This document shows positions 1 to 64,000 of a stretch of DNA of 64,000 nucleotides, one piece after another. The stretch is from Thermoanaerobaculia bacterium (GTDB taxonomy: Bacteria > Acidobacteriota > Thermoanaerobaculia > Gp7-AA8), in contig DASPMO010000039.1 in assembly GCA_035627015.1 (NCBI GenBank), positions 11,470 to 75,469 of the forward strand, given 5' to 3'. A program made the translations under genes and the position numbers. Below the pieces are notes generated by a model. It had not been told where the DNA came from. It did no database searches and saw only the letters and a program-made list of their open reading frames with translations. Within the stretch, counting starts at the first letter, position 1; every line of letters begins with the position of its first letter.

Positions 1-1
1 C

Positions 2-358
2 GCCCCCATCAGCGGCATCGTCGACGTGCTGGCCGCCCGCGCGGGGGAGTTCGTCGAGGCCGGCCAGCCGGTGGTCACGCTCATCGATCCCGACGACCTC
101 TGGGTGCGCGCCGACGTCGAGGAAACGTACATCGACCGCGTGCGCATCGGCGACAAGCGCACCGTGCGACTCCCCTCGGGCGAGGAGCGCCTGGGCACCG
201 TCTTCTACCGCGGCGTGAACGCGGCCTTCGCCACGCAGCGCGACGTCAGCCGCACCAAGCGCGACATCAAGACCTTCGAGATCCGCCTGCGCGTCGACAA
301 CGCCGACCGCCGGCTGGCCGTCGGGATGACCGCGTACGTGCTGCTCCCGGTGCAATGA
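2..358 (+). CDS. HlyD-family efflux membrane-fusion protein, C-terminal part (5'-truncated by window)
   Basis: Open frame from window edge; GEFVEAGQPVVTL..DDLWVRADVEE..RVRIG..LAVGMTA pattern; stop overlaps ATG of next gene (ATGA). Confidence 0.85.
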   Translation, partial: APISGIVDVLAARAGEFVEAGQPVVTLIDPDDLWVRADVEETYIDRVRIGDKRTVRLPSGEERLGTVFYRGVNAAFATQRDVSRTKRDIKTFEIRLRVDNADRRLAVGMTAYVLLPVQ

Positions 359-1344
359 ACGCCATCGAGGTGCGGAGCATCGTCAAGCGGTTCGGGCAAT
401 TCACTGCCGTCAACGGCGTGAGCTTCGACGTGGCGGCGGGCGAGTTCTTCGGCCTCCTCGGCCCCAACGGCGCGGGGAAGTCGACGCTGATCCGCATCCT
501 CACCACCCTCCTCCCCCCCACCGGGGGGAGCGCGAAGGTCGGCGGCTTCGACATCGTCACCGAGTCGCACGCCGTGCGCGGCGCCATCGGCGTCATCCCG
601 CAGGCCATGACCAGTGACCTCGACCTCAGCGTCGAGGAGAACCTGATCATCTTCTCCAAGCTGTACGGCGTGCCGCGCGCCAGGCGCACGCGCCTCATCC
701 ACGAGCTGCTGGAGGCGGTCGACCTGCTGCAGTGGGCCGGCAAGCCGGTCAAGTTCCTCTCCGGCGGCATGCGCCGGCGCGTGGAGATCGCCCGCGGCCT
801 CGTCTCCGAGCCGCGCGTCCTCTTCCTGGACGAGCCGACCACCGGGCTCGATCCGGCCTCGCGCGTGGCCGTGTGGGAGATGCTGCGGCGCATCAAGTCG
901 GAGCGCGACCTGACCATCCTCCTGACCACGCACTACATGGACGAGGCGGACCAGCTCTGCGACCGCATCGCCATCGTCGACCACGGCGAGCTGAAGGCGC
1001 TCGACTCGCCGCTGAAGCTCAAGGCTTCGGTGCCGGGGAAGAACGTCATCGAGGTGAGCTTCGCCACGCCGCCGCAGACGTGGGCGCAGACGCTGCGCGC
1101 GCTGCCGAATGTCGACGACGTGGAAGGCGACGACGGCGTGTTCCGGGTCCGCTCGCAGGACGGACCGGGGACGACCATGCGCATCATGGAGGCGGCCGGA
1201 CGCGCGGGGGTTCCGGTGCTGTCGCTGGCCGTGCACAGCACCTCGCTCGACGATGTGTTCATGCACTGCACCGGCCGCGCCCTGCGCGACGAGCTGCAGA
1301 AACCGAGCGTGATGGAGAGCCCGTTCCTGGTGCGGAGAGCCTGA
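355..1344 (+). CDS. ABC-2 type exporter ATP-binding subunit (DrrA-like)
   Basis: Walker A GPNGAGKST, signature LSGGMRRR, Walker B LFLDEPT, H-loop TTHYM. Confidence 0.95.
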   Translation: MNAIEVRSIVKRFGQFTAVNGVSFDVAAGEFFGLLGPNGAGKSTLIRILTTLLPPTGGSAKVGGFDIVTESHAVRGAIGVIPQAMTSDLDLSVEENLIIFSKLYGVPRARRTRLIHELLEAVDLLQWAGKPVKFLSGGMRRRVEIARGLVSEPRVLFLDEPTTGLDPASRVAVWEMLRRIKSERDLTILLTTHYMDEADQLCDRIAIVDHGELKALDSPLKLKASVPGKNVIEVSFATPPQTWAQTLRALPNVDDVEGDDGVFRVRSQDGPGTTMRIMEAAGRAGVPVLSLAVHSTSLDDVFMHCTGRALRDELQKPSVMESPFLVRRA

Positions 1345-1345
1345 G

Positions 1346-2458
1346 ATGCATCGGACCTGGGCCATCATCGAACGCGAGCTGCGCCGCTTCCGGCGCAATC
1401 CGACGATGATCGTCCTGTCGATGCTGCTGCCGGTCATCCAGCTCTGCATCCTCGGCCACGCCATCGGCGGCAACGTCAAGCATCTCAAGGTCGGCATCGT
1501 CGACCAGGATCACGGCCTGCCGGCGGTGAGGCTCCGCGAGCTGGCCGGCGCGGTGACCTCCGGCGCCCGGACGTTCGACACGATCGAATACTCCGATTCC
1601 GGCCGGGCCCTGGAGGACCTCCGCGACGGGCGGCTGCACGCGGTGCTGATCATCCCCCCCGATTTCTCGCGCCGCGTGCACCAGGGCAACCAGCCGCGCA
1701 TCGCACTGGTCGAGGACAACACCGACAACTTCGTCTCGGCCGCGCTGGTGGCGCAGATGAACGGTCTGCTGGCCGCGTTCAACACTCCCGCGGCGCCGCC
1801 GCGCGTCGTCGACGAGGCCACGCTGCAGGTGGTCGAGGTCTATCCCTATATCCCCTACGTGCAGTACCTGCTGCCCGGCTCGATCGTGATGTCGATCTTC
1901 ACCATGGTCATGATCGGCGGCGGCATCAACTTCGTCGACGACAAGGCGCACGGGCTGCACGAGGGCTACCTGGTCACGCCGATCACGAAGCTGGAACTGA
2001 TCGCCGGCTTCAACATCGCCGGCACGCTGAAGGCCGTCATTGCCGGCACGGCGCTGATCCTGGTGGGGACGGTCATCGCCGGCATCCCCAACGCCCTCGA
2101 GCCGGTGCGGCTGCTGAAGCTCGGCGTGGTGGTGGTCATCACCGCCTTCGCCCTCATCAGCCTGATGTTCCTGCTGATGGTGCGCATGTCGAACCCGATG
2201 GTGCCGCGGGCGATGTTCGGGGTGCTGAGCACCGTGCTCTATTTCCCCAGCGGCGCGGTCTATCCGCAGGAGGGCTTTCCGGCCTGGCTGCGCGCGATCG
2301 CGATCGTCGACCCGTTCACGTACGCCGTGCACGCGCTCCGCAGCCTGCTGCTCAAGGACAGCGGCCTGGCCGCCATCAGCGGCGACCTGCTGTTCCTGCT
2401 CGCCTTCTCGGCCATCGCCATGACCGCGGCGACCCTGCTGTTCCGGCGGACGCTTTGA
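1346..2458 (+). CDS. ABC-2 type exporter permease
   Basis: N-terminal TM helix, extracytoplasmic loop, five C-terminal TM helices, YFPSGAVYP and [11 protein letters not shown] motifs; directly follows ATPase. Confidence 0.92.
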
Positions 2459-2546
2459 GGAGTCCGGCTTGTCCGCTCCTGCGAAGGGCAGTACCATCCT
2501 TCCTGCCGTCCAACAGGATCTCCGTCGGAAAATCGTGAGCAGCCGC

Positions 2547-12445
<9,899 letters not shown>

Positions 12446-12473
<28 letters not shown>

Positions 12474-14647
12474 GAGCTCTCCGCGAGACAACTCTCCAAA
12501 AACGCCAGCGCTCCCGGGAGCGCGGCGCTCACGTAGTCCCACGTGTGCCCGCCGCGCAGCTCGCGGTAGTCGTGGCGGACGCCGAAACCGGTCAGGAGCC
12601 CGTGGAAGTCGCGCACCGTCTCCACCACGCGCGGGTAGTCGCCCGCACCGACGTCGAGGTGGAGGCGCGGCGCCGGCTGTCCGCCGGCGGCGAACCGTTC
12701 CACGACGGAAAGCGGATCGTACTCCGCGCGCGTCCTGCTGCCGGGCGGGCCCCACACCGCCTCGTGCGCCGCCACGTCGGGCATGAGCAGGTCGCGCGAG
12801 CCGCGCTCCGCCGCGTACGGATCGCCCTCGCGGCGCGCGGCGTAAAAGGCGCCCGCGTGCGCGAAGGCGGCGCCGAAGAGGTCCGGGCGCCGCAGCGCGT
12901 GGAAGACTGCGGCCGCGCCTCCCATCGAGAAGCCGCCGATGAAGCGCGTGGCCCGCGTCGTGGCCGGCGCGAATTCCGCCTCGATCGCGGGCAGCAGCTC
13001 GTCGAGGAGATAGCTCCCGTAGCGGCGTCCCTCCTCGTCGTCGATGAACCAGCGCCGCCCGCTCTCCGGCATCACGAACAGCAGCGGCAGATGGGACGCC
13101 AGGAACGCCAGCGGCGTACGCTCCGACCACGCCTTGAAATTGCCGGCGTAGCCGTGCAGGAGGTAGCAGACGCCCTCGATCCTGCCGTCGCGCGGCATGA
13201 GCAGGCGGACGTACTTGTCGCGGCCGAGGAGCGCGCTGCGGGACGAGCGGTCCGTGCTGTCGAGGGACTGCAGCGCCTTGCGGTCGATCTTGCCGCGGTC
13301 GTTGCGGGGCATCGCCTCCACGTGAATCCAGACCGAGGGCGTCATGTACGCCGGCAGCGCGCGGCGGCATTCCGCGTTGAGCTGCGATGTCGGCACGTCG
13401 CCGATGACGAAGGCGGCCAGCGACGTTTCGCCGGCCATCGTGTACGGCACCACCGCCACTTCCTGCACGCCCGGGAGCCCCGCCACGACGGTCTCGATCT
13501 CCCCCGGCTCGACGCGGTAGCCGCCGACCTTGACCATGGCGTCGGTGCGGCCGACGAAACGGAGGGTGCCGTCCGCCTCGGCCTGCACCGAGTCGTTCGT
13601 GCGGTAGAACGTCTGCCCCTCCTCTTCGACGAGACACTCCCGCGTGCGCTCGGGATCGCCCCAGTAGCCGGACATCAGGCTCCCGCCTCCGGCGTAGAGC
13701 ACGCCGTCGCGGATGAACAGCGACGCGTACGGACAGGCCCGCCCGATCGGCACCGACCCCTCGGGCGGATCGGAGGGCTGCACCTCGTGCGCCGTGACCA
13801 CGTTCGTCTCCGTCGGCCCGTACCAGTTGTGGATGCGCGCCGCGGGGAAGGACTTGCGGATCACCGGCAGCGCGCCGCCGCGGAAGGCCTCCCCCGCCAC
13901 GATGAGCTGGCGCACGGAGGTCAGCTGGCGCCCGTCGCGCGCGCAGACCTCGGCCATCTTGGTCACGATGGAGGGGACGGAGTACCAGACCGTGATGCCC
14001 TGGCTCTCGACGAGATGCGCCAGGAACGGGGCCATCCCGCGCTGCAGTTCCGGCACGAGCACGATCGTCGCGCCACTCACGAGCGACGAGTAGATGTCGA
14101 AGATGGAGAGGTCAAAGGCGAACGAGGCGTGGCTGGAAACGCGGTCGTGCTCCGTCAGCCCCGTGTACTCCGCGGCCCAGTCGACGAACGCCGCCGTGGC
14201 GCCGAGGCTGATGGCCACGCCCTTCGGCTTCCCCGTGGAGCCCGACGTATAGAGGATGTTGAGGAGGTCCGTCGAGGCCACGTTTGCCAGCGGGACGTCG
14301 GCGCCGGCGGACAGGTTGGCGAGGTCGCCGGTCCTGAAGAAGGCGGCCGGCTCGCAGTCGCGCAGCATCAGCTCCAGGCGCGGTCCCGGGGTGACGGGGT
14401 CGATCGGCACGCACGCCGCGCCCGCCCACTGCGTCCCGAGGAGCGCCGCCACCGCGTCGGCCGACTTTTCGATGTCGATGGCCACGCGGCTTCCCGGCCC
14501 GATGCCCCCGCCGTGGAGAAAGGCGGCCACGCTGCAGGCGCGCTGCAGCAGCTCCCCGTACGTGACCGTCGTGCTCCCGTCGATCAAAGCGACGCGCTCC
14601 GGCTGCCTGCCGGCGACGTCGGCGAATCTGGCGGCAAGGCTCTTCAT
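12446..14647 (-). CDS. Stand-alone adenylation enzyme (prolyl-AMP ligase/DltA-like) fused to C-terminal alpha/beta-hydrolase esterase
   Basis: Start MKSLAARF overlaps upstream stop; [37 protein letters not shown]; by-eye pocket DLFYIAWVVK; C-terminal LLHGYAG...MPESG...GFSMGG...GGHTW esterase. Confidence 0.88.
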
Positions 14648-15765
14648 AGTCCCAGCTCGTGCGCGATCATGACCCGCTGCACCTCCGCCGTCCCGGAGTA
14701 GATCAGTCCTCCGATGGCCCCGCGCAGCTCGCTCTCGATTCCCGCCTCGGCCATGTACCCGTAGCCGCCGTGCACGCGCAGCGCGTCCATGTGCTGCTGC
14801 ACGCCCGCCTCGGCGAGCATCAGCTTCGCGGCCGAGATGCGGGCCACGGTCAGCTCCTCGGAATCGCGCATCAGCGCGTTCTCGCGCAGGAAGGCGCGCA
14901 CCGTGATGTAGCGGACGTACATGTCGGCGATGCGCGACGAGACCATCTGCAGCTTGCCGATGGGACGCCCGTTCACGCGGCGCTCGCGGGCGTACTCGAC
15001 GGCGCGCTGCGTCTGCCGCTTCATCGCGCCGAGGAGCGGGGCCAGGATGAACAGCCGCTCCCACTGCATCGCGCAGGTGAAGACGTCCCGCCCGCCGTCC
15101 CTCGCGCCGAGCATCCGGTCGCGCGGCACGACCGCGTCCCGCAGCGCCACCGACGACAGCATCGAGCCGTCCAGGCCGAGCTTCCGCTCGTCCGGGCCCG
15201 TGGTGATCCCCGTATCGCCCGCCTCGATGAGAAAGGCGCTCGCGCCGCGGGAGCCGAGGAGCGGATCGCGCGTGGCGAAGAGGAGGAACAGGTCCGCGGC
15301 CGGGGCGTTCGTGATGAACAGCTTCAGCCCGTCGATCGTGTAGCCCTTCCCCGTCTCCGCGTAGCGCGTCGAGGCCGCGCCGGAGTTGTTCTCCGACTCC
15401 GTCATGGCGTGCGCGCCGATCCACTGGCCGTTCATCAGCGGCGGGAGGTAGCGCTGGCGCTGCTCCGGGGTGGCGAAGTGCACGATCGGCTGGATCACGG
15501 CCCAGAGATGCGCGCCGAGGGCGAAGAGGAGGCCGTCATTCGAGCAACCCTCGCCGAGACCTTCGAGCACCTCGAGGATCTCGACGTTGGTGAAGCCGTC
15601 GCCGCCGAGCTCGCGCGGCACGGCCATGCTGAACAGGCCGAACTCCGCGCAGAGCTTCCACGCTTCGCGGAGACGGCGCTGTTTCTCGTGCGGATCGGCG
15701 GCCGGTGCAGGAGCCGCCGGAAGCTTCCTGGCGAACTCTCGAGCGGACTCCTGCAACGGCGACAT
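14644..15765 (-). CDS. Acyl-CoA dehydrogenase family, prolyl-S-carrier dehydrogenase-like (PltE/RedW/AnaB type)
   Basis: EGLGEGCSNDGLLFALGAHLW, IGAHAMTE, KLFITNAP, QWERLFI, HGGYGYM, IYSGTAEVQR; next to Pro-type ligase and carrier. Confidence 0.85.
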   Translation of the reverse strand: MSPLQESAREFARKLPAAPAPAADPHEKQRRLREAWKLCAEFGLFSMAVPRELGGDGFTNVEILEVLEGLGEGCSNDGLLFALGAHLWAVIQPIVHFATPEQRQRYLPPLMNGQWIGAHAMTESENNSGAASTRYAETGKGYTIDGLKLFITNAPAADLFLLFATRDPLLGSRGASAFLIEAGDTGITTGPDERKLGLDGSMLSSVALRDAVVPRDRMLGARDGGRDVFTCAMQWERLFILAPLLGAMKRQTQRAVEYARERRVNGRPIGKLQMVSSRIADMYVRYITVRAFLRENALMRDSEELTVARISAAKLMLAEAGVQQHMDALRVHGGYGYMAEAGIESELRGAIGGLIYSGTAEVQRVMIAHELGL

Positions 15766-15782
15766 GGCGGGCCAGGCCGCGG

Positions 15783-17138
15783 TCAGATCGCCTCCTCCAG
15801 CTGTTCGTTCCGCTGGCGGAGCAGCGTGAGGCTGCGGGCGATGTTCGCTTCGTCGGGGAGACCGTCGTCGATCTCCGAGTTGAGGTACGCGTCGTACGAC
15901 GAGAGGTCGAGCAGGCCGTGGCCGCTGACGTTGGCCAGGACGGAGATGGGCGTGGTCGCCTCGCGCGCGGCGTCCGCCGCCGCGGCCAGGGCGTGCGCCG
16001 ACTCCGGCGCCACGATCATCCCCGTGCTGCGCGCGAACAGGACGGCCGTCTCGAAGACCTTGCGCTGCGGGAACGAGCGCGCCTCGAAGAGACCGTCCTG
16101 GTACATCGCGCTGAGCAGCGGCGAGGTGCCGTGATAGCGCAGGCCGCCGGCGTGAATTCCCGGCACGCTGACGTCGCGGCCGAGGGTCATCATGCGCACG
16201 TACGGCGTCGTGCTGGAGGCATCGCTCATGTCGTACGCGTAGAGGCCGCGCGTGAGCTTCGGGCAGGCCACCGGCTCCGCGGCGATGATGCGCACGTTCC
16301 GCCCCGACTTGCGGCTGTTGCGGATGAAGGGGAAGGAGATGCCGGCGAAGTTGCTCCCCGCGCCGACGCAGGCCGTGACGACATTCGGATAGTCGCCGAT
16401 CTCCTCCATCTGGTTGACCGCCTCCTGCCCGATGATCGTCTGGTGCAGGAGGACATGGTTCTCGCCGCTGCCGACGGCGAAGCGCGCGCCGGCGACGCTG
16501 CGGGCGATCTCGATCGCCTCGCCGTTGGCGATGGAGAGGCTGCCGATGCGCTGCGGGTCCTTGATCCGTCCCGCGCGCCCGACCTCGGTCACCTCGCTGG
16601 GGCTCTCGTGCACCTCGCCGCCGTAGACACGCATCATCACGGGGCGCAGCGGCTTCTGGCGATAGCTGACGCCGACCATGAACACGGTCGCGCCGAGGCC
16701 CGCGCGGCCGCAGGCCCACGAGATCGCGGCGCCCCACTGGCCGGCGCCGGTGCCGGTGACGATCCGTTCGACGCCGGCCTTCTTGAAGTAGTAGGCCTGG
16801 GCGATGGCGCTGTTCAGCTTGTGGCTGCCGGCGGCGTTCTGCCCTTCGAACTTCACGTAGATGCGCGACTTCGTGCCGAGGGCCTGCTCGAACGCCTTGG
16901 CGCGGATGAGCGGCGTCGGGCGGTACATCGAGTAGAGCTCGAGCACGTCGTCGGGAATGGGGACCTCGGCGCGGTCGGCCGAATTGGCCTGGCGGAACAG
17001 CTCCAGCGTCAGCTGCGGGCGGACGTCGGTGGTGCGGCCGCCGGCCGCGATCTCCAGGCGCCGCGGCGCGGGATCGCGCCGCGCGTACGCCGGAAAGTCG
17101 TGGAGGATGTTGCACCAGGTCTCGACGCGCGAGGTCAT
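15783..17138 (-). CDS. TrpB-like (TrpB2) PLP-dependent beta-substitution enzyme with Glu-to-Gly change
   Basis: YRPTPLIRA, KFEG...GSHKLN (PLP Lys), TGTGAGQWG (canonical TETGAGQWG), CVGAGSNFAG, HAGGLRYHG, APESAHA, NVSGHG. Confidence 0.9.
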   Translation of the reverse strand: MTSRVETWCNILHDFPAYARRDPAPRRLEIAAGGRTTDVRPQLTLELFRQANSADRAEVPIPDDVLELYSMYRPTPLIRAKAFEQALGTKSRIYVKFEGQNAAGSHKLNSAIAQAYYFKKAGVERIVTGTGAGQWGAAISWACGRAGLGATVFMVGVSYRQKPLRPVMMRVYGGEVHESPSEVTEVGRAGRIKDPQRIGSLSIANGEAIEIARSVAGARFAVGSGENHVLLHQTIIGQEAVNQMEEIGDYPNVVTACVGAGSNFAGISFPFIRNSRKSGRNVRIIAAEPVACPKLTRGLYAYDMSDASSTTPYVRMMTLGRDVSVPGIHAGGLRYHGTSPLLSAMYQDGLFEARSFPQRKVFETAVLFARSTGMIVAPESAHALAAAADAAREATTPISVLANVSGHGLLDLSSYDAYLNSEIDDGLPDEANIARSLTLLRQRNEQLEEAI

Positions 17139-17455
17139 TCCATCTCCTCGGCACGGCAGACAGCGAGGGTGCGGTTCACGACGTCGCCCACCGTCCGGAT
17201 GTCCCCCAGGAGGTCTTCGTCATCGAAGCGGCAGCCGAGGCGCGACTCGATCGACGTCCACAGCTCGAGATACTCCAGCGAGTTGAGGCCCAGCTCGACG
17301 AAGAGCGTTTCGCAGTCGGAGATCGTCTCCGGATCCCGCCCCTGCGGCATCAGCTCGCAGAGAGCGGTGCGCACGGCGTCTCCCACCCTCTGGACGTCGG
17401 CGGTCTGAGCGACATCGGCGATTTGCAGCACATTCGTTCCGTGGCTGTATTGCAT
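17135..17455 (-). CDS. Stand-alone carrier protein (ACP/PCP)
   Basis: LFVELGLNSLEYLELWTSIESRLGCRF...IRTVGDVV carrier fold with Ppant Ser in NSL motif. Confidence 0.8.
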   Translation of the reverse strand: MQYSHGTNVLQIADVAQTADVQRVGDAVRTALCELMPQGRDPETISDCETLFVELGLNSLEYLELWTSIESRLGCRFDDEDLLGDIRTVGDVVNRTLAVCRAEEME

Positions 17456-17472
17456 GACAATCCCCTTCCCCT

Positions 17473-18741
17473 CTACGTCGAGTAAATGTATTGATCGACT
17501 CCCGGCTCGCGCGCCACGCCCGCCCGCTTCTCGGTCTGTTCGACCACTTCCGCGAGCACGGCGTCCGAGACCGGGTAAAACGTCGGGAACAGCAGTTCGT
17601 CGGGAGAGTCGGTGATGACTCCCTGTTTGACGGCGATGCGCGCGAGCTCCGTGCGCGGATAGATGCGCACGCGCTCGGTGACGTCAACGGCGTCGAAGCC
17701 CATGACGTCGCAGGCCTCGAACGAGCGGCGCACCGTGTCGACGGTCTCGCTCGGATGGCCGAACAGCAGGCTGCAGGAGACGGGAGCGCCGCGCTCGTGG
17801 CACATGTCGACGGCGCGCTGCACGTCCGCCACCGTGTAGCCCTTGTGGATGGCGAACAGCACCGGGTCGGCCAGGCTGTCCACGCCGAAGTGGAAGCGCT
17901 TCCGCCCGGAGGCCATGGCCACGTCGATGAACTCGGGGGTGAAGGCATTCGGGTGCGGGTTGAAGAAGCCGTCCCACTCGATCTCGACGCCGCTGTTGAT
18001 GATCTCGCGCAGCAGCGCCGTCGCCGCCTTGACCGGTACGTTGAAGACCGAGTCGCAGAAGAAGACGCGCTTCACGCCCTGGCGCTTGAGGTTGCGGATC
18101 TCGGCCACGACGTCGGCCGGCGAGCGGTGCGTGATGCGGAACCCCTCCACCGCCGGGTAGTTGCAGTACTGACAGCGGAACGGGCAGCCGAAGTGCGTGG
18201 CGATGCCGATAGGGTGGTCCCGGTATTTGCTCTTCTCGACGTACGGCCGCTCGTACACGCCGTTGATCGTGTCCGAGTAGTCCTCGAAGACCGGCGCCGC
18301 CGCGGCCTCGCCGTTCAGGACGTGGCGCACGAGCATGCGCGCCGCGTTGTGGCCCTTGCTGGCGATGGCGTAGTCGGCGCCGAGGTAGCGGCGCATCGGG
18401 TCGGGCACGGCGTTGATGGCGGCGCCGGCGATGGCGATCGGCACCAGCGGATAGCGCTCGCGCAGCTCGGAGACGAGACGTCTGGTCTGCGGCAGGGCCG
18501 AATCCACGTTGCCCGGGCCGATGTCGAGGTTGCGCACCACGACGAAGATCAGGTCGATCCCATAGCCGTCCGGATACGGTGCCGCCGCACCGTCGGCCAG
18601 GTTGGCCAGGTCGACGATCTCGATGTCGTGGCCATCCCGCACCAGCGCCTCGGCGTTGTATTCGAGGCCCACGGGAAATACGGGCGGCAGCATGAACGCC
18701 GGGTTGACGATCAGGATGCGCGCGCTCTGGCGAACGGTCAT
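17473..18741 (-). CDS. Cobalamin-binding radical SAM enzyme (TsrM-like N-terminus)
   Basis: GCPFRCQYC CxxxCxxC motif, FFCDSVFN, HFGVDS; N-terminal NP..PP..P.GL...RNLD B12-binding-like domain; ATG overlaps upstream stop. Confidence 0.85.
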   Translation of the reverse strand: MTVRQSARILIVNPAFMLPPVFPVGLEYNAEALVRDGHDIEIVDLANLADGAAAPYPDGYGIDLIFVVVRNLDIGPGNVDSALPQTRRLVSELRERYPLVPIAIAGAAINAVPDPMRRYLGADYAIASKGHNAARMLVRHVLNGEAAAAPVFEDYSDTINGVYERPYVEKSKYRDHPIGIATHFGCPFRCQYCNYPAVEGFRITHRSPADVVAEIRNLKRQGVKRVFFCDSVFNVPVKAATALLREIINSGVEIEWDGFFNPHPNAFTPEFIDVAMASGRKRFHFGVDSLADPVLFAIHKGYTVADVQRAVDMCHERGAPVSCSLLFGHPSETVDTVRRSFEACDVMGFDAVDVTERVRIYPRTELARIAVKQGVITDSPDELLFPTFYPVSDAVLAEVVEQTEKRAGVAREPGVDQYIYST

Positions 18742-19409
18742 GCGGAAGGACCTCCAGTCCTGCACAGCTCGAGGCAATCGGTCAGGGTGGCTTGAACTCT
18801 CTCCCGCGGCACGCCCTCGATGCCCCAACTGAAGGCCAGGACCGCCGTGGTGGTGGGCACGATCATGGTGTGCGCGGAGTCGCGTACGCCGACGATGGAG
18901 ATGACGCGCTCCCGGTCGCGGAGCACCGGGAACCCTTTGGGGACGGCTTCGCTCTTGGTCTTGCCGAGGGGGACGATCTGCTCATCGCCATTCGCGATGT
19001 CGAGCGTGAGGTCGCCATCGATCGCATGAAGGTCGAAGAGGCCGACCGGAATCAGGTTGCGCAGCGAGGCCACGTTCGCGGCGTCGACGAGGGAGTTGAT
19101 GCGGGGGAACTTCCCCTTCATCACGTAGCGGGTGACCACATTCTCCACGGCGGGGACCGCGGCGCCGAATTGCTCGGAGAAGCGGCGACTCAGTTCGCGG
19201 TAGAGGGGGATCTCCGGTGCGCCGGCGACGTCGGCGGCCGTGCGCCCGCTCCAGCGGGCCAGGAGGTCGCGGACCGCATCATCGAGCCAGGGAGAGTCCT
19301 TTGACGCCGAAACGCCGTCCGCCGTGACGCTTTCGACGAACAGCCCGGGGACACGGACACGCACGTCCTGCGCGATGACGATGATCGGGTTTAGGGCGAT
19401 GGTGTTCAT
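18738..19409 (-). CDS. Stand-alone B3/4 (PheRS beta editing-like) domain protein
   Basis: PAVENVVTRY..GKFPRINSLVDAANVASLRNLIPVGLFDLHAIDGDLTL..A.GDE....LG....VLRD motif typical of B3/4 domains. Confidence 0.88.
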   Translation of the reverse strand: MNTIALNPIIVIAQDVRVRVPGLFVESVTADGVSASKDSPWLDDAVRDLLARWSGRTAADVAGAPEIPLYRELSRRFSEQFGAAVPAVENVVTRYVMKGKFPRINSLVDAANVASLRNLIPVGLFDLHAIDGDLTLDIANGDEQIVPLGKTKSEAVPKGFPVLRDRERVISIVGVRDSAHTMIVPTTTAVLAFSWGIEGVPRERVQATLTDCLELCRTGGPSA

Positions 19410-19545
19410 GGTGTTACGTCGTGCGCTCCCCCGCACAGAGTGCTGATTCCACACGTCTCCCGTGACGAGCAGGCACACATCTGCCCCTCGTCTGCCGTGG
19501 CACTTATAGTGAAAATAGCTGTCTACTATTGAACCTTGACTGTGC

Positions 19546-19574
19546 AGTATAGGTCGATACGCACACTAACACAA
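19546..19574 (-). promoter_or_regulatory. Candidate sigma70 promoter for the leftward B3/4-to-ligase operon
   Basis: Minus strand TTGTGT (19574-19569), 17-bp spacer, TATACT (19551-19546) in a conspicuously AT-rich intergenic stretch. Confidence 0.5.
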
Positions 19575-19716
19575 GGCCATAACTATATGTTTCCTTCTGC
19601 TTCGCGTTGATGGATCATTCACGGCGCGTCTGCGGACCGCAACGTACGGTCGGAAGGCGTGTCTCCCCCGATGACGTTCTCCGGACTTCCATCCATCCCA
19701 CCAAAAACGGAGACCC

Positions 19717-20023
19717 ATGCAGACGGCCACCGGCAAGCACGTGCTGCTCCGGCAGACCGACGAGAGCAACTGGGACCGTGATCAACTCCGCCGACACGCG
19801 CGAGGAAGGGATGTGGCTCCGCGGCGCGTGGTACACGGCCGCCAACGGTGGATCCGACGGACGCTGGGTCCAGCTCTTCGACGACCGCCCCGCGTACGAG
19901 GCCTCGCCCCCGCCGGTGGTCTGCTCCTCGACCACCCAGCAGCAGTGTGAGATCAAGGGCGGCACGTGGAACCCGACCACGTGCTCCTGCAGGGCTCTCT
20001 GCTCCGGCTGTCAGATTTCCTGA
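19717..20023 (+). pseudogene. Probable frameshifted small gene or gene remnant with Cys-rich C-terminus
   Basis: MQTATGKHVLLRQTDESNWD joins other-frame VINSADTREEGMWL...CSSTTQQQCEIKGGTWNPTTCSCRALCSGCQIS at about 19776; ends just before a strong hairpin. Confidence 0.4.
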
Positions 20024-20036
20024 GGCATTCCGAGTG

Positions 20037-20068
20037 GGCGTTGTTGGCGGGAAACCGTCAACAACGCC
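20037..20068. terminator. Stem-loop between convergent genes (putative bidirectional terminator)
   Basis: GGCGTTGTTGGCGG-GAAA-CCGTCAACAACGCC, 14-bp stem with one G-U pair. Confidence 0.65.
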
Positions 20069-20105
20069 ATTCACCTTACGGTTCAAGAAGAGCGCCGGCC
20101 GCACC

Positions 20106-20546
20106 CTACCGGTCCGGCCGTCCCATCAGGCACATCACCGTCTCGGTCCCGATCGCGCACACCGTTTCGGCGCCGTCCTTCGTCACCGTCACACGGAACT
20201 CGCAGACGGTGAGGGTGCGGCCGGAGCGCACCACCTGGCCGGTGGCGCGGAGGCGGTCGCCGTCGGCGGGAGCGACCATGTTGATCTTGTACTCGACGCT
20301 GAGGACTGAGCTGTCCGTGGGCATCATCGAGTAGCCGGCGTAGCCGGCCGCGCTGTCGGCGATGATGGCCACGACGCCTCCGTGAAAGTAGCCGTGCTGC
20401 TGCGTGAGCTCGGGGCGGAACGGGAGCTCGATCTCGACGAGGCCCGGCTCGACGCGCGTCATCGTCGCGCCGAGGTAGTCCATCACGGCCTGGCGCGCGA
20501 AGCTCTCGCGCACGCGGGCTTCGAAGCCGGGATCGCGGGGCGTCAT
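20106..20546 (-). CDS. PaaI-family hotdog thioesterase
   Basis: QQHGYFHGGVVAIIADSAAGYA, SVEYKINMVAPA.GDRLRATGQVVRSGRT; ATG overlaps FAAL stop. Confidence 0.92.
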   Translation of the reverse strand: MTPRDPGFEARVRESFARQAVMDYLGATMTRVEPGLVEIELPFRPELTQQHGYFHGGVVAIIADSAAGYAGYSMMPTDSSVLSVEYKINMVAPADGDRLRATGQVVRSGRTLTVCEFRVTVTKDGAETVCAIGTETVMCLMGRPDR

Positions 20547-22135
20547 CGCGCCGACTCTACCCATTCGCGGCAGCGGTAGCGCTGGATTTTTCCGCTGGTG
20601 GTCCGGGCGATGGAGCCGCGGGGCAGCCAGTGGATGGTCACGCCGGAGATCCCGTAGGCCTCGGCCAGCACCGCGCGCGCGTGCTCCTCGACCGCGGCCG
20701 CGTCGGCGCGCGGCACCGATTCCGATTCGACCAGTACGTGGAGCATCTCCGTCTGCGAGTGTGGGTCCGGCACGCCGCACGCCGCCACGCCGCCGGCGAT
20801 CCCTCCTCCGACGATCGGCTCCACGAGAGCCTCAACCTGCACGGGACTGATGTTGCGCCCTCCGATGATGATGATGTCCTTGATCCGGCCGGTGACGTAC
20901 AGCTCCCCGCCGGAGAGATACCCGAGGTCGCCGGTGCGGAGAAAGCCATCCTCCCGTTTCAGCTCGCCGTCGCCCTCGCCCCAGTAGCCGTCGATCACGC
21001 TCGGTCCGCGCACCTCGATCTCGCCGACCTGCCGCTCGGGCAGCGGCCGGGCCTCGCGGTCGACGATCCGTACTTCATGTCCCGGAACCGCGCTGCCGAC
21101 CGAGACCACCCCCTCGTTCTCATCGACGCCGTACAGCGCATCGGGATCGGGGATCGTCACCGCCAGCGTGGCCTCGGCCAGCCCATACACCGGCAGCATG
21201 GTCTCGGGGCGGAACCCGTGACGGCCGAAGGCCTCGATGAAGCGCGCCAGCGTCGACCGGCGCACCGGCTCCGCGCCGCACAACGCCACCCGCCACGACG
21301 AGAGGTCGAGGTCTTCGACCGCGCGCCGCGCCGCGACGCGCGCGCAGACCTCGTAGGCCGAATTCGGCGCGGGCGACAAGGTGCCGCGGTGGCGGCTGAT
21401 CGTGCGCAGCCACGAGAGCTGATTGCGCACGAACGTCGCGGGATCGCTGGCCACGAGCGGACACTGCCAGCCGAGGGCGTAGGAGATGCCGATGATGCCC
21501 ATGTCGTGAAAGAACGGCAGCCACGTGACCAGGACGTCGCCGTCGCGATGGCGGATTGCCCGTCCGATCGCGTCCACGTTCGCGGCGATGTTGCGGTGCC
21601 GGACGATCGCCAGCCGCGGCGTGCGCGTCGAGCCGGACGTCGCTTGGAGATGCGCGATGGCGTGCGGATCGGCGGTGAGTGGGAGCGGCGCACCGTCGCT
21701 CTCGCAAAGCTCGTGTGCCGTCACGCACTGCAGCACTGAGAACTGCGGCGCCGGCGGCCACGACTTGCCGACGATCCACCGTGCGCCCGCGACCTGCGCG
21801 AGCTGGTCGAGTGGCGGCGCGTACGGCACGGAGGGGCGATTCGGCCGCTCGGGGCGCGGAGCGGCGACGACGATCGGCACCACGCCCGAGAAGAGCGCCC
21901 CGAAGTAGACGGCGAAGAACTCGCGCGACGTCGGCAGGGCGCCAAGGAAGCGGTCGCCGCGGCGGAGTCCGCGCGCGGCGAGCCCCGCCGCGGCGCGCGA
22001 GGCCTCGCGGTAGAGCGCCTCGTACGAGAGCGCCTCTTCCTCCCCCGCTCCGGCCACGATGCGGATCGCGGTCTGCTCCGGCGCACGCGCCAGGCTGTCC
22101 GCGAACGCATCGAGCACCGTGGCGTGGCGCATCAT
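20543..22135 (-). CDS. Fatty acyl-AMP ligase (FAAL)
   Basis: LQATSGST, WLPFFHDMGII, LCGAEPV, VYGLAEATLAV, LRTGDLGY, RTTSGKIQR. Confidence 0.9.
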   Translation of the reverse strand: MMRHATVLDAFADSLARAPEQTAIRIVAGAGEEEALSYEALYREASRAAAGLAARGLRRGDRFLGALPTSREFFAVYFGALFSGVVPIVVAAPRPERPNRPSVPYAPPLDQLAQVAGARWIVGKSWPPAPQFSVLQCVTAHELCESDGAPLPLTADPHAIAHLQATSGSTRTPRLAIVRHRNIAANVDAIGRAIRHRDGDVLVTWLPFFHDMGIIGISYALGWQCPLVASDPATFVRNQLSWLRTISRHRGTLSPAPNSAYEVCARVAARRAVEDLDLSSWRVALCGAEPVRRSTLARFIEAFGRHGFRPETMLPVYGLAEATLAVTIPDPDALYGVDENEGVVSVGSAVPGHEVRIVDREARPLPERQVGEIEVRGPSVIDGYWGEGDGELKREDGFLRTGDLGYLSGGELYVTGRIKDIIIIGGRNISPVQVEALVEPIVGGGIAGGVAACGVPDPHSQTEMLHVLVESESVPRADAAAVEEHARAVLAEAYGISGVTIHWLPRGSIARTTSGKIQRYRCREWVESAR

Positions 22136-23720
22136 GCCGGGGCCATCGCCAGCGCGGCGCGGCCGGCGCCGCGGCGGTTGCGCGAGCGCTCCAGCCAATC
22201 GGCGATGTGCCCGTACTTGCCGTCGAAATCGGCCTTGAGCAGCTCCTCCTTCAACTCGCCCGCGGCCGTGTAGTACGGCGCTTCCAGCTTCTCCAGGAAC
22301 GCGGTGTGGCGCTCGACCTCCTGCTTCTCGGCCGCCTTCAGCCGGGCCACGGCCTTGAGCCGCACCAGGCGCTTGGGCCGTTTCTCGATCTCGAAGGCGC
22401 GGACGAAGAAATCGTCCGAGCATTTGGCCAGGATGCGCTGCAGCTCGCTCGGGCGCATGTTGCGCGGGAAGATGCCGACGAACGAGAAGTGCTGATAGTT
22501 GATGTGCTCCATGATGATGCGGTGGTCCTCGACGTCCTGCCGCGCGCCGTGGAGGACGCCCTGGAACGGGTAGTCGGTGATGCAGTAGAAGTTCGGGTGG
22601 ATCATGCGCGCCTCGGCGCACCACTGCGCGGTCCGTTCGACGGCGCCGCGGTCCTGCGCGTCCGTGCCGAAGATCAGGCCGCCGTGGATGAAGATGTCGT
22701 GCTCCGCCATCTTCAGCAGCCGCGTCCTCTGCTCCCCCGCCTCGACGTTCTTGTTGAAGGCGCGGAGCACGTCCGGGTCCTCCGACTCCACGCCGAAGTA
22801 GTAGTCCTCGAACCCGGCGGCCCTGAGGTCTTCCACCAGCTCGTCGTCATCGGCGATGCTCACGCGGGTGAGGCCGATGAACTTGTACGGCGCGCCGCGG
22901 AAGGCGCGGGCAACCTCCTGGCAGAAGTCCCGGGACGTCCCGAAGTTCAGGTCGGTGACGAGGAAGCGCGTGACGCCGTTGGCCGCGTGCAGCGCATCGA
23001 CCTCGGCGCGAATGGCGGCCACGTCCTTCGGCCGGAACTGCCGCCCGAGGAGCCGCACGGCATAGCAGAACGAACAATTGAACGGACAGCCGCGCGACAT
23101 CGACACGGGCGCCCACGGCAGCGTCGGCGCGTTGCGGAGGAGCGCTGGCTGGATGGCCACGTCGAGATTGCCGTAGCGGTGCAGGTCGGTGGTGACCAGG
23201 AGCCCTTCGTCGTCGACGTAGCCGAGGTTGTGCACCGTGGAGAGATCGCCGCCGCTCTCCAGCGTCTCGATGAGCTGCAGCGCCGGGACCTCTCCCTCAT
23301 TGAAGATCACGAAGTCGACGTACTTCAGCGCCTCGTACGGCGCGAACGTGGCGTGCGGCCCTCCCATGATGGCCTTCGCGTCACGGCGCTTGCGCTTCTT
23401 CACCACCCGCATCGCGGCGAGGTTCGACCAGAAATGCGTCCCCAGGCCGGACACGAGGATGTAGTCGTACGACTCGATCGGATACTCCGCCGGGTCTTCG
23501 CCCCAGAGCATCTGCAGACGTCGAATTGCGCGTCCGGCAGGTGCTGCATGAGGAACGAGCCGACGTAATACAGCCCGTCGCTGTACGTGCCCGGCTCGTA
23601 CGAGACGTACGCCCACGACATCGAGTCGCGGGTGCGGAAGCCGCGGTGCGTGAGCTCGCTCTTGTCGCGGCGCGAGTGATGGTTGCCGAGCTGCAGCAGC
23701 AGGATCTTCAGTGGCCGCAT
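22132..23720 (-). pseudogene. Cobalamin-binding radical SAM enzyme with single-base frameshift near 23517
   Basis: MRPLKILLLQLG...LPDAQFDV in one frame continues as LQMLWGEDP...RGCPFNCSFC in another; span 1589 nt, so one added base gives 530 codons. Real mutation or sequencing error. Confidence 0.8.
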
Positions 23721-25063
23721 GATCCGTCTCCTTGTTCGAGGGTGGGCTGCAGCAGCGGGCCGGCGCCGGGCGGGCCTCCGCGTGCGGCCATCTTCCGCCG
23801 CATCACGTCCTTCATCTCGTTCTTGATGCGGCGCTGGATCCGCTCCGGATCGTTGACGTGGCGCTGCGCCCACGCCAGCACGTCCCGCGCCTCGGAGGCG
23901 GACATGTGCGGGTGGTCCCAGACGAGGTGATAGAGATCGAATTTGCTCAGGTCCGTCTCATTGATCAGCGGGGCCATGTCCCGCCACAGCTTCGTGCCGT
24001 GGAACGGCGTGAGCAGCGTGAGCTGGCAGGCGAAGAGCCCCTCGTTCGCGAGCTGGCGCACGTCGAACTGCATGTCTTCGATCGTGTCGCGCTCGAAGCC
24101 GACCATGAACGTGCCGAGGGCGCGGCGGCCGTATTGATTGAGCTCGCGGACCGTGTCGCGCACGCGATAGACGTCGTCGCGCTTGTGCACGTCGGCGTGG
24201 TTCGCGTCCTTGTACGACTCGATCCCGATGATGGCGCCGTCCATGGCCCGGTCGGTCAGCTCGCCGATGCGGCCACGGATCAGGTCCGCACGCGTGAGGC
24301 AGATCCAGGGGAGGCTGCGCTCGGCCAGCGCGTCGACCACCTTCTCCGCCAGCGGGTTGTCGAGGAAAAAGCTCTCGTCGTAGATGATCACGTGCGCCAC
24401 GCGCGCCTCGCGGTACGCGTCCAGCGCGTCGGTGATGTTCTCCATGGCGATCGCTTCTTCGCGCGGGTTGAAGATCGGGGTCGAGCAGAACGTGCAGCCG
24501 ACGTTGCAGCCGCGCTTCGAGTAGAGGTAGCCGACCGGCGAGCTCACGCCGCGGAAGCCGCTCCGCCCGAGCATGGCCGGGTGACGCACGAACGGCAGCG
24601 GACGGCCGTAGACGTACTGATGGACCGCGGCCTCGCCCGGGCCTTTGATCAGGCGGGTGAAGTGCTTCTCCAGTCCCGGGCCGATCGAGCCGTAGTTGCC
24701 GCCCCAGATCTCCTGCACGCCGGCCTCGCGCGCGGCGGTGGCCATCTCGATGGCCACGGGCGTGGACCAGGTGTAGAAGCTGATGCCGACCATGTCCCAG
24801 CGCTCGGAGTGCAGCTTGTCGAGGTACTCCTGCCAGGTCGGATACTCGAGCATCTCCACGTCGGGGACGTTGTGCTTGATGAAGCGCAGTCCCGTGGGGG
24901 GGCAGGTGACGGAGAGGCGGTCATCGACGTCGACCGCGCACGTCCAGGCCATGTACGTATCGGTCTTGTCGTACCAGTGCCCGCCGACGCCGTCCGGCTC
25001 GATGAGCGCCTCCTTTGGCGCCGTCGACAGCAGGACGCGGCGGGGAACGTTCGAAGCACTCAT
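23708..25063 (-). CDS. Cobalamin-binding radical SAM enzyme
   Basis: DMVGISFYTW...IWGGNYG B12-like domain, KRGCNVGCTFC, IYDESF, IGIES, TFMVGF, LTPFHGT. Confidence 0.88.
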   Translation of the reverse strand: MSASNVPRRVLLSTAPKEALIEPDGVGGHWYDKTDTYMAWTCAVDVDDRLSVTCPPTGLRFIKHNVPDVEMLEYPTWQEYLDKLHSERWDMVGISFYTWSTPVAIEMATAAREAGVQEIWGGNYGSIGPGLEKHFTRLIKGPGEAAVHQYVYGRPLPFVRHPAMLGRSGFRGVSSPVGYLYSKRGCNVGCTFCSTPIFNPREEAIAMENITDALDAYREARVAHVIIYDESFFLDNPLAEKVVDALAERSLPWICLTRADLIRGRIGELTDRAMDGAIIGIESYKDANHADVHKRDDVYRVRDTVRELNQYGRRALGTFMVGFERDTIEDMQFDVRQLANEGLFACQLTLLTPFHGTKLWRDMAPLINETDLSKFDLYHLVWDHPHMSASEARDVLAWAQRHVNDPERIQRRIKNEMKDVMRRKMAARGGPPGAGPLLQPTLEQGDGSCGH

Positions 25064-25081
25064 GCGCGGACTCCTTTCCGG

Positions 25082-26305
25082 TCACGATGCGCGTGACACG
25101 ATCAGGCTCGAGTTGATGCCGCCGAAGCCGACGGCGTTGATGAGGACGTTGCGCAACGCGCGCGGACGTGCCTCGGAGGCGACGTCGAAGCCGTCGCACT
25201 CCGTCCGCGGCGTGCGCAGGTTCAGCACGGGAGAGACGGTCTGGTGCTGCAGCGCCGCGATCGCGGCGGCGAGATTGAGGGGGCCGCTGGCCCCGAAGGT
25301 GTGGCCGACGTGGCCCTTGATGGAGGTGAGCGTCGGCGCGTGGCCGTTGCCGCCGAACACGGTGCGCACGGCCTCGAGCTCGCACGCGTCGCCGCGCGGG
25401 ACTCCCGAGGCGTGGGAGTAGAGACAGTCGATGTCGTGCGGGTCCATGCGGGCGTCTCGGAGCGCGCCGGCCATCGACGAGACGATGCCCGCCACGGACT
25501 GCAGCGCGATCTGCTCGCCGCCGGTGGTGGTGGCGAAGCCGGTGAGCTCGCCGAGGATGGTGGCGCCGCGTGCCAGCGCGTGCTCCCGCTTCTCGAGCAC
25601 GAACGCCGCCGCCCCTTCCCCGACGATCATCCCTTCCGCGCCGGCATCGAACGGCCGCGGAGAGGGGGGCCCGTTGGTGGCCGTGCTGAGGACACGCAGC
25701 GCCTCGAAGCCCGAGAAGGCGATCGGCGTCACCACTCCCTCGGTGCCGCCGGCGACGGCCCAGGACAACATCCCCGCCCGGATGTGCGCCACGGCCACCC
25801 CGATGGCCTGCAGCCCGCTCGCGCAGGCGCCGGCCACCGTGTATTGCGGGCCGTGCAGACCGTACGTGAGCGCGGTCATGCTCGCGGCCATGTTCGGGAT
25901 CAGGGAGGGGATGAGGTACGGCGTGATCTTGCGCGGCCCGCGTGAGTCCTGGCGGACCACGCCCGCCTCCATGTTCGGCAGGCCTCCCATGCCGACGCCC
26001 ATGAACACGCCGCCGCCGTCGTGACCGGCGATGCCGCTCTGCTCGAGCGCACCGCCCGCGGCCGCGACGGCGTAGCGGACGAAGCGATCCATCCGCTTCA
26101 GCTCGTGCGCGTAGGGGCCGGTGGCCGCCGGCAGGGCGTCGTCGTCGATCTGCGCCGCGCGGCGGCAGGCAAAGCGCTCGCTCGGAAAGCGGGTCAGCGG
26201 CCCGATCCCCGAGACGCCGTTCAGGAGCTGCTCCCAGAACGCGCCGGGCGACGCGCCGAGAGGAGTGAGCAGACCGAGACCGGTGATGACGACGCGGCAG
26301 GACAC
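25082..26305 (-). CDS. Discrete beta-ketoacyl-ACP synthase (FabF-like)
   Basis: RVVITGLG, catalytic GACASG (Cys), SHASG (His), KGHVGH (His), GEGAAAFVLE, NAVGFGGINSS. Confidence 0.92.
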   Translation of the reverse strand: MSCRVVITGLGLLTPLGASPGAFWEQLLNGVSGIGPLTRFPSERFACRRAAQIDDDALPAATGPYAHELKRMDRFVRYAVAAAGGALEQSGIAGHDGGGVFMGVGMGGLPNMEAGVVRQDSRGPRKITPYLIPSLIPNMAASMTALTYGLHGPQYTVAGACASGLQAIGVAVAHIRAGMLSWAVAGGTEGVVTPIAFSGFEALRVLSTATNGPPSPRPFDAGAEGMIVGEGAAAFVLEKREHALARGATILGELTGFATTTGGEQIALQSVAGIVSSMAGALRDARMDPHDIDCLYSHASGVPRGDACELEAVRTVFGGNGHAPTLTSIKGHVGHTFGASGPLNLAAAIAALQHQTVSPVLNLRTPRTECDGFDVASEARPRALRNVLINAVGFGGINSSLIVSRAS

Positions 26306-26311
26306 GGAGCG

Positions 26312-26575
26312 TCAGGTCGTTTCTGCCACGCCGGAAGTGCGCGTGGCGACGTAATCCACGAGGTCCTGCATCGTCTCGATGTGCTCCATGACCGTCTCGT
26401 CGAACTCCACGCCCAGGCGGTCCTCGAGATAGAGCGTCATCTCGAACAGCTTGATGGAGTCGAGGCCCGGGATCGCCGTCGCCACGCGCGATTCGGGGCG
26501 AAGGTGCGACACGTCCTGTTCGAGGTACTCCCCGATATAGCGAACGACGTCCTGAAAGAGCGAGGCATGCTCCAT
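26312..26575 (-). CDS. Acyl carrier protein
   Basis: GLDSIKLFEMTLYLEDRLGVEFD...IETMQDLVDYV; AGGAGG RBS upstream of ATG 26575. Confidence 0.88.
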   Translation of the reverse strand: MEHASLFQDVVRYIGEYLEQDVSHLRPESRVATAIPGLDSIKLFEMTLYLEDRLGVEFDETVMEHIETMQDLVDYVATRTSGVAETT

Positions 26576-26811
26576 AGGGTCCTCCTGCGCCGGATTTTCC
26601 GAGATTAACTCCATACAACGTGCGGTCCGGACTTCCTGAAGTCAAGGGGGCGGGTGCGGGGCGTGCCGGGGCAAATGCCGCCGCCTCCATGAATTTCCAC
26701 AAGACCCCAACATCTGTCCGCGCGGTCGAGTGCACTTTGATCATCAAGTGCACTGGCTTACACCACGTGGTCGACACGGACCGATTCCACGACTCTCACA
26801 GGAGGTTTTCC

Positions 26812-28074
26812 ATGCAACGGCTCTATGTCTTTGTTCTCGTACTGTTCGCCGCGCTTCCAGGATTTGCACAGTCACAGCGGCACGAACGCTTCACTGCACC
26901 GGGTCTGGACGGGCGATGGATCGAGCTCACTCGCCAGGTGCCGGGTTTCGGTGGGTATTTCTTCGATCAGAACGGGGATCTGAATGTCTACCTGACAGAT
27001 CTTCTCCATGAACCGGCCGCTCGTGCCGCACTCGCCGAAGTGGCGCGTACGCGGCCGGAGCGCTCGCACCAGCTGTGGAGTCGTCCGGCCGAAATCATCG
27101 TCCGCCACGGCCAGTTCGATTTCGCGCAACTCGACAGATGGCGAGGTCGTCTCACTGCCGCCCTCGCGGTCAATGGTGTGCATCTGCTCGACTCCGACGA
27201 AGCGGCCAACCGGATCTTTATCGCCGTGGCGGACGAGGACACCAGGCAGCGCGTGCTGACGAGAATCGGCACGCTGGGTGTGCCACGAGACGCGGTGCTC
27301 GTCGAGATTGCCCCGGCCCCATCCCTCATCGCTACCCTGCGCGATTCCATCCGGCCGCTGGTGGGAGGCCTGGAGATCGGGTTCAGCGCCGGCGTGTGTA
27401 CGCTCGGGGTGAACGTCTGGTACACGAACTGGTCGCAGGGCATCGGCGTCGGCACCCCCGGCTTCTACACGTGCTCCCACTGCAGTTCGACGTATGGCGG
27501 CACCGACGGCACCGTGTTCTCGCAAGGCGGGGCCCGGATCGGATACGAGCGATGGGATCCTCCATTCTTCACGAATGCGACGAATACACGCTGCCCGGCC
27601 GGATGGAACTGCCGCTGGAGCGACGTGGCCTTCGCGCAATACGACGCCGGAGTGAACCGCCACCAGGGGTACATCGCCCACACGTACTATGCAGGTTCCG
27701 GCGTCTGGAACCCGGGCTCGATCGACATCCATCCGAACCAGCCGGAACGGGTGTTGAACCAGACGTCCCTCCCGGTCGTGGGCAACTACCTGGAGAAGGT
27801 CGGCCGCACGACGGGACGAACCACGGGACGGGTCTCCCGCACATGCGCCGACTACTTCATCGCGGGCGGTTACGGCTTGCTCTGCCAGGATCAGGTCGAA
27901 GCGTATGCAGACGGCGGTGACAGCGGATCGCCGGTTTACCAGTGGACGGGACAGACAACCGGCGCGTTCGCAGGCATCGTCTGGGGCAAAACCGGTACAG
28001 GCGGGTTGATCCTCAGCAACCTCGATCGCATCCAGGCAGACATGGGCAACGGTGTCACGTACGGGCCAAATTAA
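26812..28074 (+). CDS. Secreted trypsin-like (S1) serine protease with prodomain
   Basis: AGGAGG RBS; signal peptide MQRLYVFVLVLFAALPGFA; CTLG, TCSHC (His), SDVAF (Asp), GGDSGSP (Ser). Confidence 0.85.
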   Translation: MQRLYVFVLVLFAALPGFAQSQRHERFTAPGLDGRWIELTRQVPGFGGYFFDQNGDLNVYLTDLLHEPAARAALAEVARTRPERSHQLWSRPAEIIVRHGQFDFAQLDRWRGRLTAALAVNGVHLLDSDEAANRIFIAVADEDTRQRVLTRIGTLGVPRDAVLVEIAPAPSLIATLRDSIRPLVGGLEIGFSAGVCTLGVNVWYTNWSQGIGVGTPGFYTCSHCSSTYGGTDGTVFSQGGARIGYERWDPPFFTNATNTRCPAGWNCRWSDVAFAQYDAGVNRHQGYIAHTYYAGSGVWNPGSIDIHPNQPERVLNQTSLPVVGNYLEKVGRTTGRTTGRVSRTCADYFIAGGYGLLCQDQVEAYADGGDSGSPVYQWTGQTTGAFAGIVWGKTGTGGLILSNLDRIQADMGNGVTYGPN

Positions 28075-28094
28075 TGGCCGGACGCATGCTCAAC

Positions 28095-28120
28095 GCAGGG
28101 CGGGCTTCAGCCCGCCCTGC
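28095..28120. repeat. Single REP-like hairpin / terminator
   Basis: GCAGGGCGGGCT-TC-AGCCCGCCCTGC perfect 12-bp stem; shares GGGCGGGCTTCAGCCCGCC with the 5872 element. Confidence 0.75.
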
Positions 28121-28168
28121 ACGTCCGCTCATCGGAAATACCCCCCGATCCACGTATGCTGTCCGCGC

Positions 28169-29617
28169 GTGAACGATCTCGATCTGCTCAGGGCAACGGC
28201 ACTGATCGACGGGGCGGCGGTCGAGGGGGGCGCCGCGATTCCGCGCCTGTCGCCCGTGGACGAGGAGCCGCTCGGGGTCCTCAGTACGAGCGACGCCACG
28301 ATCGTCGGCCAGGCGCTCGAGTCGGCGCAGCGGGCGCAGCGTGGATGGGCGCGCAGGAGCAGCATCGAGCGCGGGATGGTGCTGCGCAAATGGGCAGCCG
28401 CGCTTTCCGCCGAACGGCAACGCCTGGCGCGGCTCCTCAGCCGGGAGATCGGCAAGCCGATCCTGGAGGCCTACGGGGAAATCGACTTCGCGGCGGCGAC
28501 CCTCCAGTACTCGGCCGAGTTCGACCGCCGCCTCGACGGTGTGCTGCTGCAGCCGGAACGGCGGGACGAGCAGATGTGGATCGCCCCGGAACCGGTCGGC
28601 GTGGTGGCGGCGATCATCACCTGGAACGCGCCGATCGCGCTGGCCATGCGGAAGCTCGCCCCGGCGCTCATCGCCGGGAACGCCGTGGTGCTGAAGCCGC
28701 ACGAACTGGCCTCGTTCGCCGTACTGGACGTGGTCCGGCTCGGCCTGGGCAGCGGGATTCCCAAGGGCGTCGTCAACGTCGTCGTGGGGCCGGGTGCGCC
28801 GGCGGGAGTCGCGCTCGTGTCGAGTCCCATCCCCGGCCTGGTGACCTTCACCGGCGGCCGCAACGCCGGAAAGGCGATCGCCGCGCAGGCAGCCGAGCAT
28901 CTGCCGGCGCTGTCGCTGGAGATGGGAGGCAAGGCGCCGTTCCTCATCCTCGACGACTGCAATCTCGACGAAGCCGCGGCGGCCACGGTCGCGGCGAAGA
29001 TCCGCAATTGCGGGCAGACCTGCGTCGCCAACGAGCGTGTCCTCGTCCACCGCTCCGTCGCGGCGGAATTCCTCCAGCGGCTCACCGACCGCTTCGCGGC
29101 CTTGAAGGTCGGCGACCCGCTCGAGCGCGCGGTGCAGGTGGGGCCGAAAGTCAGCAAGGCCGAGCTGGCACGGATCGAGGGGCTCGTCGACCGCGCGCGC
29201 GCGGCCGGCGGCCAGGTCGTGTGCGGAGGCAGCCGGTTGCGCGGCGGCGCCTTCGATCGCGGGTACTGGTACGCCCCGACGCTGCTCACCGGCGTCACGG
29301 CGCGGATGGAGATCATGCAGGAGGAGATCTTCGGTCCGGTCCTGCCGGTGATGGAGGTCGAGAGCTTCGATGAAGCGCTGGCCGTGGCGAATGACTCCCC
29401 CTATGGGCTGGCCGCGTGCGTGTTCACCAGCGACGTGCGCCGGGTCATGCGCGCCTTACGCGAGCTCGAGTGCGGCGAGGTCTACGTCAACCGCCCTCCC
29501 GGCGAATCGGTGCACGGCTTTCACAGCGGGTGGAAGCAGAGCGGCGTCGGCGGCGACGACGGGATGCTCGGCCTCCGCCACTACCTGCGCCACAAGACCG
29601 TCTACCTGCGCGCGTGA
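28169..29617 (+). CDS. NAD(P)-dependent aldehyde dehydrogenase (GTG start inferred)
   Basis: IITWNAP, VLKPHE, FTGG, LEMGGKAP (Glu), NCGQTCVA (Cys), EEIFGPV. Confidence 0.93.
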   Translation: MNDLDLLRATALIDGAAVEGGAAIPRLSPVDEEPLGVLSTSDATIVGQALESAQRAQRGWARRSSIERGMVLRKWAAALSAERQRLARLLSREIGKPILEAYGEIDFAAATLQYSAEFDRRLDGVLLQPERRDEQMWIAPEPVGVVAAIITWNAPIALAMRKLAPALIAGNAVVLKPHELASFAVLDVVRLGLGSGIPKGVVNVVVGPGAPAGVALVSSPIPGLVTFTGGRNAGKAIAAQAAEHLPALSLEMGGKAPFLILDDCNLDEAAAATVAAKIRNCGQTCVANERVLVHRSVAAEFLQRLTDRFAALKVGDPLERAVQVGPKVSKAELARIEGLVDRARAAGGQVVCGGSRLRGGAFDRGYWYAPTLLTGVTARMEIMQEEIFGPVLPVMEVESFDEALAVANDSPYGLAACVFTSDVRRVMRALRELECGEVYVNRPPGESVHGFHSGWKQSGVGGDDGMLGLRHYLRHKTVYLRA

Positions 29618-29618
29618 C

Positions 29619-30434
29619 TCACGCCTTGCGGCCCGAGGTGATGTAGCCGCCGATCGAACAGAAGAAGCGGCCGGCGCCGGCGGCGGCGTGGAGCGATTCG
29701 AGCCAGCGGGCGGCGCGCTCCGCCTCGAGCAGGCCGCGGTCCACGGCCAGTTTCACCGAGGCGGTGAGATCGAACGCGCTCTCGACCAGCGGCAGATCGG
29801 TGAGGTTTCGGATGAGCGGAGTCGACTCCACGTCCGTGACGCCCCCCTCGTGGAACATGCCGTAGAGATGGTGACCGATCGCGCCGTTGTGAAAGTGATC
29901 GCAGATCAGGCGCTGCATGATGCGGCTGGTGTCGTAGTCGGGCGCGTCGATGACGAAGAGATCGAGGTCGCCTTCCCAGATCACGATCCGCCCTCCCGGC
30001 CTGGCGATGCGGATCATCTCGCGAAGCCCCGCGCCGGCATCGGGCGTGTGCTGCAGCAGGCGCTCCGCGCGGACGCCGTCGAACGAGGCGTCGGCGAACG
30101 GCAGGCGATGCACAGCCCCGAGGACGAAGCGCGCCTGCGACTGCTGGGCGCGCGACCTCTCGGAGGCGGAGGCGATCATGGTCGCGCTGAGGTCGACGCC
30201 GACGGCACGTCCCTCCGGCCCGACGCGCGACTCCATCGCGCGGACGTCCTCCCCGGTCCCGCAGCCGACGTCGACCACCGCCTGGCCGGGCTGCGGGTCC
30301 ATCAGGGCGAGGGTGCGGCGCTTGATCTCCTGGAAGAAATCGGTCGTACGAATGGTGTCGAGATATTGAACGAAATCGCTCGGGTCGGTCGTGTTGTCGA
30401 CGGAGCCGAACTCGCGCCGAAAAGACTTGGTCAT
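29619..30434 (-). CDS. Class I SAM-dependent methyltransferase (UbiE-like)
   Basis: VDVGCGTGED, GVDLSATMI, LPFADASFD, RAERLLQH, RIARPGG. Confidence 0.9.
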   Translation of the reverse strand: MTKSFRREFGSVDNTTDPSDFVQYLDTIRTTDFFQEIKRRTLALMDPQPGQAVVDVGCGTGEDVRAMESRVGPEGRAVGVDLSATMIASASERSRAQQSQARFVLGAVHRLPFADASFDGVRAERLLQHTPDAGAGLREMIRIARPGGRIVIWEGDLDLFVIDAPDYDTSRIMQRLICDHFHNGAIGHHLYGMFHEGGVTDVESTPLIRNLTDLPLVESAFDLTASVKLAVDRGLLEAERAARWLESLHAAAGAGRFFCSIGGYITSGRKA

Positions 30435-30469
30435 GAGGTGGATTCGTAGTATACGCGGTCGACGGGCGC

Positions 30470-31234
30470 ATGTTCAGCGAGGACTACCGCAACCGTGTCC
30501 GTGACGAAGCGCTGCGGCTCGCGGAATCGGATCCGCGCATCGTGGCCGGGGCCGTCGTCGGCTCGCTGGCCCACGGCGACGGCGACCGCTGGTCGGACCT
30601 CGATCTCACCTTCGCCGTGGCCGACGCCATCCCCCTCCGCGCCGTGCTCGACGACTGGACCCGGCATTTCCGCGAGCTCGGAGCCGTGCATCTGTTCGAC
30701 GTGGGCAGCGGCGCCGCGATCTACCGCGTGTTCCTGCTCCCGGACTGCCTGCAGTTCGACCTTTCGTTCGCCCCCGCGTCCGACTTCGCCGCCGCCGGTC
30801 CGAAGTTCCGGCTGCTCTTCGGCAGCTCCGTGGAGAAACCGTATCCGAGCCCTCCCTCGGCCCACGACCTGCTCGGCTACGCGGTCCATCACGCGTTACG
30901 CGCGCGCTTCTGCATCGAGCGCGGCCGCGTCTTTCACGCCGAGTACTGGATCAGCGGCGTACGGCATTACGGTCTCAGTCTCGCCTGCCGCCTGCGCGAC
31001 CTTCCCGCGCATTACGGCCGAGGCTACGACGATCTCCCGCGCGAGGTGAGCGCGCCGTTCGCGCGGGCGCTCGCCGCGTCGCTGGATCGCGAGGAGCTGA
31101 TGCGCGCCTTGCGCGGCGCCATCAAGGCCTTGTGGAGCGTCGTGGAGCATGCTCCCGACGTCGACGGCATGGCCGGTCTCGCGGCGCAAGTGGAGCCGGC
31201 GCTCCGGAATCTCACGCGGCGCTGGGACGAATGA
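30470..31234 (+). CDS. Pol-beta superfamily nucleotidyltransferase (antibiotic adenylyltransferase-like)
   Basis: VVGSLAHGDGDRWSDLDL = GS...DxD motif, third Asp in QFDLSF, helical C-terminal domain. Confidence 0.75.
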   Translation: MFSEDYRNRVRDEALRLAESDPRIVAGAVVGSLAHGDGDRWSDLDLTFAVADAIPLRAVLDDWTRHFRELGAVHLFDVGSGAAIYRVFLLPDCLQFDLSFAPASDFAAAGPKFRLLFGSSVEKPYPSPPSAHDLLGYAVHHALRARFCIERGRVFHAEYWISGVRHYGLSLACRLRDLPAHYGRGYDDLPREVSAPFARALAASLDREELMRALRGAIKALWSVVEHAPDVDGMAGLAAQVEPALRNLTRRWDE

Positions 31235-31238
31235 CCGC

Positions 31239-31799
31239 TCAGTAGCGGATGCCGTTGATCTCGGGCGTGCGGTTGTCGAAACACGCCGAGGCGTACTTGC
31301 CGCGGCTGCGCACGTAATGAAGCGTCACCTGGCGATGGAACTGCCCGGGGAACTCCTCGCGCCAGTGCGTGACGTCGCACCCGAGGTAGAGGACTGCCTG
31401 TCCGGGACGCAGATAGACTTCGGCGGTGCCGGTGAGCGGATGACCGAAGTAGATCGGCCAGGGGTGGTCGCCCTCCAGATGGACGCTCACGCTGATCTCC
31501 CCCGACGGCCGGTCGCAGTGCGGTGCGAGCCGCTCGCCGTGCGTGTACGAGCGCGCATAGCAGAACGTGGGGAGCAGCGACGTCCCGGCCCGTTCGGAGA
31601 CCTGCGGCAGTTTCTCGACGAGCAGTTCGACCACCGGAAGGAAGTTGTAGACCGCCGGCGAGCTGGGGCACTGCCCATCGGTGAAGAGCGGGACGGAATC
31701 GAAATAGGTGCACAGCTCGCGAGTCACCCGCTGCACGCGCTCGGGCGGGAGAAAGTCGTCCAGAATCATCACCCGTTTCTTCTGGAGCTCGGGATTCAT
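31239..31799 (-). CDS. 2OG-Fe(II) oxygenase
   Basis: YARSY..GERLAPHCDRP (HxD)...EISVSVHL...THWRE (His)...LHYV. Confidence 0.8.
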   Translation of the reverse strand: MNPELQKKRVMILDDFLPPERVQRVTRELCTYFDSVPLFTDGQCPSSPAVYNFLPVVELLVEKLPQVSERAGTSLLPTFCYARSYTHGERLAPHCDRPSGEISVSVHLEGDHPWPIYFGHPLTGTAEVYLRPGQAVLYLGCDVTHWREEFPGQFHRQVTLHYVRSRGKYASACFDNRTPEINGIRY

Positions 31800-31838
31800 G
31801 CCTGCCCTCCATCTGTCATTATTCCACACGCGGAATCC

Positions 31839-33209
31839 ATGATCGACGACGCGGACGTGATCATCGTCGGCTCCGGCATGGCCGGTGCGGCCGTGTTCCG
31901 GAGCCTCGAGGCCAGCGGCCTCCGGGTCGTGGTCCTGGAGGCCGGACCGGCCCTCGCCGCCGGCCAGACGCACCTGCGCAACCTCCTGCCCGACGATGCG
32001 CAATGGCGCGCGCTCCTCTCGGCCATGCTCGTCCCGCCGGTGCGCGCCGGTGCGGAACCGCTGCAGGGAGTGCCGGCGGCGGGCACGGCGGACCGGGTCC
32101 GTCCCGACCAGCACGCCGACGAAGTGCTGCCCGCCCTCGGCAACTGCAGCGCGACCGGCGGCAACGCGCTCGTCTGGAGCGGCATCGTGTTGCCGCCCGA
32201 GCCGCCGAGCGGCACCGTCTCAACCGCTTCGATGGAGGAGCTCGACGAGGCATCGGCCTGGCTGGCGGCGCGGGTCGTGACCGGCTCCCCGCGACAGGAT
32301 TGGCTGCAGGAGGCCCACGGGCTGGCGCCGGTGCCGCTGGCGTGGTCGCCCGAGCGCGGCTGGCACGGGGCGGGAGAGCTCGCCGGACCGCGATTCGCTC
32401 CGTGGCCGATGCACGCCGCGCGACGCATCGTGCATCGCGGCGGCCGGGCCACCGGGGTCGAGACGGGCGACCGGCTGATCGCCGCGCGGCACGTCGTCGT
32501 CTGCGCCGGCGTGGTCGGCACCATCCGCCTGTTGTGGGCATCGGGACTCGATCGCGACCTCCCCGCCCTCGGGCGCGGCATCGCGCATCATCCCGTGGCG
32601 CTCGCGCAAGTGGCCATGCCGGCGGAGGCTTGGTCGCGCATGTCGCAGGACCCGTGGATCGGACGTCCGGCGGCGGTCCGCGAGCTTCCCGCGCCGGAGG
32701 GGGGACACACGCTGGTCGTGGCCGAGGCGCCCTGGATGGCGGACGCCCGGGTCGATGCGCGTGCCGTGCTTTCGGTCTACGCGTACGCCACGCTCGAAGA
32801 CGATTCCGAGCGCCGGCTGACATTCGACCCCGAAATGCCCGGGCCGGACGGGCTGCCGCTGCCGCGATTCATCGTCCCGCGCACGCCGGCGGTGCGCGCC
32901 TGTGACGCGCGCGTGCTCGAGCGCGCGAAGACGTGGGCGGCTCGGCTCGGGACGATCCTGCCGTCCGGCCGGCCACGCGTCCTGCCGGCGGGAGCGGACC
33001 AGCACCTCTCGGGCGGCGCGCGCATCGGCAGCGCGGACGACCCGCTCGCCGTCGCCGATCCATCCGGACGGCTGCACGGGCTCGAGAATGTCTGGATCGC
33101 GGGCGCGGCCGCGCTGCCGGAGCCGGTCTCGACGCATCCTTCACAGACCATCGTGGCCCTGGCCGCGCGCGCCGGACGGGCAGTCACCGCGTCGTTGCTC
33201 CGCTGCTGA
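31839..33209 (+). CDS. GMC-family FAD oxidoreductase
   Basis: DVIIVGSGMAG...VVVLEAG Rossmann, TGGNALVWSG, QHLSGGARIG, DPSGRLHGLENVWIAG, HPSQT. Confidence 0.82.
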   Translation: MIDDADVIIVGSGMAGAAVFRSLEASGLRVVVLEAGPALAAGQTHLRNLLPDDAQWRALLSAMLVPPVRAGAEPLQGVPAAGTADRVRPDQHADEVLPALGNCSATGGNALVWSGIVLPPEPPSGTVSTASMEELDEASAWLAARVVTGSPRQDWLQEAHGLAPVPLAWSPERGWHGAGELAGPRFAPWPMHAARRIVHRGGRATGVETGDRLIAARHVVVCAGVVGTIRLLWASGLDRDLPALGRGIAHHPVALAQVAMPAEAWSRMSQDPWIGRPAAVRELPAPEGGHTLVVAEAPWMADARVDARAVLSVYAYATLEDDSERRLTFDPEMPGPDGLPLPRFIVPRTPAVRACDARVLERAKTWAARLGTILPSGRPRVLPAGADQHLSGGARIGSADDPLAVADPSGRLHGLENVWIAGAAALPEPVSTHPSQTIVALAARAGRAVTASLLRC

Positions 33210-33245
33210 ACGCGGTTTATCATCGGGCCGGAACTCCTGACTTCT

Positions 33246-34085
33246 ATGTGTCCTTACGTGCCGAGTTGGCCAACCGCCGGCGACGTTGCGCATTTCCACC
33301 AGCACGGCTGGGTCACGTCGCCCCCGATCGTGCCGGAAGACCTCCTGGACGAGGCTGCCGAGACAGTCGAGGCCTACTACCTCGGCGAGCGCGATCACCA
33401 TCTGCCGGTGCAGGGGTTTCTCGACTGGCATCCCGAGCACGGCGAAGGGCTGCGCCTCAACGACTACGTCTCCCTACAGTCCGACACCCTGCGCAGGCTG
33501 GTCTGCCTGCCGGAGATTGCACGGGCGGCGGCCATGCTGATCGGCGTGGAGCGCGTGCGCCTCTTCCACGATCAGCTCATCACCAAACCACCCGCCGCCG
33601 GCGTGGACACCCGGGTCGGCTGGCACACCGACAAGTCATACTGGAAGACCTGCTCGTCCGAGAAGATGCTGACCGCCTGGATCCCGTTCCAGGATTGCTC
33701 GGAGGAGGCCGGCCCGCTGGCCGTCGTCGACGGGAGCCACAAATGGCAGGACACGGACTGGATGTCGACGTTCGTCGTCCAGGATTTCGCCTCCATCGAG
33801 GAGCGGCTGGAGCGTCCCATCCGGCCGCGCCCGCTGCTGCTGAAACGGGGGCAGGTCAGCTTCCATCACGCCCGGACGATCCACGGCAGTTTCGCCAATC
33901 GCAGCAACGGCTTCCGCACCGCGCTGGCCGTGCATCTTCAGGATGAGGACAACGTCTATACGCGGCCCGAGGCGGTCGACGGACGCGTGCCCGTGCACAT
34001 CAACGATCTTCTTTGCCGGCGGCGACCGGACGGCAGTCCGGATTACAGCGACCCGGACATCTGCCCGACGCTCTGGCCCGTGTGA
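33246..34085 (+). CDS. PhyH-family Fe(II)/2OG dioxygenase (copy 1)
   Basis: LFHDQLITKPP, WHTD (HxD), LTAWIPFQD, GPL.VVDGSH, FHHARTIHGS..N. Confidence 0.9.
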   Translation: MCPYVPSWPTAGDVAHFHQHGWVTSPPIVPEDLLDEAAETVEAYYLGERDHHLPVQGFLDWHPEHGEGLRLNDYVSLQSDTLRRLVCLPEIARAAAMLIGVERVRLFHDQLITKPPAAGVDTRVGWHTDKSYWKTCSSEKMLTAWIPFQDCSEEAGPLAVVDGSHKWQDTDWMSTFVVQDFASIEERLERPIRPRPLLLKRGQVSFHHARTIHGSFANRSNGFRTALAVHLQDEDNVYTRPEAVDGRVPVHINDLLCRRRPDGSPDYSDPDICPTLWPV

Positions 34086-34093
34086 CCACGAAC

Positions 34094-37000
34094 ATGACCA
34101 CGATGGCCATCGCGCATCCGAATCGAGGGCTGCCCCTGTCACGGCAGCGGTCGGGCGTCTTCTCCCCGCGCCGCGAGCGCACAGCCATCCACATGACCGC
34201 GACGCCGCCGCAGCTCGCGGCGGCCGTGGCTGTGGTGCTCTTCCGCTATCACGGCCACGCCCCGGTCCCGGTCGGCCTCGGAACGTCCGCTCCCCAGCTG
34301 GTCGAGGTGGAGATCGATCCCTCCGCGACCATCGGCGCGCTGCGCGCGCGCATGGCCGGCGCCTTCGAAGCCTTGCGCGGAGCCGCGCCGGCGCAGGAAG
34401 GAAACCGCAATCCGGAATTCGATGTGAGCGTGCTCGCGTCGGAGCCCGCGGGAGACTGGCGCGAGGACGTGGTCCTCTACCCGCTCGAGGAGCGCGTGGA
34501 AGCGCTGTGGCGCGCGCGCCTGCTCGACGTGAAGATGGTCGAGCGCTTCCTGACGCACGTCCGCGCCGTGCTCGCGGCGGATGACGGGCAGCCGGCCGAC
34601 GGCATCGACATCGTTTCCGGCGACGAGAAGGAGTTCCTGCGACAGTTCGAAGTCGGACCGCCGGCCGAGGCGATGCCGCCCGTGCACGCCGCCTTCGTGG
34701 CGCAGGCGCGGCGCACGCCGGAGCAGCCGGCCCTGCAGATCGGCGCGGTCACGATCTCCTACGCGGAGATGGAGCGGCGGTCGGCGGTCATCGCCGGCGC
34801 CCTCACCTCGCGCGGGGTGGCCGCCGGCGAGGCGGTGGCGCTCTGCGTCTCGGCGGCCGAGGGGGTCACGGCGCTGGTGGGTATCCTTCGCGCGGGCGCC
34901 GCGGCCGTACCGCTCGACGGCACGCTCCCGCCGGCGCGTCTCCGGTCGCACGTCGAGCAGGCGAACGTGCAGTGGGCGGTCGTCGACGAGCGCCACCGCC
35001 CTCTCGTGCCGGTCGAGCAGGTGGTCACGCTCGACGCTCTCGACTGGAACGCCGAGGCCGGCCTCATCGACCCGCCGGTGACGGACGAGTCGCCCGCCTA
35101 CATTCTTTATACCTCCGGCTCGACCGGGACGCCGAAAGGTATCCGCATGCCGCACCGGGGGCTGAGCAACGTCACCAGCTGGCAGATGGCCCGCAGCGCG
35201 CCCGCGCCGCGCACGCTGCACCGCACCTCGCTCGCCTTCGACGTCTCGATGCAGGAGATCTTCTCCACGTTGTGCGCGGGCGGCTGTCTCGTGGTCGCCG
35301 ACGACGAGGTCCGCGGCGATCCTTCCCGGCTGCCCGATTTCATCGCCGAGCACCGCATCGAGCGTGCGTTCGTGCCGCCGGTGTCGCTGTACCAGATCGC
35401 GGCCGCGCTCGATGCGCGTCCGCAGCCGCTGCCGTCGCTGCGCGAGGTCTACGTCGCCGGCGAGGCGCTGAAGCTCGAGCCGGCGGTGGTGCGGATGTTC
35501 CGGAGCGTCGACGCGATCCTGGAGAACCACTACGGTCCGACCGAGACGCACGTCGCCACGACGTACCGCCTCGAAGAGTCGCCGCTGCGCTGGAGCACGC
35601 GCCCCCCGATCGGGCGTCCCGTTCCCGGCCTCGAGGTGCGCATCCTCGACGGACGCGCCAGGCGCGCCCCCCTCGGTATTGCCGGCGAGATCATCGTCCG
35701 CGGCCGACAGGTCGCGGACGGCTATCTCCTCGGCGTTCCGTTCATCGCGGAGGACGGCACGCCCGCCTACGCCACCGGCGACCTGGGACGCTGGACCGCC
35801 ACGGGCGATCTCGAGTTCCTCGGCCGCAAAGACCGCCAGGTGAAAGTGCGCGGGTATCGCATCGAGCCGGGCGAGATCGAGCTCGCGCTGCAGGCGCAGC
35901 CGGGCGTCCGCGCCGCCGTCGCCGCGGCGCTCGACGACGGCGGCTCGACGCGCCTCGTCGCCTGGATCGTGCCCGACACCATGTTCCCCGGCGTGGCCGC
36001 CATCCGCAAACGGCTGCTGGACGTCCTGCCCGAGTACATGGTCCCGGCGCTGAGCGGCTTCGCGGTCATCGATCGGTTGCCGCTGACGCGGACAGGGAAA
36101 GTCGATCTCTCCGCGCTCAAGCCGCCCGGACAGGGCGAGACCGATCCGGCCCTCCACTACGCTCCCTCGCGGAACGACGTGGAGGCGGCCGTCGCGGAGA
36201 TCTGGCGCCGCGAGCTGGGGCTCGAGCGCGTCGGCATTCACGACGACTTCGTGGAGATCGGCGGCCATTCGCTGGTCGCCATCCGCATCGTGTCGCAACT
36301 GAACGAGCGCTTCGGCGTCAACCTCCCCCTGCGCCTGCTGCTGCGCGGCGGAACCGTGGCCACGGTGGCCAGCCGTCTCGTCGACAACAGCGCGGCGCAA
36401 CCGGAGAACGGGGCGCTCGTGCGCTGCCCGCTGCCCGACGGCAAGATCGTCATCGCACCGTCCGCGGGCGAGGCGCAGTATCTCTGGCAGGACGTCTTCG
36501 CGCTCGACAGCTACGGCGCGCCGGTCGTGTACGACCGCGACGCGGTCGTCGTCGACGTCGGCGCGCACGTCGGCCTCTTCTCGCTGTACGCCCTCGCCGC
36601 CGCGCCGGAGGGACGCGTCGTGGCCATCGAGCCGGTGCCGGTGCTGGTCGAGGCGCTCAAGCGGAACACCGAAAGCCACGGCAGCCGCATCGCCTATTAC
36701 TCCACTGCCGTCGGGGACCACGACGCGAGCGCGTCGATGACGTACTACCCGAAGCTGTCGGGGATGAGCTCCCTGCGCGCCAGTCCGGCGGCCGACGCCT
36801 CGCTGCTGCGCCGCATCATGCACAATCTCCTGGAGCGGCGGCCCGAGGCCGATACGCTCCTCGGCGAGCTGGACGAGCTCGTCGCCGAGCGGCTCGAGGC
36901 GCAGACGTTCGAGTGCACCGTGCGCCGGCTGGAGAGCATCCTGGACGAGGCCGCGCCGGAGCGGATCGACGTCCTCAAGATCGACGTGCAGCGCTACGAA

Positions 37001-37189
37001 GAGCCGGTGCTCCACGGCGTGGGCAACGCCTGGGACCGCGTCCGGCAGGTGGTCGTGGAAGTCCACGACGAGGACGGCGCGTTCGATCGCATCGACGGAT
37101 TCCTGCGCCGGAAGGGCTTCTCGACGTCGGCCAAGGATCTGCCGATCCACGCCGGGACGCCCGTGCGCTTCCTGGTCGGAACCAAGTGA
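34094..37189 (+). CDS. NRPS-like protein: degenerate C fragment - A (Pro-like) - T - FkbM methyltransferase
   Basis: YTSGSTGTPKG, FDVSMQEI, HYGPTETHV (by-eye pocket DVQFYAHVAK), FVEIGGHSL, VDVGAHVGLFS...IEPVP, IDVLKIDVQ. Confidence 0.9.
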   Translation: MTTMAIAHPNRGLPLSRQRSGVFSPRRERTAIHMTATPPQLAAAVAVVLFRYHGHAPVPVGLGTSAPQLVEVEIDPSATIGALRARMAGAFEALRGAAPAQEGNRNPEFDVSVLASEPAGDWREDVVLYPLEERVEALWRARLLDVKMVERFLTHVRAVLAADDGQPADGIDIVSGDEKEFLRQFEVGPPAEAMPPVHAAFVAQARRTPEQPALQIGAVTISYAEMERRSAVIAGALTSRGVAAGEAVALCVSAAEGVTALVGILRAGAAAVPLDGTLPPARLRSHVEQANVQWAVVDERHRPLVPVEQVVTLDALDWNAEAGLIDPPVTDESPAYILYTSGSTGTPKGIRMPHRGLSNVTSWQMARSAPAPRTLHRTSLAFDVSMQEIFSTLCAGGCLVVADDEVRGDPSRLPDFIAEHRIERAFVPPVSLYQIAAALDARPQPLPSLREVYVAGEALKLEPAVVRMFRSVDAILENHYGPTETHVATTYRLEESPLRWSTRPPIGRPVPGLEVRILDGRARRAPLGIAGEIIVRGRQVADGYLLGVPFIAEDGTPAYATGDLGRWTATGDLEFLGRKDRQVKVRGYRIEPGEIELALQAQPGVRAAVAAALDDGGSTRLVAWIVPDTMFPGVAAIRKRLLDVLPEYMVPALSGFAVIDRLPLTRTGKVDLSALKPPGQGETDPALHYAPSRNDVEAAVAEIWRRELGLERVGIHDDFVEIGGHSLVAIRIVSQLNERFGVNLPLRLLLRGGTVATVASRLVDNSAAQPENGALVRCPLPDGKIVIAPSAGEAQYLWQDVFALDSYGAPVVYDRDAVVVDVGAHVGLFSLYALAAAPEGRVVAIEPVPVLVEALKRNTESHGSRIAYYSTAVGDHDASASMTYYPKLSGMSSLRASPAADASLLRRIMHNLLERRPEADTLLGELDELVAERLEAQTFECTVRRLESILDEAAPERIDVLKIDVQRYEEPVLHGVGNAWDRVRQVVVEVHDEDGAFDRIDGFLRRKGFSTSAKDLPIHAGTPVRFLVGTK

Positions 37190-38511
37190 ACACGAGCTCC
37201 GCCGCCGCCCTGGGCCGCCTGGCTGATTCGCTCCCGCGCTGCGACGTGATGAATCTCGGCTATGCGCTGCTGGTGGAAGGGCCGTTGACCGCCGCGGCCA
37301 TGCAGCGTGCCGTCAGCGAGGTCCTGGCCGCGGATCCACTGCTCGCCGGCCCGTGGCTGTGGCGTGACGGCGCCGCCGCACGCGAGGACTTTGCCTTCCT
37401 GGCCGCCCGGCATCTCGCGACGCCGCTCGATCCCGAGGCCCCGTTCAGCGCCGCGTTGTGGTCCGGCGGACCGGACAGCCACCTGTTCCTGCTGGCCATC
37501 CACCATCTCGTCGCCGACGGCGTGGTGCTCGACCGGCTGGCCGCCGACCTCACGCGGCGACTGCAGGGGAAAGAGCTGCCGCCGGTCGAGTTCGCACCGC
37601 AACGGGCGCTCTCCGCGCCCGCGCCGTATACGGCGCCGCGGCTGCCCCTCGCGCCGGCTCCCCCCAGCGTGCGGGCGAGCTGCCGCGCGACCACGCTTCC
37701 GGCCGAGCTGGCGGAGCAGTTCCGCGGCACGATGCGCGGCTGGCGCACCACCCCGTTCGCGGGGGCGATCGCCTGCGTCGTGGCCGCGGTCGCAGGATGG
37801 ACCGGCCAGACCGAAGTCGGCGTCACCATCCAGGTCGCCGGCCGCAACTCGAACGCCGCCCTGCGCGCACCGGGCCCGTGGTACGACCACGCCAACCTCA
37901 CCTTCCCCGTTACGCCGGGCGAGCCGTTGCGCGCGCTCCTGCTCGACGTCGGCAAACGGGTCGTGACGAGCCTCACCACGGAGGGCTTGTGGGCCGCCGC
38001 GCGCCACGAGGAGCCGTGTCCCGAGCTGCTCGTGGTCTACGACCGCTTTCCGCTGTCGAGCATGGCCATCCCCGGCTGCCGCGTCACGCCGGTGGCGGTG
38101 CAGCGGCAGCCGGAGCGGGCGGACGGTCCGCGCGAGTACCTCGTGGCCACGGAAGCGGACATCGTCGTGTTCTTCCGCGAACAGGCGGGGACGCTCGGCA
38201 TGTCGCTGTTCACCAAGACGGCGCGCGTTCCCGAGCAGACCGCGGCGCTGCTGTTCGATTCGATTCTCGACACGCTGCACGTGCTGAGCGCGGACGATCA
38301 GCAACCGGTCGAGCGCCTCGACTTCCCGCCCGACGGCGCGACCTCGCCGGCGCCGGTGGCCTGGCCCGAGCCTGCCTTGTGCGAGGCGCCGCTGGTGGAC
38401 GCGGTGTCGCCCGTGTTCCGCGTCCGCGACGACACGCTACGCGCATTCGCGCGCGATGCCGAACGAACACTGCACGAATGGGGGGTGCCGCCATGGCAGC
38501 GAGCGTCATGA
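37186..38511 (+). CDS. Stand-alone condensation-domain protein (GTG start overlapping upstream stop)
   Basis: MNLGYALLVEGPL, LLLAIHHLVADG (HHxxxDG), EVGVTIQVAGR. Confidence 0.78.
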   Translation: MNTSSAAALGRLADSLPRCDVMNLGYALLVEGPLTAAAMQRAVSEVLAADPLLAGPWLWRDGAAAREDFAFLAARHLATPLDPEAPFSAALWSGGPDSHLFLLAIHHLVADGVVLDRLAADLTRRLQGKELPPVEFAPQRALSAPAPYTAPRLPLAPAPPSVRASCRATTLPAELAEQFRGTMRGWRTTPFAGAIACVVAAVAGWTGQTEVGVTIQVAGRNSNAALRAPGPWYDHANLTFPVTPGEPLRALLLDVGKRVVTSLTTEGLWAAARHEEPCPELLVVYDRFPLSSMAIPGCRVTPVAVQRQPERADGPREYLVATEADIVVFFREQAGTLGMSLFTKTARVPEQTAALLFDSILDTLHVLSADDQQPVERLDFPPDGATSPAPVAWPEPALCEAPLVDAVSPVFRVRDDTLRAFARDAERTLHEWGVPPWQRAS

Positions 38512-39383
38512 GCGCCGGGGAGCGCGCGCTGCTGCCAACGCCGGAGCAGGTCGCGGAGTACGAGGCACACGGCTGGTGGATCTCCCCGCCGTGCATCGGC
38601 GAGGAGGCGCTGGAGGAGCTGCGGTTCGGCATCGAGCGCTATTACTCCGGCGAGCGCGATTGGCGCCTGCCCATCGTTTCCGCCTCGGACTGGACGCCCG
38701 CCGACGGCGACGTCGTGCGGCAGAACGACTTCGCCTCGCTGCAACTGGAGGAGTTCCGCGCCTTTCTGCTGCGCCAGCCCGTCATCGCGGCCATGGCCGC
38801 GCGGCTCGCGCGCAGCCCGTCGGTCCGCCTGTTCCACGACCAGATCGTCTACAAACCCGCCGGCCGTTCGCTGCAGGAGACGGGCGTCGGCTGGCACACG
38901 GACCGTTCGTACTGGAGGACCTGCACGTCGGCGCGCATGCTCACCGCCTGGATTCCGCTGGCCGATGTCGACGAGCGCTCCGGCACGATGACGGTCATCG
39001 ACGGGAGCCATCTCTGGCCGGACGCCGAGAAGCTGCGCCGCTTCCACGAGCGCGACGTCGACGCCGTGCAGCGCGAGATCACCCCCTCCGGTGCCTGGAT
39101 CGAGGTACCGTACCGCATGCGCGCCGGACAGGTCGCGTTCCACCACTGCAGGACGATCCACGGCAGCCGGCAGAACATGTCGGACGTGCCGCGCATCGCC
39201 TGGGCGGTCCATTTCCAGGACGAAGACAACCGGTGGCAGCCCGCGACCAACCCCGACGGCACGATGACGCCGCACATGAATGACCTGCTGTGCCGGAAGA
39301 CCCCGGACGGCACACCCGACTACCGCGACCCCGACGTCTGTCCCGAATTGTGGCGAGAGGAGCCGTATGAACCGTTCATCTGA
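38508..39383 (+). CDS. PhyH-family Fe(II)/2OG dioxygenase (copy 2)
   Basis: LFHDQIVYKP, WHTDRSYW, LTAWIPLAD, IDGSH, FHHCRTIHGS; ATGA overlap. Confidence 0.9.
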   Translation: MSAGERALLPTPEQVAEYEAHGWWISPPCIGEEALEELRFGIERYYSGERDWRLPIVSASDWTPADGDVVRQNDFASLQLEEFRAFLLRQPVIAAMAARLARSPSVRLFHDQIVYKPAGRSLQETGVGWHTDRSYWRTCTSARMLTAWIPLADVDERSGTMTVIDGSHLWPDAEKLRRFHERDVDAVQREITPSGAWIEVPYRMRAGQVAFHHCRTIHGSRQNMSDVPRIAWAVHFQDEDNRWQPATNPDGTMTPHMNDLLCRKTPDGTPDYRDPDVCPELWREEPYEPFI

Positions 39384-39594
39384 GGCTGCAGTGGCAGCCC
39401 TCTACACAGCCGTCGCCGAGATCCTGCAGATCGACTCCGCGCGGCCGCAGGACAACTTCATCGAGCTCGGAGGGAACTCGCTGCTCGCGGTCATTCTCGC
39501 CAACCGCATGGAAGACGAGTTCGGGACGCGGCTCGATGTGATGGACATCTTCAATCTCGAGCTCGGCCAGCTCGAGCCTCTGCTCGGTCCATGA
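39367..39594 (+). CDS. Stand-alone peptidyl carrier protein
   Basis: AEILQIDSARPQDNFIELGGNSLLAVILANRMEDEFG...DIF. Confidence 0.88.
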   Translation: MNRSSEAAVAALYTAVAEILQIDSARPQDNFIELGGNSLLAVILANRMEDEFGTRLDVMDIFNLELGQLEPLLGP

Positions 39595-40327
39595 CCATGA
39601 TCGCGAATGCATCCGGCGGGACTTCACGCAGGCGGCGCGCGGCCACGACCGCGACGCGCCATCCCTCTGGAACCGCGGCCACGATCTGCGGGATGGACGG
39701 CAACCGCGGGAAGGGGAACGCCGGATCGTGCGCGAAGCGCACAGGAAGCGCGTCGCCGAGGATGGTGATCAGCGCGCGGCTGCCGGCGGCGGAATGGCCG
39801 CTCAGCTCCGCCACCAGGCGCTCCCAAGCACGCCCGGGCAGGTACTCCAGCAGCCCCTCGGCAATCCACAACGTCGCGCGCTCGGGATCGAATGACGCCC
39901 TGCGCAACCCCTCGGCCAGTCCGCCGGGGAGGCGCGCGTCGATGCGCTCTCCCCTGCCGTCGGCCGGGAGCAGCGTCCGGGCCAGCGCATTGACGGCGGC
40001 CGAGTCGACGGCGATCGCGCGTGCGCCCGGCGGCAGCGGCACGCGCCGGAAGCGCGTGTCGAGTCCCGCGCCGAGGACCACGACTTGGTCGATCCCCGCG
40101 GCCAGCGCGGCCGCGGTCTCCTCGTCCAGTTGCAGCGTCCGCAGCGCCACGATGTCGGCGAAGAGCGGCGACTCCGCGCTGCCCGGCCACGGCGGCAACC
40201 GCGCCGCCGCTTCTTCCGCCGCGGGGTCGGCGAACAACCGGTCGTTCCGCCGCGACTCCGCCGCTCGCCAGGACAGCGTCATGGCCGCGGAGCGCTCGAC
40301 GGGATCGAGATGGGACCAGTCCGGCAT
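39551..40327 (-). CDS. LCM-family (leucine carboxyl methyltransferase-like) SAM-dependent methyltransferase
   Basis: RAAESRRNDRLFADP, LRTLQLDE, QVVVLGAGLDTR, TLWIAEGLLEYL. Confidence 0.85.
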   Translation of the reverse strand: MPDWSHLDPVERSAAMTLSWRAAESRRNDRLFADPAAEEAAARLPPWPGSAESPLFADIVALRTLQLDEETAAALAAGIDQVVVLGAGLDTRFRRVPLPPGARAIAVDSAAVNALARTLLPADGRGERIDARLPGGLAEGLRRASFDPERATLWIAEGLLEYLPGRAWERLVAELSGHSAAGSRALITILGDALPVRFAHDPAFPFPRLPSIPQIVAAVPEGWRVAVVAARRLREVPPDAFAIMVMDRAEARAGRARD

Positions 40328-40363
40328 CAATCGTTCGGAACCGAAGGATACGCGGGTGCGGCC

Positions 40364-42220
40364 ATGATGAACATTCAGCTCGTGGACATTCAGGTGTACG
40401 AACGTCTGACGCCGCTCGCCTCGGGACTGATGGCGGCGGCGGTGCTCGGCGATTCCGCGCGCGCGGCCTCGTGCCGCATCGCCCTGCGGACGTGGAACGT
40501 CGCCGCGAGCGCGGAGACGATCGCCGCCGCGCTGCTCGCGGAGCCCTGCGATCTCGTCGGCTTCAGCACGTACGTCTGGAACGCCGGCCTGGTCCGGCGC
40601 GTGGCCGCGCTGCTCGCCCGCGAGCGGCCGCAGCTGCCGATCCTGCTCGGCGGGCCGCACGTCGTGCACGGCGCGGAGCGCTGGCGCGGCGTCGCCCCGA
40701 ACCTGCTCATCGCCGACGGCGAGGGAGAGCCGATCCTCGTCGACCTCGCCGAGCGCTTCCTCGGCGGCCGGCCGCTGGCCGAGAGTGTGGGCGTGTCCGG
40801 CTTCTGGGAAGGCGCGGCGCTGCCGCCGTCGGGGCACATGCCGGTCGCGGACCTCGAGCAGATCCCCTCGCCGTTCCTCATGGGACTCTTTCCTCCGGGC
40901 GTCTACACGCAGGCCATCCTCGAGACGAACCGCGGCTGCCCCTTCGCCTGCAGCTTCTGTTTCTGGGGCCTCGGGTCCAAACGCGTGCGCAGGTTCTCCG
41001 ACGACCGTACCCGCGCCGAGCTTGAATGGATCTTCCGCGAGAAGATCCTCTCCGTCTTCGTGGCGGACGCGAACTTCGGCATGTACCCCCGCGACATCGA
41101 CATCGCCAACGCGCTGGCCGGCAACCGCCGGCAGCACGGGACGCCGCTGGTCGTGTCGTTCAACACCATGAAGAACCGGCCGGAGACGATGTCCCGCATC
41201 AGCCGGATCGTCGGGGAGGCGGGGCTGGTGGCCACGCAGTCGATGGCCATCCAGTCGATGGATGAAGTCACGCTGCGCGAGAGCGGCCGCGGCACGATCC
41301 GCACCTCCGCCTACACGGCCGCGCTGGACGAGCTCAATCGCGACGGGTTCACGACCTACGTCGAGTTGATCTGGCCCTTGCCGGGAGAGACGGTCCAGTC
41401 GTTCGCGGCGGGGATCGACTCGCTCTGTGCCATCGGCGCGCAGAGCTTCGTCGTCTACCCGTTGCTCGCGCTGCCCAACACCCGGATCACCGAGCAGCGC
41501 GAGGCTCTCGGCCTGACCATCACCCCCAGCGCCGACCAGGGCGCCGGCGACTACATGTACGTCACGGCCACGCGCGAGGTCTCCGCGGAGGAGTATCGCG
41601 AAGGGTTATGGCTGACCCTGGCCGTGAACCTCCTGTACAACACGCGCGTGCTGGCCGGCACGTTCGACGTGCTCCGGCAGCGCGGCATCCGCCACATCGA
41701 CGTGCTCGCGCCGTTCGCGCAATGGGCGAAGGAGCAGGACCTGCCGCTGTTCGCGCGCCACGCCAGCGCGTCCGCCAGCGTCGAGCACGCGTCGTGGGCG
41801 TACTGGGGCTCGATCGCGTTCGAGGCACTGCACGCGGAGCGCGAGCGGTTCGTGGCGATCGTCGAAGAGTTCTGCCGGCAGCAGCCGTGGTGGGACGAAG
41901 AGACGCGCGCCAGCATCGAAGTGGACCGCCTGCTGCTCCCCTACCTCTTCTCCAATACGCGGCTCGCGCCGTGGCACGGCAGCGACATCTCGGTCCAGCC
42001 GGAACAGCGGCGTCTCCACGCGCGCGTTTCCGACCGCGCGCGGAAGCTGCTGCACGCCCGCTGGCACGACCTTCCCGAGACCATCGAGCTGAATCCGTGG
42101 AACGGCCAGATGCCCCATTTTGCGAGTCAGCCGGTCAGCGCCGCGCACGATTACGCGTACGGCCAACTGCAACGCATGGCGCACTTCATTCCGAGACTGG
42201 TGGGCGCGCCCGCACCTTGA
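40364..42220 (+). CDS. Class B (cobalamin-dependent) radical SAM methyltransferase
   Basis: DLVGFSTYVWN, LGGPHV, DGEGE, IPSPFL, ETNRGCPFACSFCFWG, DANFG, ELIWPLPGET. Confidence 0.92.
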   Translation: MMNIQLVDIQVYERLTPLASGLMAAAVLGDSARAASCRIALRTWNVAASAETIAAALLAEPCDLVGFSTYVWNAGLVRRVAALLARERPQLPILLGGPHVVHGAERWRGVAPNLLIADGEGEPILVDLAERFLGGRPLAESVGVSGFWEGAALPPSGHMPVADLEQIPSPFLMGLFPPGVYTQAILETNRGCPFACSFCFWGLGSKRVRRFSDDRTRAELEWIFREKILSVFVADANFGMYPRDIDIANALAGNRRQHGTPLVVSFNTMKNRPETMSRISRIVGEAGLVATQSMAIQSMDEVTLRESGRGTIRTSAYTAALDELNRDGFTTYVELIWPLPGETVQSFAAGIDSLCAIGAQSFVVYPLLALPNTRITEQREALGLTITPSADQGAGDYMYVTATREVSAEEYREGLWLTLAVNLLYNTRVLAGTFDVLRQRGIRHIDVLAPFAQWAKEQDLPLFARHASASASVEHASWAYWGSIAFEALHAERERFVAIVEEFCRQQPWWDEETRASIEVDRLLLPYLFSNTRLAPWHGSDISVQPEQRRLHARVSDRARKLLHARWHDLPETIELNPWNGQMPHFASQPVSAAHDYAYGQLQRMAHFIPRLVGAPAP

Positions 42221-42232
42221 AGTCGCTCCGTT

Positions 42233-43603
42233 TTGATGGCAGTATTCCTTCCTTCGAGGACACGATTGACCGCCCTGAGTACGCCAGCGCGAGTTCCCGA
42301 TAGCGGACGGGCGGCTGAAGAGCCGTTTCCACTGCGCTGGAGCGCGACGCAGACACGGTTGCTGCGCGAGCGCGCGGAAGGATCCGGGCCGGCGCCCCTC
42401 GTGACCGCGATCGAGCTCGACGGACCGGTCGATGCCGCGCGTCTCGACCAGGCTTGGCAGGAGCTCCAGTGGCGGCACCCGTTCCTCCGCGTGCGTCTCG
42501 GCCCCGACGGCCCGTTCGCAGCGCCGGAAGTGCGTCCGCTGCTGCGCGCGAACATTCCGGGGAGCAGCCCGGGCTTCCGCACGGACGCGGCGCAAGTGCT
42601 CGCGGCGGCGGCGCGGCCCCGCGACCTGGCCACGGAAGGTCCGGCGGACGCGGCGTGGATCCGCACCGGCCCCGAGGCGGGACTGCTGATCTGCAGCGTC
42701 GACCATCTCGCCACCGATGGCTGGTCGTTCGGCCTCATGGCGCGGCAGTGGGGCGAGCTCTATCGCACGCCGGGCGCGGGCGCCGTCGTGGACCCGAGCA
42801 GCGTCATCGCCCGATACGACGAGCCTGAGCGCGTTCGCGCCCACGGCATCGCCGTCCGGAACCTTGCCGAGGAGCTCGCGGGCGCACAGCCGTTTCCGCT
42901 GCCTCCATCGCAGAGCGGATGGGCGCTCCTGCACGTCGACCTGCCGCTCGACATCGCCGGCGGTCTCCGCGCCCGCGCCACCCGCGACCGCTCGACGCCG
43001 TTCGCTCTCGCGCTGGCCGCCCTCGGCCGCGCGCTGGCGGCCGAGCATGGGGTGACCGACCTGGTCGTCTCCACGCATGTCGCCAACCGCTCCGTCCCGC
43101 AGAGCGAGCAGGTCGTCTGCGCGCTCTACAACACCGTCCCTCTGCGCATCTCCGCCAGGAGCGGCGACGATCTCGAAGGATGGGTTGCCTCGGCGAAGCA
43201 GGCCTCGCTGCGCGCACTGCAGCGGCAGTCGCTGCCGTTCGCCACGGCGCGGCAGGTGCTGGCCGGGACGCTCCCCTCCGACGCGTTCCTCCGCGTCATG
43301 ATCAACTTCGATCAGCACCCGTTCCTCGGGCTCTCTCTCCCCGGCGTCGAGATCCACGAATCGGCGGCATGGAGCCCGCAGCGGCTCGGGACGGGCCTGA
43401 ACGCCCCCTGGTATTCCACTTCCGACCGGCCGTGGCCGGCCGGCATCACCGTATCGTTCCGCGAGACCTGGGATTGCCTGCAACTCTACATTCATTACGG
43501 AGCGGAGCTGGGCGATCGCGCTGCATTGATGCTGCTGGGCCGGGTGACCGAAGGCCTGGCACTGCTTACAGACTCCCGACAGGAGGAAAACGGCCATGGC
43601 TGA
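42233..43603 (+). CDS. Stand-alone condensation-domain protein (variant DHxxxDG)
   Basis: PLRWSATQ, RHPFLR, CSVDHLATDGWSF, STPFALALAA, STHVANR...LYNTVPLR, QSLPF. Confidence 0.8.
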   Translation: MMAVFLPSRTRLTALSTPARVPDSGRAAEEPFPLRWSATQTRLLRERAEGSGPAPLVTAIELDGPVDAARLDQAWQELQWRHPFLRVRLGPDGPFAAPEVRPLLRANIPGSSPGFRTDAAQVLAAAARPRDLATEGPADAAWIRTGPEAGLLICSVDHLATDGWSFGLMARQWGELYRTPGAGAVVDPSSVIARYDEPERVRAHGIAVRNLAEELAGAQPFPLPPSQSGWALLHVDLPLDIAGGLRARATRDRSTPFALALAALGRALAAEHGVTDLVVSTHVANRSVPQSEQVVCALYNTVPLRISARSGDDLEGWVASAKQASLRALQRQSLPFATARQVLAGTLPSDAFLRVMINFDQHPFLGLSLPGVEIHESAAWSPQRLGTGLNAPWYSTSDRPWPAGITVSFRETWDCLQLYIHYGAELGDRAALMLLGRVTEGLALLTDSRQEENGHG

Positions 43604-44576
43604 CTCGAGAGCTCAAATCATCGCCCAGGCACTGATCCAGATCGCGCAGACCCTGACCCCCGAAGGAGGACAGGACGAGGCCAAGGAGCGCGGTGGTCGC
43701 GGCGGCGGTGCGGCCGCGGCCGCGACGCGCGATCCGGAGAGCGTGGCCTCCCTGATCCGCGCACTCTGCCCCGCCACGTCCACGGCCACGCGCCCGACCG
43801 ACGTCGCGGAGCTGATCCGCGCGCTCTGCCCGGTGGGCGACACCCGCGCCAATCCGACCGCCACCGCGCGCCTGATTCAGGCGCTCTCGCCGGCGGTCGA
43901 GACGGGAGGACGCGAGCGCATGCAGCAGCTCATCGCCGCGCTCTGCCCGATCGAGCCGGGCTCGAACGTCTCGCGATTCGCCGAACAGTTCGCAGCCGGC
44001 GACACCGCGGCGATGGCGGAGGCCGTCCAGAGCGGCGCCGAGGCTGATGCCACCGTTTCCGCCGCAACGCTCACCCCGCAGCAGCGCCTGGCGGCCGACG
44101 TCTTCCGCGTACTCTCGCCGGTCGACCAGCAGCCGCGGACCGACGTCAAAACCGCGGTCGACTTCCTGCGTGCGCTCTGCCCGGCGGACCGTCCGCCGGA
44201 CGAAGTGGCGGGCCTCATCGCCGCGCTCTCGCCGGCCGCCGACAAGACCGCCGGCTCTCCCGACGAGGCGGTCGCGTTCATTCGCGCGCTCTGCCCCGCC
44301 GGGGACGTACCGGCCACCGACGTCGCGCAGATTGTCCGCGCACTCTCCCCCGCCGCCGATCTGGAGGCGAGGCGCACCGACAACGTCGCGCAGCTCGTGC
44401 GGGCGCTCTGTCCCGCGGCACCGACCGAGTGGGGCGGGCTGGTTCGCGCGCTCTCGCCGGCGCACGATCCGGCGACGCGGCCAACCGACGTTGCGGAGCT
44501 CATTCGCCAGCTCTCTCCCGCGATCGGGCCGGTGGAAGTCATCCGCACGCTGTCGCCTGCGGGTCCGGGGCAATGA
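43596..44576 (+). CDS. Unknown protein with 13 tandem [LFIV][IVLF]xxL[C/S]P repeats
   Basis: GGAGG RBS, start overlaps upstream stop; motif LIRALCP/LIAALSP recurs 13 times with variable P/A/T/D-rich linkers; repeat visible at DNA level (gcgctctgcccg / gcgctctcgccg). Confidence 0.85.
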   Translation: MADSRAQIIAQALIQIAQTLTPEGGQDEAKERGGRGGGAAAAATRDPESVASLIRALCPATSTATRPTDVAELIRALCPVGDTRANPTATARLIQALSPAVETGGRERMQQLIAALCPIEPGSNVSRFAEQFAAGDTAAMAEAVQSGAEADATVSAATLTPQQRLAADVFRVLSPVDQQPRTDVKTAVDFLRALCPADRPPDEVAGLIAALSPAADKTAGSPDEAVAFIRALCPAGDVPATDVAQIVRALSPAADLEARRTDNVAQLVRALCPAAPTEWGGLVRALSPAHDPATRPTDVAELIRQLSPAIGPVEVIRTLSPAGPGQ

Positions 44577-44597
44577 CGGGCCGGCGATCACCCGTTC

Positions 44598-46286
44598 ATG
44601 CCGAAAGTCAGTGACTACGTAGCCGATTTCCTGGCCATCAACGGAATTCATCTCGCCTTCGAGCTGTCGGGCGGGATGATTTCCCATTTGCTCGACTCGT
44701 TCGCGGCGCATCCGGACATCCGCGTGATCTCCATGCACCACGAGCAGTCGGCGTCGTTTGCCGCCGAGGCGGTGGGACGGCTGACCGGCCGCCCCGCCGT
44801 CGCCCTCGGGACGTCCGGACCGGGCGCGCTGAACCTCGTCAGCGGCATCGCCAGCTGCTACTACGATTCCGTCCCCGCCCTCTTCATCACCGGCGACGTG
44901 CAGACCTACATGGAAGCGGGACAGAAGCCGCTGCGCCAGTTCGGGCTGCAGGAATGCCCATTCCCCGCCGTCGCCGCGCCGATCGCCAAATCCGCGGTCT
45001 CGGTCAAGCGTGCGGCCGACGTCCCCGCCGCCTTCGAGCAGGCGCTCCTCACGGCCGTCAGCGGCCGTCCCGGCCCGGTGGTCATCGAGCTTCCCTTCGA
45101 CGTGCAGGGACAACCGCTGAATGCGCAGGCGGCGGCGGTGGCGCTGCCTCCCCCGCAGCCTCCCGCCGATGACGCGGTGACGGTGGCCAACGAGATCCTC
45201 GCCTCCGCGCAGCGTCCGCTGATCCTCGCCGGTGGCGGCGTGCGCTCTCCCGCGGCCAGCGACGCGCTGCGGCGCTTCGCCGAGAAGACAGGAGTGCCGC
45301 TGGCGACGTCCATTGCCGCGCTGGACGTCGTGCCGGCCGGTCACCCGCTGCGCGTCGGACTGGTGGGGATGTACGGCACGCGCGCGGGAAACCTGGTCAT
45401 GGCCGAAAGCGACGCCATCCTGGTCGTCGGCAGCCGCCTCGACGCGGGACTGATCGGGGCCGACACGAGCGCGTGGGAGCGTCACAAAACGATCGTGCGC
45501 GTGGACTGCGACGCGGGCGAGCTGTCGGCCCGCCTGCGCAATGCGAAGCAGTTCCACGCCGACGCCGGAGCGTTCCTCGCCGCGGCGCTCGCGAGCGCGC
45601 CGAACGGGGTCCACGCCGAGTGGCGCGCGCGCGTCCAGCAGTTGAAAAGCGAGCACCCCGACACCGCCGAGCATGCGACCGGAGCAGACATCAATCCGAA
45701 CCTGTTCATGCATCAGTTGTCCGCGGGGTCCGGCGACGCCGTCGCCTACGTCGTGGATGCCGGGCAACACACCTGGTGGTCCGCGCAGTCGCTGCAGCTC
45801 ACCGGGTCGCAGCGGTACCTCGGCGCCACGGGCTTGTGGGCCATGGGATCGTCGCTCCCGGCCGCGATCGGCGTCGCCCTGCACACGGGCCGCCCCGTCG
45901 TCGCCATCGCGGGCGACGCCGGCATCCAGCTCAACCTCCAGGAGCTCCACGCCCTCATCCGCTACCAGCTGCCGGTCAAGATCGTGGTGATCAACAACCA
46001 CTGCCACGGCATGGTGCGCCAGTTCCAGGACGAGTTCTTCGACCGCCGGCGCCCGTCGACCGTCTGGGGCTATAGCCCTCCCGACTTCACCGCCGTCGCC
46101 GCCGCCTACGGAATCCGCTCCGCGGCCGTCGACCGCCAGGACGACGTCCCGGCCGCGGTCGCGCGGATGTGGGCCGATCCCGCCGCCCCCTTCCTGCTGA
46201 ACGCGACGATTCCGCTCGACATCAACGTCTCCCCCTACGTCCCCCTCGGGCGCCCACTCAGCGGGATGGTTCCGCCGCGCCCCTGA
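44598..46286 (+). CDS. ThDP-dependent enzyme, acetolactate synthase large-subunit-like
   Basis: MHHEQSASFAAEA, TSGPGALN, GRPGPVVIELP, PLILAGGG, GDAG...VINN ThDP motif, GMVRQFQ. Confidence 0.92.
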   Translation: MPKVSDYVADFLAINGIHLAFELSGGMISHLLDSFAAHPDIRVISMHHEQSASFAAEAVGRLTGRPAVALGTSGPGALNLVSGIASCYYDSVPALFITGDVQTYMEAGQKPLRQFGLQECPFPAVAAPIAKSAVSVKRAADVPAAFEQALLTAVSGRPGPVVIELPFDVQGQPLNAQAAAVALPPPQPPADDAVTVANEILASAQRPLILAGGGVRSPAASDALRRFAEKTGVPLATSIAALDVVPAGHPLRVGLVGMYGTRAGNLVMAESDAILVVGSRLDAGLIGADTSAWERHKTIVRVDCDAGELSARLRNAKQFHADAGAFLAAALASAPNGVHAEWRARVQQLKSEHPDTAEHATGADINPNLFMHQLSAGSGDAVAYVVDAGQHTWWSAQSLQLTGSQRYLGATGLWAMGSSLPAAIGVALHTGRPVVAIAGDAGIQLNLQELHALIRYQLPVKIVVINNHCHGMVRQFQDEFFDRRRPSTVWGYSPPDFTAVAAAYGIRSAAVDRQDDVPAAVARMWADPAAPFLLNATIPLDINVSPYVPLGRPLSGMVPPRP

Positions 46287-46351
46287 AGCCGCGCGTCCTG
46301 CTTGCGACAGGAAACGCACGACGGCAGAATACGCGCTCGAAAGGACCCATC

Positions 46352-47068
46352 GTGGCAAACAGCAAGCTTGCGGCACCCCAGCTCGTCCTGCACAGCCGGA
46401 TGATCTATACCAGTTGGATCCCCGAGGATCCGGACGCCTGCGCGCGCCTCCTTCCGCCCGCCCTGCGGCCGGCGGCCAACCGGGCCGTCTACATGAATCA
46501 GTACGTAGTGGACCGGGCGGAGCAGACCACCGGCTTCGGGGCGTACTCGCTCACCTACCTGGGACTCGACCTGGCGGACCTGTTCGCGCCCGACGGGGTG
46601 ACCCCGGCGCGCTTCTTCACGCACTACTTCAACTCGTCGGAGACCGTGCGGGAGTACGTGACGGAGCGCGGCGTCCCGGCGTCCCCCGGCTCGACCGTGC
46701 TGGAGGTGGAAGGCGGAATCGCCACGGCGACCACCAGCGTGGACGGCACCCCCATCATCCGCACCCGGGCCCGGGTGGGCGAGACGGCCGACCTCGTGCT
46801 GGCCGGCCACCTCCGCTACGTGACCCGGGTCGGCAACCGGCTGATCGCCGGGAACTACCCCTACATCGGCGAGCTGGCAGGCACGTTCGAGGTGCAGTCC
46901 ATCGAGTTCCTCGCCCCCGACCACCCGGTATACGCCCTCCGCCCGGCCAGCCCGCTCCAGGTGATCGCCGGCTCGTCCTTCTACGCCCCGCGCGACTCGT
47001 TCGTGTACCCCGGCGGCGAGGAGGACCTCGGTCCGGCAGAGGGCGGTGGCCAGGGGCACCGGCCGTAG
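46352..47068 (+). CDS. Acetoacetate decarboxylase (ADC) superfamily-like protein (GTG start inferred)
   Basis: Size, D..ACARLLPPALRP N-terminus, FGAYS..YLG, beta-rich pattern; canonical Schiff-base Lys not confirmed. Confidence 0.55.
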   Translation: MANSKLAAPQLVLHSRMIYTSWIPEDPDACARLLPPALRPAANRAVYMNQYVVDRAEQTTGFGAYSLTYLGLDLADLFAPDGVTPARFFTHYFNSSETVREYVTERGVPASPGSTVLEVEGGIATATTSVDGTPIIRTRARVGETADLVLAGHLRYVTRVGNRLIAGNYPYIGELAGTFEVQSIEFLAPDHPVYALRPASPLQVIAGSSFYAPRDSFVYPGGEEDLGPAEGGGQGHRP

Positions 47069-47133
47069 CCACATCAACGACCAGCGGTGGCGGAAGCTCG
47101 AAGCCCCGCCCCCGCGCGGTCCGCGATGGTGTG

Positions 47134-47215
47134 GGGCCACCTTGAGGATGTGATCGTGGGCGCGGGCGGAGAGGCCGAGGCGCTCGATGGCGGTGAGGAG
47201 CAGGCGCTTCGAGGA
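47134..47215 (-). repeat. Displaced duplicate of the comM/yifB 3' segment (att-like direct repeat of 49557-49638)
   Basis: 78/82 nt identical to 49557-49638; encodes SSKRLLLTAIERLGLSARAHDHILKVA; degenerate similarity continues to about 47110. Confidence 0.9.
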
Positions 47216-47228
47216 CGCCGCGCCGTGT

Positions 47229-48080
47229 TCAGAAGCTGCCGGCGAACTTCTCCGCCGCGACGCTCGCCGTTTCAGGGAAGTATTTCCGCAGTGCGACAGC
47301 GACCCCGTTTTCGGTATTCGAGAGAGTGACCTCGCGCGCGACGTCCAACGCAGCGTCCGAGGCATTCGTCGGGACTACGCTGTGGCCGACGGAGCGCAAC
47401 AGGTCCAGATCGTTGTCGGAGTCTCCAAAGGCCAAGACGCGATGCGCTGCGATGCCGAGGCGGCTCAGGACACAGTCCACTCCTGCCCATTTACCCGCAG
47501 CCACACTCACGAGCTCGATCGCCGTTGGACGGCCACAGGACAGCCGCACGTCGGTTCCGTAGCGCTCGTACAACGCATCCCGGACCGGGTCCAGCTCGTC
47601 TTTTTCTCCACGGATCATGATTTTGTGCGCGGCGAGGCCGGCCCCGGCCCAGCTCTCGAGATGGCGGAGCGGTGAGCCGACCGTGGGCCATACCTTATTA
47701 CCCCGGATCTCGCGACGCGCCCAGTAGTCGATCCGGTTCACTACCCATTCGTCTTCTCGAAAGATCCCGACGTGCGCTCCGGCGGCCAAAGCGAGATGCA
47801 CGATCCCGGAACTGGTTTCGCAGGACAGACACTGGTCGACCAATGTGGCATCACCGTCGAGTACCAGCGCGCCGTCGAGCGCCACGATGGTGTTCAGACA
47901 CCCGAGTTGCTTCTGAAGCGGTCGAATGGCACAGGGCATCCGGGAGGAGGCCAGCAGCACATCCACCCCGAAGTCACACCTGACGCGTCGGATCGTTTCG
48001 ATCGTTACTTCCGACAGCTCCTTCTCATCGTTCAGGAGCGTACCATCGATATCAGCCACGATCAGGTCGAAAGCCATCAT
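47229..48080 (-). CDS. Cof-type HAD-IIB phosphatase
   Basis: ADIDGTLL (DxD), LASSR, LDGALV, AAGK, FGDSDNDLDLL, PTNA, NTENGVA. Confidence 0.92.
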   Translation of the reverse strand: MMAFDLIVADIDGTLLNDEKELSEVTIETIRRVRCDFGVDVLLASSRMPCAIRPLQKQLGCLNTIVALDGALVLDGDATLVDQCLSCETSSGIVHLALAAGAHVGIFREDEWVVNRIDYWARREIRGNKVWPTVGSPLRHLESWAGAGLAAHKIMIRGEKDELDPVRDALYERYGTDVRLSCGRPTAIELVSVAAGKWAGVDCVLSRLGIAAHRVLAFGDSDNDLDLLRSVGHSVVPTNASDAALDVAREVTLSNTENGVAVALRKYFPETASVAAEKFAGSF

Positions 48081-48086
48081 GAGTCC

Positions 48087-49418
48087 TCACACGACTACCA
48101 GCCTGCTGGGCGTGTCGGAAAGCATATTTCTAACCAAGTCCAGAATCGGCTTGGAGGCGGGTCCAGCGGTTAGAATTTCCAGCCTCTCGGAAAACCGGGC
48201 AAAGAGCACCTTCTGCTGCACCTCGAACTTGGAAGGGTCGACGAGAAAGACCTTTCGTTCAGCGGCTTCCAGCAGAGCACGTTTCGCCGGCACTTCGTGG
48301 TCGTGCGTGATGGCGAAGCCTTCACGTTCATACAGCCCATTTGTACCGAGAAACGAAATATCGAGCCGCCCGGGGGGAGGAGAGATCACCGATACATCCG
48401 ATTCTCTCCAGGGAATCACCGTCAAGGACCTGGGTCTGCACCAGCCGCCCATCAGAATGACTCGGCAACGAACGCTGCTGCCGCCGGCTTCGAGTTCGCT
48501 CAAGGTCTCCAGAAGGTGGTACGCGACCGGAACCGAGTTGGTGAAGATCTCCAGATCATTGATGGATCCGGCACGGATCTCGTCGCTGAGATACGCCGCA
48601 AGCGCGAGCGTCGTCGAGCCGCCGTCGATCCCGATGCGATGTCCGGATCGTACAAGCCGTGCCGCCGCTTTGGCGATCGCCCGTTTTTCACGCGCGAAGA
48701 GCGTCCGCTTGTAGAAATTGCTCTCCTTTGCGAGATACACATGCTCGGCATCGAAGTAGATGCCGCCGAGCACGTGACTGCTCCGCAGCCGCTGCAGCAG
48801 ATCGAGCGTGGCCGCAGCATCGATCCAGGCGAGCTCCGGATACTGCCGCAGTTCCGTTGCGAGTTGCTCGATCGTGAGCGGGTTCTCGAGCCTGTGCGAG
48901 TGAACGACAGTCCGCACGTGTTCGGCCATCGAGACGGCGAGTGCCGTCGCGGCATCGAACGCGGCAAACCGCGATCGCGATGTAGGGCTGCGAAAGCCGT
49001 CGCGAGCGAGCAACCCGAAGAGCTCCATCGTCAGTTCGTCAACGAAGCCTTTGACCGCTGTGTCATGGAACTTGTAGCAGGAAAGATACTTACGGTCCGG
49101 CAACATCTCGTCGATGAGTTTTTTGCCCGCTGGCTCGACGACGATCGGAAGGAGATAGGGACGCGCGAGCGTCTTTTCCTGCTGCAGCGCCCAGGAGACC
49201 TCCTTGCGCACCCAATCCGACTTGGCCGCGCTGCGGTCGACGATCAGCATGACGAGATCGCAGCCGCTCTTGATTGCTTCCTCAAGCCGCGCTTCGACTG
49301 AGTCGCCGATGCGCAGTTCGTGGTCGTCGAGCCGTAACTCGACGAACGGCGGCAGCCTTTGCCGAATCTGCTCAATGAAGGACTTCCGTCCTCCACTATG
49401 GCTGACGAAGATCCTCAT
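48087..49418 (-). CDS. TIR domain - winged helix-like - DeoR C-terminal sugar-phosphate sensor fusion
   Basis: N-term IFVSHS...SDWVRKEV (TIR with catalytic-position Glu); C-term EKRAIAKAAARLV..GHRIGIDGGSTT, IFTNS, LMGG, DISFLGTNG, KRALLEAAERKVFLVDPSKF (DeoRC). Confidence 0.88.
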   Translation of the reverse strand: MRIFVSHSGGRKSFIEQIRQRLPPFVELRLDDHELRIGDSVEARLEEAIKSGCDLVMLIVDRSAAKSDWVRKEVSWALQQEKTLARPYLLPIVVEPAGKKLIDEMLPDRKYLSCYKFHDTAVKGFVDELTMELFGLLARDGFRSPTSRSRFAAFDAATALAVSMAEHVRTVVHSHRLENPLTIEQLATELRQYPELAWIDAAATLDLLQRLRSSHVLGGIYFDAEHVYLAKESNFYKRTLFAREKRAIAKAAARLVRSGHRIGIDGGSTTLALAAYLSDEIRAGSINDLEIFTNSVPVAYHLLETLSELEAGGSSVRCRVILMGGWCRPRSLTVIPWRESDVSVISPPPGRLDISFLGTNGLYEREGFAITHDHEVPAKRALLEAAERKVFLVDPSKFEVQQKVLFARFSERLEILTAGPASKPILDLVRNMLSDTPSRLVVV

Positions 49419-49458
49419 CTCTGGTCCCTCGAAAGATTATCACGCAGCACCCCGCCCC

Positions 49459-50973
49459 TCATCGGAAGTACCCCCGATCCAGCGCCCGGTACTGTACCGC
49501 CTCGGCGAGGTGCGCCGACTCGATGCGCTCGCACCCGGCCAGGTCGGCGATCGTGCGGGCCACCTTGAGGATGCGGTCGTGGGCGCGGGCGGAGAGGCCG
49601 AGGCGCTCGATGGCGGTGAGGAGGAGGCGTTTCGAGGAAGGGTCGAGCTCGCAGTGCTTGCGGAGCTGGCGCGTGGTCATGTCCGCGTTGGCTTTGCGGA
49701 AGCGCTCGCGCTGGATCTGCCGCGCCGCTTCGACGCGCGCGCGGATGGCCGCGGACGGCTCGCCCGGCTCGACGGACGCAATTTCGTCGGTGCTGAGTGC
49801 GGCGACCTCCACCTGCAGGTCGACGCGGTCGAGGAGCGGGCCGGAGATCTTGGCCAGATAGCGCGCGATCCGCGTCGGAGTGCAGATGCACTCGCGGCGG
49901 GCGTCGTTGAAGAAGCCGCAGGGGCAGGGATTCAGCGCGGCGGCGAGCGTGAAACGCGCCGGGAAGGTGAGCGTGCGCGCGGCGCGGGCGATGGTCACGT
50001 GGCCGTCTTCCAGCGGCTGGCGCATCGCTTCCAGCGTCTCGCGGCGGAACTCGGGGAGCTCGTCGAGGAAGAGCACACCGTGGTGCGCGAGGCTCACCTC
50101 CCCCGGCCGCAGCGGCGTGCCGCCGCCGGCCATGCCGGCGGTGGAGATGGTGTGGTGCGGCGCCCGGAAGGGGCGCCGCGCGAGGAGTCCCGCGCCCGTG
50201 GGGAGCACGCCGGCGACGGAGTGGATCTTCGTCGTGACGATGGCCTCCTCCGGCGAGAGCCTCGGCAGGATGGTGGGGAGACGCCGCGCGAGCATCGTCT
50301 TCCCCGATCCCGGCGGGCCGATCATCATCACGTTGTGGCCGCCCGCCGCGGCCACCTCCAGGGCGCGCTTGGCCTGGGCCTGGCCGCGCACTTCCGCGAA
50401 GTCGGCGTCGTCGGTATGCTCCGCGCCGGCGGTGGAGATCGTCGGGGCGATGATCGTCTCGCCGCGCAGGTGCCGCAGCAAGGCCGGCAGGTGCGGTACG
50501 CCGATCACACGCACGCTGTGCACGGCCGCGGCTTCGTTCGCATTGGCCGCCGGGACGATCAGCTCGCGGATGCCCGGCTCGGTGGCCAGAGCGGCGGAGA
50601 TGGCGAGCGTGCCGCGGATCGGGGTCAGGGTGCCGTCGAGCGAGAGCTCGCCGACGAACACGCGCCCGGCGCTGTCGGCCTCGTGCAGCATCTCGAACGC
50701 CTGGAGCATCCCCACGGCGATCGGGAGGTCGAAGCCGGAGCCCTCTTTCCGCACGTCGGCCGGAGAGAGGTTGACGGTGACCGAGCGCCTCGGCGGGTAG
50801 AACCCGCAATTGACCATGGCCGAGCGCACGCGCGAGTACGACTCGCGCACGGCCGGGTCGGGCAGGCCGACCAGCGTGAACCCCGGCTGCTGCGCCTGCC
50901 GGGCGTCCACCTCGATGATGATGCGTACTGCTTCGATTCCGAGCGTCGCCGCGCTCCATACTTTGGATAGCAT
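49459..50973 (-). CDS. comM: YifB/ComM Mg-chelatase-like AAA+ ATPase
   Basis: VGLPD.AVRES, KEGSGFDLPIA, GELSLDG, GPPGSGKTMLARR, RAPHHT, LFLDELPEF, ALNPCPCG, SGPLLDRVD, LSARAHDRILKVARTIADL. Confidence 0.95.
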   Translation of the reverse strand: MLSKVWSAATLGIEAVRIIIEVDARQAQQPGFTLVGLPDPAVRESYSRVRSAMVNCGFYPPRRSVTVNLSPADVRKEGSGFDLPIAVGMLQAFEMLHEADSAGRVFVGELSLDGTLTPIRGTLAISAALATEPGIRELIVPAANANEAAAVHSVRVIGVPHLPALLRHLRGETIIAPTISTAGAEHTDDADFAEVRGQAQAKRALEVAAAGGHNVMMIGPPGSGKTMLARRLPTILPRLSPEEAIVTTKIHSVAGVLPTGAGLLARRPFRAPHHTISTAGMAGGGTPLRPGEVSLAHHGVLFLDELPEFRRETLEAMRQPLEDGHVTIARAARTLTFPARFTLAAALNPCPCGFFNDARRECICTPTRIARYLAKISGPLLDRVDLQVEVAALSTDEIASVEPGEPSAAIRARVEAARQIQRERFRKANADMTTRQLRKHCELDPSSKRLLLTAIERLGLSARAHDRILKVARTIADLAGCERIESAHLAEAVQYRALDRGYFR

Positions 50974-51065
50974 GGTGTGCGACCCGCCACGGAAATCCTT
51001 CCCCGGCGGGGAGTATCCCTCGGAGGCAAGAGAGTCGCAAGACTTCTCCATGGAGGAGAGCTTTC

Positions 51066-51365
51066 ATGCGTATCGCGGTACCGCACAACACGACCAAAGA
51101 GAACGCCCGCCAGAAGGTGGAGCAACGGCTGGGGCAGCTTCTGTCGCAGTTCGGCGGCCACGCCAACGACGTTTCCCATGAGTGGGTGGGCGACACGCTG
51201 CAGTTCAAGGGGAAGGCGAAGGGGCTGGCGCTGCAGGGGACGGCCGAGGTCACGGACGCGGCCATCATCATCGACGCGAAGCTGCCGCTGCTGGCGATGC
51301 CGTTCGAGGGGCGTATCCGGGAAGCAGTCCAGCGGGAAGCGGACTCGATGTTCCGGACAGCCTAG
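51066..51365 (+). CDS. Polyhydroxyalkanoate-system (PHA granule region) protein
   Basis: I.VPH....A...WVGDTLQF...GTAEV...LPLLAMPFEGRIREA pattern, 99 aa. Confidence 0.75.
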   Translation: MRIAVPHNTTKENARQKVEQRLGQLLSQFGGHANDVSHEWVGDTLQFKGKAKGLALQGTAEVTDAAIIIDAKLPLLAMPFEGRIREAVQREADSMFRTA

Positions 51366-51376
51366 GGATCGGGGCA

Positions 51377-51399
51377 AGCGGCGGGCGAAGCCCGCCGCT
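51377..51399. terminator. Hairpin between convergent genes
   Basis: AGCGGCGGGC-GAA-GCCCGCCGCT perfect 10-bp stem. Confidence 0.6.
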
Positions 51400-51406
51400 C
51401 CACTCT

Positions 51407-51625
51407 TTAGTTCACGTTGAAGATTTTCTTCAGCGCGTCGACATTCGGATCGACGAACAGGCGCCCATCGACTTCGAGCGCGGGGTCGGACCCGGCGTGG
51501 TGCGTGTACGACTTCTTGTTCTCGTCGACGCGTACGAGCTCGTGCTCGACGCGGAACTGCCGGAGAAACCCTTGGATCAAACTGGATTTATGTCTCTGTG
51601 TCCCGGGGAAGAACCTTACGGTCAT
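51407..51625 (-). CDS. Small Cys-free glutaredoxin-like hypothetical protein
   Basis: Strong RBS AAGGGAGGGG; PALEVDGRLF resembles the glutaredoxin cis-Pro loop; no CxxC. Confidence 0.6.
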   Translation of the reverse strand: MTVRFFPGTQRHKSSLIQGFLRQFRVEHELVRVDENKKSYTHHAGSDPALEVDGRLFVDPNVDALKKIFNVN

Positions 51626-51711
51626 CGCCTCCCCTCCCTTCACGTAGTAAAACGGCCCGATTGAACGGATTTGCAGACCTTAGGCCTGTTTTGTCCGCCT
51701 GTCAAATACGG

Positions 51712-51854
51712 GGTTGCTGGTTGTTGGTTGCTGGTTGGGGGTGGTTGGCGGGGAGGTGACACTTTTTGTTGTCGGTTATCGGTTGTCGGTTGCCTGCGAT
51801 GCCTGGAGTTCAGGCCATGCGGTGCAGACAACTGACAACTGACAACCGACAACC
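51712..51854. repeat. Heptamer-armed inverted-repeat element A
   Basis: (GGTTGYT)n at 51712-51737; (GGTTRTC)n at 51767-51792 facing (GACAACY)x4 at 51827-51854 around a 34-nt spacer. Confidence 0.85.
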
Positions 51855-51865
51855 ACCCGGCAACC

Positions 51866-53716
51866 TCACGCCACGACCGCTTCCCGGTACTGGATCTCGT
51901 ACAGCCGCCGATACAGCCCGCCGAGGGCCATCAGCTCCTCGTGCGTTCCCCGCTCCCGGATCTCCCCGTGGTGGAAGACGAGGATGGTGTCGGCGGAGCG
52001 GATGGTGGAGAGGCGGTGGGCGATGACGATGGAGGTGCGCCCCTGGAGGAGGGTCTGGATGGCGTCCTGGATGAGCAGCTCCGTCTCGGTGTCGATCGAC
52101 GAGGTGGCCTCGTCGAGGATGAGCACCGGCGGGTCGAAGGCAAGCGCCCGCGCAAACGAGAGGAGCTGCTTCTCCCCCACCGACAGCCCCGCCCCCCGCT
52201 CCTTGACCGCCGATGCATACCCCTCGGGCAGCCGGGCGATGAAGCGGTCGGCCTGCACGCGCACGGCGGCGGTGCGGATCCGCTCCTCGCCGAGGTCCGG
52301 GTCGCCGAGGGAGATGTTGTCGGCGATCGTGCCGGTGAAGAGGAAAAAGTCCTGCTGGACGATGGCGAAGAGGCGCCGCAGCGACTGGAGCGAGTACTCC
52401 CGCAGCGGGACGCCGTTGAGCAGGATCTCGCCGCGCTGGATCTCGTAGAAGCGCAGCAGCAGCGCGGTCACGGTGGTCTTCCCCGCGCCGGTGTGCCCGA
52501 CCAGCGCCACGCGCGCCCCCCGCTCGACGCGGAAGGAGACGTTCTTCAGCACCCAGTCCGGCTCGTTATAGGCGAACCAGACGTTGCGGAACTCGATCGA
52601 CTGCAGCTCGCGGATCTCGCGCTTCCCCGAATCGGGGATCTGCACCGGTGTGTCGAGCAGCTTGAACACGCGCTCGCTCGCGGCCATGGCCGCCTGGAGG
52701 ATGTTGTACTTTTCCGAAAGGTCGGAGATCGGCTGGTAGAAACGCTGCGAGTACTGGAAGAAGGCGATCAGTGCGCCGATGGAGAGCGTCCCCTGGATGA
52801 CCTTCCCGCCGCCGTACCAGACGATGAGTGCCAGTCCCACGGTCTCGATCAGCTCGATCATCGGGTAGAAGACGGCGTAGTAGAAGATCGAGTCGATGTT
52901 CGCGTCGCGGTGGCGCTTGTTCAACTGGTCGAACTTCTCCCCCTCCTGCTCTTCCCGGTTGAAGAGCTGCACCGTGGACATGCCGGAGATGTGCTCCTGC
53001 AGGAAGGCGTTGATGGCGGCGATGCGCGCCCGCACCTGCCGGTAGGTGACGCGCGCGCCGCGGCGGAACCAGATGGAGACGAGGATGATGAACGGGGTGA
53101 TGGAGAAGAGCACCAGCGCCATGCGCCAGTTCATCCAGAACAGCACGCCGACGATGCCCGCCAGCACGAAGAGATCGCCGAAGATGGCCACGAAGCCGGC
53201 CGTGAACATCTCGTTCAGCGCGTCGACGTCGGTGGTGACGCGGGTCATCAGGCGCCCGACCGGGTTGCGGTCGAAGAACTGCACGTCGAGCTTCTGCAGG
53301 TGCGCGAAGATCTGCTTGCGCAGGTCGTACATGATGTACTGGCCCATGAGGTTCATCAGGACCATCTGCGTGTAGAGCACGACGAAGCCGCCGCAGAGCG
53401 CGAAGAGATAGAGCCCGGCCGCGATGTTGATGCCGGTGACGGGGTCGAGGACGATCCCGTTCGCCGCCAGCCATTCCGCGACGCGCGCGCTCACGCCGAT
53501 CGGCGCGTTCCCCTGCGGCCTGACGAAGAGGTCGATGCCGATGGCGGTGATGGCCGGCCCGGCCAGCTCGAGGATCGACGAGATGATGACCAGGAAGACC
53601 GAGAACGCGGCGCGGACGCGGTACGGCCGGAGGTACCGCAGCAGCCGCCGCGTGAGATGCGCGTCGAAGGCCTTGGCGCCTTCGTCTTCGTGCTTTTCGA
53701 TGACCGTGTCACTCAT
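51866..53716 (-). CDS. ABC transporter permease/ATPase (MdlB-like half transporter)
   Basis: TMD, FFDRNPVGRLMTR, GHTGAGKTT, LSVGEKQ, LILDEATS, IAHRLST. Confidence 0.93.
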   Translation of the reverse strand: MSDTVIEKHEDEGAKAFDAHLTRRLLRYLRPYRVRAAFSVFLVIISSILELAGPAITAIGIDLFVRPQGNAPIGVSARVAEWLAANGIVLDPVTGINIAAGLYLFALCGGFVVLYTQMVLMNLMGQYIMYDLRKQIFAHLQKLDVQFFDRNPVGRLMTRVTTDVDALNEMFTAGFVAIFGDLFVLAGIVGVLFWMNWRMALVLFSITPFIILVSIWFRRGARVTYRQVRARIAAINAFLQEHISGMSTVQLFNREEQEGEKFDQLNKRHRDANIDSIFYYAVFYPMIELIETVGLALIVWYGGGKVIQGTLSIGALIAFFQYSQRFYQPISDLSEKYNILQAAMAASERVFKLLDTPVQIPDSGKREIRELQSIEFRNVWFAYNEPDWVLKNVSFRVERGARVALVGHTGAGKTTVTALLLRFYEIQRGEILLNGVPLREYSLQSLRRLFAIVQQDFFLFTGTIADNISLGDPDLGEERIRTAAVRVQADRFIARLPEGYASAVKERGAGLSVGEKQLLSFARALAFDPPVLILDEATSSIDTETELLIQDAIQTLLQGRTSIVIAHRLSTIRSADTILVFHHGEIRERGTHEELMALGGLYRRLYEIQYREAVVA

Positions 53717-53728
53717 GGTTCATTCGGT

Positions 53729-53814
53729 GTTGCTGGTTGCTGGTTCCTGGTTCGTTGCGGTGCTGCGCCTGAAACCCAGGCATCGCAATGAACCAGCAAC
53801 CAGTAACCAGCAAC
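53729..53814. repeat. Heptamer-armed inverted-repeat element B
   Basis: (GTTGCTG)n 53729-53753 facing (CAGYAAC)n 53790-53814; spacer hairpin GCCTGAAACCCAGGC. Confidence 0.85.
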
Positions 53815-53829
53815 GAGCGCCGCGGGCGC

Positions 53830-55563
53830 TCACGCGATGTCCTCCAGCTCATCCTCGATGGTCTGCCGCCGGTACAGGTCGGCGTAGTAGCCGCCGCGCT
53901 CCACGAGGGTGTCGTGCGTGCCGCGCTCGACGATGCGTCCTTCGTCCAGCACGACGATGTGATCGGCGTCTTTCACCGAGGAGACGCGATGCGAGACGAT
54001 CAGCACGGTCCTCCCCTTCCGGATGCTCCGCAGCGCCTGCAGGATCTTCTCCTCGGTGTGGGTATCGACGGCGCTCAGCGAGTCGTCGAGGATCAGGATC
54101 AGCGGATCGCGGACGAGGGCGCGGGCGATGGCGGTGCGCTGCTTCTGCCCTCCCGACAGGGTGATACCGCGCTCGCCGATGACGGTCTTGATCCCCTGCG
54201 GGAAGCCGGCCACGTCGGTCGAGAGGCCGGCCTGCTGCGCCGACTGCTCGACTGCCTCATCGTCCGCCGCGGCGTTGCCGAAGCGGATGTTCTCGGCGAT
54301 CGACTCGGAGAAGAGGAAGGTCTCCTGCGGCACCATGCCGATCCACTCGCGCAACTGTTTGACCGGGATGGCCTCGATGGGGCGCCCGTTGAGAAAGATC
54401 GTCCCGGGCGGCGGCTCGAACGAATGCGTGAGCAGCGAGAGCAGCGTCGACTTGCCGCTGCCGGTGCGGCCGACGATGCCCACTGTCTCGCCGTGGCGGA
54501 TGCTCAGGTTGATGTCGCGCAGCACGGGACGCGTGTCGTACGCGAACGTGAGGTCGCGGATCTCGAGGTTCCCCTCCGGCACCATCTCCACCCGCCCGGC
54601 GACGTCGGCCGCCGGCGCGACGCTCCACACTTCGTGCAGCCGGGCCATGGCGGCCATGCCGCGCTGGAAGAGGTTGATCACCCAGCCGAGGGCGATGAGC
54701 GGCCAGATCATCCGGCCGAGGTAGAACTGAAAGGCCACGAAGGCGCCGAGGGACATCGTGCCGGCCAGGATCTTCCGGCTGCCGAGGAAGAAGACGAAGA
54801 CGAACATCAGCCCGATGAGCACGTGCAGGGCGGGATAGAACGTGGCGGTGAGGCGGATCAGCGAGCGGTTGCGCTCCACGTAGTCGCGGTTCATCCGCTT
54901 GAAGAGGTCGATCTCGTTCTCCTCGCGCGTGAACGCGCGCACGACGCGCACGCCGGAGAGGTTCTCCTGCACGCGCGCGGAGATCTCGCCGAAGGCGTCC
55001 TGCACCGCGCGGGTGCGGTTGTGGATGCGCCGCCCGAAGATGGTGACCATCCCCGCCACGAGCGGCACGGCCGCGAGCGACAGCAGCGCCATGGAGGCCT
55101 CGGTGCGCAGCATCATCGCGAACGCGCCGGCGACCACGAGCAGCGACGACAGCGAGTGCATGACCGCCGGGCCGATGAGCATGCGCACGTTGGCCAAGTC
55201 GTTCGTAGCCCGCGACATCAGGTCGCCCGTGCGCTGCTCCTGGTAGAACCGCAGCGGAAGCTTCTGCAGGTGCCTGTAGAAGTCGTTCCGCATGTCGTAT
55301 TCCATGTGGCGCGACACGCCGATGATGATCGAGCGCTGCAGGTAGAGGAACACCCCCTCCATGATCGAGGCGCCGATGAGCAGCAGCCCGTAGCGCAGCA
55401 GCGTCGCCCGCGTGAACCCGCTCCCCAGCTCGTTCACCGCGCTCCCGACGATGTACGGCTTGGCCAGCGAGAAGGCGGCCGAGCCGATCACACACACCGC
55501 GCCGATGGTCAGTCGTGCTTTGTAGGTGCCGAAGTAGTGGAGGAGGCGGCGGAGCGGGGTCAT
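53830..55563 (-). CDS. ABC transporter permease/ATPase (MdlA-like half transporter)
   Basis: GDLMSRATND, GRTGSGKST, LSGGQKQR, LILDDSLSAVD, VSHR. Confidence 0.93.
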   Translation of the reverse strand: MTPLRRLLHYFGTYKARLTIGAVCVIGSAAFSLAKPYIVGSAVNELGSGFTRATLLRYGLLLIGASIMEGVFLYLQRSIIIGVSRHMEYDMRNDFYRHLQKLPLRFYQEQRTGDLMSRATNDLANVRMLIGPAVMHSLSSLLVVAGAFAMMLRTEASMALLSLAAVPLVAGMVTIFGRRIHNRTRAVQDAFGEISARVQENLSGVRVVRAFTREENEIDLFKRMNRDYVERNRSLIRLTATFYPALHVLIGLMFVFVFFLGSRKILAGTMSLGAFVAFQFYLGRMIWPLIALGWVINLFQRGMAAMARLHEVWSVAPAADVAGRVEMVPEGNLEIRDLTFAYDTRPVLRDINLSIRHGETVGIVGRTGSGKSTLLSLLTHSFEPPPGTIFLNGRPIEAIPVKQLREWIGMVPQETFLFSESIAENIRFGNAAADDEAVEQSAQQAGLSTDVAGFPQGIKTVIGERGITLSGGQKQRTAIARALVRDPLILILDDSLSAVDTHTEEKILQALRSIRKGRTVLIVSHRVSSVKDADHIVVLDEGRIVERGTHDTLVERGGYYADLYRRQTIEDELEDIA

Positions 55564-55580
55564 ACGTGGCGCATTCTATC

Positions 55581-55690
55581 GAGCGATGAGCGATGAGAGA
55601 TGAGCGATGAGCAGAGGGCGCCGGTTCATCGCTCATCGTTCATCGCTCATCGTTCATCGCTCATCGCTCATCGTTCATCGTTCATCGCTC
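55581..55690. repeat. Heptamer-armed inverted-repeat element C
   Basis: (GAGCGAT)x4.5 at 55581-55612 facing (YTCATCG)x9 at 55625-55687, 12-nt spacer. Confidence 0.9.
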
Positions 55691-56059
55691 CAACGCCTCC
55701 TTCAGCGGCAGCCTCTTCATCTCCTGCAGCGTGATCCGCAGCACCGATCCAAGCGTGAAGCCGGTCGGAAAGCAGTGCGGGATGCGCAGGCCGGCGCCCG
55801 AGAGCTCGAGGAAATCGAGGGGCGGCTTGCGGCGCGCGAGCACGTACACGAGCTTGCGCGGGAGGTCTTCCCGGTCGTCGACGTTGAGGTGCAGCGGCTG
55901 GAGGTAGTAGCCGAAGTGCATGTCGCGCAGCGCGGGCATTCCTCCCGCGAACTCGGGGAGCGTGACGCTGAGGCTGAGCGAGCCGAAGATCCAGTTCTCC
56001 TGCGCGAACTCGCCGCGCCAGAAATCCTCTTCTTCCCCGGTCAGGTGCTCCAGCCGCAT
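55682..56059 (-). CDS. Hypothetical protein
   Basis: ATG overlaps thioredoxin stop (TGATG); 125 aa of globular-looking sequence; stop lies in heptamer arm. Confidence 0.6.
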   Translation of the reverse strand: MRLEHLTGEEEDFWRGEFAQENWIFGSLSLSVTLPEFAGGMPALRDMHFGYYLQPLHLNVDDREDLPRKLVYVLARRKPPLDFLELSGAGLRIPHCFPTGFTLGSVLRITLQEMKRLPLKEALER

Positions 56060-56532
56060 CAGCGGGCGCGCTCCATGATCCGCTCGAACTCGGCGCGCCC
56101 GCGAAAACCTTCCATCCGCTGGCGCTCCGCCCCGGCGCTGGCTGCGAAGACGACGGTCGGGAAGCCGCGCACGTTGTAAGTCCGCTGCAGCTCCGCGACC
56201 TCCGGCGGATTGCTCCCCTCCTCCCGCTGCCGGTCGACGACCCGCACGGGGATGAAGCGCTCGTTGATGGCCCTGGCGATGGCGGGGTCCTGGAAGACTT
56301 CGCCGTCCAGCATGTGACACGGCCCGCACCAGTCGGCGGTGAAGTCGAAGAGGAGCGGCCTGCCGGTCGCGGCGGCGAGGCGCAGCCCTTCCTTCGGCGT
56401 GTGCCAGCGCACGAGGGAGCTCTTCGCCGGCGCGTCACTCTTCGTCGTCTGATGGAGGACGCGCGCGCCGAGGAGGAGCGCGGCCAGGATGAACAGCGCG
56501 ATTGGGACATAGCGCTGGCTAGTCCGCACCAT
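56059..56532 (-). CDS. Membrane-anchored thioredoxin-family protein
   Basis: N-terminal TM/signal, LFDFTADWCGPC, VRGFPTVVF. Confidence 0.92.
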   Translation of the reverse strand: MVRTSQRYVPIALFILAALLLGARVLHQTTKSDAPAKSSLVRWHTPKEGLRLAAATGRPLLFDFTADWCGPCHMLDGEVFQDPAIARAINERFIPVRVVDRQREEGSNPPEVAELQRTYNVRGFPTVVFAASAGAERQRMEGFRGRAEFERIMERAR

Positions 56533-57250
56533 ACGGCACCTCCCTGCGGCGGAACGCGAGACACGCCAGCAGCAGCGCGATCGCGGCGTTGGACAGCACC
56601 ATCAGCGTCCAGCCGGTGTCGAAGCGCGGCGGCACCGGCAGGTCGGGGTAGAGATTGCGGTCGATGACCATCAGCCCGCGCTCGATCCCGGTGTGCGCCT
56701 TGAGGAAGCGGCCGACGGCGTTGTCCGTCTGGCGGATGAACGCGAAGACGACGCTGCTCAGGCCCAGCCCGATCAACCCCACGAGGTAAATGCCGATGTT
56801 GAAGTACGCGCGCGTGAGACTGCCGAGGAGCGCCAGGAACGAGACCGTGAGGATCGTGTCCGTCGCGCAGTTGAGGAGCGCCGTGCCGATGGCGCGCGCC
56901 TGCAGTCCGCTGTCGCCCCACAGCGCGCGGCCGGCCAGCTCACACAGCGCGGCCACGATTCCCGCGAGCCAGACCACGAGCACCACGCCGGTCACGCGCG
57001 ACACGAGATAAACGGCGCGGTTCACCGGCTTGACGAGGATGAGCTGCAGCGTCCCCGACGAGAACTCCGGACCGACCACGCCACAGCCGGTGACGAACGC
57101 GAGCAGCACCAGCAGCCCGGGCCACGCTGCTGCGGGCCTGTCGAATACCGAGGTAGCGAACGCCGCCAGGACGAGCAACGCCAGGAACGTGAGGTAGCCG
57201 ATGTGCGTCACGTGCCGCCGCACGGTCTCCAGGATCACGACCGGACTCAC
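56519..57250 (-). CDS. ABC-2 transporter permease (GTG start)
   Basis: EFSSGTLQLILVKPVNR..YLVSR EAA-like motif, multiple TM helices. Confidence 0.85.
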   Translation of the reverse strand: MSPVVILETVRRHVTHIGYLTFLALLVLAAFATSVFDRPAAAWPGLLVLLAFVTGCGVVGPEFSSGTLQLILVKPVNRAVYLVSRVTGVVLVVWLAGIVAALCELAGRALWGDSGLQARAIGTALLNCATDTILTVSFLALLGSLTRAYFNIGIYLVGLIGLGLSSVVFAFIRQTDNAVGRFLKAHTGIERGLMVIDRNLYPDLPVPPRFDTGWTLMVLSNAAIALLLACLAFRRREVPYGAD

Positions 57251-58107
57251 GCCGCACCTCGGAAGATGCTCTCGAGATCGGTGGTGTGCTTTCTCACGTC
57301 GACGATTCCGGCGCCGCCGTCCACCAGCTCTTTCACCAGCCGAGCGATGTCCTGCTCGCTCTCCACGGTGGCGATGAGGACGTTGTCGCGCAGCTGAGCG
57401 TTGGGGATGTGCTGGACGTCGAAGCCCGGCAGCATGGTGATGGCCACGACGATGCGGTCCACCTGGCGGAGCGTTTCCGCGCGCTCGATGACGCCGCGGT
57501 GGAGGAAGAGCACGCGGTCGCAGACTTTCTCGATCTCCGCGAGCTGGTGGGAGTTGAGGAGCACCGCCGCGCCGCGCGCCTTCTGCTCGGCGATCAGGTC
57601 GCGCACGAGCAGCACGCCGTTCGGGTCGAGCCCCGAGGTCGGCTCGTCGAGGAAGAGATAGTCGGGCTCGTGGATCAGCGCCTGGCTCATGCCGATGCGC
57701 TGGAGCATGCCGCGCGAGTACTGCGAGAGCCGCTTGTCCGCCGCGCCGGCCAGGCCGATGCGCTCGAGCATGGCCCGGCTCTTGGCGTCGGCGTCTTTGA
57801 CCTCGGCCAGGCGGGCCATGTAGCGGAGGAAGTTCCACCCTGTGGCGCCGCGGTCGAAGTTCATCCGCTCCGGCACGAACCCGGTGCGGCGCCGGACGTC
57901 GAGATCGTCGTTCGGCCGGCCGGCGATGGCGATCTCCCCCGCGTTCGGCCGCAGGAAGCCGAGGAGACACGACATGAGGGTCGTCTTCCCGGCCCCGTTC
58001 GGCCCGATGAGGCCGACCACCTCGCCCGGGGCGATGTCGAGATCGATGCCCCGCAGCACTTCGTGAGCACCAAACGCCTTGCGCAGCGCACGGACCCGGA
58101 CGCTCAT
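57247..58107 (-). CDS. ABC transporter ATP-binding protein
   Basis: GPNGAGKTT, YSRGMLQR, LFLDEPTSGLDP, NSHQL. Confidence 0.95.
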   Translation of the reverse strand: MSVRVRALRKAFGAHEVLRGIDLDIAPGEVVGLIGPNGAGKTTLMSCLLGFLRPNAGEIAIAGRPNDDLDVRRRTGFVPERMNFDRGATGWNFLRYMARLAEVKDADAKSRAMLERIGLAGAADKRLSQYSRGMLQRIGMSQALIHEPDYLFLDEPTSGLDPNGVLLVRDLIAEQKARGAAVLLNSHQLAEIEKVCDRVLFLHRGVIERAETLRQVDRIVVAITMLPGFDVQHIPNAQLRDNVLIATVESEQDIARLVKELVDGGAGIVDVRKHTTDLESIFRGAA

Positions 58108-58346
58108 GCCTTGCGCGCGCGCAGCCCCTCGACGATCTCGTCGAACTTCGCCTGATGGAAGGCGTCGATCCGCCCCTGCACCCCCGCCTCGTCGGTCACT
58201 TCTTCGGTGTACACCTTTTTCAACGCCCCCCCGAGATAGACCTTCGTCTCGATGCGCGGATGCGGCCGCGGGAAAAACTCGGTCTGGATGGTGAGCTTCT
58301 TGGCGCCGACGTCGATGGCGTCGAGGCGGCCCATGGGGTCTTGCAT
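58104..58346 (-). CDS. Small hypothetical protein
   Basis: 80 aa, stop overlaps next ATG, IQTE....PHPRIETKVYLGGA...H...V pattern. Confidence 0.6.
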   Translation of the reverse strand: MQDPMGRLDAIDVGAKKLTIQTEFFPRPHPRIETKVYLGGALKKVYTEEVTDEAGVQGRIDAFHQAKFDEIVEGLRARKA

Positions 58347-58363
58347 GCGGGTGTCAGTCTAAC

Positions 58364-58903
58364 GTTGTTGCTGGTTGCTGTGTTGCTGGTTCGTGGTGGT
58401 GTTTCGTAGAATAGACACTCCACACCGTCCGCACGATTCGTTCGCGCGTTGATGCTCCCTCCGCACTGCAACGATGCTATGCCGAAAAAGACATTCGAGG
58501 ATCTTCGTGCGTTTCAGCGTGCGCTCGATCTCATGGTCGACGTGTACACCGCGACCGAGCGGTTTCCGAAGACGGAGCTGTATGGATTGACATCGCAGCT
58601 CCGCCGGGCAGCATGCTCGGTCGTGAGCAACATCGCCGAGGGTCAGGGGCGGCTGACGTACGGCGAATGGCGACAGCGTCTCAGCGACGCACGCGGGTCG
58701 CTCTACGAAGTACAAGCCCAAGTCATCGCTGCGCACAAACTCCAGTTTCTGGGAAGTGGGGCCGTAGAACATCTGAAGAAACGGGCCCGACTGGCCGCGG
58801 TGGAACTGCAAGGCCTCATCACCTGGGTTCAAAAGCGTGAGCTCGCCGCGAAACGCCCCTCAGGCGTAACACCGCCACGAACCAGCCACCAACAACCAGC
58901 AAC
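58364..58903. mobile_element. Heptamer-armed inverted-repeat element D enclosing a four-helix-bundle gene
   Basis: Left arm GTTGTTGCTGGTTGCTG-TGTTGCTGGTTCGTGGTGGTGT; right arm ACACCGCCACGAACCAGC-CACC-AACAACCAGCAAC; same heptamer as element B. Mobility is inferred, not shown. Confidence 0.6.
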
Positions 58904-58916
58904 ATCCCCGGGGTAG
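58479..58916 (+). CDS. Four-helix-bundle protein (23S rRNA intervening-sequence protein family)
   Basis: [11 protein letters not shown]...VY..[31 protein letters not shown]......ARGS..E..AQ. Confidence 0.93.
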   Translation: [145 protein letters not shown]

Positions 58917-58970
58917 AATGGCCGCTCCACACCGCGTTCCTCACGCGTCTCCTCGCACCATGAAACATTC

Positions 58971-59353
58971 ATGGCCAAGACATTCGAGGATCTTCGTGCG
59001 TTCAGTGTGCACTCGATCTGATGGTGGACGTGTATACGGTGACGGACCGTTTTCCGAAGACGGAGCTGCAGGGACTCACCGCCCAGCTTCGCCGTGCATC
59101 CTGTGTGGTGGTCAGCAAGATCGCGGAGGGACAAGGGCGGCTGACGTACGGCGAGTGGCGGCAACAGCTCAGCGAAGCGCGGGGGTCGCTGCACGAAGTG
59201 CGGGCCCAGGTCATCGCCGCGCACAAGCTGCAGTTTCTGGAGCTGAGCGTCGCCGACTATCTGCAGAAGCGCGCACGTCTGGTGGCCGTGGAGTTGCACG
59301 GCCTGATCGAGTGTGTCCGCCGGCGGATTGCGGATCGCCGGCCGGACCCGTAG
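58971..59353 (+). pseudogene. Second four-helix-bundle gene, frameshifted near codon 11
   Basis: gcgttcagtgtgcactc versus gcgtttcagcgtgcgctc in copy 1 (1-nt deletion); downstream frame is highly similar to copy 1. Confidence 0.85.
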
Positions 59354-59362
59354 TGTATTCCG

Positions 59363-62110
59363 ATGCCGAAAGCGTATGTCTCCTCCACGTTCGACGATCT
59401 GCGCGAGCATCGGGCGATCGTGCAGGTCGTGCTGAGGCGGTTCGGGTACGAGGTCGAGGCGATGGAGTCTTACGTGGCCGCGGACGAGCGTCCGCTGGAC
59501 CGCTGTCTGGCCGACGTCTCCGCGTGCGATCTCTACGTCGGGATCTTCGCCTGGCGCTATGGGTTCGTTCCGGACGGCGAGACGCGCTCGATCACCGAGT
59601 TGGAATACCAGCGCGCGGTGGAGACGAAGAAGCCGCGGATTCTGTTTGTCGTCGACGAGGACGCCGCCTGGTCGCCGAAGCTGATTGATCGCGACCGGTC
59701 GCGCATCGAGGCGTTTCACGAGCGCGTGAAGCAGGACCGGATGGTCAGCAAGTTCTCCACGCACGACACGTTGGAAGCACGGCTGTCGGCCGCGCTGGAG
59801 CAACGGGGGGCGAAGCTGCTGGAGGCACCGGGCATCGACATGGAAGCGTACGCGCGCTTCCTGCGGCGCCAATACAACGTGCTCGATCTCGATGCGCTGA
59901 TGGACCCGGAGCGCGACGAGCTCCTGGCGTTGCGCGTCCAGTCCGTGTTCGTCGAGCAGAACGCGAAGGAAGACTCGCCTCCGCTCGAGCTGCCGAAGGA
60001 GACGTGGGAGCGCCTCGTCTCACGCGCCGACGTGCACTCCGACGACCTGCCGCAAGGAATCACGGCGGAGATGCTGGCCGAGCTCAAAAGCTCCTATGGC
60101 AGCAAGCCCTCGCGGCCGGTGATGAAGATCCTCGCCAACCCCAACCATCGCTGCGCGATCATCGTCGGCGATCCGGGGGCCGGGAAATCGACCCTACTCC
60201 GGTACATCGCGCTGTCGCTCTTGGAAGCTACTCCCAATCCCCGGCTGCAGCCGGCACTCGCCGGACGGGTGCCGTTTCTCGTCGACCTGAAGAGCTACAC
60301 CGGTCTTCGGACACAAAACCGCTGCGACACGTTCTTCAGCTACTTCGACGTGCTGGCGAAGCAGGAGGGGTGTCCCGTGACCGGCGACACACTGCGGGAG
60401 CATCTCCGATCCGGCAGGCCCGCGGTGGTCATGTTCGACGGCATCGACGAGATCTTCGATCCGGCCGAGCAGGAGGCAGTGACGAGGCAGATCATCGCGC
60501 TGGCCGATGCATATTCGGAGACGAGAATCATCGTCACCAGCCGCATCATCGGCTATCGCCGGACGCTGCTCACGAACGCGGGGTTCCGCCATTTCACCCT
60601 GCAGGACCTGAACGAGCGACAGGTCACCGCGTTCGTGCGGCAGTGGTACACGCTCACCCTCGGCGAGCGGGCCGGGGAAACGGAAGCTCGCATCGCGCGG
60701 CTCCGCCAATCGTTCGCGGCCTCGCCGTCCATCCGCCAGCTGGCCGGGAACCCGATGCTGCTGACCATCATGGTCATCATCGGCAAGCATCAGGAGCTCC
60801 CCCGCGAGCGCTGGAGGCTCTACAACCGCGCCGCGAGTGTGCTCGTGCAGCACTGGGACGTGAGAAAGCATCTCGCCGAGAAGCAGCTCGGCAACGACCT
60901 GATGGACGAGGAGGACAAGAAGGAGTTGCTGCGCCGCCTCGCCTACGCCATGCAGGCCGGCGATGGTGGCCTGACCGGCAACTACATCCACGCCGAGGAG
61001 CTACAGGCGATGTTCGAAGGTTACCTCCGCGAGCGCTACAGCTTCGATCCGGCACGCGCCAAGATCACCGCGCGGGAGATCATCACGCAGTTCCGCACGC
61101 GCAACTTCATCCTCTCCTCCTACGGCGCGAATCTGTACGGGTTCGTGCACAGGGCGTTCCTCGAATTCTTCTGCGCCGACTCGATCCGGATGCGGTTCGA
61201 GAAGACGAAGGAGCTTCCACTCGACGCACTAAGAACGATTTTCGATACCTGTTGGAAGAAAGAAGAGTGGCACGAAGTGCTGCGCCTTGTTTGCGGAATG
61301 ATCGGGGAGGAATTCGCCGGAGAGATGATCGATCACCTGCGGTCGCTTGGCCGGAAAGAAAACATCCAACTGGCAGTGGAGTGCCTGCAGGAGGTGCGTC
61401 GGCCTGAACGGCTGCAGGCAATAGGACGCGATCTGCTCGTGGCCCTCCTCGACGGAGTATGGGAGGGTGCGTGGTGGGTAATGTGGTCGGCCCTTGACAC
61501 TGCCGCGCAAATCGGAGTGCGGTGGCCGGGACGCGAAGTGCTCGTGGAGTGGTTGTCGCGCGTCACGGACGCGCCAGGAAACGGATCTCTTGAGTTCGAT
61601 CTCGGGCGCACTGTAGCCGCTCTGGGGCATGACCTGCCTGATGTGCGAGAAAGTATCCTTCGTCGGCTCGATAGTCGCGGCGGTCTGTTAGAAGTAACGC
61701 TCACTGCACTCGCGGTGGGTTGGCCAGACCCGACCACCGCAACCATTCTGATCGACCCCGGGCGGCGTCGAGATCCTGAATTCAGGGTTCGCGCACTGCC
61801 CTTGGCCGCGCGCCATCTCAAAGCGATACCCGGAGTGATCGACCAACTGTTTTCACAACCAGATCTGCCCGATTGGGTGGTCGTACATACCTTCCCGGAA
61901 GACTCCCGAGCGTTGCCGCACCTCCTGCGCGAGGTCAACGACAGTTCATCAACTTCGCGAGCAATGGCAGTACATGGGTTGCAGCATCACCTTACCGCGC
62001 CAGAAGTTCAGCGCACGCTGCTGCGTATCGCGCAGAACGGCCGGGAACCGCTGATTGGAAAAATAGCGGCTGACATCCTCGAGGAGGCCCGCCCTACCGC
62101 TCCCGCCTGA
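59363..62110 (+). CDS. DUF4062 - NACHT NTPase - helical repeat protein (bacterial STAND/NLR-like)
   Basis: YVSSTFDDLREHR...CLADVSACDLYVGIFAWRYG (DUF4062); VGDPGAGKSTLL, VMFDGIDE, IIVTSR, NPMLLT, FVHRAFLEFF. Confidence 0.9.
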   Translation: MPKAYVSSTFDDLREHRAIVQVVLRRFGYEVEAMESYVAADERPLDRCLADVSACDLYVGIFAWRYGFVPDGETRSITELEYQRAVETKKPRILFVVDEDAAWSPKLIDRDRSRIEAFHERVKQDRMVSKFSTHDTLEARLSAALEQRGAKLLEAPGIDMEAYARFLRRQYNVLDLDALMDPERDELLALRVQSVFVEQNAKEDSPPLELPKETWERLVSRADVHSDDLPQGITAEMLAELKSSYGSKPSRPVMKILANPNHRCAIIVGDPGAGKSTLLRYIALSLLEATPNPRLQPALAGRVPFLVDLKSYTGLRTQNRCDTFFSYFDVLAKQEGCPVTGDTLREHLRSGRPAVVMFDGIDEIFDPAEQEAVTRQIIALADAYSETRIIVTSRIIGYRRTLLTNAGFRHFTLQDLNERQVTAFVRQWYTLTLGERAGETEARIARLRQSFAASPSIRQLAGNPMLLTIMVIIGKHQELPRERWRLYNRAASVLVQHWDVRKHLAEKQLGNDLMDEEDKKELLRRLAYAMQAGDGGLTGNYIHAEELQAMFEGYLRERYSFDPARAKITAREIITQFRTRNFILSSYGANLYGFVHRAFLEFFCADSIRMRFEKTKELPLDALRTIFDTCWKKEEWHEVLRLVCGMIGEEFAGEMIDHLRSLGRKENIQLAVECLQEVRRPERLQAIGRDLLVALLDGVWEGAWWVMWSALDTAAQIGVRWPGREVLVEWLSRVTDAPGNGSLEFDLGRTVAALGHDLPDVRESILRRLDSRGGLLEVTLTALAVGWPDPTTATILIDPGRRRDPEFRVRALPLAARHLKAIPGVIDQLFSQPDLPDWVVVHTFPEDSRALPHLLREVNDSSSTSRAMAVHGLQHHLTAPEVQRTLLRIAQNGREPLIGKIAADILEEARPTAPA

Positions 62111-63269
62111 CGCTCCTCCTGCACTTCGCCTCCGCCCTCGACTCGATCTGCCGCACCCTCTCCCGCGACAGCCCGAGGATTTCCCCGATATCCCGCAGGG
62201 TCAGCTCATCATCCTGCAGCACGCCGTAGCGGAGCTTGAGGATCGTCTTCTCCTCTAAAGTCAGCTCGTCCACGGCGGTCTGCACGGAGCCTTGCTGGCG
62301 GATGGTCTGGAGGTACGGGAGGCGGTCGTCGGCGAGTTGGGGGCTGGTGCCTTCGACGCGGTCGTCGAGCTCGTACCAGTAGCGGAACGAGGCCTTGGGG
62401 TTCGGGTTGGTATACAGGAGCAGCACGGCCAGCTCGCTCTCGTTGATGGTGAGCTTCTCGCAGATCTTGCGTTTGGCGCTGTCGAGCACTCCGCGCACGT
62501 TCTCGACCTCGCGGTTGAGGAACGAGGCCAGCTCGCGGATGCTCTTGGGGATGTTGTCGGAGACGCCGTGGCGCAGGGTGAGCACGAGGCGCTCTTTCGG
62601 GGAGAGCTCGGACATGTGCGCCAGGAGCTCGGCGCGGCGCGACTGCTCCTGCATCTCGTTCTCGGCCGACGGCATCATGGTCTGCTCGACCACGTCCGCC
62701 AGCTCGGTGTGCGACTCGTCGTCCAGCTCGGCGTTGAGCGAGTAGTTGTCGGCGCTGGCCTGCAGGAGGGTCTGGATCTCCTTCACGCTCACGCCGAGGT
62801 TCTGCGCCAGTTCGTCCGGCGTGGGGATGTGGTTCCCCTCGGTCATGGCCGTGGCGATGGCCTTCTCCAGCCGGTACATCAGGTTGGCGCGCTTGGGGGG
62901 CAGGCGGAACGCGCCGGCCTGTTCGGACAGCGCGTGCAGGATGGCCTGGCGGATCCACCACACCGCGTAGGTGATGAACTTGACGTTCTTGTCGGGGTCG
63001 TACTTTTTCGCGGCGTGAATGAGACCGATGTTGCCTTCGTTGATCAGGTCGAGAAAGAGGACGTGGGCATTGCGGTACCGCTTCGCGTACGAGACGACGA
63101 AGCGCAGGTTGGCCTTGACCAGCTCCTCCAGCGCTTCCTTGTCGTTTTCCTGAATCCGGCGCGCGAGCTCACGCTCCCGTTCGGGAGTCAGCCGGGGAAC
63201 CTTGGCGATTTCCTGCAGGTATTGATTGAGGAGATCGTATGAGTCGTCTCGTTCTTCGTACCGGGCCAT
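62094..63269 (-). CDS. Sigma70-family (group 1/2-like) RNA polymerase sigma factor with duplicated region 4
   Basis: YLQEIAKVPRL, LVKANLRFVVSYAKRY, DLINEGNIGL, KFITYAVWWIRQAI; two region-4-like segments, last ...TLRDIGEILGLSRERVRQIE. Confidence 0.93.
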   Translation of the reverse strand: MARYEERDDSYDLLNQYLQEIAKVPRLTPERERELARRIQENDKEALEELVKANLRFVVSYAKRYRNAHVLFLDLINEGNIGLIHAAKKYDPDKNVKFITYAVWWIRQAILHALSEQAGAFRLPPKRANLMYRLEKAIATAMTEGNHIPTPDELAQNLGVSVKEIQTLLQASADNYSLNAELDDESHTELADVVEQTMMPSAENEMQEQSRRAELLAHMSELSPKERLVLTLRHGVSDNIPKSIRELASFLNREVENVRGVLDSAKRKICEKLTINESELAVLLLYTNPNPKASFRYWYELDDRVEGTSPQLADDRLPYLQTIRQQGSVQTAVDELTLEEKTILKLRYGVLQDDELTLRDIGEILGLSRERVRQIESRAEAKCRRSVRRER

Positions 63270-63293
63270 GTTGCGGAACGGTCATTCTACACC

Positions 63294-63767
63294 TCAGCGG
63301 CGGGCGACGCGGGAGACGTGACGCGGACGATCCTTCAGCTCTCGCGCGATCATGTCGGCATCGACGTCCACCCGCACCAGCACCGTGTCGGCGCCGTCGT
63401 GCGCGAGGACCATCAGCTCCAGGCGGTCGGCCTGTTTCGACGGCCGCGCGTAGATGAAGCTCCAGTCGTTCGAGCGCCGCGACCACACCTGCACGAGCGG
63501 CTGGAACCCGGGACCGGCCTGCGTGCGGATGATGTCGCCGAGCTTCTTCGGGTCGACGTCCTGCGCCCCTTCGAACGTGGCCAGCTGGAAGTCGTGCACT
63601 CCCTCGGGAGCCACGACCCGGACGACGAAGCGCGCCAGGCCGAGGAACGGGATCCAGATCCGCTTCACCCCGTGCTGCGAGTCGATGGCCCGGGCCACGG
63701 AGGCGAAGTCGGCGTGGAGCGGGAGCGTGAGGACGAGTGCGAGTACGGCCGCGATTCTCTTAGTCAT
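63294..63767 (-). CDS. Secreted hypothetical protein (DUF4252-like neighbour)
   Basis: Signal peptide MTKRIAAVLALVLTLPLHA; stop/start overlap with upstream gene. Confidence 0.7.
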   Translation of the reverse strand: MTKRIAAVLALVLTLPLHADFASVARAIDSQHGVKRIWIPFLGLARFVVRVVAPEGVHDFQLATFEGAQDVDPKKLGDIIRTQAGPGFQPLVQVWSRRSNDWSFIYARPSKQADRLELMVLAHDGADTVLVRVDVDADMIARELKDRPRHVSRVARR

Positions 63768-63999
63768 GGTCGCCGTCCTTCTTGGTGATGCGGGGGATGC
63801 CGAACTCCCCTTCGAGCTTGGAGAGGCGGTCGATGTCGATGTCGCCGACGATGTTCACCACCGTGAACTCGCGCGGCTCGGCGGAGATGATGACCAGGCC
63901 GTCGATCTTGTCGCCGCGCATGTCGGCCATGATGTTCACGTTCTCTTTGTGCTTGCTGCGCACGGTGACCAGCGGCTTCCAGTTGGCGCCGAGCTGCGA
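63760..63999 (-). CDS. DUF4252-family protein, C-terminal part (5'-truncated by window)
   Basis: WKPLVTVRSK..ENVNI....GDKIDGLVIISAEPREFTVVNIVGDIDIDRLSKL. Confidence 0.75.
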   Translation of the reverse strand, partial: SQLGANWKPLVTVRSKHKENVNIMADMRGDKIDGLVIISAEPREFTVVNIVGDIDIDRLSKLEGEFGIPRITKKDGDHD

Positions 64000-64000
64000 C

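Follow-up and report, generated by a model that had tools for sequence, protein, structure and literature searches.

The locus raises the question of whether a TIR domain joined to a DeoR-type sugar-phosphate domain, with a phosphatase gene beside it, forms a conflict module or an ordinary metabolic operon. It lies in a 64,000-nt stretch of contig DASPMO010000039.1 from a Thermoanaerobaculia bacterium (the window, to which all positions refer). The reading that we propose, and in which we place about as much belief as doubt, is that of a metabolite-gated TIR effector cassette: a putative phosphosugar-gated NADase, accompanied by a partner enzyme that would control the ligand, with a role in conflict or abortive infection.

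A two-gene cassette at the 3' end of comM

A two-gene operon was proposed in the preliminary description of this DNA, and both open reading frames were recovered end for end, separated by 6 nt. The pair and its borders are as follows.

48087..49418, minus strand: TIR-wHTH-DeoRC fusion gene, 443 aa (open reading frame, Pfam TIR_2 and DeoRC, AF2 model, Foldseek)
47229..48080, minus strand: partner gene, Cof-type HAD-IIB phosphatase, 283 aa (open reading frame, Pfam Hydrolase_3)
49459..51051, minus strand: comM, Mg-chelatase-like ATPase, the insertion target (Pfam Mg_chelatase, ChlI and Mg_chelatase_C; repeat geometry)
49557..49638, no strand: direct repeat copy within the 3' end of intact comM, left island border (95% identical to 47134-47215)
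47134..47215, no strand: direct repeat copy, a displaced and frameshifted comM 3' fragment, right island border (repeat comparison)

A GAGGA-like Shine-Dalgarno sequence before the HAD gene overlaps the stop codon of the upstream TIR-DeoRC gene. The pair had been called AT-rich, and its GC content of 0.605 is indeed below that of the window (0.684) and of comM (0.713), with a GC3 of 0.73-0.74 against 0.89-0.96 in the neighbouring genes. The comM-bounded island that had been suggested is real and sharper than first described: 82 nt of the comM 3' end recur as a direct repeat to either side of the pair (47134-47215 and 49557-49638; 95% identity, far above chance). Past the copy at 47134..47215, weaker similarity continues for about 28 nt more with a 1-nt indel and is then lost, and the final ~100 nt of comM fall within the repeat-bounded segment. 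The segment thus combines two marks of an integrative island, direct repeats of a target-gene end and deviant composition (GC3 0.73 against 0.9). A third mark, an integrase of its own, is lacking, as no recombinase was found inside the island; a tblastn search of the window with a small number of integrase, resolvase and transposase sequences, which is a weak test, recovered nothing. Only the two open reading frames lie between the repeats, without other cargo. A sigma-70 promoter scan of the island returned no promoters, and a terminator scan returned one terminator-like site, on the wrong strand. At 13 of 14 loci of the family, the GC content of the cassette is below that of the flanking DNA, a signature of horizontal transfer. 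Judged from its sequence, the pair is a small horizontally acquired or mobile cassette.

The TIR domain and the DeoR-type sensor

The fusion protein was modelled with confidence by AlphaFold2 (AF2; pLDDT 90.6). The domains of the TIR-wHTH-DeoR architecture claimed earlier were confirmed, and the winged helix-turn-helix (wHTH) is present in the model but was undetected by sequence.

48999..49418, minus strand: TIR domain, residues 1-140 (Pfam TIR_2, AF2 model, Foldseek, alignment)
49200..49202, minus strand: codon of E73, candidate catalytic glutamate (codon checked; invariance; AbTir/PdTIR alignment)
48723..48971, minus strand: long helix and degenerate winged helix, residues 150-232 (AF2 secondary structure)
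48090..48719, minus strand: DeoR C-terminal ligand-binding domain of RpiA/eIF2B fold, residues 234-443 (Pfam DeoRC, Foldseek, alignment to E. coli DeoR)

Pfam TIR_2 matches residues 3-115 above its cut-off (E 1e-13), and Foldseek aligns the fold with AbTir (7uxu; TM 0.72, rmsd 3.3) as well as with the SPARTA and RPP1 TIRs. The SxWVxxE motif that had been read in the sequence is present as S67-x-W69-V70-x-x-E73, and E73 aligns with the Glu of the 'W..xE' motif in AbTir and PdTIR. Among 50 family members of 22-86% identity, the conserved TIR residues are F4, S6, H7, D31, G38, S67, W69 and E73, the last two being invariant. We expect from these residues an active TIR of the NAD-cleaving type, an enzyme and not a scaffold, because the catalytic Glu is invariant.

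The C-terminal domain is recognised by DeoRC (PF00455) at residues 243-412 (E 2e-26; 93 bits against a cut-off of 31.8). Foldseek matches it to the E. coli DeoR C-domain (7l6l, TM 0.86), and the fold is also close to ribose-5-phosphate isomerase A (RpiA). K245, D265, G267, R328, K379 and K397 are invariant in the 50 family members. The protein falls into none of the curated DeoR-family equivalogs (GlpR, AgaR, DeoR, SrlR, UlaR and others), with a best score of 57 bits against a cut-off of 300.

Between these domains, the model places helices at residues 152-172, 183-190 and 201-213 and a wing at 220-229. This is a wHTH fold, placed internally because the TIR domain precedes it, unlike the N-terminal HTH_DeoR domain with its basic recognition helix, and PF08220 (HTH_DeoR) had no match in the protein even at E 0.1. 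Acidic residues predominate in the recognition helix and wing (mean net charge -2.2), and the Arg pair of the DeoR recognition helix is absent, so the DeoR-like DNA binding that had been read into the architecture is doubtful. The degenerate winged helix probably no longer reads DNA. Both it and the long helix are retained in caspase-fused relatives.

The alternative that best survives the analysis, although we consider it unlikely, is ordinary metabolic regulation, in which a DeoR-type factor would repress its own phosphatase or kinase operon in response to a sugar phosphate and the TIR would be an extra oligomerisation or NAD-sensing domain. Such a regulator would have the generic ligand residues K245, D265, K379 and K397, which E. 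coli DeoR also has, and a wHTH in the canonical place ahead of DeoRC, as observed. The absence of an HTH_DeoR match, the acidic recognition helix and wing and the invariant TIR glutamate are at odds with it.

Partner enzymes, neighbourhood and relatives

The partner of the window protein is a phosphatase of the HAD superfamily, with Hydrolase_3 spanning the whole protein (E 1e-42).

48045..48053, minus strand: HAD motif I, D10-I11-D12, nucleophile and general acid/base (motif alignment, codons checked)

Ten partner HADs were compared, and none departs from motifs I-IV or from the cap motif W..RE.R. The hallmarks of Cof-type HAD-IIB enzymes are all present (DxD, S/T, K, GDxxxD and the C2B cap), with an NCBIfam Cof-subfamily score of 124.7, slightly under the cut-off of 137. 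The nearest solved relatives are the sugar phosphatases YidA, BT4131, SupH and PfHAD1; this resemblance to housekeeping sugar phosphatases is compatible with metabolic regulation.

Loci were searched with a 10-sequence alignment, the 50-sequence alignment being too diverse. A partner gene adjoins the fusion gene at all 17 distinct full-length loci, as a HAD in 14 (Cof-type in 12, HAD_2-type in 2) and as a PfkB kinase in 3, with one HAD locus having both. Stop and start codons of the sensor-effector and partner genes often overlap, the gene order is inverted at one locus (L034), and partner identity tracks sensor identity (r = 0.95). The HAD that had been taken as a linked partner is dedicated and co-inherited. 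At one locus (L093), the HAD gene shares its end with an overlapping gene for a type I phosphodiesterase/nucleotide pyrophosphatase (PF01663). The PfkB partners match 1-PFK and tagatose-6-P kinase at E 1e-21 to 1e-40 and ribokinase far more weakly; on these matches, they belong to the FruK/LacC-type phosphosugar-kinase subgroup. Such an alternative partner points to a hexose-monophosphate-like ligand and not specifically to deoxyribose-5-P, which had been put forward as one example of the ligand. That specific proposal found no support and was dropped, as the kinase partners fit hexose monophosphates.

The neighbourhood gave a divided answer to the question of a link with defence islands. Defence genes lie within 7 kb at four of eight distant loci (type I CBASS, Ppl, PDC-M29A and PDC-S01, the latter two being PADLOC candidates), whereas no recognisable defence gene lies near the cassette in the window or in the three relatives closest to it (L001, L003 and L004). 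These statistics rest on few loci, since the full-length family is very rare, at about 50 clusters among 1.84 billion representatives. A scan of metagenomes yielded ordinary DeoR regulators for the most part and added no more than three full-length members, and no relatives were found in viral contigs. The cassette adjoins nadC (QRPTase), a gene of NAD biosynthesis, at L003, and a cultured carrier was found in Yoonia vestfoldensis DSM 16212.

The position of the close homologues outside defence islands is in keeping with ordinary regulation, and so is one gene order. The classical fruR-fruK arrangement of metabolic genes likewise puts a PfkB kinase after a DeoR regulator, and at three loci (L044, L048 and L075) ordinary DeoR genes stand in this order. 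The partner could therefore reflect metabolic ancestry. Against this, no transporter, PTS, aldolase or isomerase gene is present at any locus with called genes, and at no locus do homologues appear as ordinary repressors in sugar-catabolic operons, the outcome named beforehand as counting against a defence role. At the most metabolic-looking locus (L013), the flanking genes, which have no PDB relatives, did not establish a catabolic operon. The horizontal-transfer signature of the cassette and the use of the same sensor on caspases, once with an EACC1 neighbour, also argue against a purely metabolic operon.

The relatives indicate that the sensor module is combined with different effectors. 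The helix-wHTH-DeoRC module is fused to caspase domains in P0055, P0076 and P0068 and to an unassigned N-domain in P0071, in each case with HAD or PfkB downstream, and one caspase-fused version has an EACC1 gene upstream. Members of the same TIR subfamily occur in turn in direct fusion with HAD domains, with further small-molecule sensors (LacI-type PBP and GAF) and with a STAND ATPase; one TIR-HAD fusion has a GHKL ATPase and a type IIG restriction-modification gene beside it. Effector swapping, the TIR-HAD fusions and the defence neighbours at four of eight distant loci lend independent support to the earlier suggestion that the sensor gates the effector and the partner controls the ligand.

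Proposed mechanism and relation to known systems

In the metabolite-gated cassette that we propose, the DeoR-type C-domain, together with the degenerate winged helix, would bind a phosphorylated sugar. Ligand occupancy would shift the oligomeric or conformational state of the TIR-DeoRC protein, and the shift would toggle the N-terminal TIR between an inactive form and an assembled, NAD+-cleaving form. The partner phosphatase or kinase, both of which would consume a sugar monophosphate, may act on the same phosphosugar and so set the threshold or reset the switch. We infer the NADase activity, the gating, the ligand class and the direction of control from the domains and their partners, and likewise the role in phage defence. 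The cassette would most likely serve as a conflict or abortive-infection module, either anti-phage or in a related stress-suicide or dormancy response.

An improbable variant has the signal arise within the cassette, in a self-contained loop: the ADP-ribose-type product of the TIR, or a breakdown product such as ribose-5-phosphate, would be sensed by DeoRC as feed-forward or feedback and degraded by the HAD, and at one locus by the nucleotide pyrophosphatase too. The closeness of the DeoRC fold to RpiA, the pyrophosphatase gene overlapping the HAD gene, the nadC gene next to one cassette and the existence of TIR-HAD fusions are all in line with such a loop. However, the pyrophosphatase occurs at only 1 of 17 loci, and the PfkB partners fall among the phosphohexose kinases and not among the ribokinases. 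The caspase versions keep the sensor and the partner with no TIR in the operon, so a product of the TIR cannot serve as the ligand in general. We give slightly less credence still to a toxin-antitoxin-like addiction cassette, with the TIR protein as toxin, the HAD as metabolic antidote, retention because loss is harmful and no part in phage defence. The tight, translationally coupled two-gene linkage and the mobile GC-poor island with flanking repeats and no other cargo would suit it. Signal sensing, however, accounts better than simple neutralisation for the opposite partner chemistries (kinase and phosphatase) and for a dedicated ligand-binding domain; moreover, defence genes lie near the cassette at several loci, and the sensor is conserved across different effectors.

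The metabolite-gated cassette was compared with known systems. The preliminary description knew of no named system with this architecture, and we likewise obtained only weak TIR-domain matches from PADLOC and NCBIfam. The architecture was not found in literature on TIR with DeoR, DeoRC, ISOCOT, HAD, sugar phosphate or Thoeris, where the term 'DeoR' stood for an author or for a strain genotype. The TIR-DeoRC and partner cassette is apparently undescribed, a variant of sensor-fused TIR effectors. It has the TIR fold and hallmark residues, including the catalytic Glu, in common with AbTir, PdTIR, BtpA-type and SPARTA/Thoeris/CBASS TIRs, and its effector is expected to act on assembly, as bacterial TIR NADases and effectors do. 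It differs from them in having no Argonaute, SAVED, SLOG, Macro or STAND partner; instead, a DeoR-type sugar-phosphate domain is present in cis and a phosphatase or kinase is the sole accessory. Thoeris (types I-IV) has a separate TIR generator and a separate effector whose signal-binding domain is, for example, of the SLOG, Macro or caspase type, whereas only a HAD accompanies the protein here; the scores of ThsB_TIR (14.7 bits) and of the Thoeris type III model (13.5 against 220) fall short of their cut-offs, and PADLOC gave no Thoeris match. The match to SAVED_TIR in PADLOC is confined to the TIR domain (residues 3-94, E 2e-7), and the island contains no cyclase gene of the kind expected for a CBASS or Pycsar SAVED-TIR system.

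With DeoR, GlpR, FruR, LacR and AgaR, the protein has in common the DeoRC C-domain and the preceding wHTH, and the cassette frequently has a PfkB neighbour, as in fruR-fruK and lacR-lacC. It is set apart from these regulators by an acidic HTH unrecognisable by sequence, a fused TIR or caspase and the lack of catabolic or transport genes. Sensors of the eIF2B alpha/RpiA fold resemble DeoRC (the Foldseek matches include 7kmf, entitled 'Sugar phosphate activation of the stress sensor eIF2B'), but eIF2B is a eukaryotic translation factor with no fused effector enzyme. In SARM1, the ARM domain senses NMN/NAD+ and the SAM domains form octamers; the parallel is a functional analogy only, a cis small-molecule sensor controlling TIR assembly and NAD+ destruction, with no homology outside the TIR domain. 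EACC1-caspase pairs have been described as modules of conflict or defence that are coupled to a variety of sensors (PMC7159879, PMC12642450), and a DeoR-type sensor is mentioned in neither paper. Relatives of the sensor module carry a Peptidase_C14 caspase, as in EACC1-caspase and type IV Thoeris systems, whereas the window protein carries a TIR. No link of the caspase relatives to type IV Thoeris effectors can be claimed; the C-terminal domain in the type IV Thoeris paper is of unknown function.

More tentatively than the cassette itself, we suggest that helix-wHTH-DeoRC may be a new class of immune sensor that reads a phosphosugar, with interchangeable effectors (TIR NADase, caspase and possibly nitrilase) and a threshold set by the partner. 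The triggers of known bacterial TIR systems are phage proteins, nucleic acids and nucleotide second messengers. If the suggestion holds, the class would contrast with sensors of phage protein, nucleic acid or cyclic nucleotide and would be a bacterial counterpart of the metabolite-gated SARM1 and the sugar-phosphate-sensing eIF2B. The defence toolkit would gain a new type of sensor, and mechanistic studies a simple NADase of two genes that a ligand can switch; the cultured carrier Y. vestfoldensis makes the idea directly testable. The suggestion would further mean that central-carbon or nucleotide-sugar metabolites can be signals of infection or stress in bacteria.

A two-gene island in comM

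A TIR-wHTH-DeoR fusion gene followed by a HAD phosphatase gene had been proposed in the preliminary description; the open reading frames lay exactly where it placed them, and Pfam domains and an AlphaFold2 model agreed with it. The island and its borders are:

47134-47215, displaced and frameshifted comM fragment, just past the HAD gene
47229-48080, minus strand, partner HAD gene (283 aa)
48087-49418, minus strand, TIR-wHTH-DeoRC fusion gene (443 aa)
49459-51051, minus strand, intact comM, with a second copy of the fragment (49557-49638) within its 3' end

Six bases separate the two genes, and a GAGGA-like ribosome-binding site overlaps the stop codon of the upstream fusion gene. The pair has a GC content of 0.605 versus 0.684 in the window, and a GC3 of 0.73-0.74 versus 0.89-0.96 in adjoining genes. 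The comM copies form an 82-nt direct repeat (95% identity) at both borders, so the two genes, together with a replacement comM end, make up a ~2.4-kb insertion into comM. The island contains no recombinase gene, and a limited tblastn test found none across the window.

The rest of the window includes:

2469-12473, plus strand, 3334-aa ORF, followed by further long ORFs to ~46 kb
43596-44576, plus strand, 326-aa ORF in which an A-L-[C/S]-P motif occurs 11 times, ~15-21 residues apart
46169-47068, plus strand, 299-aa ORF converging on the comM remnant, its real start uncertain

The long ORFs left of the island suggest a large biosynthetic (megasynthase-type) gene cluster. The 326-aa ORF, flanked by ORFs of 456 aa (42233-43603) and 562 aa (44598-46286), has no tandem repeat at the DNA level and could encode either a repeat protein or, for the adjoining cluster, a multi-core peptide precursor. 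The 299-aa ORF gave only a weak acetoacetate-decarboxylase-family match (E 0.008).

Fusion protein and partner enzyme

Residues 3-115 of the fusion protein matched TIR_2 (Pfam, E 1e-13) and residues 243-412 matched DeoRC (E 2e-26). The AlphaFold2 model, built from a 50-sequence alignment, was confident (mean pLDDT 90.6) and comprised:

1-140, TIR domain
142-147, disordered linker
152-172, long helix, then a winged helix (helices 183-190 and 201-213, wing 220-229)
234-443, alpha/beta domain

In Foldseek searches the TIR domain resembled AbTir (7uxu, TM 0.72), with SPARTA TIRs and plant RPP1 also among the matches, and residues 234-443 resembled the E. coli DeoR C-domain (7l6l, TM 0.86) and also matched ribose-5-phosphate isomerase A and eIF2B subunits. 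The catalytic glutamate of the AbTir/PdTIR 'W..xE' motif aligned with E73 by sequence; W69 and E73 are the only invariant TIR positions in 50 members of the family, the most distant at 22% identity, and the domain carries an intact catalytic signature. The invariant DeoRC positions in the same alignment are K245, D265, G267, R328, K379 and K397 only, four of which (K245, D265, K379 and K397) are common to E. coli DeoR; the ligand domain keeps conserved basic pocket residues.

The winged helix departs from canonical DeoR proteins. Pfam found no HTH_DeoR match in the fusion protein, family-wide the recognition helix and the wing have a net acidic charge (mean -2.2, with wing-tip D223 in 80% of sequences), and the arginine pair that canonical DeoR proteins carry in 'TIRRD' is missing. 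DNA binding is therefore doubtful, and the winged helix is more likely a structural transducer.

The HAD protein matched Hydrolase_3 over its full length (Pfam, E 1e-42) and grouped with Cof-type HAD-IIB sugar phosphatases (NCBIfam). A partner-enzyme gene adjoins the fusion gene in 17 of 17 distinct loci: a Cof-type HAD in 12, a HAD_2-type HAD in two and a PfkB kinase in three, the Eubacterium locus being tallied as HAD_2 though it carries HAD, acetyltransferase and PfkB together. Fusion and partner start and stop codons often overlap, and one locus (L034) has the HAD gene upstream, not downstream. Measured against the window proteins, the sequence identity of the partner rises and falls with that of the sensor (r = 0.95), and HAD motifs I-IV and the cap motif W..RE.R are invariant in all ten partners compared. 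The solved HAD relatives are the sugar phosphatases YidA, BT4131, SupH and PfHAD1; PfkB partners are nearest 1-phosphofructokinase, tagatose-6-phosphate kinase and Pfk-2 (E 1e-21 to 1e-40), which act on sugar monophosphates, with a far weaker ribokinase match. Judged from sequence, the partner is a phosphosugar-modifying enzyme with its catalytic residues intact, inherited together with the fusion protein.

FruR, LacR and other canonical DeoR-family sensors recognise hexose-monophosphate-like ligands, and we infer that HAD and PfkB partners can both consume one ligand of this kind. Since the PfkB partners are closest to phosphosugar kinases, a hexose monophosphate is a more likely ligand than the deoxyribose-5-P first suggested.

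Distribution, effector exchange and genomic context

A word-indexed search of 5.8 billion clusters returned only five full-length relatives, and HMMER, run exhaustively against 1.84 billion representatives, returned 61 matches below 1e-30, ~50 of them full-length. Scanning genomes and metagenomes for sequence patterns brought in members of seven lineages (Abditibacterium, Ignavibacteriae, Pyrinomonadaceae, Yoonia vestfoldensis DSM 16212, Planctomycetota, Hyphomicrobiales and a Eubacterium). Cassette GC is below that of the flanks in 13 of 14 loci (0.46 versus 0.62 in Yoonia). The cassette is a real, rare and horizontally mobile two-gene module. Features at the loci of relatives (L numbers) are:

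L003 8698-9513, minus strand, nadC (quinolinate phosphoribosyltransferase, NAD biosynthesis), divergent, adjoining the cassette of a 59%-identical relative
L008, PDC-M29A (1e-63)
L010 10001-12172, TIR-DeoRC and Cof-HAD pair of Y. vestfoldensis DSM 16212 (32% identical)
L011, Ppl-like protein (3e-47)
L012 16261-19034, minus strand, complete type I CBASS (CD-NTase cyclase 6e-144, patatin phospholipase 3e-108)
L013 11350-13302, plus strand, Eubacterium four-gene operon (TIR-DeoRC, HAD_2 phosphatase, Mac/hexapeptide sugar O-acetyltransferase, PfkB), followed by PDC-S01 candidate defence gene (1e-99)
L093 5810-7087, plus strand, type I phosphodiesterase/nucleotide pyrophosphatase (PF01663), overlapping the HAD gene end in a 44%-identical relative

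The Yoonia pair lies ~1 kb from a contig end, and this strain, being cultured, offers convenient material for experiments.

In proteins P0055, P0076 and P0068, Peptidase_C14 caspase domains precede the helix-wHTH-DeoRC module (query residues ~150-443), and in P0071 an unknown N-domain (faint nitrilase-like match) takes their place, showing that effectors are exchanged as modules. P0055 has a Cof HAD gene, and P0071 a PfkB gene, overlapping it downstream. On a 2.5-kb Logan contig, an EACC1 gene upstream of P0076 overlaps its start; elsewhere (L086 1-17707) P0076 has around it two tyrosine integrases, IS transposases and the reverse transcriptase of a group II intron. Two reports (PMC7159879, PMC12642450) describe EACC1-caspase pairs as modules for conflict or defence and do not mention a DeoR-type sensor. 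The TIR subfamily also occurs in direct fusions with HAD domains, with ligand-binding domains (LacI-type and GAF) and with a STAND ATPase. One TIR-HAD_2 fusion (P0149, L088 170-7331) lies directly downstream of a type IIG restriction-modification enzyme (1073 aa), a GHKL ATPase (HATPase_c) and a small ORF, a defence-island-like setting.

A defence gene was found within 7 kb in four of eight distant loci (L008, L011, L012 and L013); the L012 CBASS is ~4 kb from a TIR-DeoRC/PfkB pair in a Hyphomicrobiales MAG, with a mad8-like ATPase on the other side. Two results speak against a defence role: no recognisable defence neighbours occur at the window or its three closest relatives, and no cassette copies were found on viral contigs.

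Proposed function

We hypothesize from effector swapping, fusions, defence neighbours, composition and absent catabolic context that the cassette is a conflict system and not a regulator of metabolism. A simple DeoR-type repressor controlling its own operon is unlikely. The fusion protein shares a genuine DeoRC domain with DeoR regulators but fails on the HTH domain and every curated equivalog score, and no sugar transporters or catabolic enzymes lie beside the pair in any locus with called genes. The ordinary fruR-fruK layout likewise places PfkB after DeoR, which counts against a defence role.

The reading we prefer, at about an even chance, is a phosphosugar-gated TIR NADase with a ligand-clearing partner. 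A phosphosugar would bind the C-domain, and its occupancy would shift oligomer or conformation through the winged helix, permitting or preventing TIR assembly and NAD+ hydrolysis. By clearing the ligand, the partner phosphatase or kinase would set a threshold or reset the switch, and the output would be growth arrest or death limiting phage spread. A loop whose sensed ligand comes from the TIR itself, for instance ADPR or ribose-5-P, is distinctly improbable. The RpiA-like fold of the DeoRC domain, the pyrophosphatase gene of the L093 three-gene operon (found in no other locus) and nadC in L003, whose position may be coincidence, favour such a loop, but caspase versions without TIR and hexose-type kinase partners speak against it. 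An addiction cassette is slightly less probable again.

The initial interpretation as a nucleotide-signalling or anti-phage system is strengthened by the comparative evidence, with two details revised, namely a winged helix that probably does not bind DNA and the more likely ligand. The cassette falls outside Thoeris, CBASS, Pycsar and SPARTA: for the fusion protein, PADLOC and NCBIfam gave only sub-threshold TIR-domain matches, and the partner genes that define those systems are missing. Full-text searches, which did not extend to subscription-only papers, turned up no TIR-DeoR, caspase-DeoR or TIR-HAD system, and the architecture is apparently undescribed. The fusion protein would work like sensor-fused TIR effectors, with SARM1 as an analogue; what is new relative to such effectors is the type of sensor and the metabolic accessory enzyme.

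Follow-up and report, generated by a model that had tools for sequence, protein, structure and literature searches.

The region of interest lies at positions 51712-58903 of a 64-kb acidobacterial stretch of DNA (hereafter, the window), where an inverted-repeat search and Tandem Repeats Finder together reveal a series of hairpins whose arms are built from tandem 7-mers. The inverted-repeat search placed these arms at 51768-51806/51815-51853 (39 nt, 79%), 53729-53763/53780-53814 (35 nt, 89%), 55581-55612/55631-55690 (32 nt, 91%, in several registers) and 58364-58406/58865-58904 (19-25 nt, 74-89%, 458-487 nt apart), confirming the 4 loci of the initial annotation. Nine period-7 arrays of 3.4-9.3 units were found between 51712 and 58903, with the units GTTGTCG/GACAACY, GTTGCTG/CAGYAAC and GAGCGAT/YTCATCG, as the initial annotation had named them; elsewhere in the window only 4 short or indel-bearing period-7 rows were found, and arrays of 3 or more clean units occur only in this region. 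Three of the loci are gene-less hairpins, which we describe in the direction of the host genes on the minus strand. Hairpin 1 (51767-51854), with GTTGTCG/GTTATCG units facing GACAACY units, starts 12 nt after the stop codon of ABC exporter B (51866-51868, minus strand) and lies between that stop and the conserved promoter of the next gene. Hairpin 2 (53729-53814), with GTTGCTG units facing CAGYAAC units, fills the 113-nt gap between the ABC-A stop and the ABC-B start. Hairpin 3 (55581-55690) has asymmetric arms, GAGCGAT x4.6 facing TCATCGY x9.3, and its first units on the minus strand provide the TGA stop of the 126-aa gene; it is shared with relative L162 and absent in L161. As single strands, these 3 short elements fold at -52 to -67 kcal/mol (z = -5.9 to -9.4), with 0 of 200 shuffles as stable, on both strands (hairpin 1: -52/-53 kcal/mol, z -7.2; hairpin 2: z -7.5/-9.4; hairpin 3: z -5.9/-8.2). 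In addition, an unpaired GGTTGCT array of 3.7 units (51712-51737), whose unit is the same as in the arms of the fourth locus, constitutes a fifth array. It matches the right arm of that locus in blastn (24 of 24-nt stretch at 96%), and a short complementary stretch, GGTTGCCGGGTGGTTG, lies on the other side of hairpin 1. This array is therefore probably the AC-rich-side remnant arm of an older element into which hairpin 1 is nested.

The fourth locus is an inverted pair of arms that encloses a four-helix-bundle (4HB) protein gene, an arrangement that we refer to as a cassette. Its left (5') arm (58364-58406, plus strand) consists of GTTGCTG units followed by a non-repeat inner stem, GGTTCGTGGTGGTGTTTCG, and its right (3') arm (58865-58904, plus strand) of the inner stem CGTAACACCGCCACGAACC followed by AACCAGC units. 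In orthologues L161-L163 the number of units varies, and the inner stem changes together with its partner. The gene itself (58479-58916, plus strand; 145 aa from the ATG at 58479, with the ORF open from 58449) was assigned by profile searches to PF05635 (E = 5e-28) and TIGR02436 (E = 2e-26), with a match to PDB 2GSC (1e-17). Its last ~12 codons are the translated right arm, and the tails of homologues are likewise translated heptamers. The gene is under purifying selection, with dN/dS of 0.05-0.12 against orthologues, and the arms are conserved at dS 0.6-2.4. Between the left arm and the 4HB start lies a conserved box, TAGAAT-GGC..CTCCACAC..CGTCCGCACGA (58407-58445, plus strand), which is nearly invariant among the window, L161, L162 and L163 although synonymous sites of the gene are saturated; we infer that it is probably the promoter -10 and 5' leader. 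A similar -10-like TAGAAT box (55573-55578, minus strand) directly follows hairpin 3, 13 nt before the ABC-A start codon, where TAGAATGCGCCAC resembles the cassette box TAGAATGGCGCCTCCACAC. TAGAAT occurs only 5 times in the window on both strands, and 3 of these occurrences abut heptamer arms, although a promoter role is inferred. A second, tandem 4HB copy (58914-59353, plus strand; PF05635 E = 8e-20) follows, with its own TAGAAT box (58914-58919) overlapping the stop of copy 1. It is 77% identical in DNA to copy 1, has a 1-nt deletion in a T-run near 59003 that shifts the frame of the first ~13 codons, and has no arm after it; the gene caller's product (P0104) starts later.

To determine whether this design is a peculiarity of the window, we compared the flanks of 87 4HB genes from Acidobacteriota, Planctomycetota, Chloroflexota, Lentisphaeria, Bacteroidota, Gammaproteobacteria and others. 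Of these, 65 (75%) have a flank inverted-repeat score of 14 or more, against only 6 of 1251 control intervals (0.5%), and the arm period is 7 in 47 of 54. Conversely, 128 period-7 arrays have a reverse-complement partner, against 5 in a reverse-only control; the spacers between partners are bimodal, and 40 of 51 long spacers hold a 4HB gene. Such cassettes are also carried by the isolates Trichormus variabilis (plasmid C), Nevskia soli, Riemerella, Calothrix and Gemmatirosa, while the 4HB ORF of Azospirillum lipoferum lies inside 23S rRNA, as an intervening sequence (IVS), and has heptamer-phased inverted arms. The stems have a median length of 26-30 bp and are 91% Watson-Crick paired.

We next asked whether these elements are fixed, and found that they come and go between close relatives. 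At the orthologous ABC-A/ABC-B junctions, about 30 relatives, including the nearest ones, have overlapping stop/start codons, whereas about 35 carry a 70-340 nt insert, about 23 of these with detectable heptamer arrays, each lineage with its own heptamer and with at least 8 different heptamers in total. A ~94% identical relative in one of the runs (X3) lacks hairpin 2, and a Nevskia cassette (9941-10398) is replaced by 10 nt in related strains. Hairpin 2 is multicopy in soil metagenomes: depth is 170-660 on its arms against 6-10 on its flanks, and many contigs match the whole element, with similarity ending at 53728/53729 and 53814 and with differing flanks. Two diverged copies of another cargo sit in the same arms in L001, one of the sequences compared, and arrays near a cassette share its heptamer in 23% of cases, against 4.6% by chance. 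The gene-less forms appear to derive from the full form, as 44 nt of hairpin 2, including the non-repeat inner stem, are 86-89% identical to the cassette arm, and hairpin 3 keeps the cassette's TAGAAT box. An alternative is that the hairpins arise in place, with polymerase slippage expanding a local heptamer in non-coding spacers, where a 7-nt repeat cannot break a reading frame, and a fold-back template switch copying the array in inverted form, so that there is no transposition and 4HB genes merely prefer to land in such hairpins. Indeed, heptanucleotide repeats are the most over-represented long simple repeats in many bacteria (cited in PMC4679880 and PMC4692102), unit numbers differ between orthologues and between the 2 arms, the same junction is filled with many different heptamers, and no target-site duplication was found. 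However, hairpin 2 occurs in many contigs with the same loop, sharp ends and different flanks; hairpins 1 and 2 are colinear and share a loop core although they lie at different sites and in opposite orientation; arms and inner stem are shared between the cassette and hairpin 2; and the Nevskia empty site has no arms at all, so the arms travel with the gene. We therefore consider an origin in place unlikely.

As the hairpins lie exactly between cistrons and form very stable stems on the transcribed strand, they could also be host regulatory RNA structures of this operon, that is, mRNA-stabilizing or processing stem-loops that set the relative expression of neighboring cistrons, like REP stem-loops at the 3' ends of E. 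coli genes. In line with this, some clades keep a hairpin with the same heptamer at the same junction, and several junctions of one operon tend to be filled together (odds ratio 8.9, p = 0.03, not corrected for relatedness). On the other hand, the hairpins are absent in the closest relatives, where the genes are translationally coupled; copies are found at unrelated sites; and the same design flanks a selfish-looking gene in unrelated contexts and phyla. The hairpins match no Rfam family, and none of the 4 elements is among the terminator-like sites, which require a G+C-rich stem followed directly by a run of U: there is no U-tail, and on the host strand hairpin 1 is followed by AAAAAG. Moreover, stem mismatches show no G·U preference on the transcribed strand, with 45 G·U against 65 A·C on the 4HB sense strand and 23 against 22 on the host-operon strand. 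Selection on an RNA stem is therefore not visible, whereas the mismatch spectrum is the same on both strands, as expected of a DNA process such as an origin in place. A host regulatory role is thus doubtful as the primary explanation, although it can hold as a secondary, co-opted effect.

A third alternative is that the arms are operator arrays, with each 4HB paralogue binding its own heptamer as double- or single-stranded DNA to regulate itself and neighboring genes, and the gene-less hairpins being targets of a 4HB regulon. Each cassette has its own heptamer, and heptamer identity decays with protein divergence, from 86% shared at 80% identity or more to 5% at 50-65%. In addition, units have a constant 3-4 nt core at 7-nt phase, TAGAAT boxes abut the arms, nearby arrays share the cassette's heptamer 5 times more often than chance, and Avd, a homologue of the 4HB family (PMC10053308), has relatives that probably bind nucleic acid. 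However, the decay of heptamer identity is equally explained by common descent, 77% of nearby arrays use other heptamers, and to our knowledge the family has no DNA-binding motif. This reading explains neither why the arms must be complementary nor the insertion into rRNA, and we regard it as the least likely.

Taken together, we favor, with moderate confidence, the explanation that the window holds 1 full member and 4 gene-less or remnant members of a widespread, apparently unnamed family of small dispersed, IVS-type cassettes without a transposase. In the full form, a promoter-poor PF05635 (Avd-like, 'S23p') gene lies between 2 inverted arrays of tandem heptamers, usually with a short unique inner stem, while in the gene-less form the 2 arms are closed on a short loop. 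The cassettes sit at gene boundaries, between a stop codon and the next start, in either orientation, and also in the helices of 23S rRNA; some are multicopy with exact ends at the outer ends of the arms. The arms change sequence quickly but stay complementary, with all units and both arms changing together. This agrees with the initial annotation, which had proposed a non-transposase mobile or RNA-processing element resembling 23S IVS stems and linked to 4HB genes: the link to 4HB genes is strong, the cassette carries only the 4HB gene, the elements are not fixed and they are not simple terminators, but the RNA-processing half of the proposal is not shown, and selection on an RNA stem is not visible in the stem mismatches. 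We infer that the ~30-bp perfect stem forms in any transcript that reads through and that, as in the Coxiella, Leptospira and Salmonella IVSs, RNase III would cut it, so that the insert would be removed or separated from its neighbors after transcription and insertion inside an operon or an rRNA would be tolerated. Support for read-through is weak, as the bias towards co-orientation with the upstream gene is only 40:22, from a heuristic gene call, and in the window the cassette seems to have its own promoter inside the left arm, in which case its own mRNA would lack the 5' arm. We further infer that complementarity is kept at the DNA level, by slippage within arrays and hairpin-templated correction between arms, which would explain why the 2 strands show the same mismatch spectrum, and that spread uses single-strand hairpin DNA and an enzyme supplied in trans; the 4HB protein may bind the arms. 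Neither a target-site duplication, in the filled and empty junctions compared, nor a mobilizing enzyme was found, and the cassette has stayed at one site through dS ~1.5, which is not the behavior of a highly active element.

Among known systems, the 23S rRNA IVSs carrying an S23p/PF05635 ORF (Leptospira, Coxiella burnetii, Xanthomonas, Brucella, and Azospirillum lipoferum 4B, which we analyzed here) share with the cassette the protein family in the loop and terminal inverted repeats that form a 20-30 bp stem. Their arms hold tandem heptamers, CAGAGGA/CGGATGA in Azospirillum and, in Coxiella, GACAGAT, at which RNase III cuts the stem and whose copy number varies between strains (PMC4990558); both kinds of element have been regarded as selfish and possibly once mobile. 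However, the elements in the window lie between protein-coding genes, with no rRNA match in 51000-60000 and with ABC transporter, thioredoxin-like and NACHT genes as neighbors; 3 of them have no ORF; RNase III cutting is shown for IVSs and only inferred here; and the 4HB gene of the window is intact and under purifying selection, whereas the Coxiella ORF is reported to be decaying. Heptanucleotide simple repeats, such as the STRR of heterocystous cyanobacteria (CCCCAGT, TTGGTCA, CAACAGT), the Xanthomonas GGGAATC repeats and the Beggiatoaceae TAACTGA repeats, are likewise tandem 7-mers in intergenic DNA. Xanthomonas has 70-75 convergent (inverted) pairs per genome (PMC4692102), STRR occur inside the RNase P RNA gene (Vioque 1997), and cyanobacterial plasmid 4HB genes are flanked by such repeats, while TAACTGA repeats are mostly direct. 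In the papers that we read, these repeats were treated as simple repeats, G-quadruplex motifs or translational signals, and no link to PF05635 genes or to IVSs was drawn in the literature that we could search. Avd, the accessory protein of diversity-generating retroelements, has a homologous four-helix-bundle fold (PMC10053308), but the hits of the cassette protein to bAvd and to the Avd model are weak and below the family cutoffs (NF033474, 21.6 bits against 80; PF22296, 17.2 against 40). The cassette contains no reverse transcriptase and no template or variable repeat, and none of the genes scanned against Pfam/NCBIfam between 51.4 and 62.1 kb, which do not cover that whole span, is a reverse transcriptase. 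REP/REPIN elements and their RAYT transposases are also short extragenic multicopy hairpins at gene ends, with a family-specific repeat, a single gene flanked by the same repeats in inverted orientation and no target-site duplication, but here the flanked gene is a four-helix bundle rather than an IS200/IS605-type HUH tyrosine transposase, and the arms are tandem heptamers of fast-changing sequence rather than a conserved 20-35 nt palindrome. The gene-less form stands to the full form as a REPIN or MITE does to its parent, and MITEs are also multicopy, able to fold as hairpins and keep the ends of a longer element, although in our case there is no transposase-bearing parent, the arms are internally repetitive and no target-site duplication was seen. 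Finally, integron gene cassettes with attC sites also join a promoter-poor single gene to an imperfect inverted repeat whose structure, not its sequence, is conserved and which acts as a single-strand hairpin. Here, no integrase was seen next to the cassettes, without a search of the whole window; the arms bracket the gene instead of following it, and the cassettes are scattered at gene junctions rather than lined up at an attI site.

The window has 68% G+C, and its best protein matches are to Thermoanaerobaculia (Acidobacteriota) from soil. Between 51.4 and 58.35 kb, all real genes lie on the minus strand and comprise, in order, an 80-aa gene, an ABC ATPase, an ABC-2 permease, a thioredoxin-like gene, a 126-aa gene, ABC exporter A (ABC-A, 55563-53830), ABC exporter B (ABC-B, 53716-51866), and a 78-aa gene. 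The last of these has its own TTGACA-N17-TAAGGT promoter-like site (51677-51706, minus strand), which is conserved in most of the ten orthologous loci inspected (two have a divergent -10); hairpins always lie between the ABC-B stop and this site. The initial annotation had listed four loci in which tandem 7-mers face their reverse complement, and these are present exactly as described: a search for inverted repeats gave arms of 39, 35, 32, and 19-25 nt, while Tandem Repeats Finder gave nine period-7 arrays of 3.4-9.3 units, all between 51712 and 58903, with nothing comparable in the rest of the 64 kb. The three short elements (hairpins 1 to 3) fold at -52 to -67 kcal/mol, with z-scores of -5.9 to -9.4 on either strand, and the long-spaced pair of arms encloses a PF05635/TIGR02436 four-helix-bundle (4HB) gene (58479-58916), whose closest solved relative is XCC0516 (2GSC). 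We rejected the idea that the hairpins are simple terminators, as they have no T-tail and sit inside an operon between subunits of one exporter. Comparison to known RNA families returned only sub-threshold hits to microRNA precursors, meaning generic long hairpins.

Three features can be added to this list. First, an unpaired GGTTGCT array at 51712-51737 looks like the remnant arm of an older element around hairpin 1. Second, a tandem copy of the 4HB gene (58914-59353, plus strand) has a 1-nt deletion in a T-run near 59003, which puts its first ~13 codons out of frame, and no arm follows it. Third, TAGAAT boxes directly abut three of the heptamer arms (55573-55578 on the minus strand, and 58407-58412 and 58914-58919 on the plus strand), although this hexamer occurs only five times in the 64 kb on both strands. 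The box after hairpin 3 (TAGAATGCGCCAC) resembles the cassette box (TAGAATGGCGCCTCCACAC) and lies 13 nt before the ABC-A start, while the TAG stop of the first 4HB copy (58914-58916) is part of the TAGAAT box of the second. Ten nucleotides after the second copy starts a 915-aa NACHT/STAND-type NTPase gene (59363-62110, plus strand), which gives weak P-loop hits to the antiphage EruA and Sll1717 models and is absent at this position in the relatives L161 and L162 (two loci that carry close 4HB homologs).

To determine whether this design is a property of the protein family rather than of this window, we fetched 80 loci encoding relatives of the 4HB protein (39-67% identity) from one-genome-per-species contigs of Acidobacteriota, Planctomycetota, Chloroflexota, Lentisphaeria, Hydrogenedentota, Bacteroidota, Gammaproteobacteria, Saccharibacteria, and others; most of the loci analyzed in this work are metagenome contigs. 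A profile search identified 87 4HB genes with both flanks available, of which 65 (75%) have complementary flanks with a score of 14 or more, against only 6 of 1251 same-length control intervals in the same loci (0.5%). Clear 7-nt periodicity in the arm was found for 51 genes, and among well-scored arms the best period is 7 in 47 of 54 and 8 in five. Each locus has its own heptamer (GTTGTCG, AGTGGTC, TTAGCTC, AGTTTCG, AGTAGYC, CAGTCGT, AGCTCTC, and others). A weak shared consensus exists (R-T-N-G-T-C-R, at 3.9 bits against 2.84 ± 0.07), but it is inflated by related loci and does not define the family. In several junction hairpins (loci L143, L147, L110, L116, L127, and L111), the units look like a constant 3-4 nt core at 7-nt phase plus 3-4 variable bases, such as GAGT+NNN and AGT+NNNN, with GGTT+RYY in the window. 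Periods other than 7 also occur: 9-10 nt in a hairpin at the ABC-B/78-aa gene junction of locus L081 (GGGTTCCTCG / CCGAGGTACT), and 8 nt around 4HB genes in Gemmatirosa and three MAGs (L168, L050, L057, and L006).

Conversely, the 2.06 Mb of fetched DNA holds 482 period-7 arrays, of which 128 have a reverse-complement partner within 1.2 kb, against 5 in a reverse-only control. The spacers are bimodal, with 58 of 100 nt or less and 46 of 301-700 nt, and 40 of the 51 pairs with a spacer over 300 nt enclose a 4HB gene. In the Thermoanaerobaculia homologs, the C-terminal tails (“TSNQQPAT,” “TTDN”) are simply the translated right arm, so that the elements add repeat-encoded tails to annotated proteins. 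We also considered whether the heptamers are built to give a stop codon in all three frames in both orientations, but rejected this as a design rule, as only 42 of 121 units hold a stop triplet, against 33 ± 4 in shuffles, and 136 of 246 arms close no frame. The same architecture is found in finished genomes of isolates, namely Trichormus variabilis ATCC 29413 plasmid C (TCAGAAT x5 / TTCTGAC x3, inside a trb operon), Calothrix brevissima (AGGGTGT), Riemerella anatipestifer (GGTTYAA), Nevskia soli (AGTGRYT), and Gemmatirosa (an octamer). Its appearance in these genomes and in independent assemblies led us to reject an assembly artifact. In plasmids alpha and gamma of Nostoc sp. PCC 7120, identical 4HB genes keep only the downstream CTTCTGC/CCTCTGC arm, the upstream arm being replaced by an ISL3-family transposase gene, that is, a cassette disrupted by an IS.

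We next tested the link to the intervening sequences (IVSs) of 23S rRNA, whose stems the initial annotation had thought the hairpins to resemble. One plasmid hit, in Azospirillum lipoferum 4B AZO_p2, lies inside a 23S rRNA gene (Rfam LSU, 2056 bits), and its 4HB ORF is bracketed by the heptamers CAGAGGA, CGGATGA, CAGAGGA, and CGGAGGA, in that order, and the complement. The published IVS of Coxiella burnetii has a 28-bp terminal stem, three or four GACAGAT repeats before the S23p ORF, with copy number varying among strains, and an RNase III cut at the first repeat (PMC4990558). CPR bacteria carry this ORF at several sites in 16S and 23S rRNA genes (bioRxiv 10.1101/2024.02.27.582315). The cassette of the window is therefore the same kind of object as an ORF-bearing IVS, but it lives between protein genes.

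To find out how stable the elements are, we fetched 80 metagenome loci orthologous to the ABC-exporter operon (ABC-B 73-85% identical, synteny conserved). At the ABC-A/ABC-B junction, about 30 loci have overlapping stop and start codons (TAATG, GTGA), while about 35 have a 70-340 nt insert, in about 23 of which the scan found period-7 arrays, usually paired as a hairpin; these counts are not corrected for relatedness. The elements split translationally coupled gene pairs. At least eight different heptamers occur at this junction, and the 126-aa/ABC-A junction behaves the same way. On a tree of ABC-B, the states are patchy: the nearest relatives of the window (L081, L084, and L087) are empty where the window has hairpin 2, and L081 (126-aa/ABC-A gap of -3) and L161 lack hairpin 3. 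In one run (X3), a ~94% identical relative joins 53692 to 53827 without hairpin 2. In locus L101 (6159-6500), the ABC-A/ABC-B junction is duplicated in tandem: hairpin, first 48 nt of ABC-B, last ~80 nt of ABC-A, then the hairpin again. None of the 80 loci has a 4HB gene, whereas the three closest 4HB homologs (80-92%; L161-L163) sit at the same place upstream of the operon, so the cassette is an older insertion shared by a sub-clade. In Nevskia soli, the cassette occupies exactly the space between the stop of one gene (9940) and the ATG of the next (10399). As contigs from three runs of related strains carry 10 nt (GAGAAAGGCC) in its place, the arms travel with the gene, although assembled contigs show presence better than absence. 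This cassette is not a 23S IVS, as no rRNA was found there and it lies between two protein genes.

The elements are also dispersed repeats with exact ends. In four soil metagenomes, the arms of hairpin 2 (53729-53814) have 20-60 times the depth of the flanks, and many contigs match the whole 86 nt including the loop. Their similarity ends at 53728/53729 and 53814, and beyond those points they disagree with one another. The source sample shows the same pattern for the other arms, and the assembly graph breaks there. The elements are moreover tied to each other. The first 44 nt of hairpin 2, including 19 nt of non-repeat inner stem, are 86-89% identical to the arm of the cassette. Hairpin 1 (51767-51854, plus strand) and hairpin 2 (minus strand) are colinear homologs over 86 nt that share the loop core TGCGATGCCTGG.GTTTCAGGC and even a G-to-A variant in unit 2, yet every heptamer differs TC to CT, and GA to AG in the other arm. 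In other words, all units have changed together while a unit-specific variant was kept. In locus L001, two diverged copies (2090-2512 and 9073-9476) of another, ORF-less cargo of ~360 nt sit in GTTGTCG arms at different sites. This cargo, also found at L149 1657-2079, is a long nested palindrome (sub-hairpins GCTGCCGTAGGCAGC and GGCCCGGCCTTYAGGCCGGGT) without Rfam match; L001 2060-2540 and L149 are the same genomic site. Finally, arrays within 10 kb of a cassette share its heptamer (one change or less) in 23% of cases, against 4.6 ± 2.7% for mismatched loci.

Several properties bear on mechanism. The median stem length is 30 bp for cassettes and 26.5 bp for operon hairpins, with 91% of pairs being Watson-Crick. 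Selection at the RNA level, seen as G·U tolerance on the transcribed strand, was not found: mismatches are not biased towards G·U on the 4HB sense strand (45 G·U, 65 A·C) or on the host-operon strand (23, 22). Complementarity therefore seems to be kept by a process that treats both strands alike, which we infer to be DNA-level slippage and hairpin-templated correction. A formal covariation analysis of orthologous hairpins was abandoned, as the arrays differ by whole units and cannot be aligned reliably. The arm met first is GT-rich on both strands (46 of 65, p = 0.001; 25 of 30, p = 0.0003). When the upstream neighbor is co-directional (40 against 22, from a heuristic gene call), its stop codon usually lies within -16 to +11 nt of the outer end of the arm; for gene-less hairpins, a GC3/ORF heuristic for gene orientation gave obvious mis-calls and was not used. 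Most cassettes leave 30 nt or less between arm and start codon, which is too little for a promoter, so they must be read through from the host gene. Two soil metatranscriptome reads identical to Nevskia soli (L065 9867-10158, run X25) span the upstream gene end, the left arm, and the 4HB start, which suggests read-through transcription, but two reads are too few and DNA carry-over cannot be excluded. The cassette of the window differs in having a conserved TAGAAT box, with a TTGCTG supplied by the last heptamer 17-18 nt upstream. The 4HB gene is under strong purifying selection (dN/dS 0.05-0.12), and the arms and the box are conserved although dS is 0.6-2.4. Heptamer identity falls with protein divergence, being shared in 86% of cases at 80% identity or more, 29% at 65-80%, and 5% at 50-65%.

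Taken together, these data describe a family of transposase-less cassettes, in which a 4HB gene lies between inverted heptamer arrays, and which has gene-less derivatives. The cassettes insert at gene boundaries and in rRNA helices, and they are variably present and partly multicopy; their arms evolve in concert, and the gene is selected. Considering that dsRNA of about two helical turns is an established RNase III substrate and that cutting is shown for the Coxiella IVS, we infer that any read-through transcript folds the arms into a stem long enough for RNase III, and that the insert is then cut out or cut off after transcription. This would explain how it can sit inside an rRNA, or between translationally coupled genes, without killing the host. 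Spread probably goes through single-strand hairpin DNA with a factor in trans. The 4HB protein, homologous to the nucleic-acid-binding Avd, may bind the arms, although this last step is speculation. No experiment or RNA data address processing or mobility directly. We hold the overall reading with moderate confidence: we are highly confident of membership in the family and consider dispersal likely, while the RNase III step remains tentative.

A more far-reaching possibility, which we consider unlikely but which our data do not exclude, is that the PF05635 protein, a pentameric Avd-like ring, is the specificity factor of a hairpin-DNA or hairpin-RNA parasite or symbiont. It would bind its own 7-nt-phased arms and promote their copying to new gene junctions, as a non-enzymatic counterpart of the RAYT-REPIN partnership. 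In that case, the cyanobacterial STRR repeats, the Xanthomonas inverted GGGAATC repeats, the heptamer hairpins at gene junctions in soil bacteria, and the ORF-bearing IVSs of 23S rRNA would all be products of one system, and the 7-nt period and the GT-rich 5' arm would reflect the footprint of the bound protein.

The “S23p” 4HB proteins (a very large family, with about 7,900 of 8,000 candidates scoring in one search) and the IVSs that fragment 23S rRNA, the striking excess of heptanucleotide repeats in many bacterial genomes (STRR in cyanobacteria, GGGAATC in Xanthomonas), and long hairpins at gene junctions have been described separately and left unexplained for decades. The evidence presented here ties them into one kind of element with a simple, searchable signature, namely a gene or loop between inverted 7-mer arrays. 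In the literature searched, we found no paper that links heptamer arrays to PF05635 genes or describes such cassettes outside rRNA, although most subscription journals fell outside these searches and a prior description cannot be excluded. Among the closest known systems is the ORF-bearing 23S IVS, which has the same design at a different address. The REPIN-RAYT partnership follows the same logic with a different gene and different arms. Also close are the heptanucleotide repeats of cyanobacteria, Xanthomonas, and Beggiatoaceae; Xanthomonas is reported to have 70-75 inverted heptamer pairs per genome, interpreted there as G-quadruplex motifs (PMC4692102).
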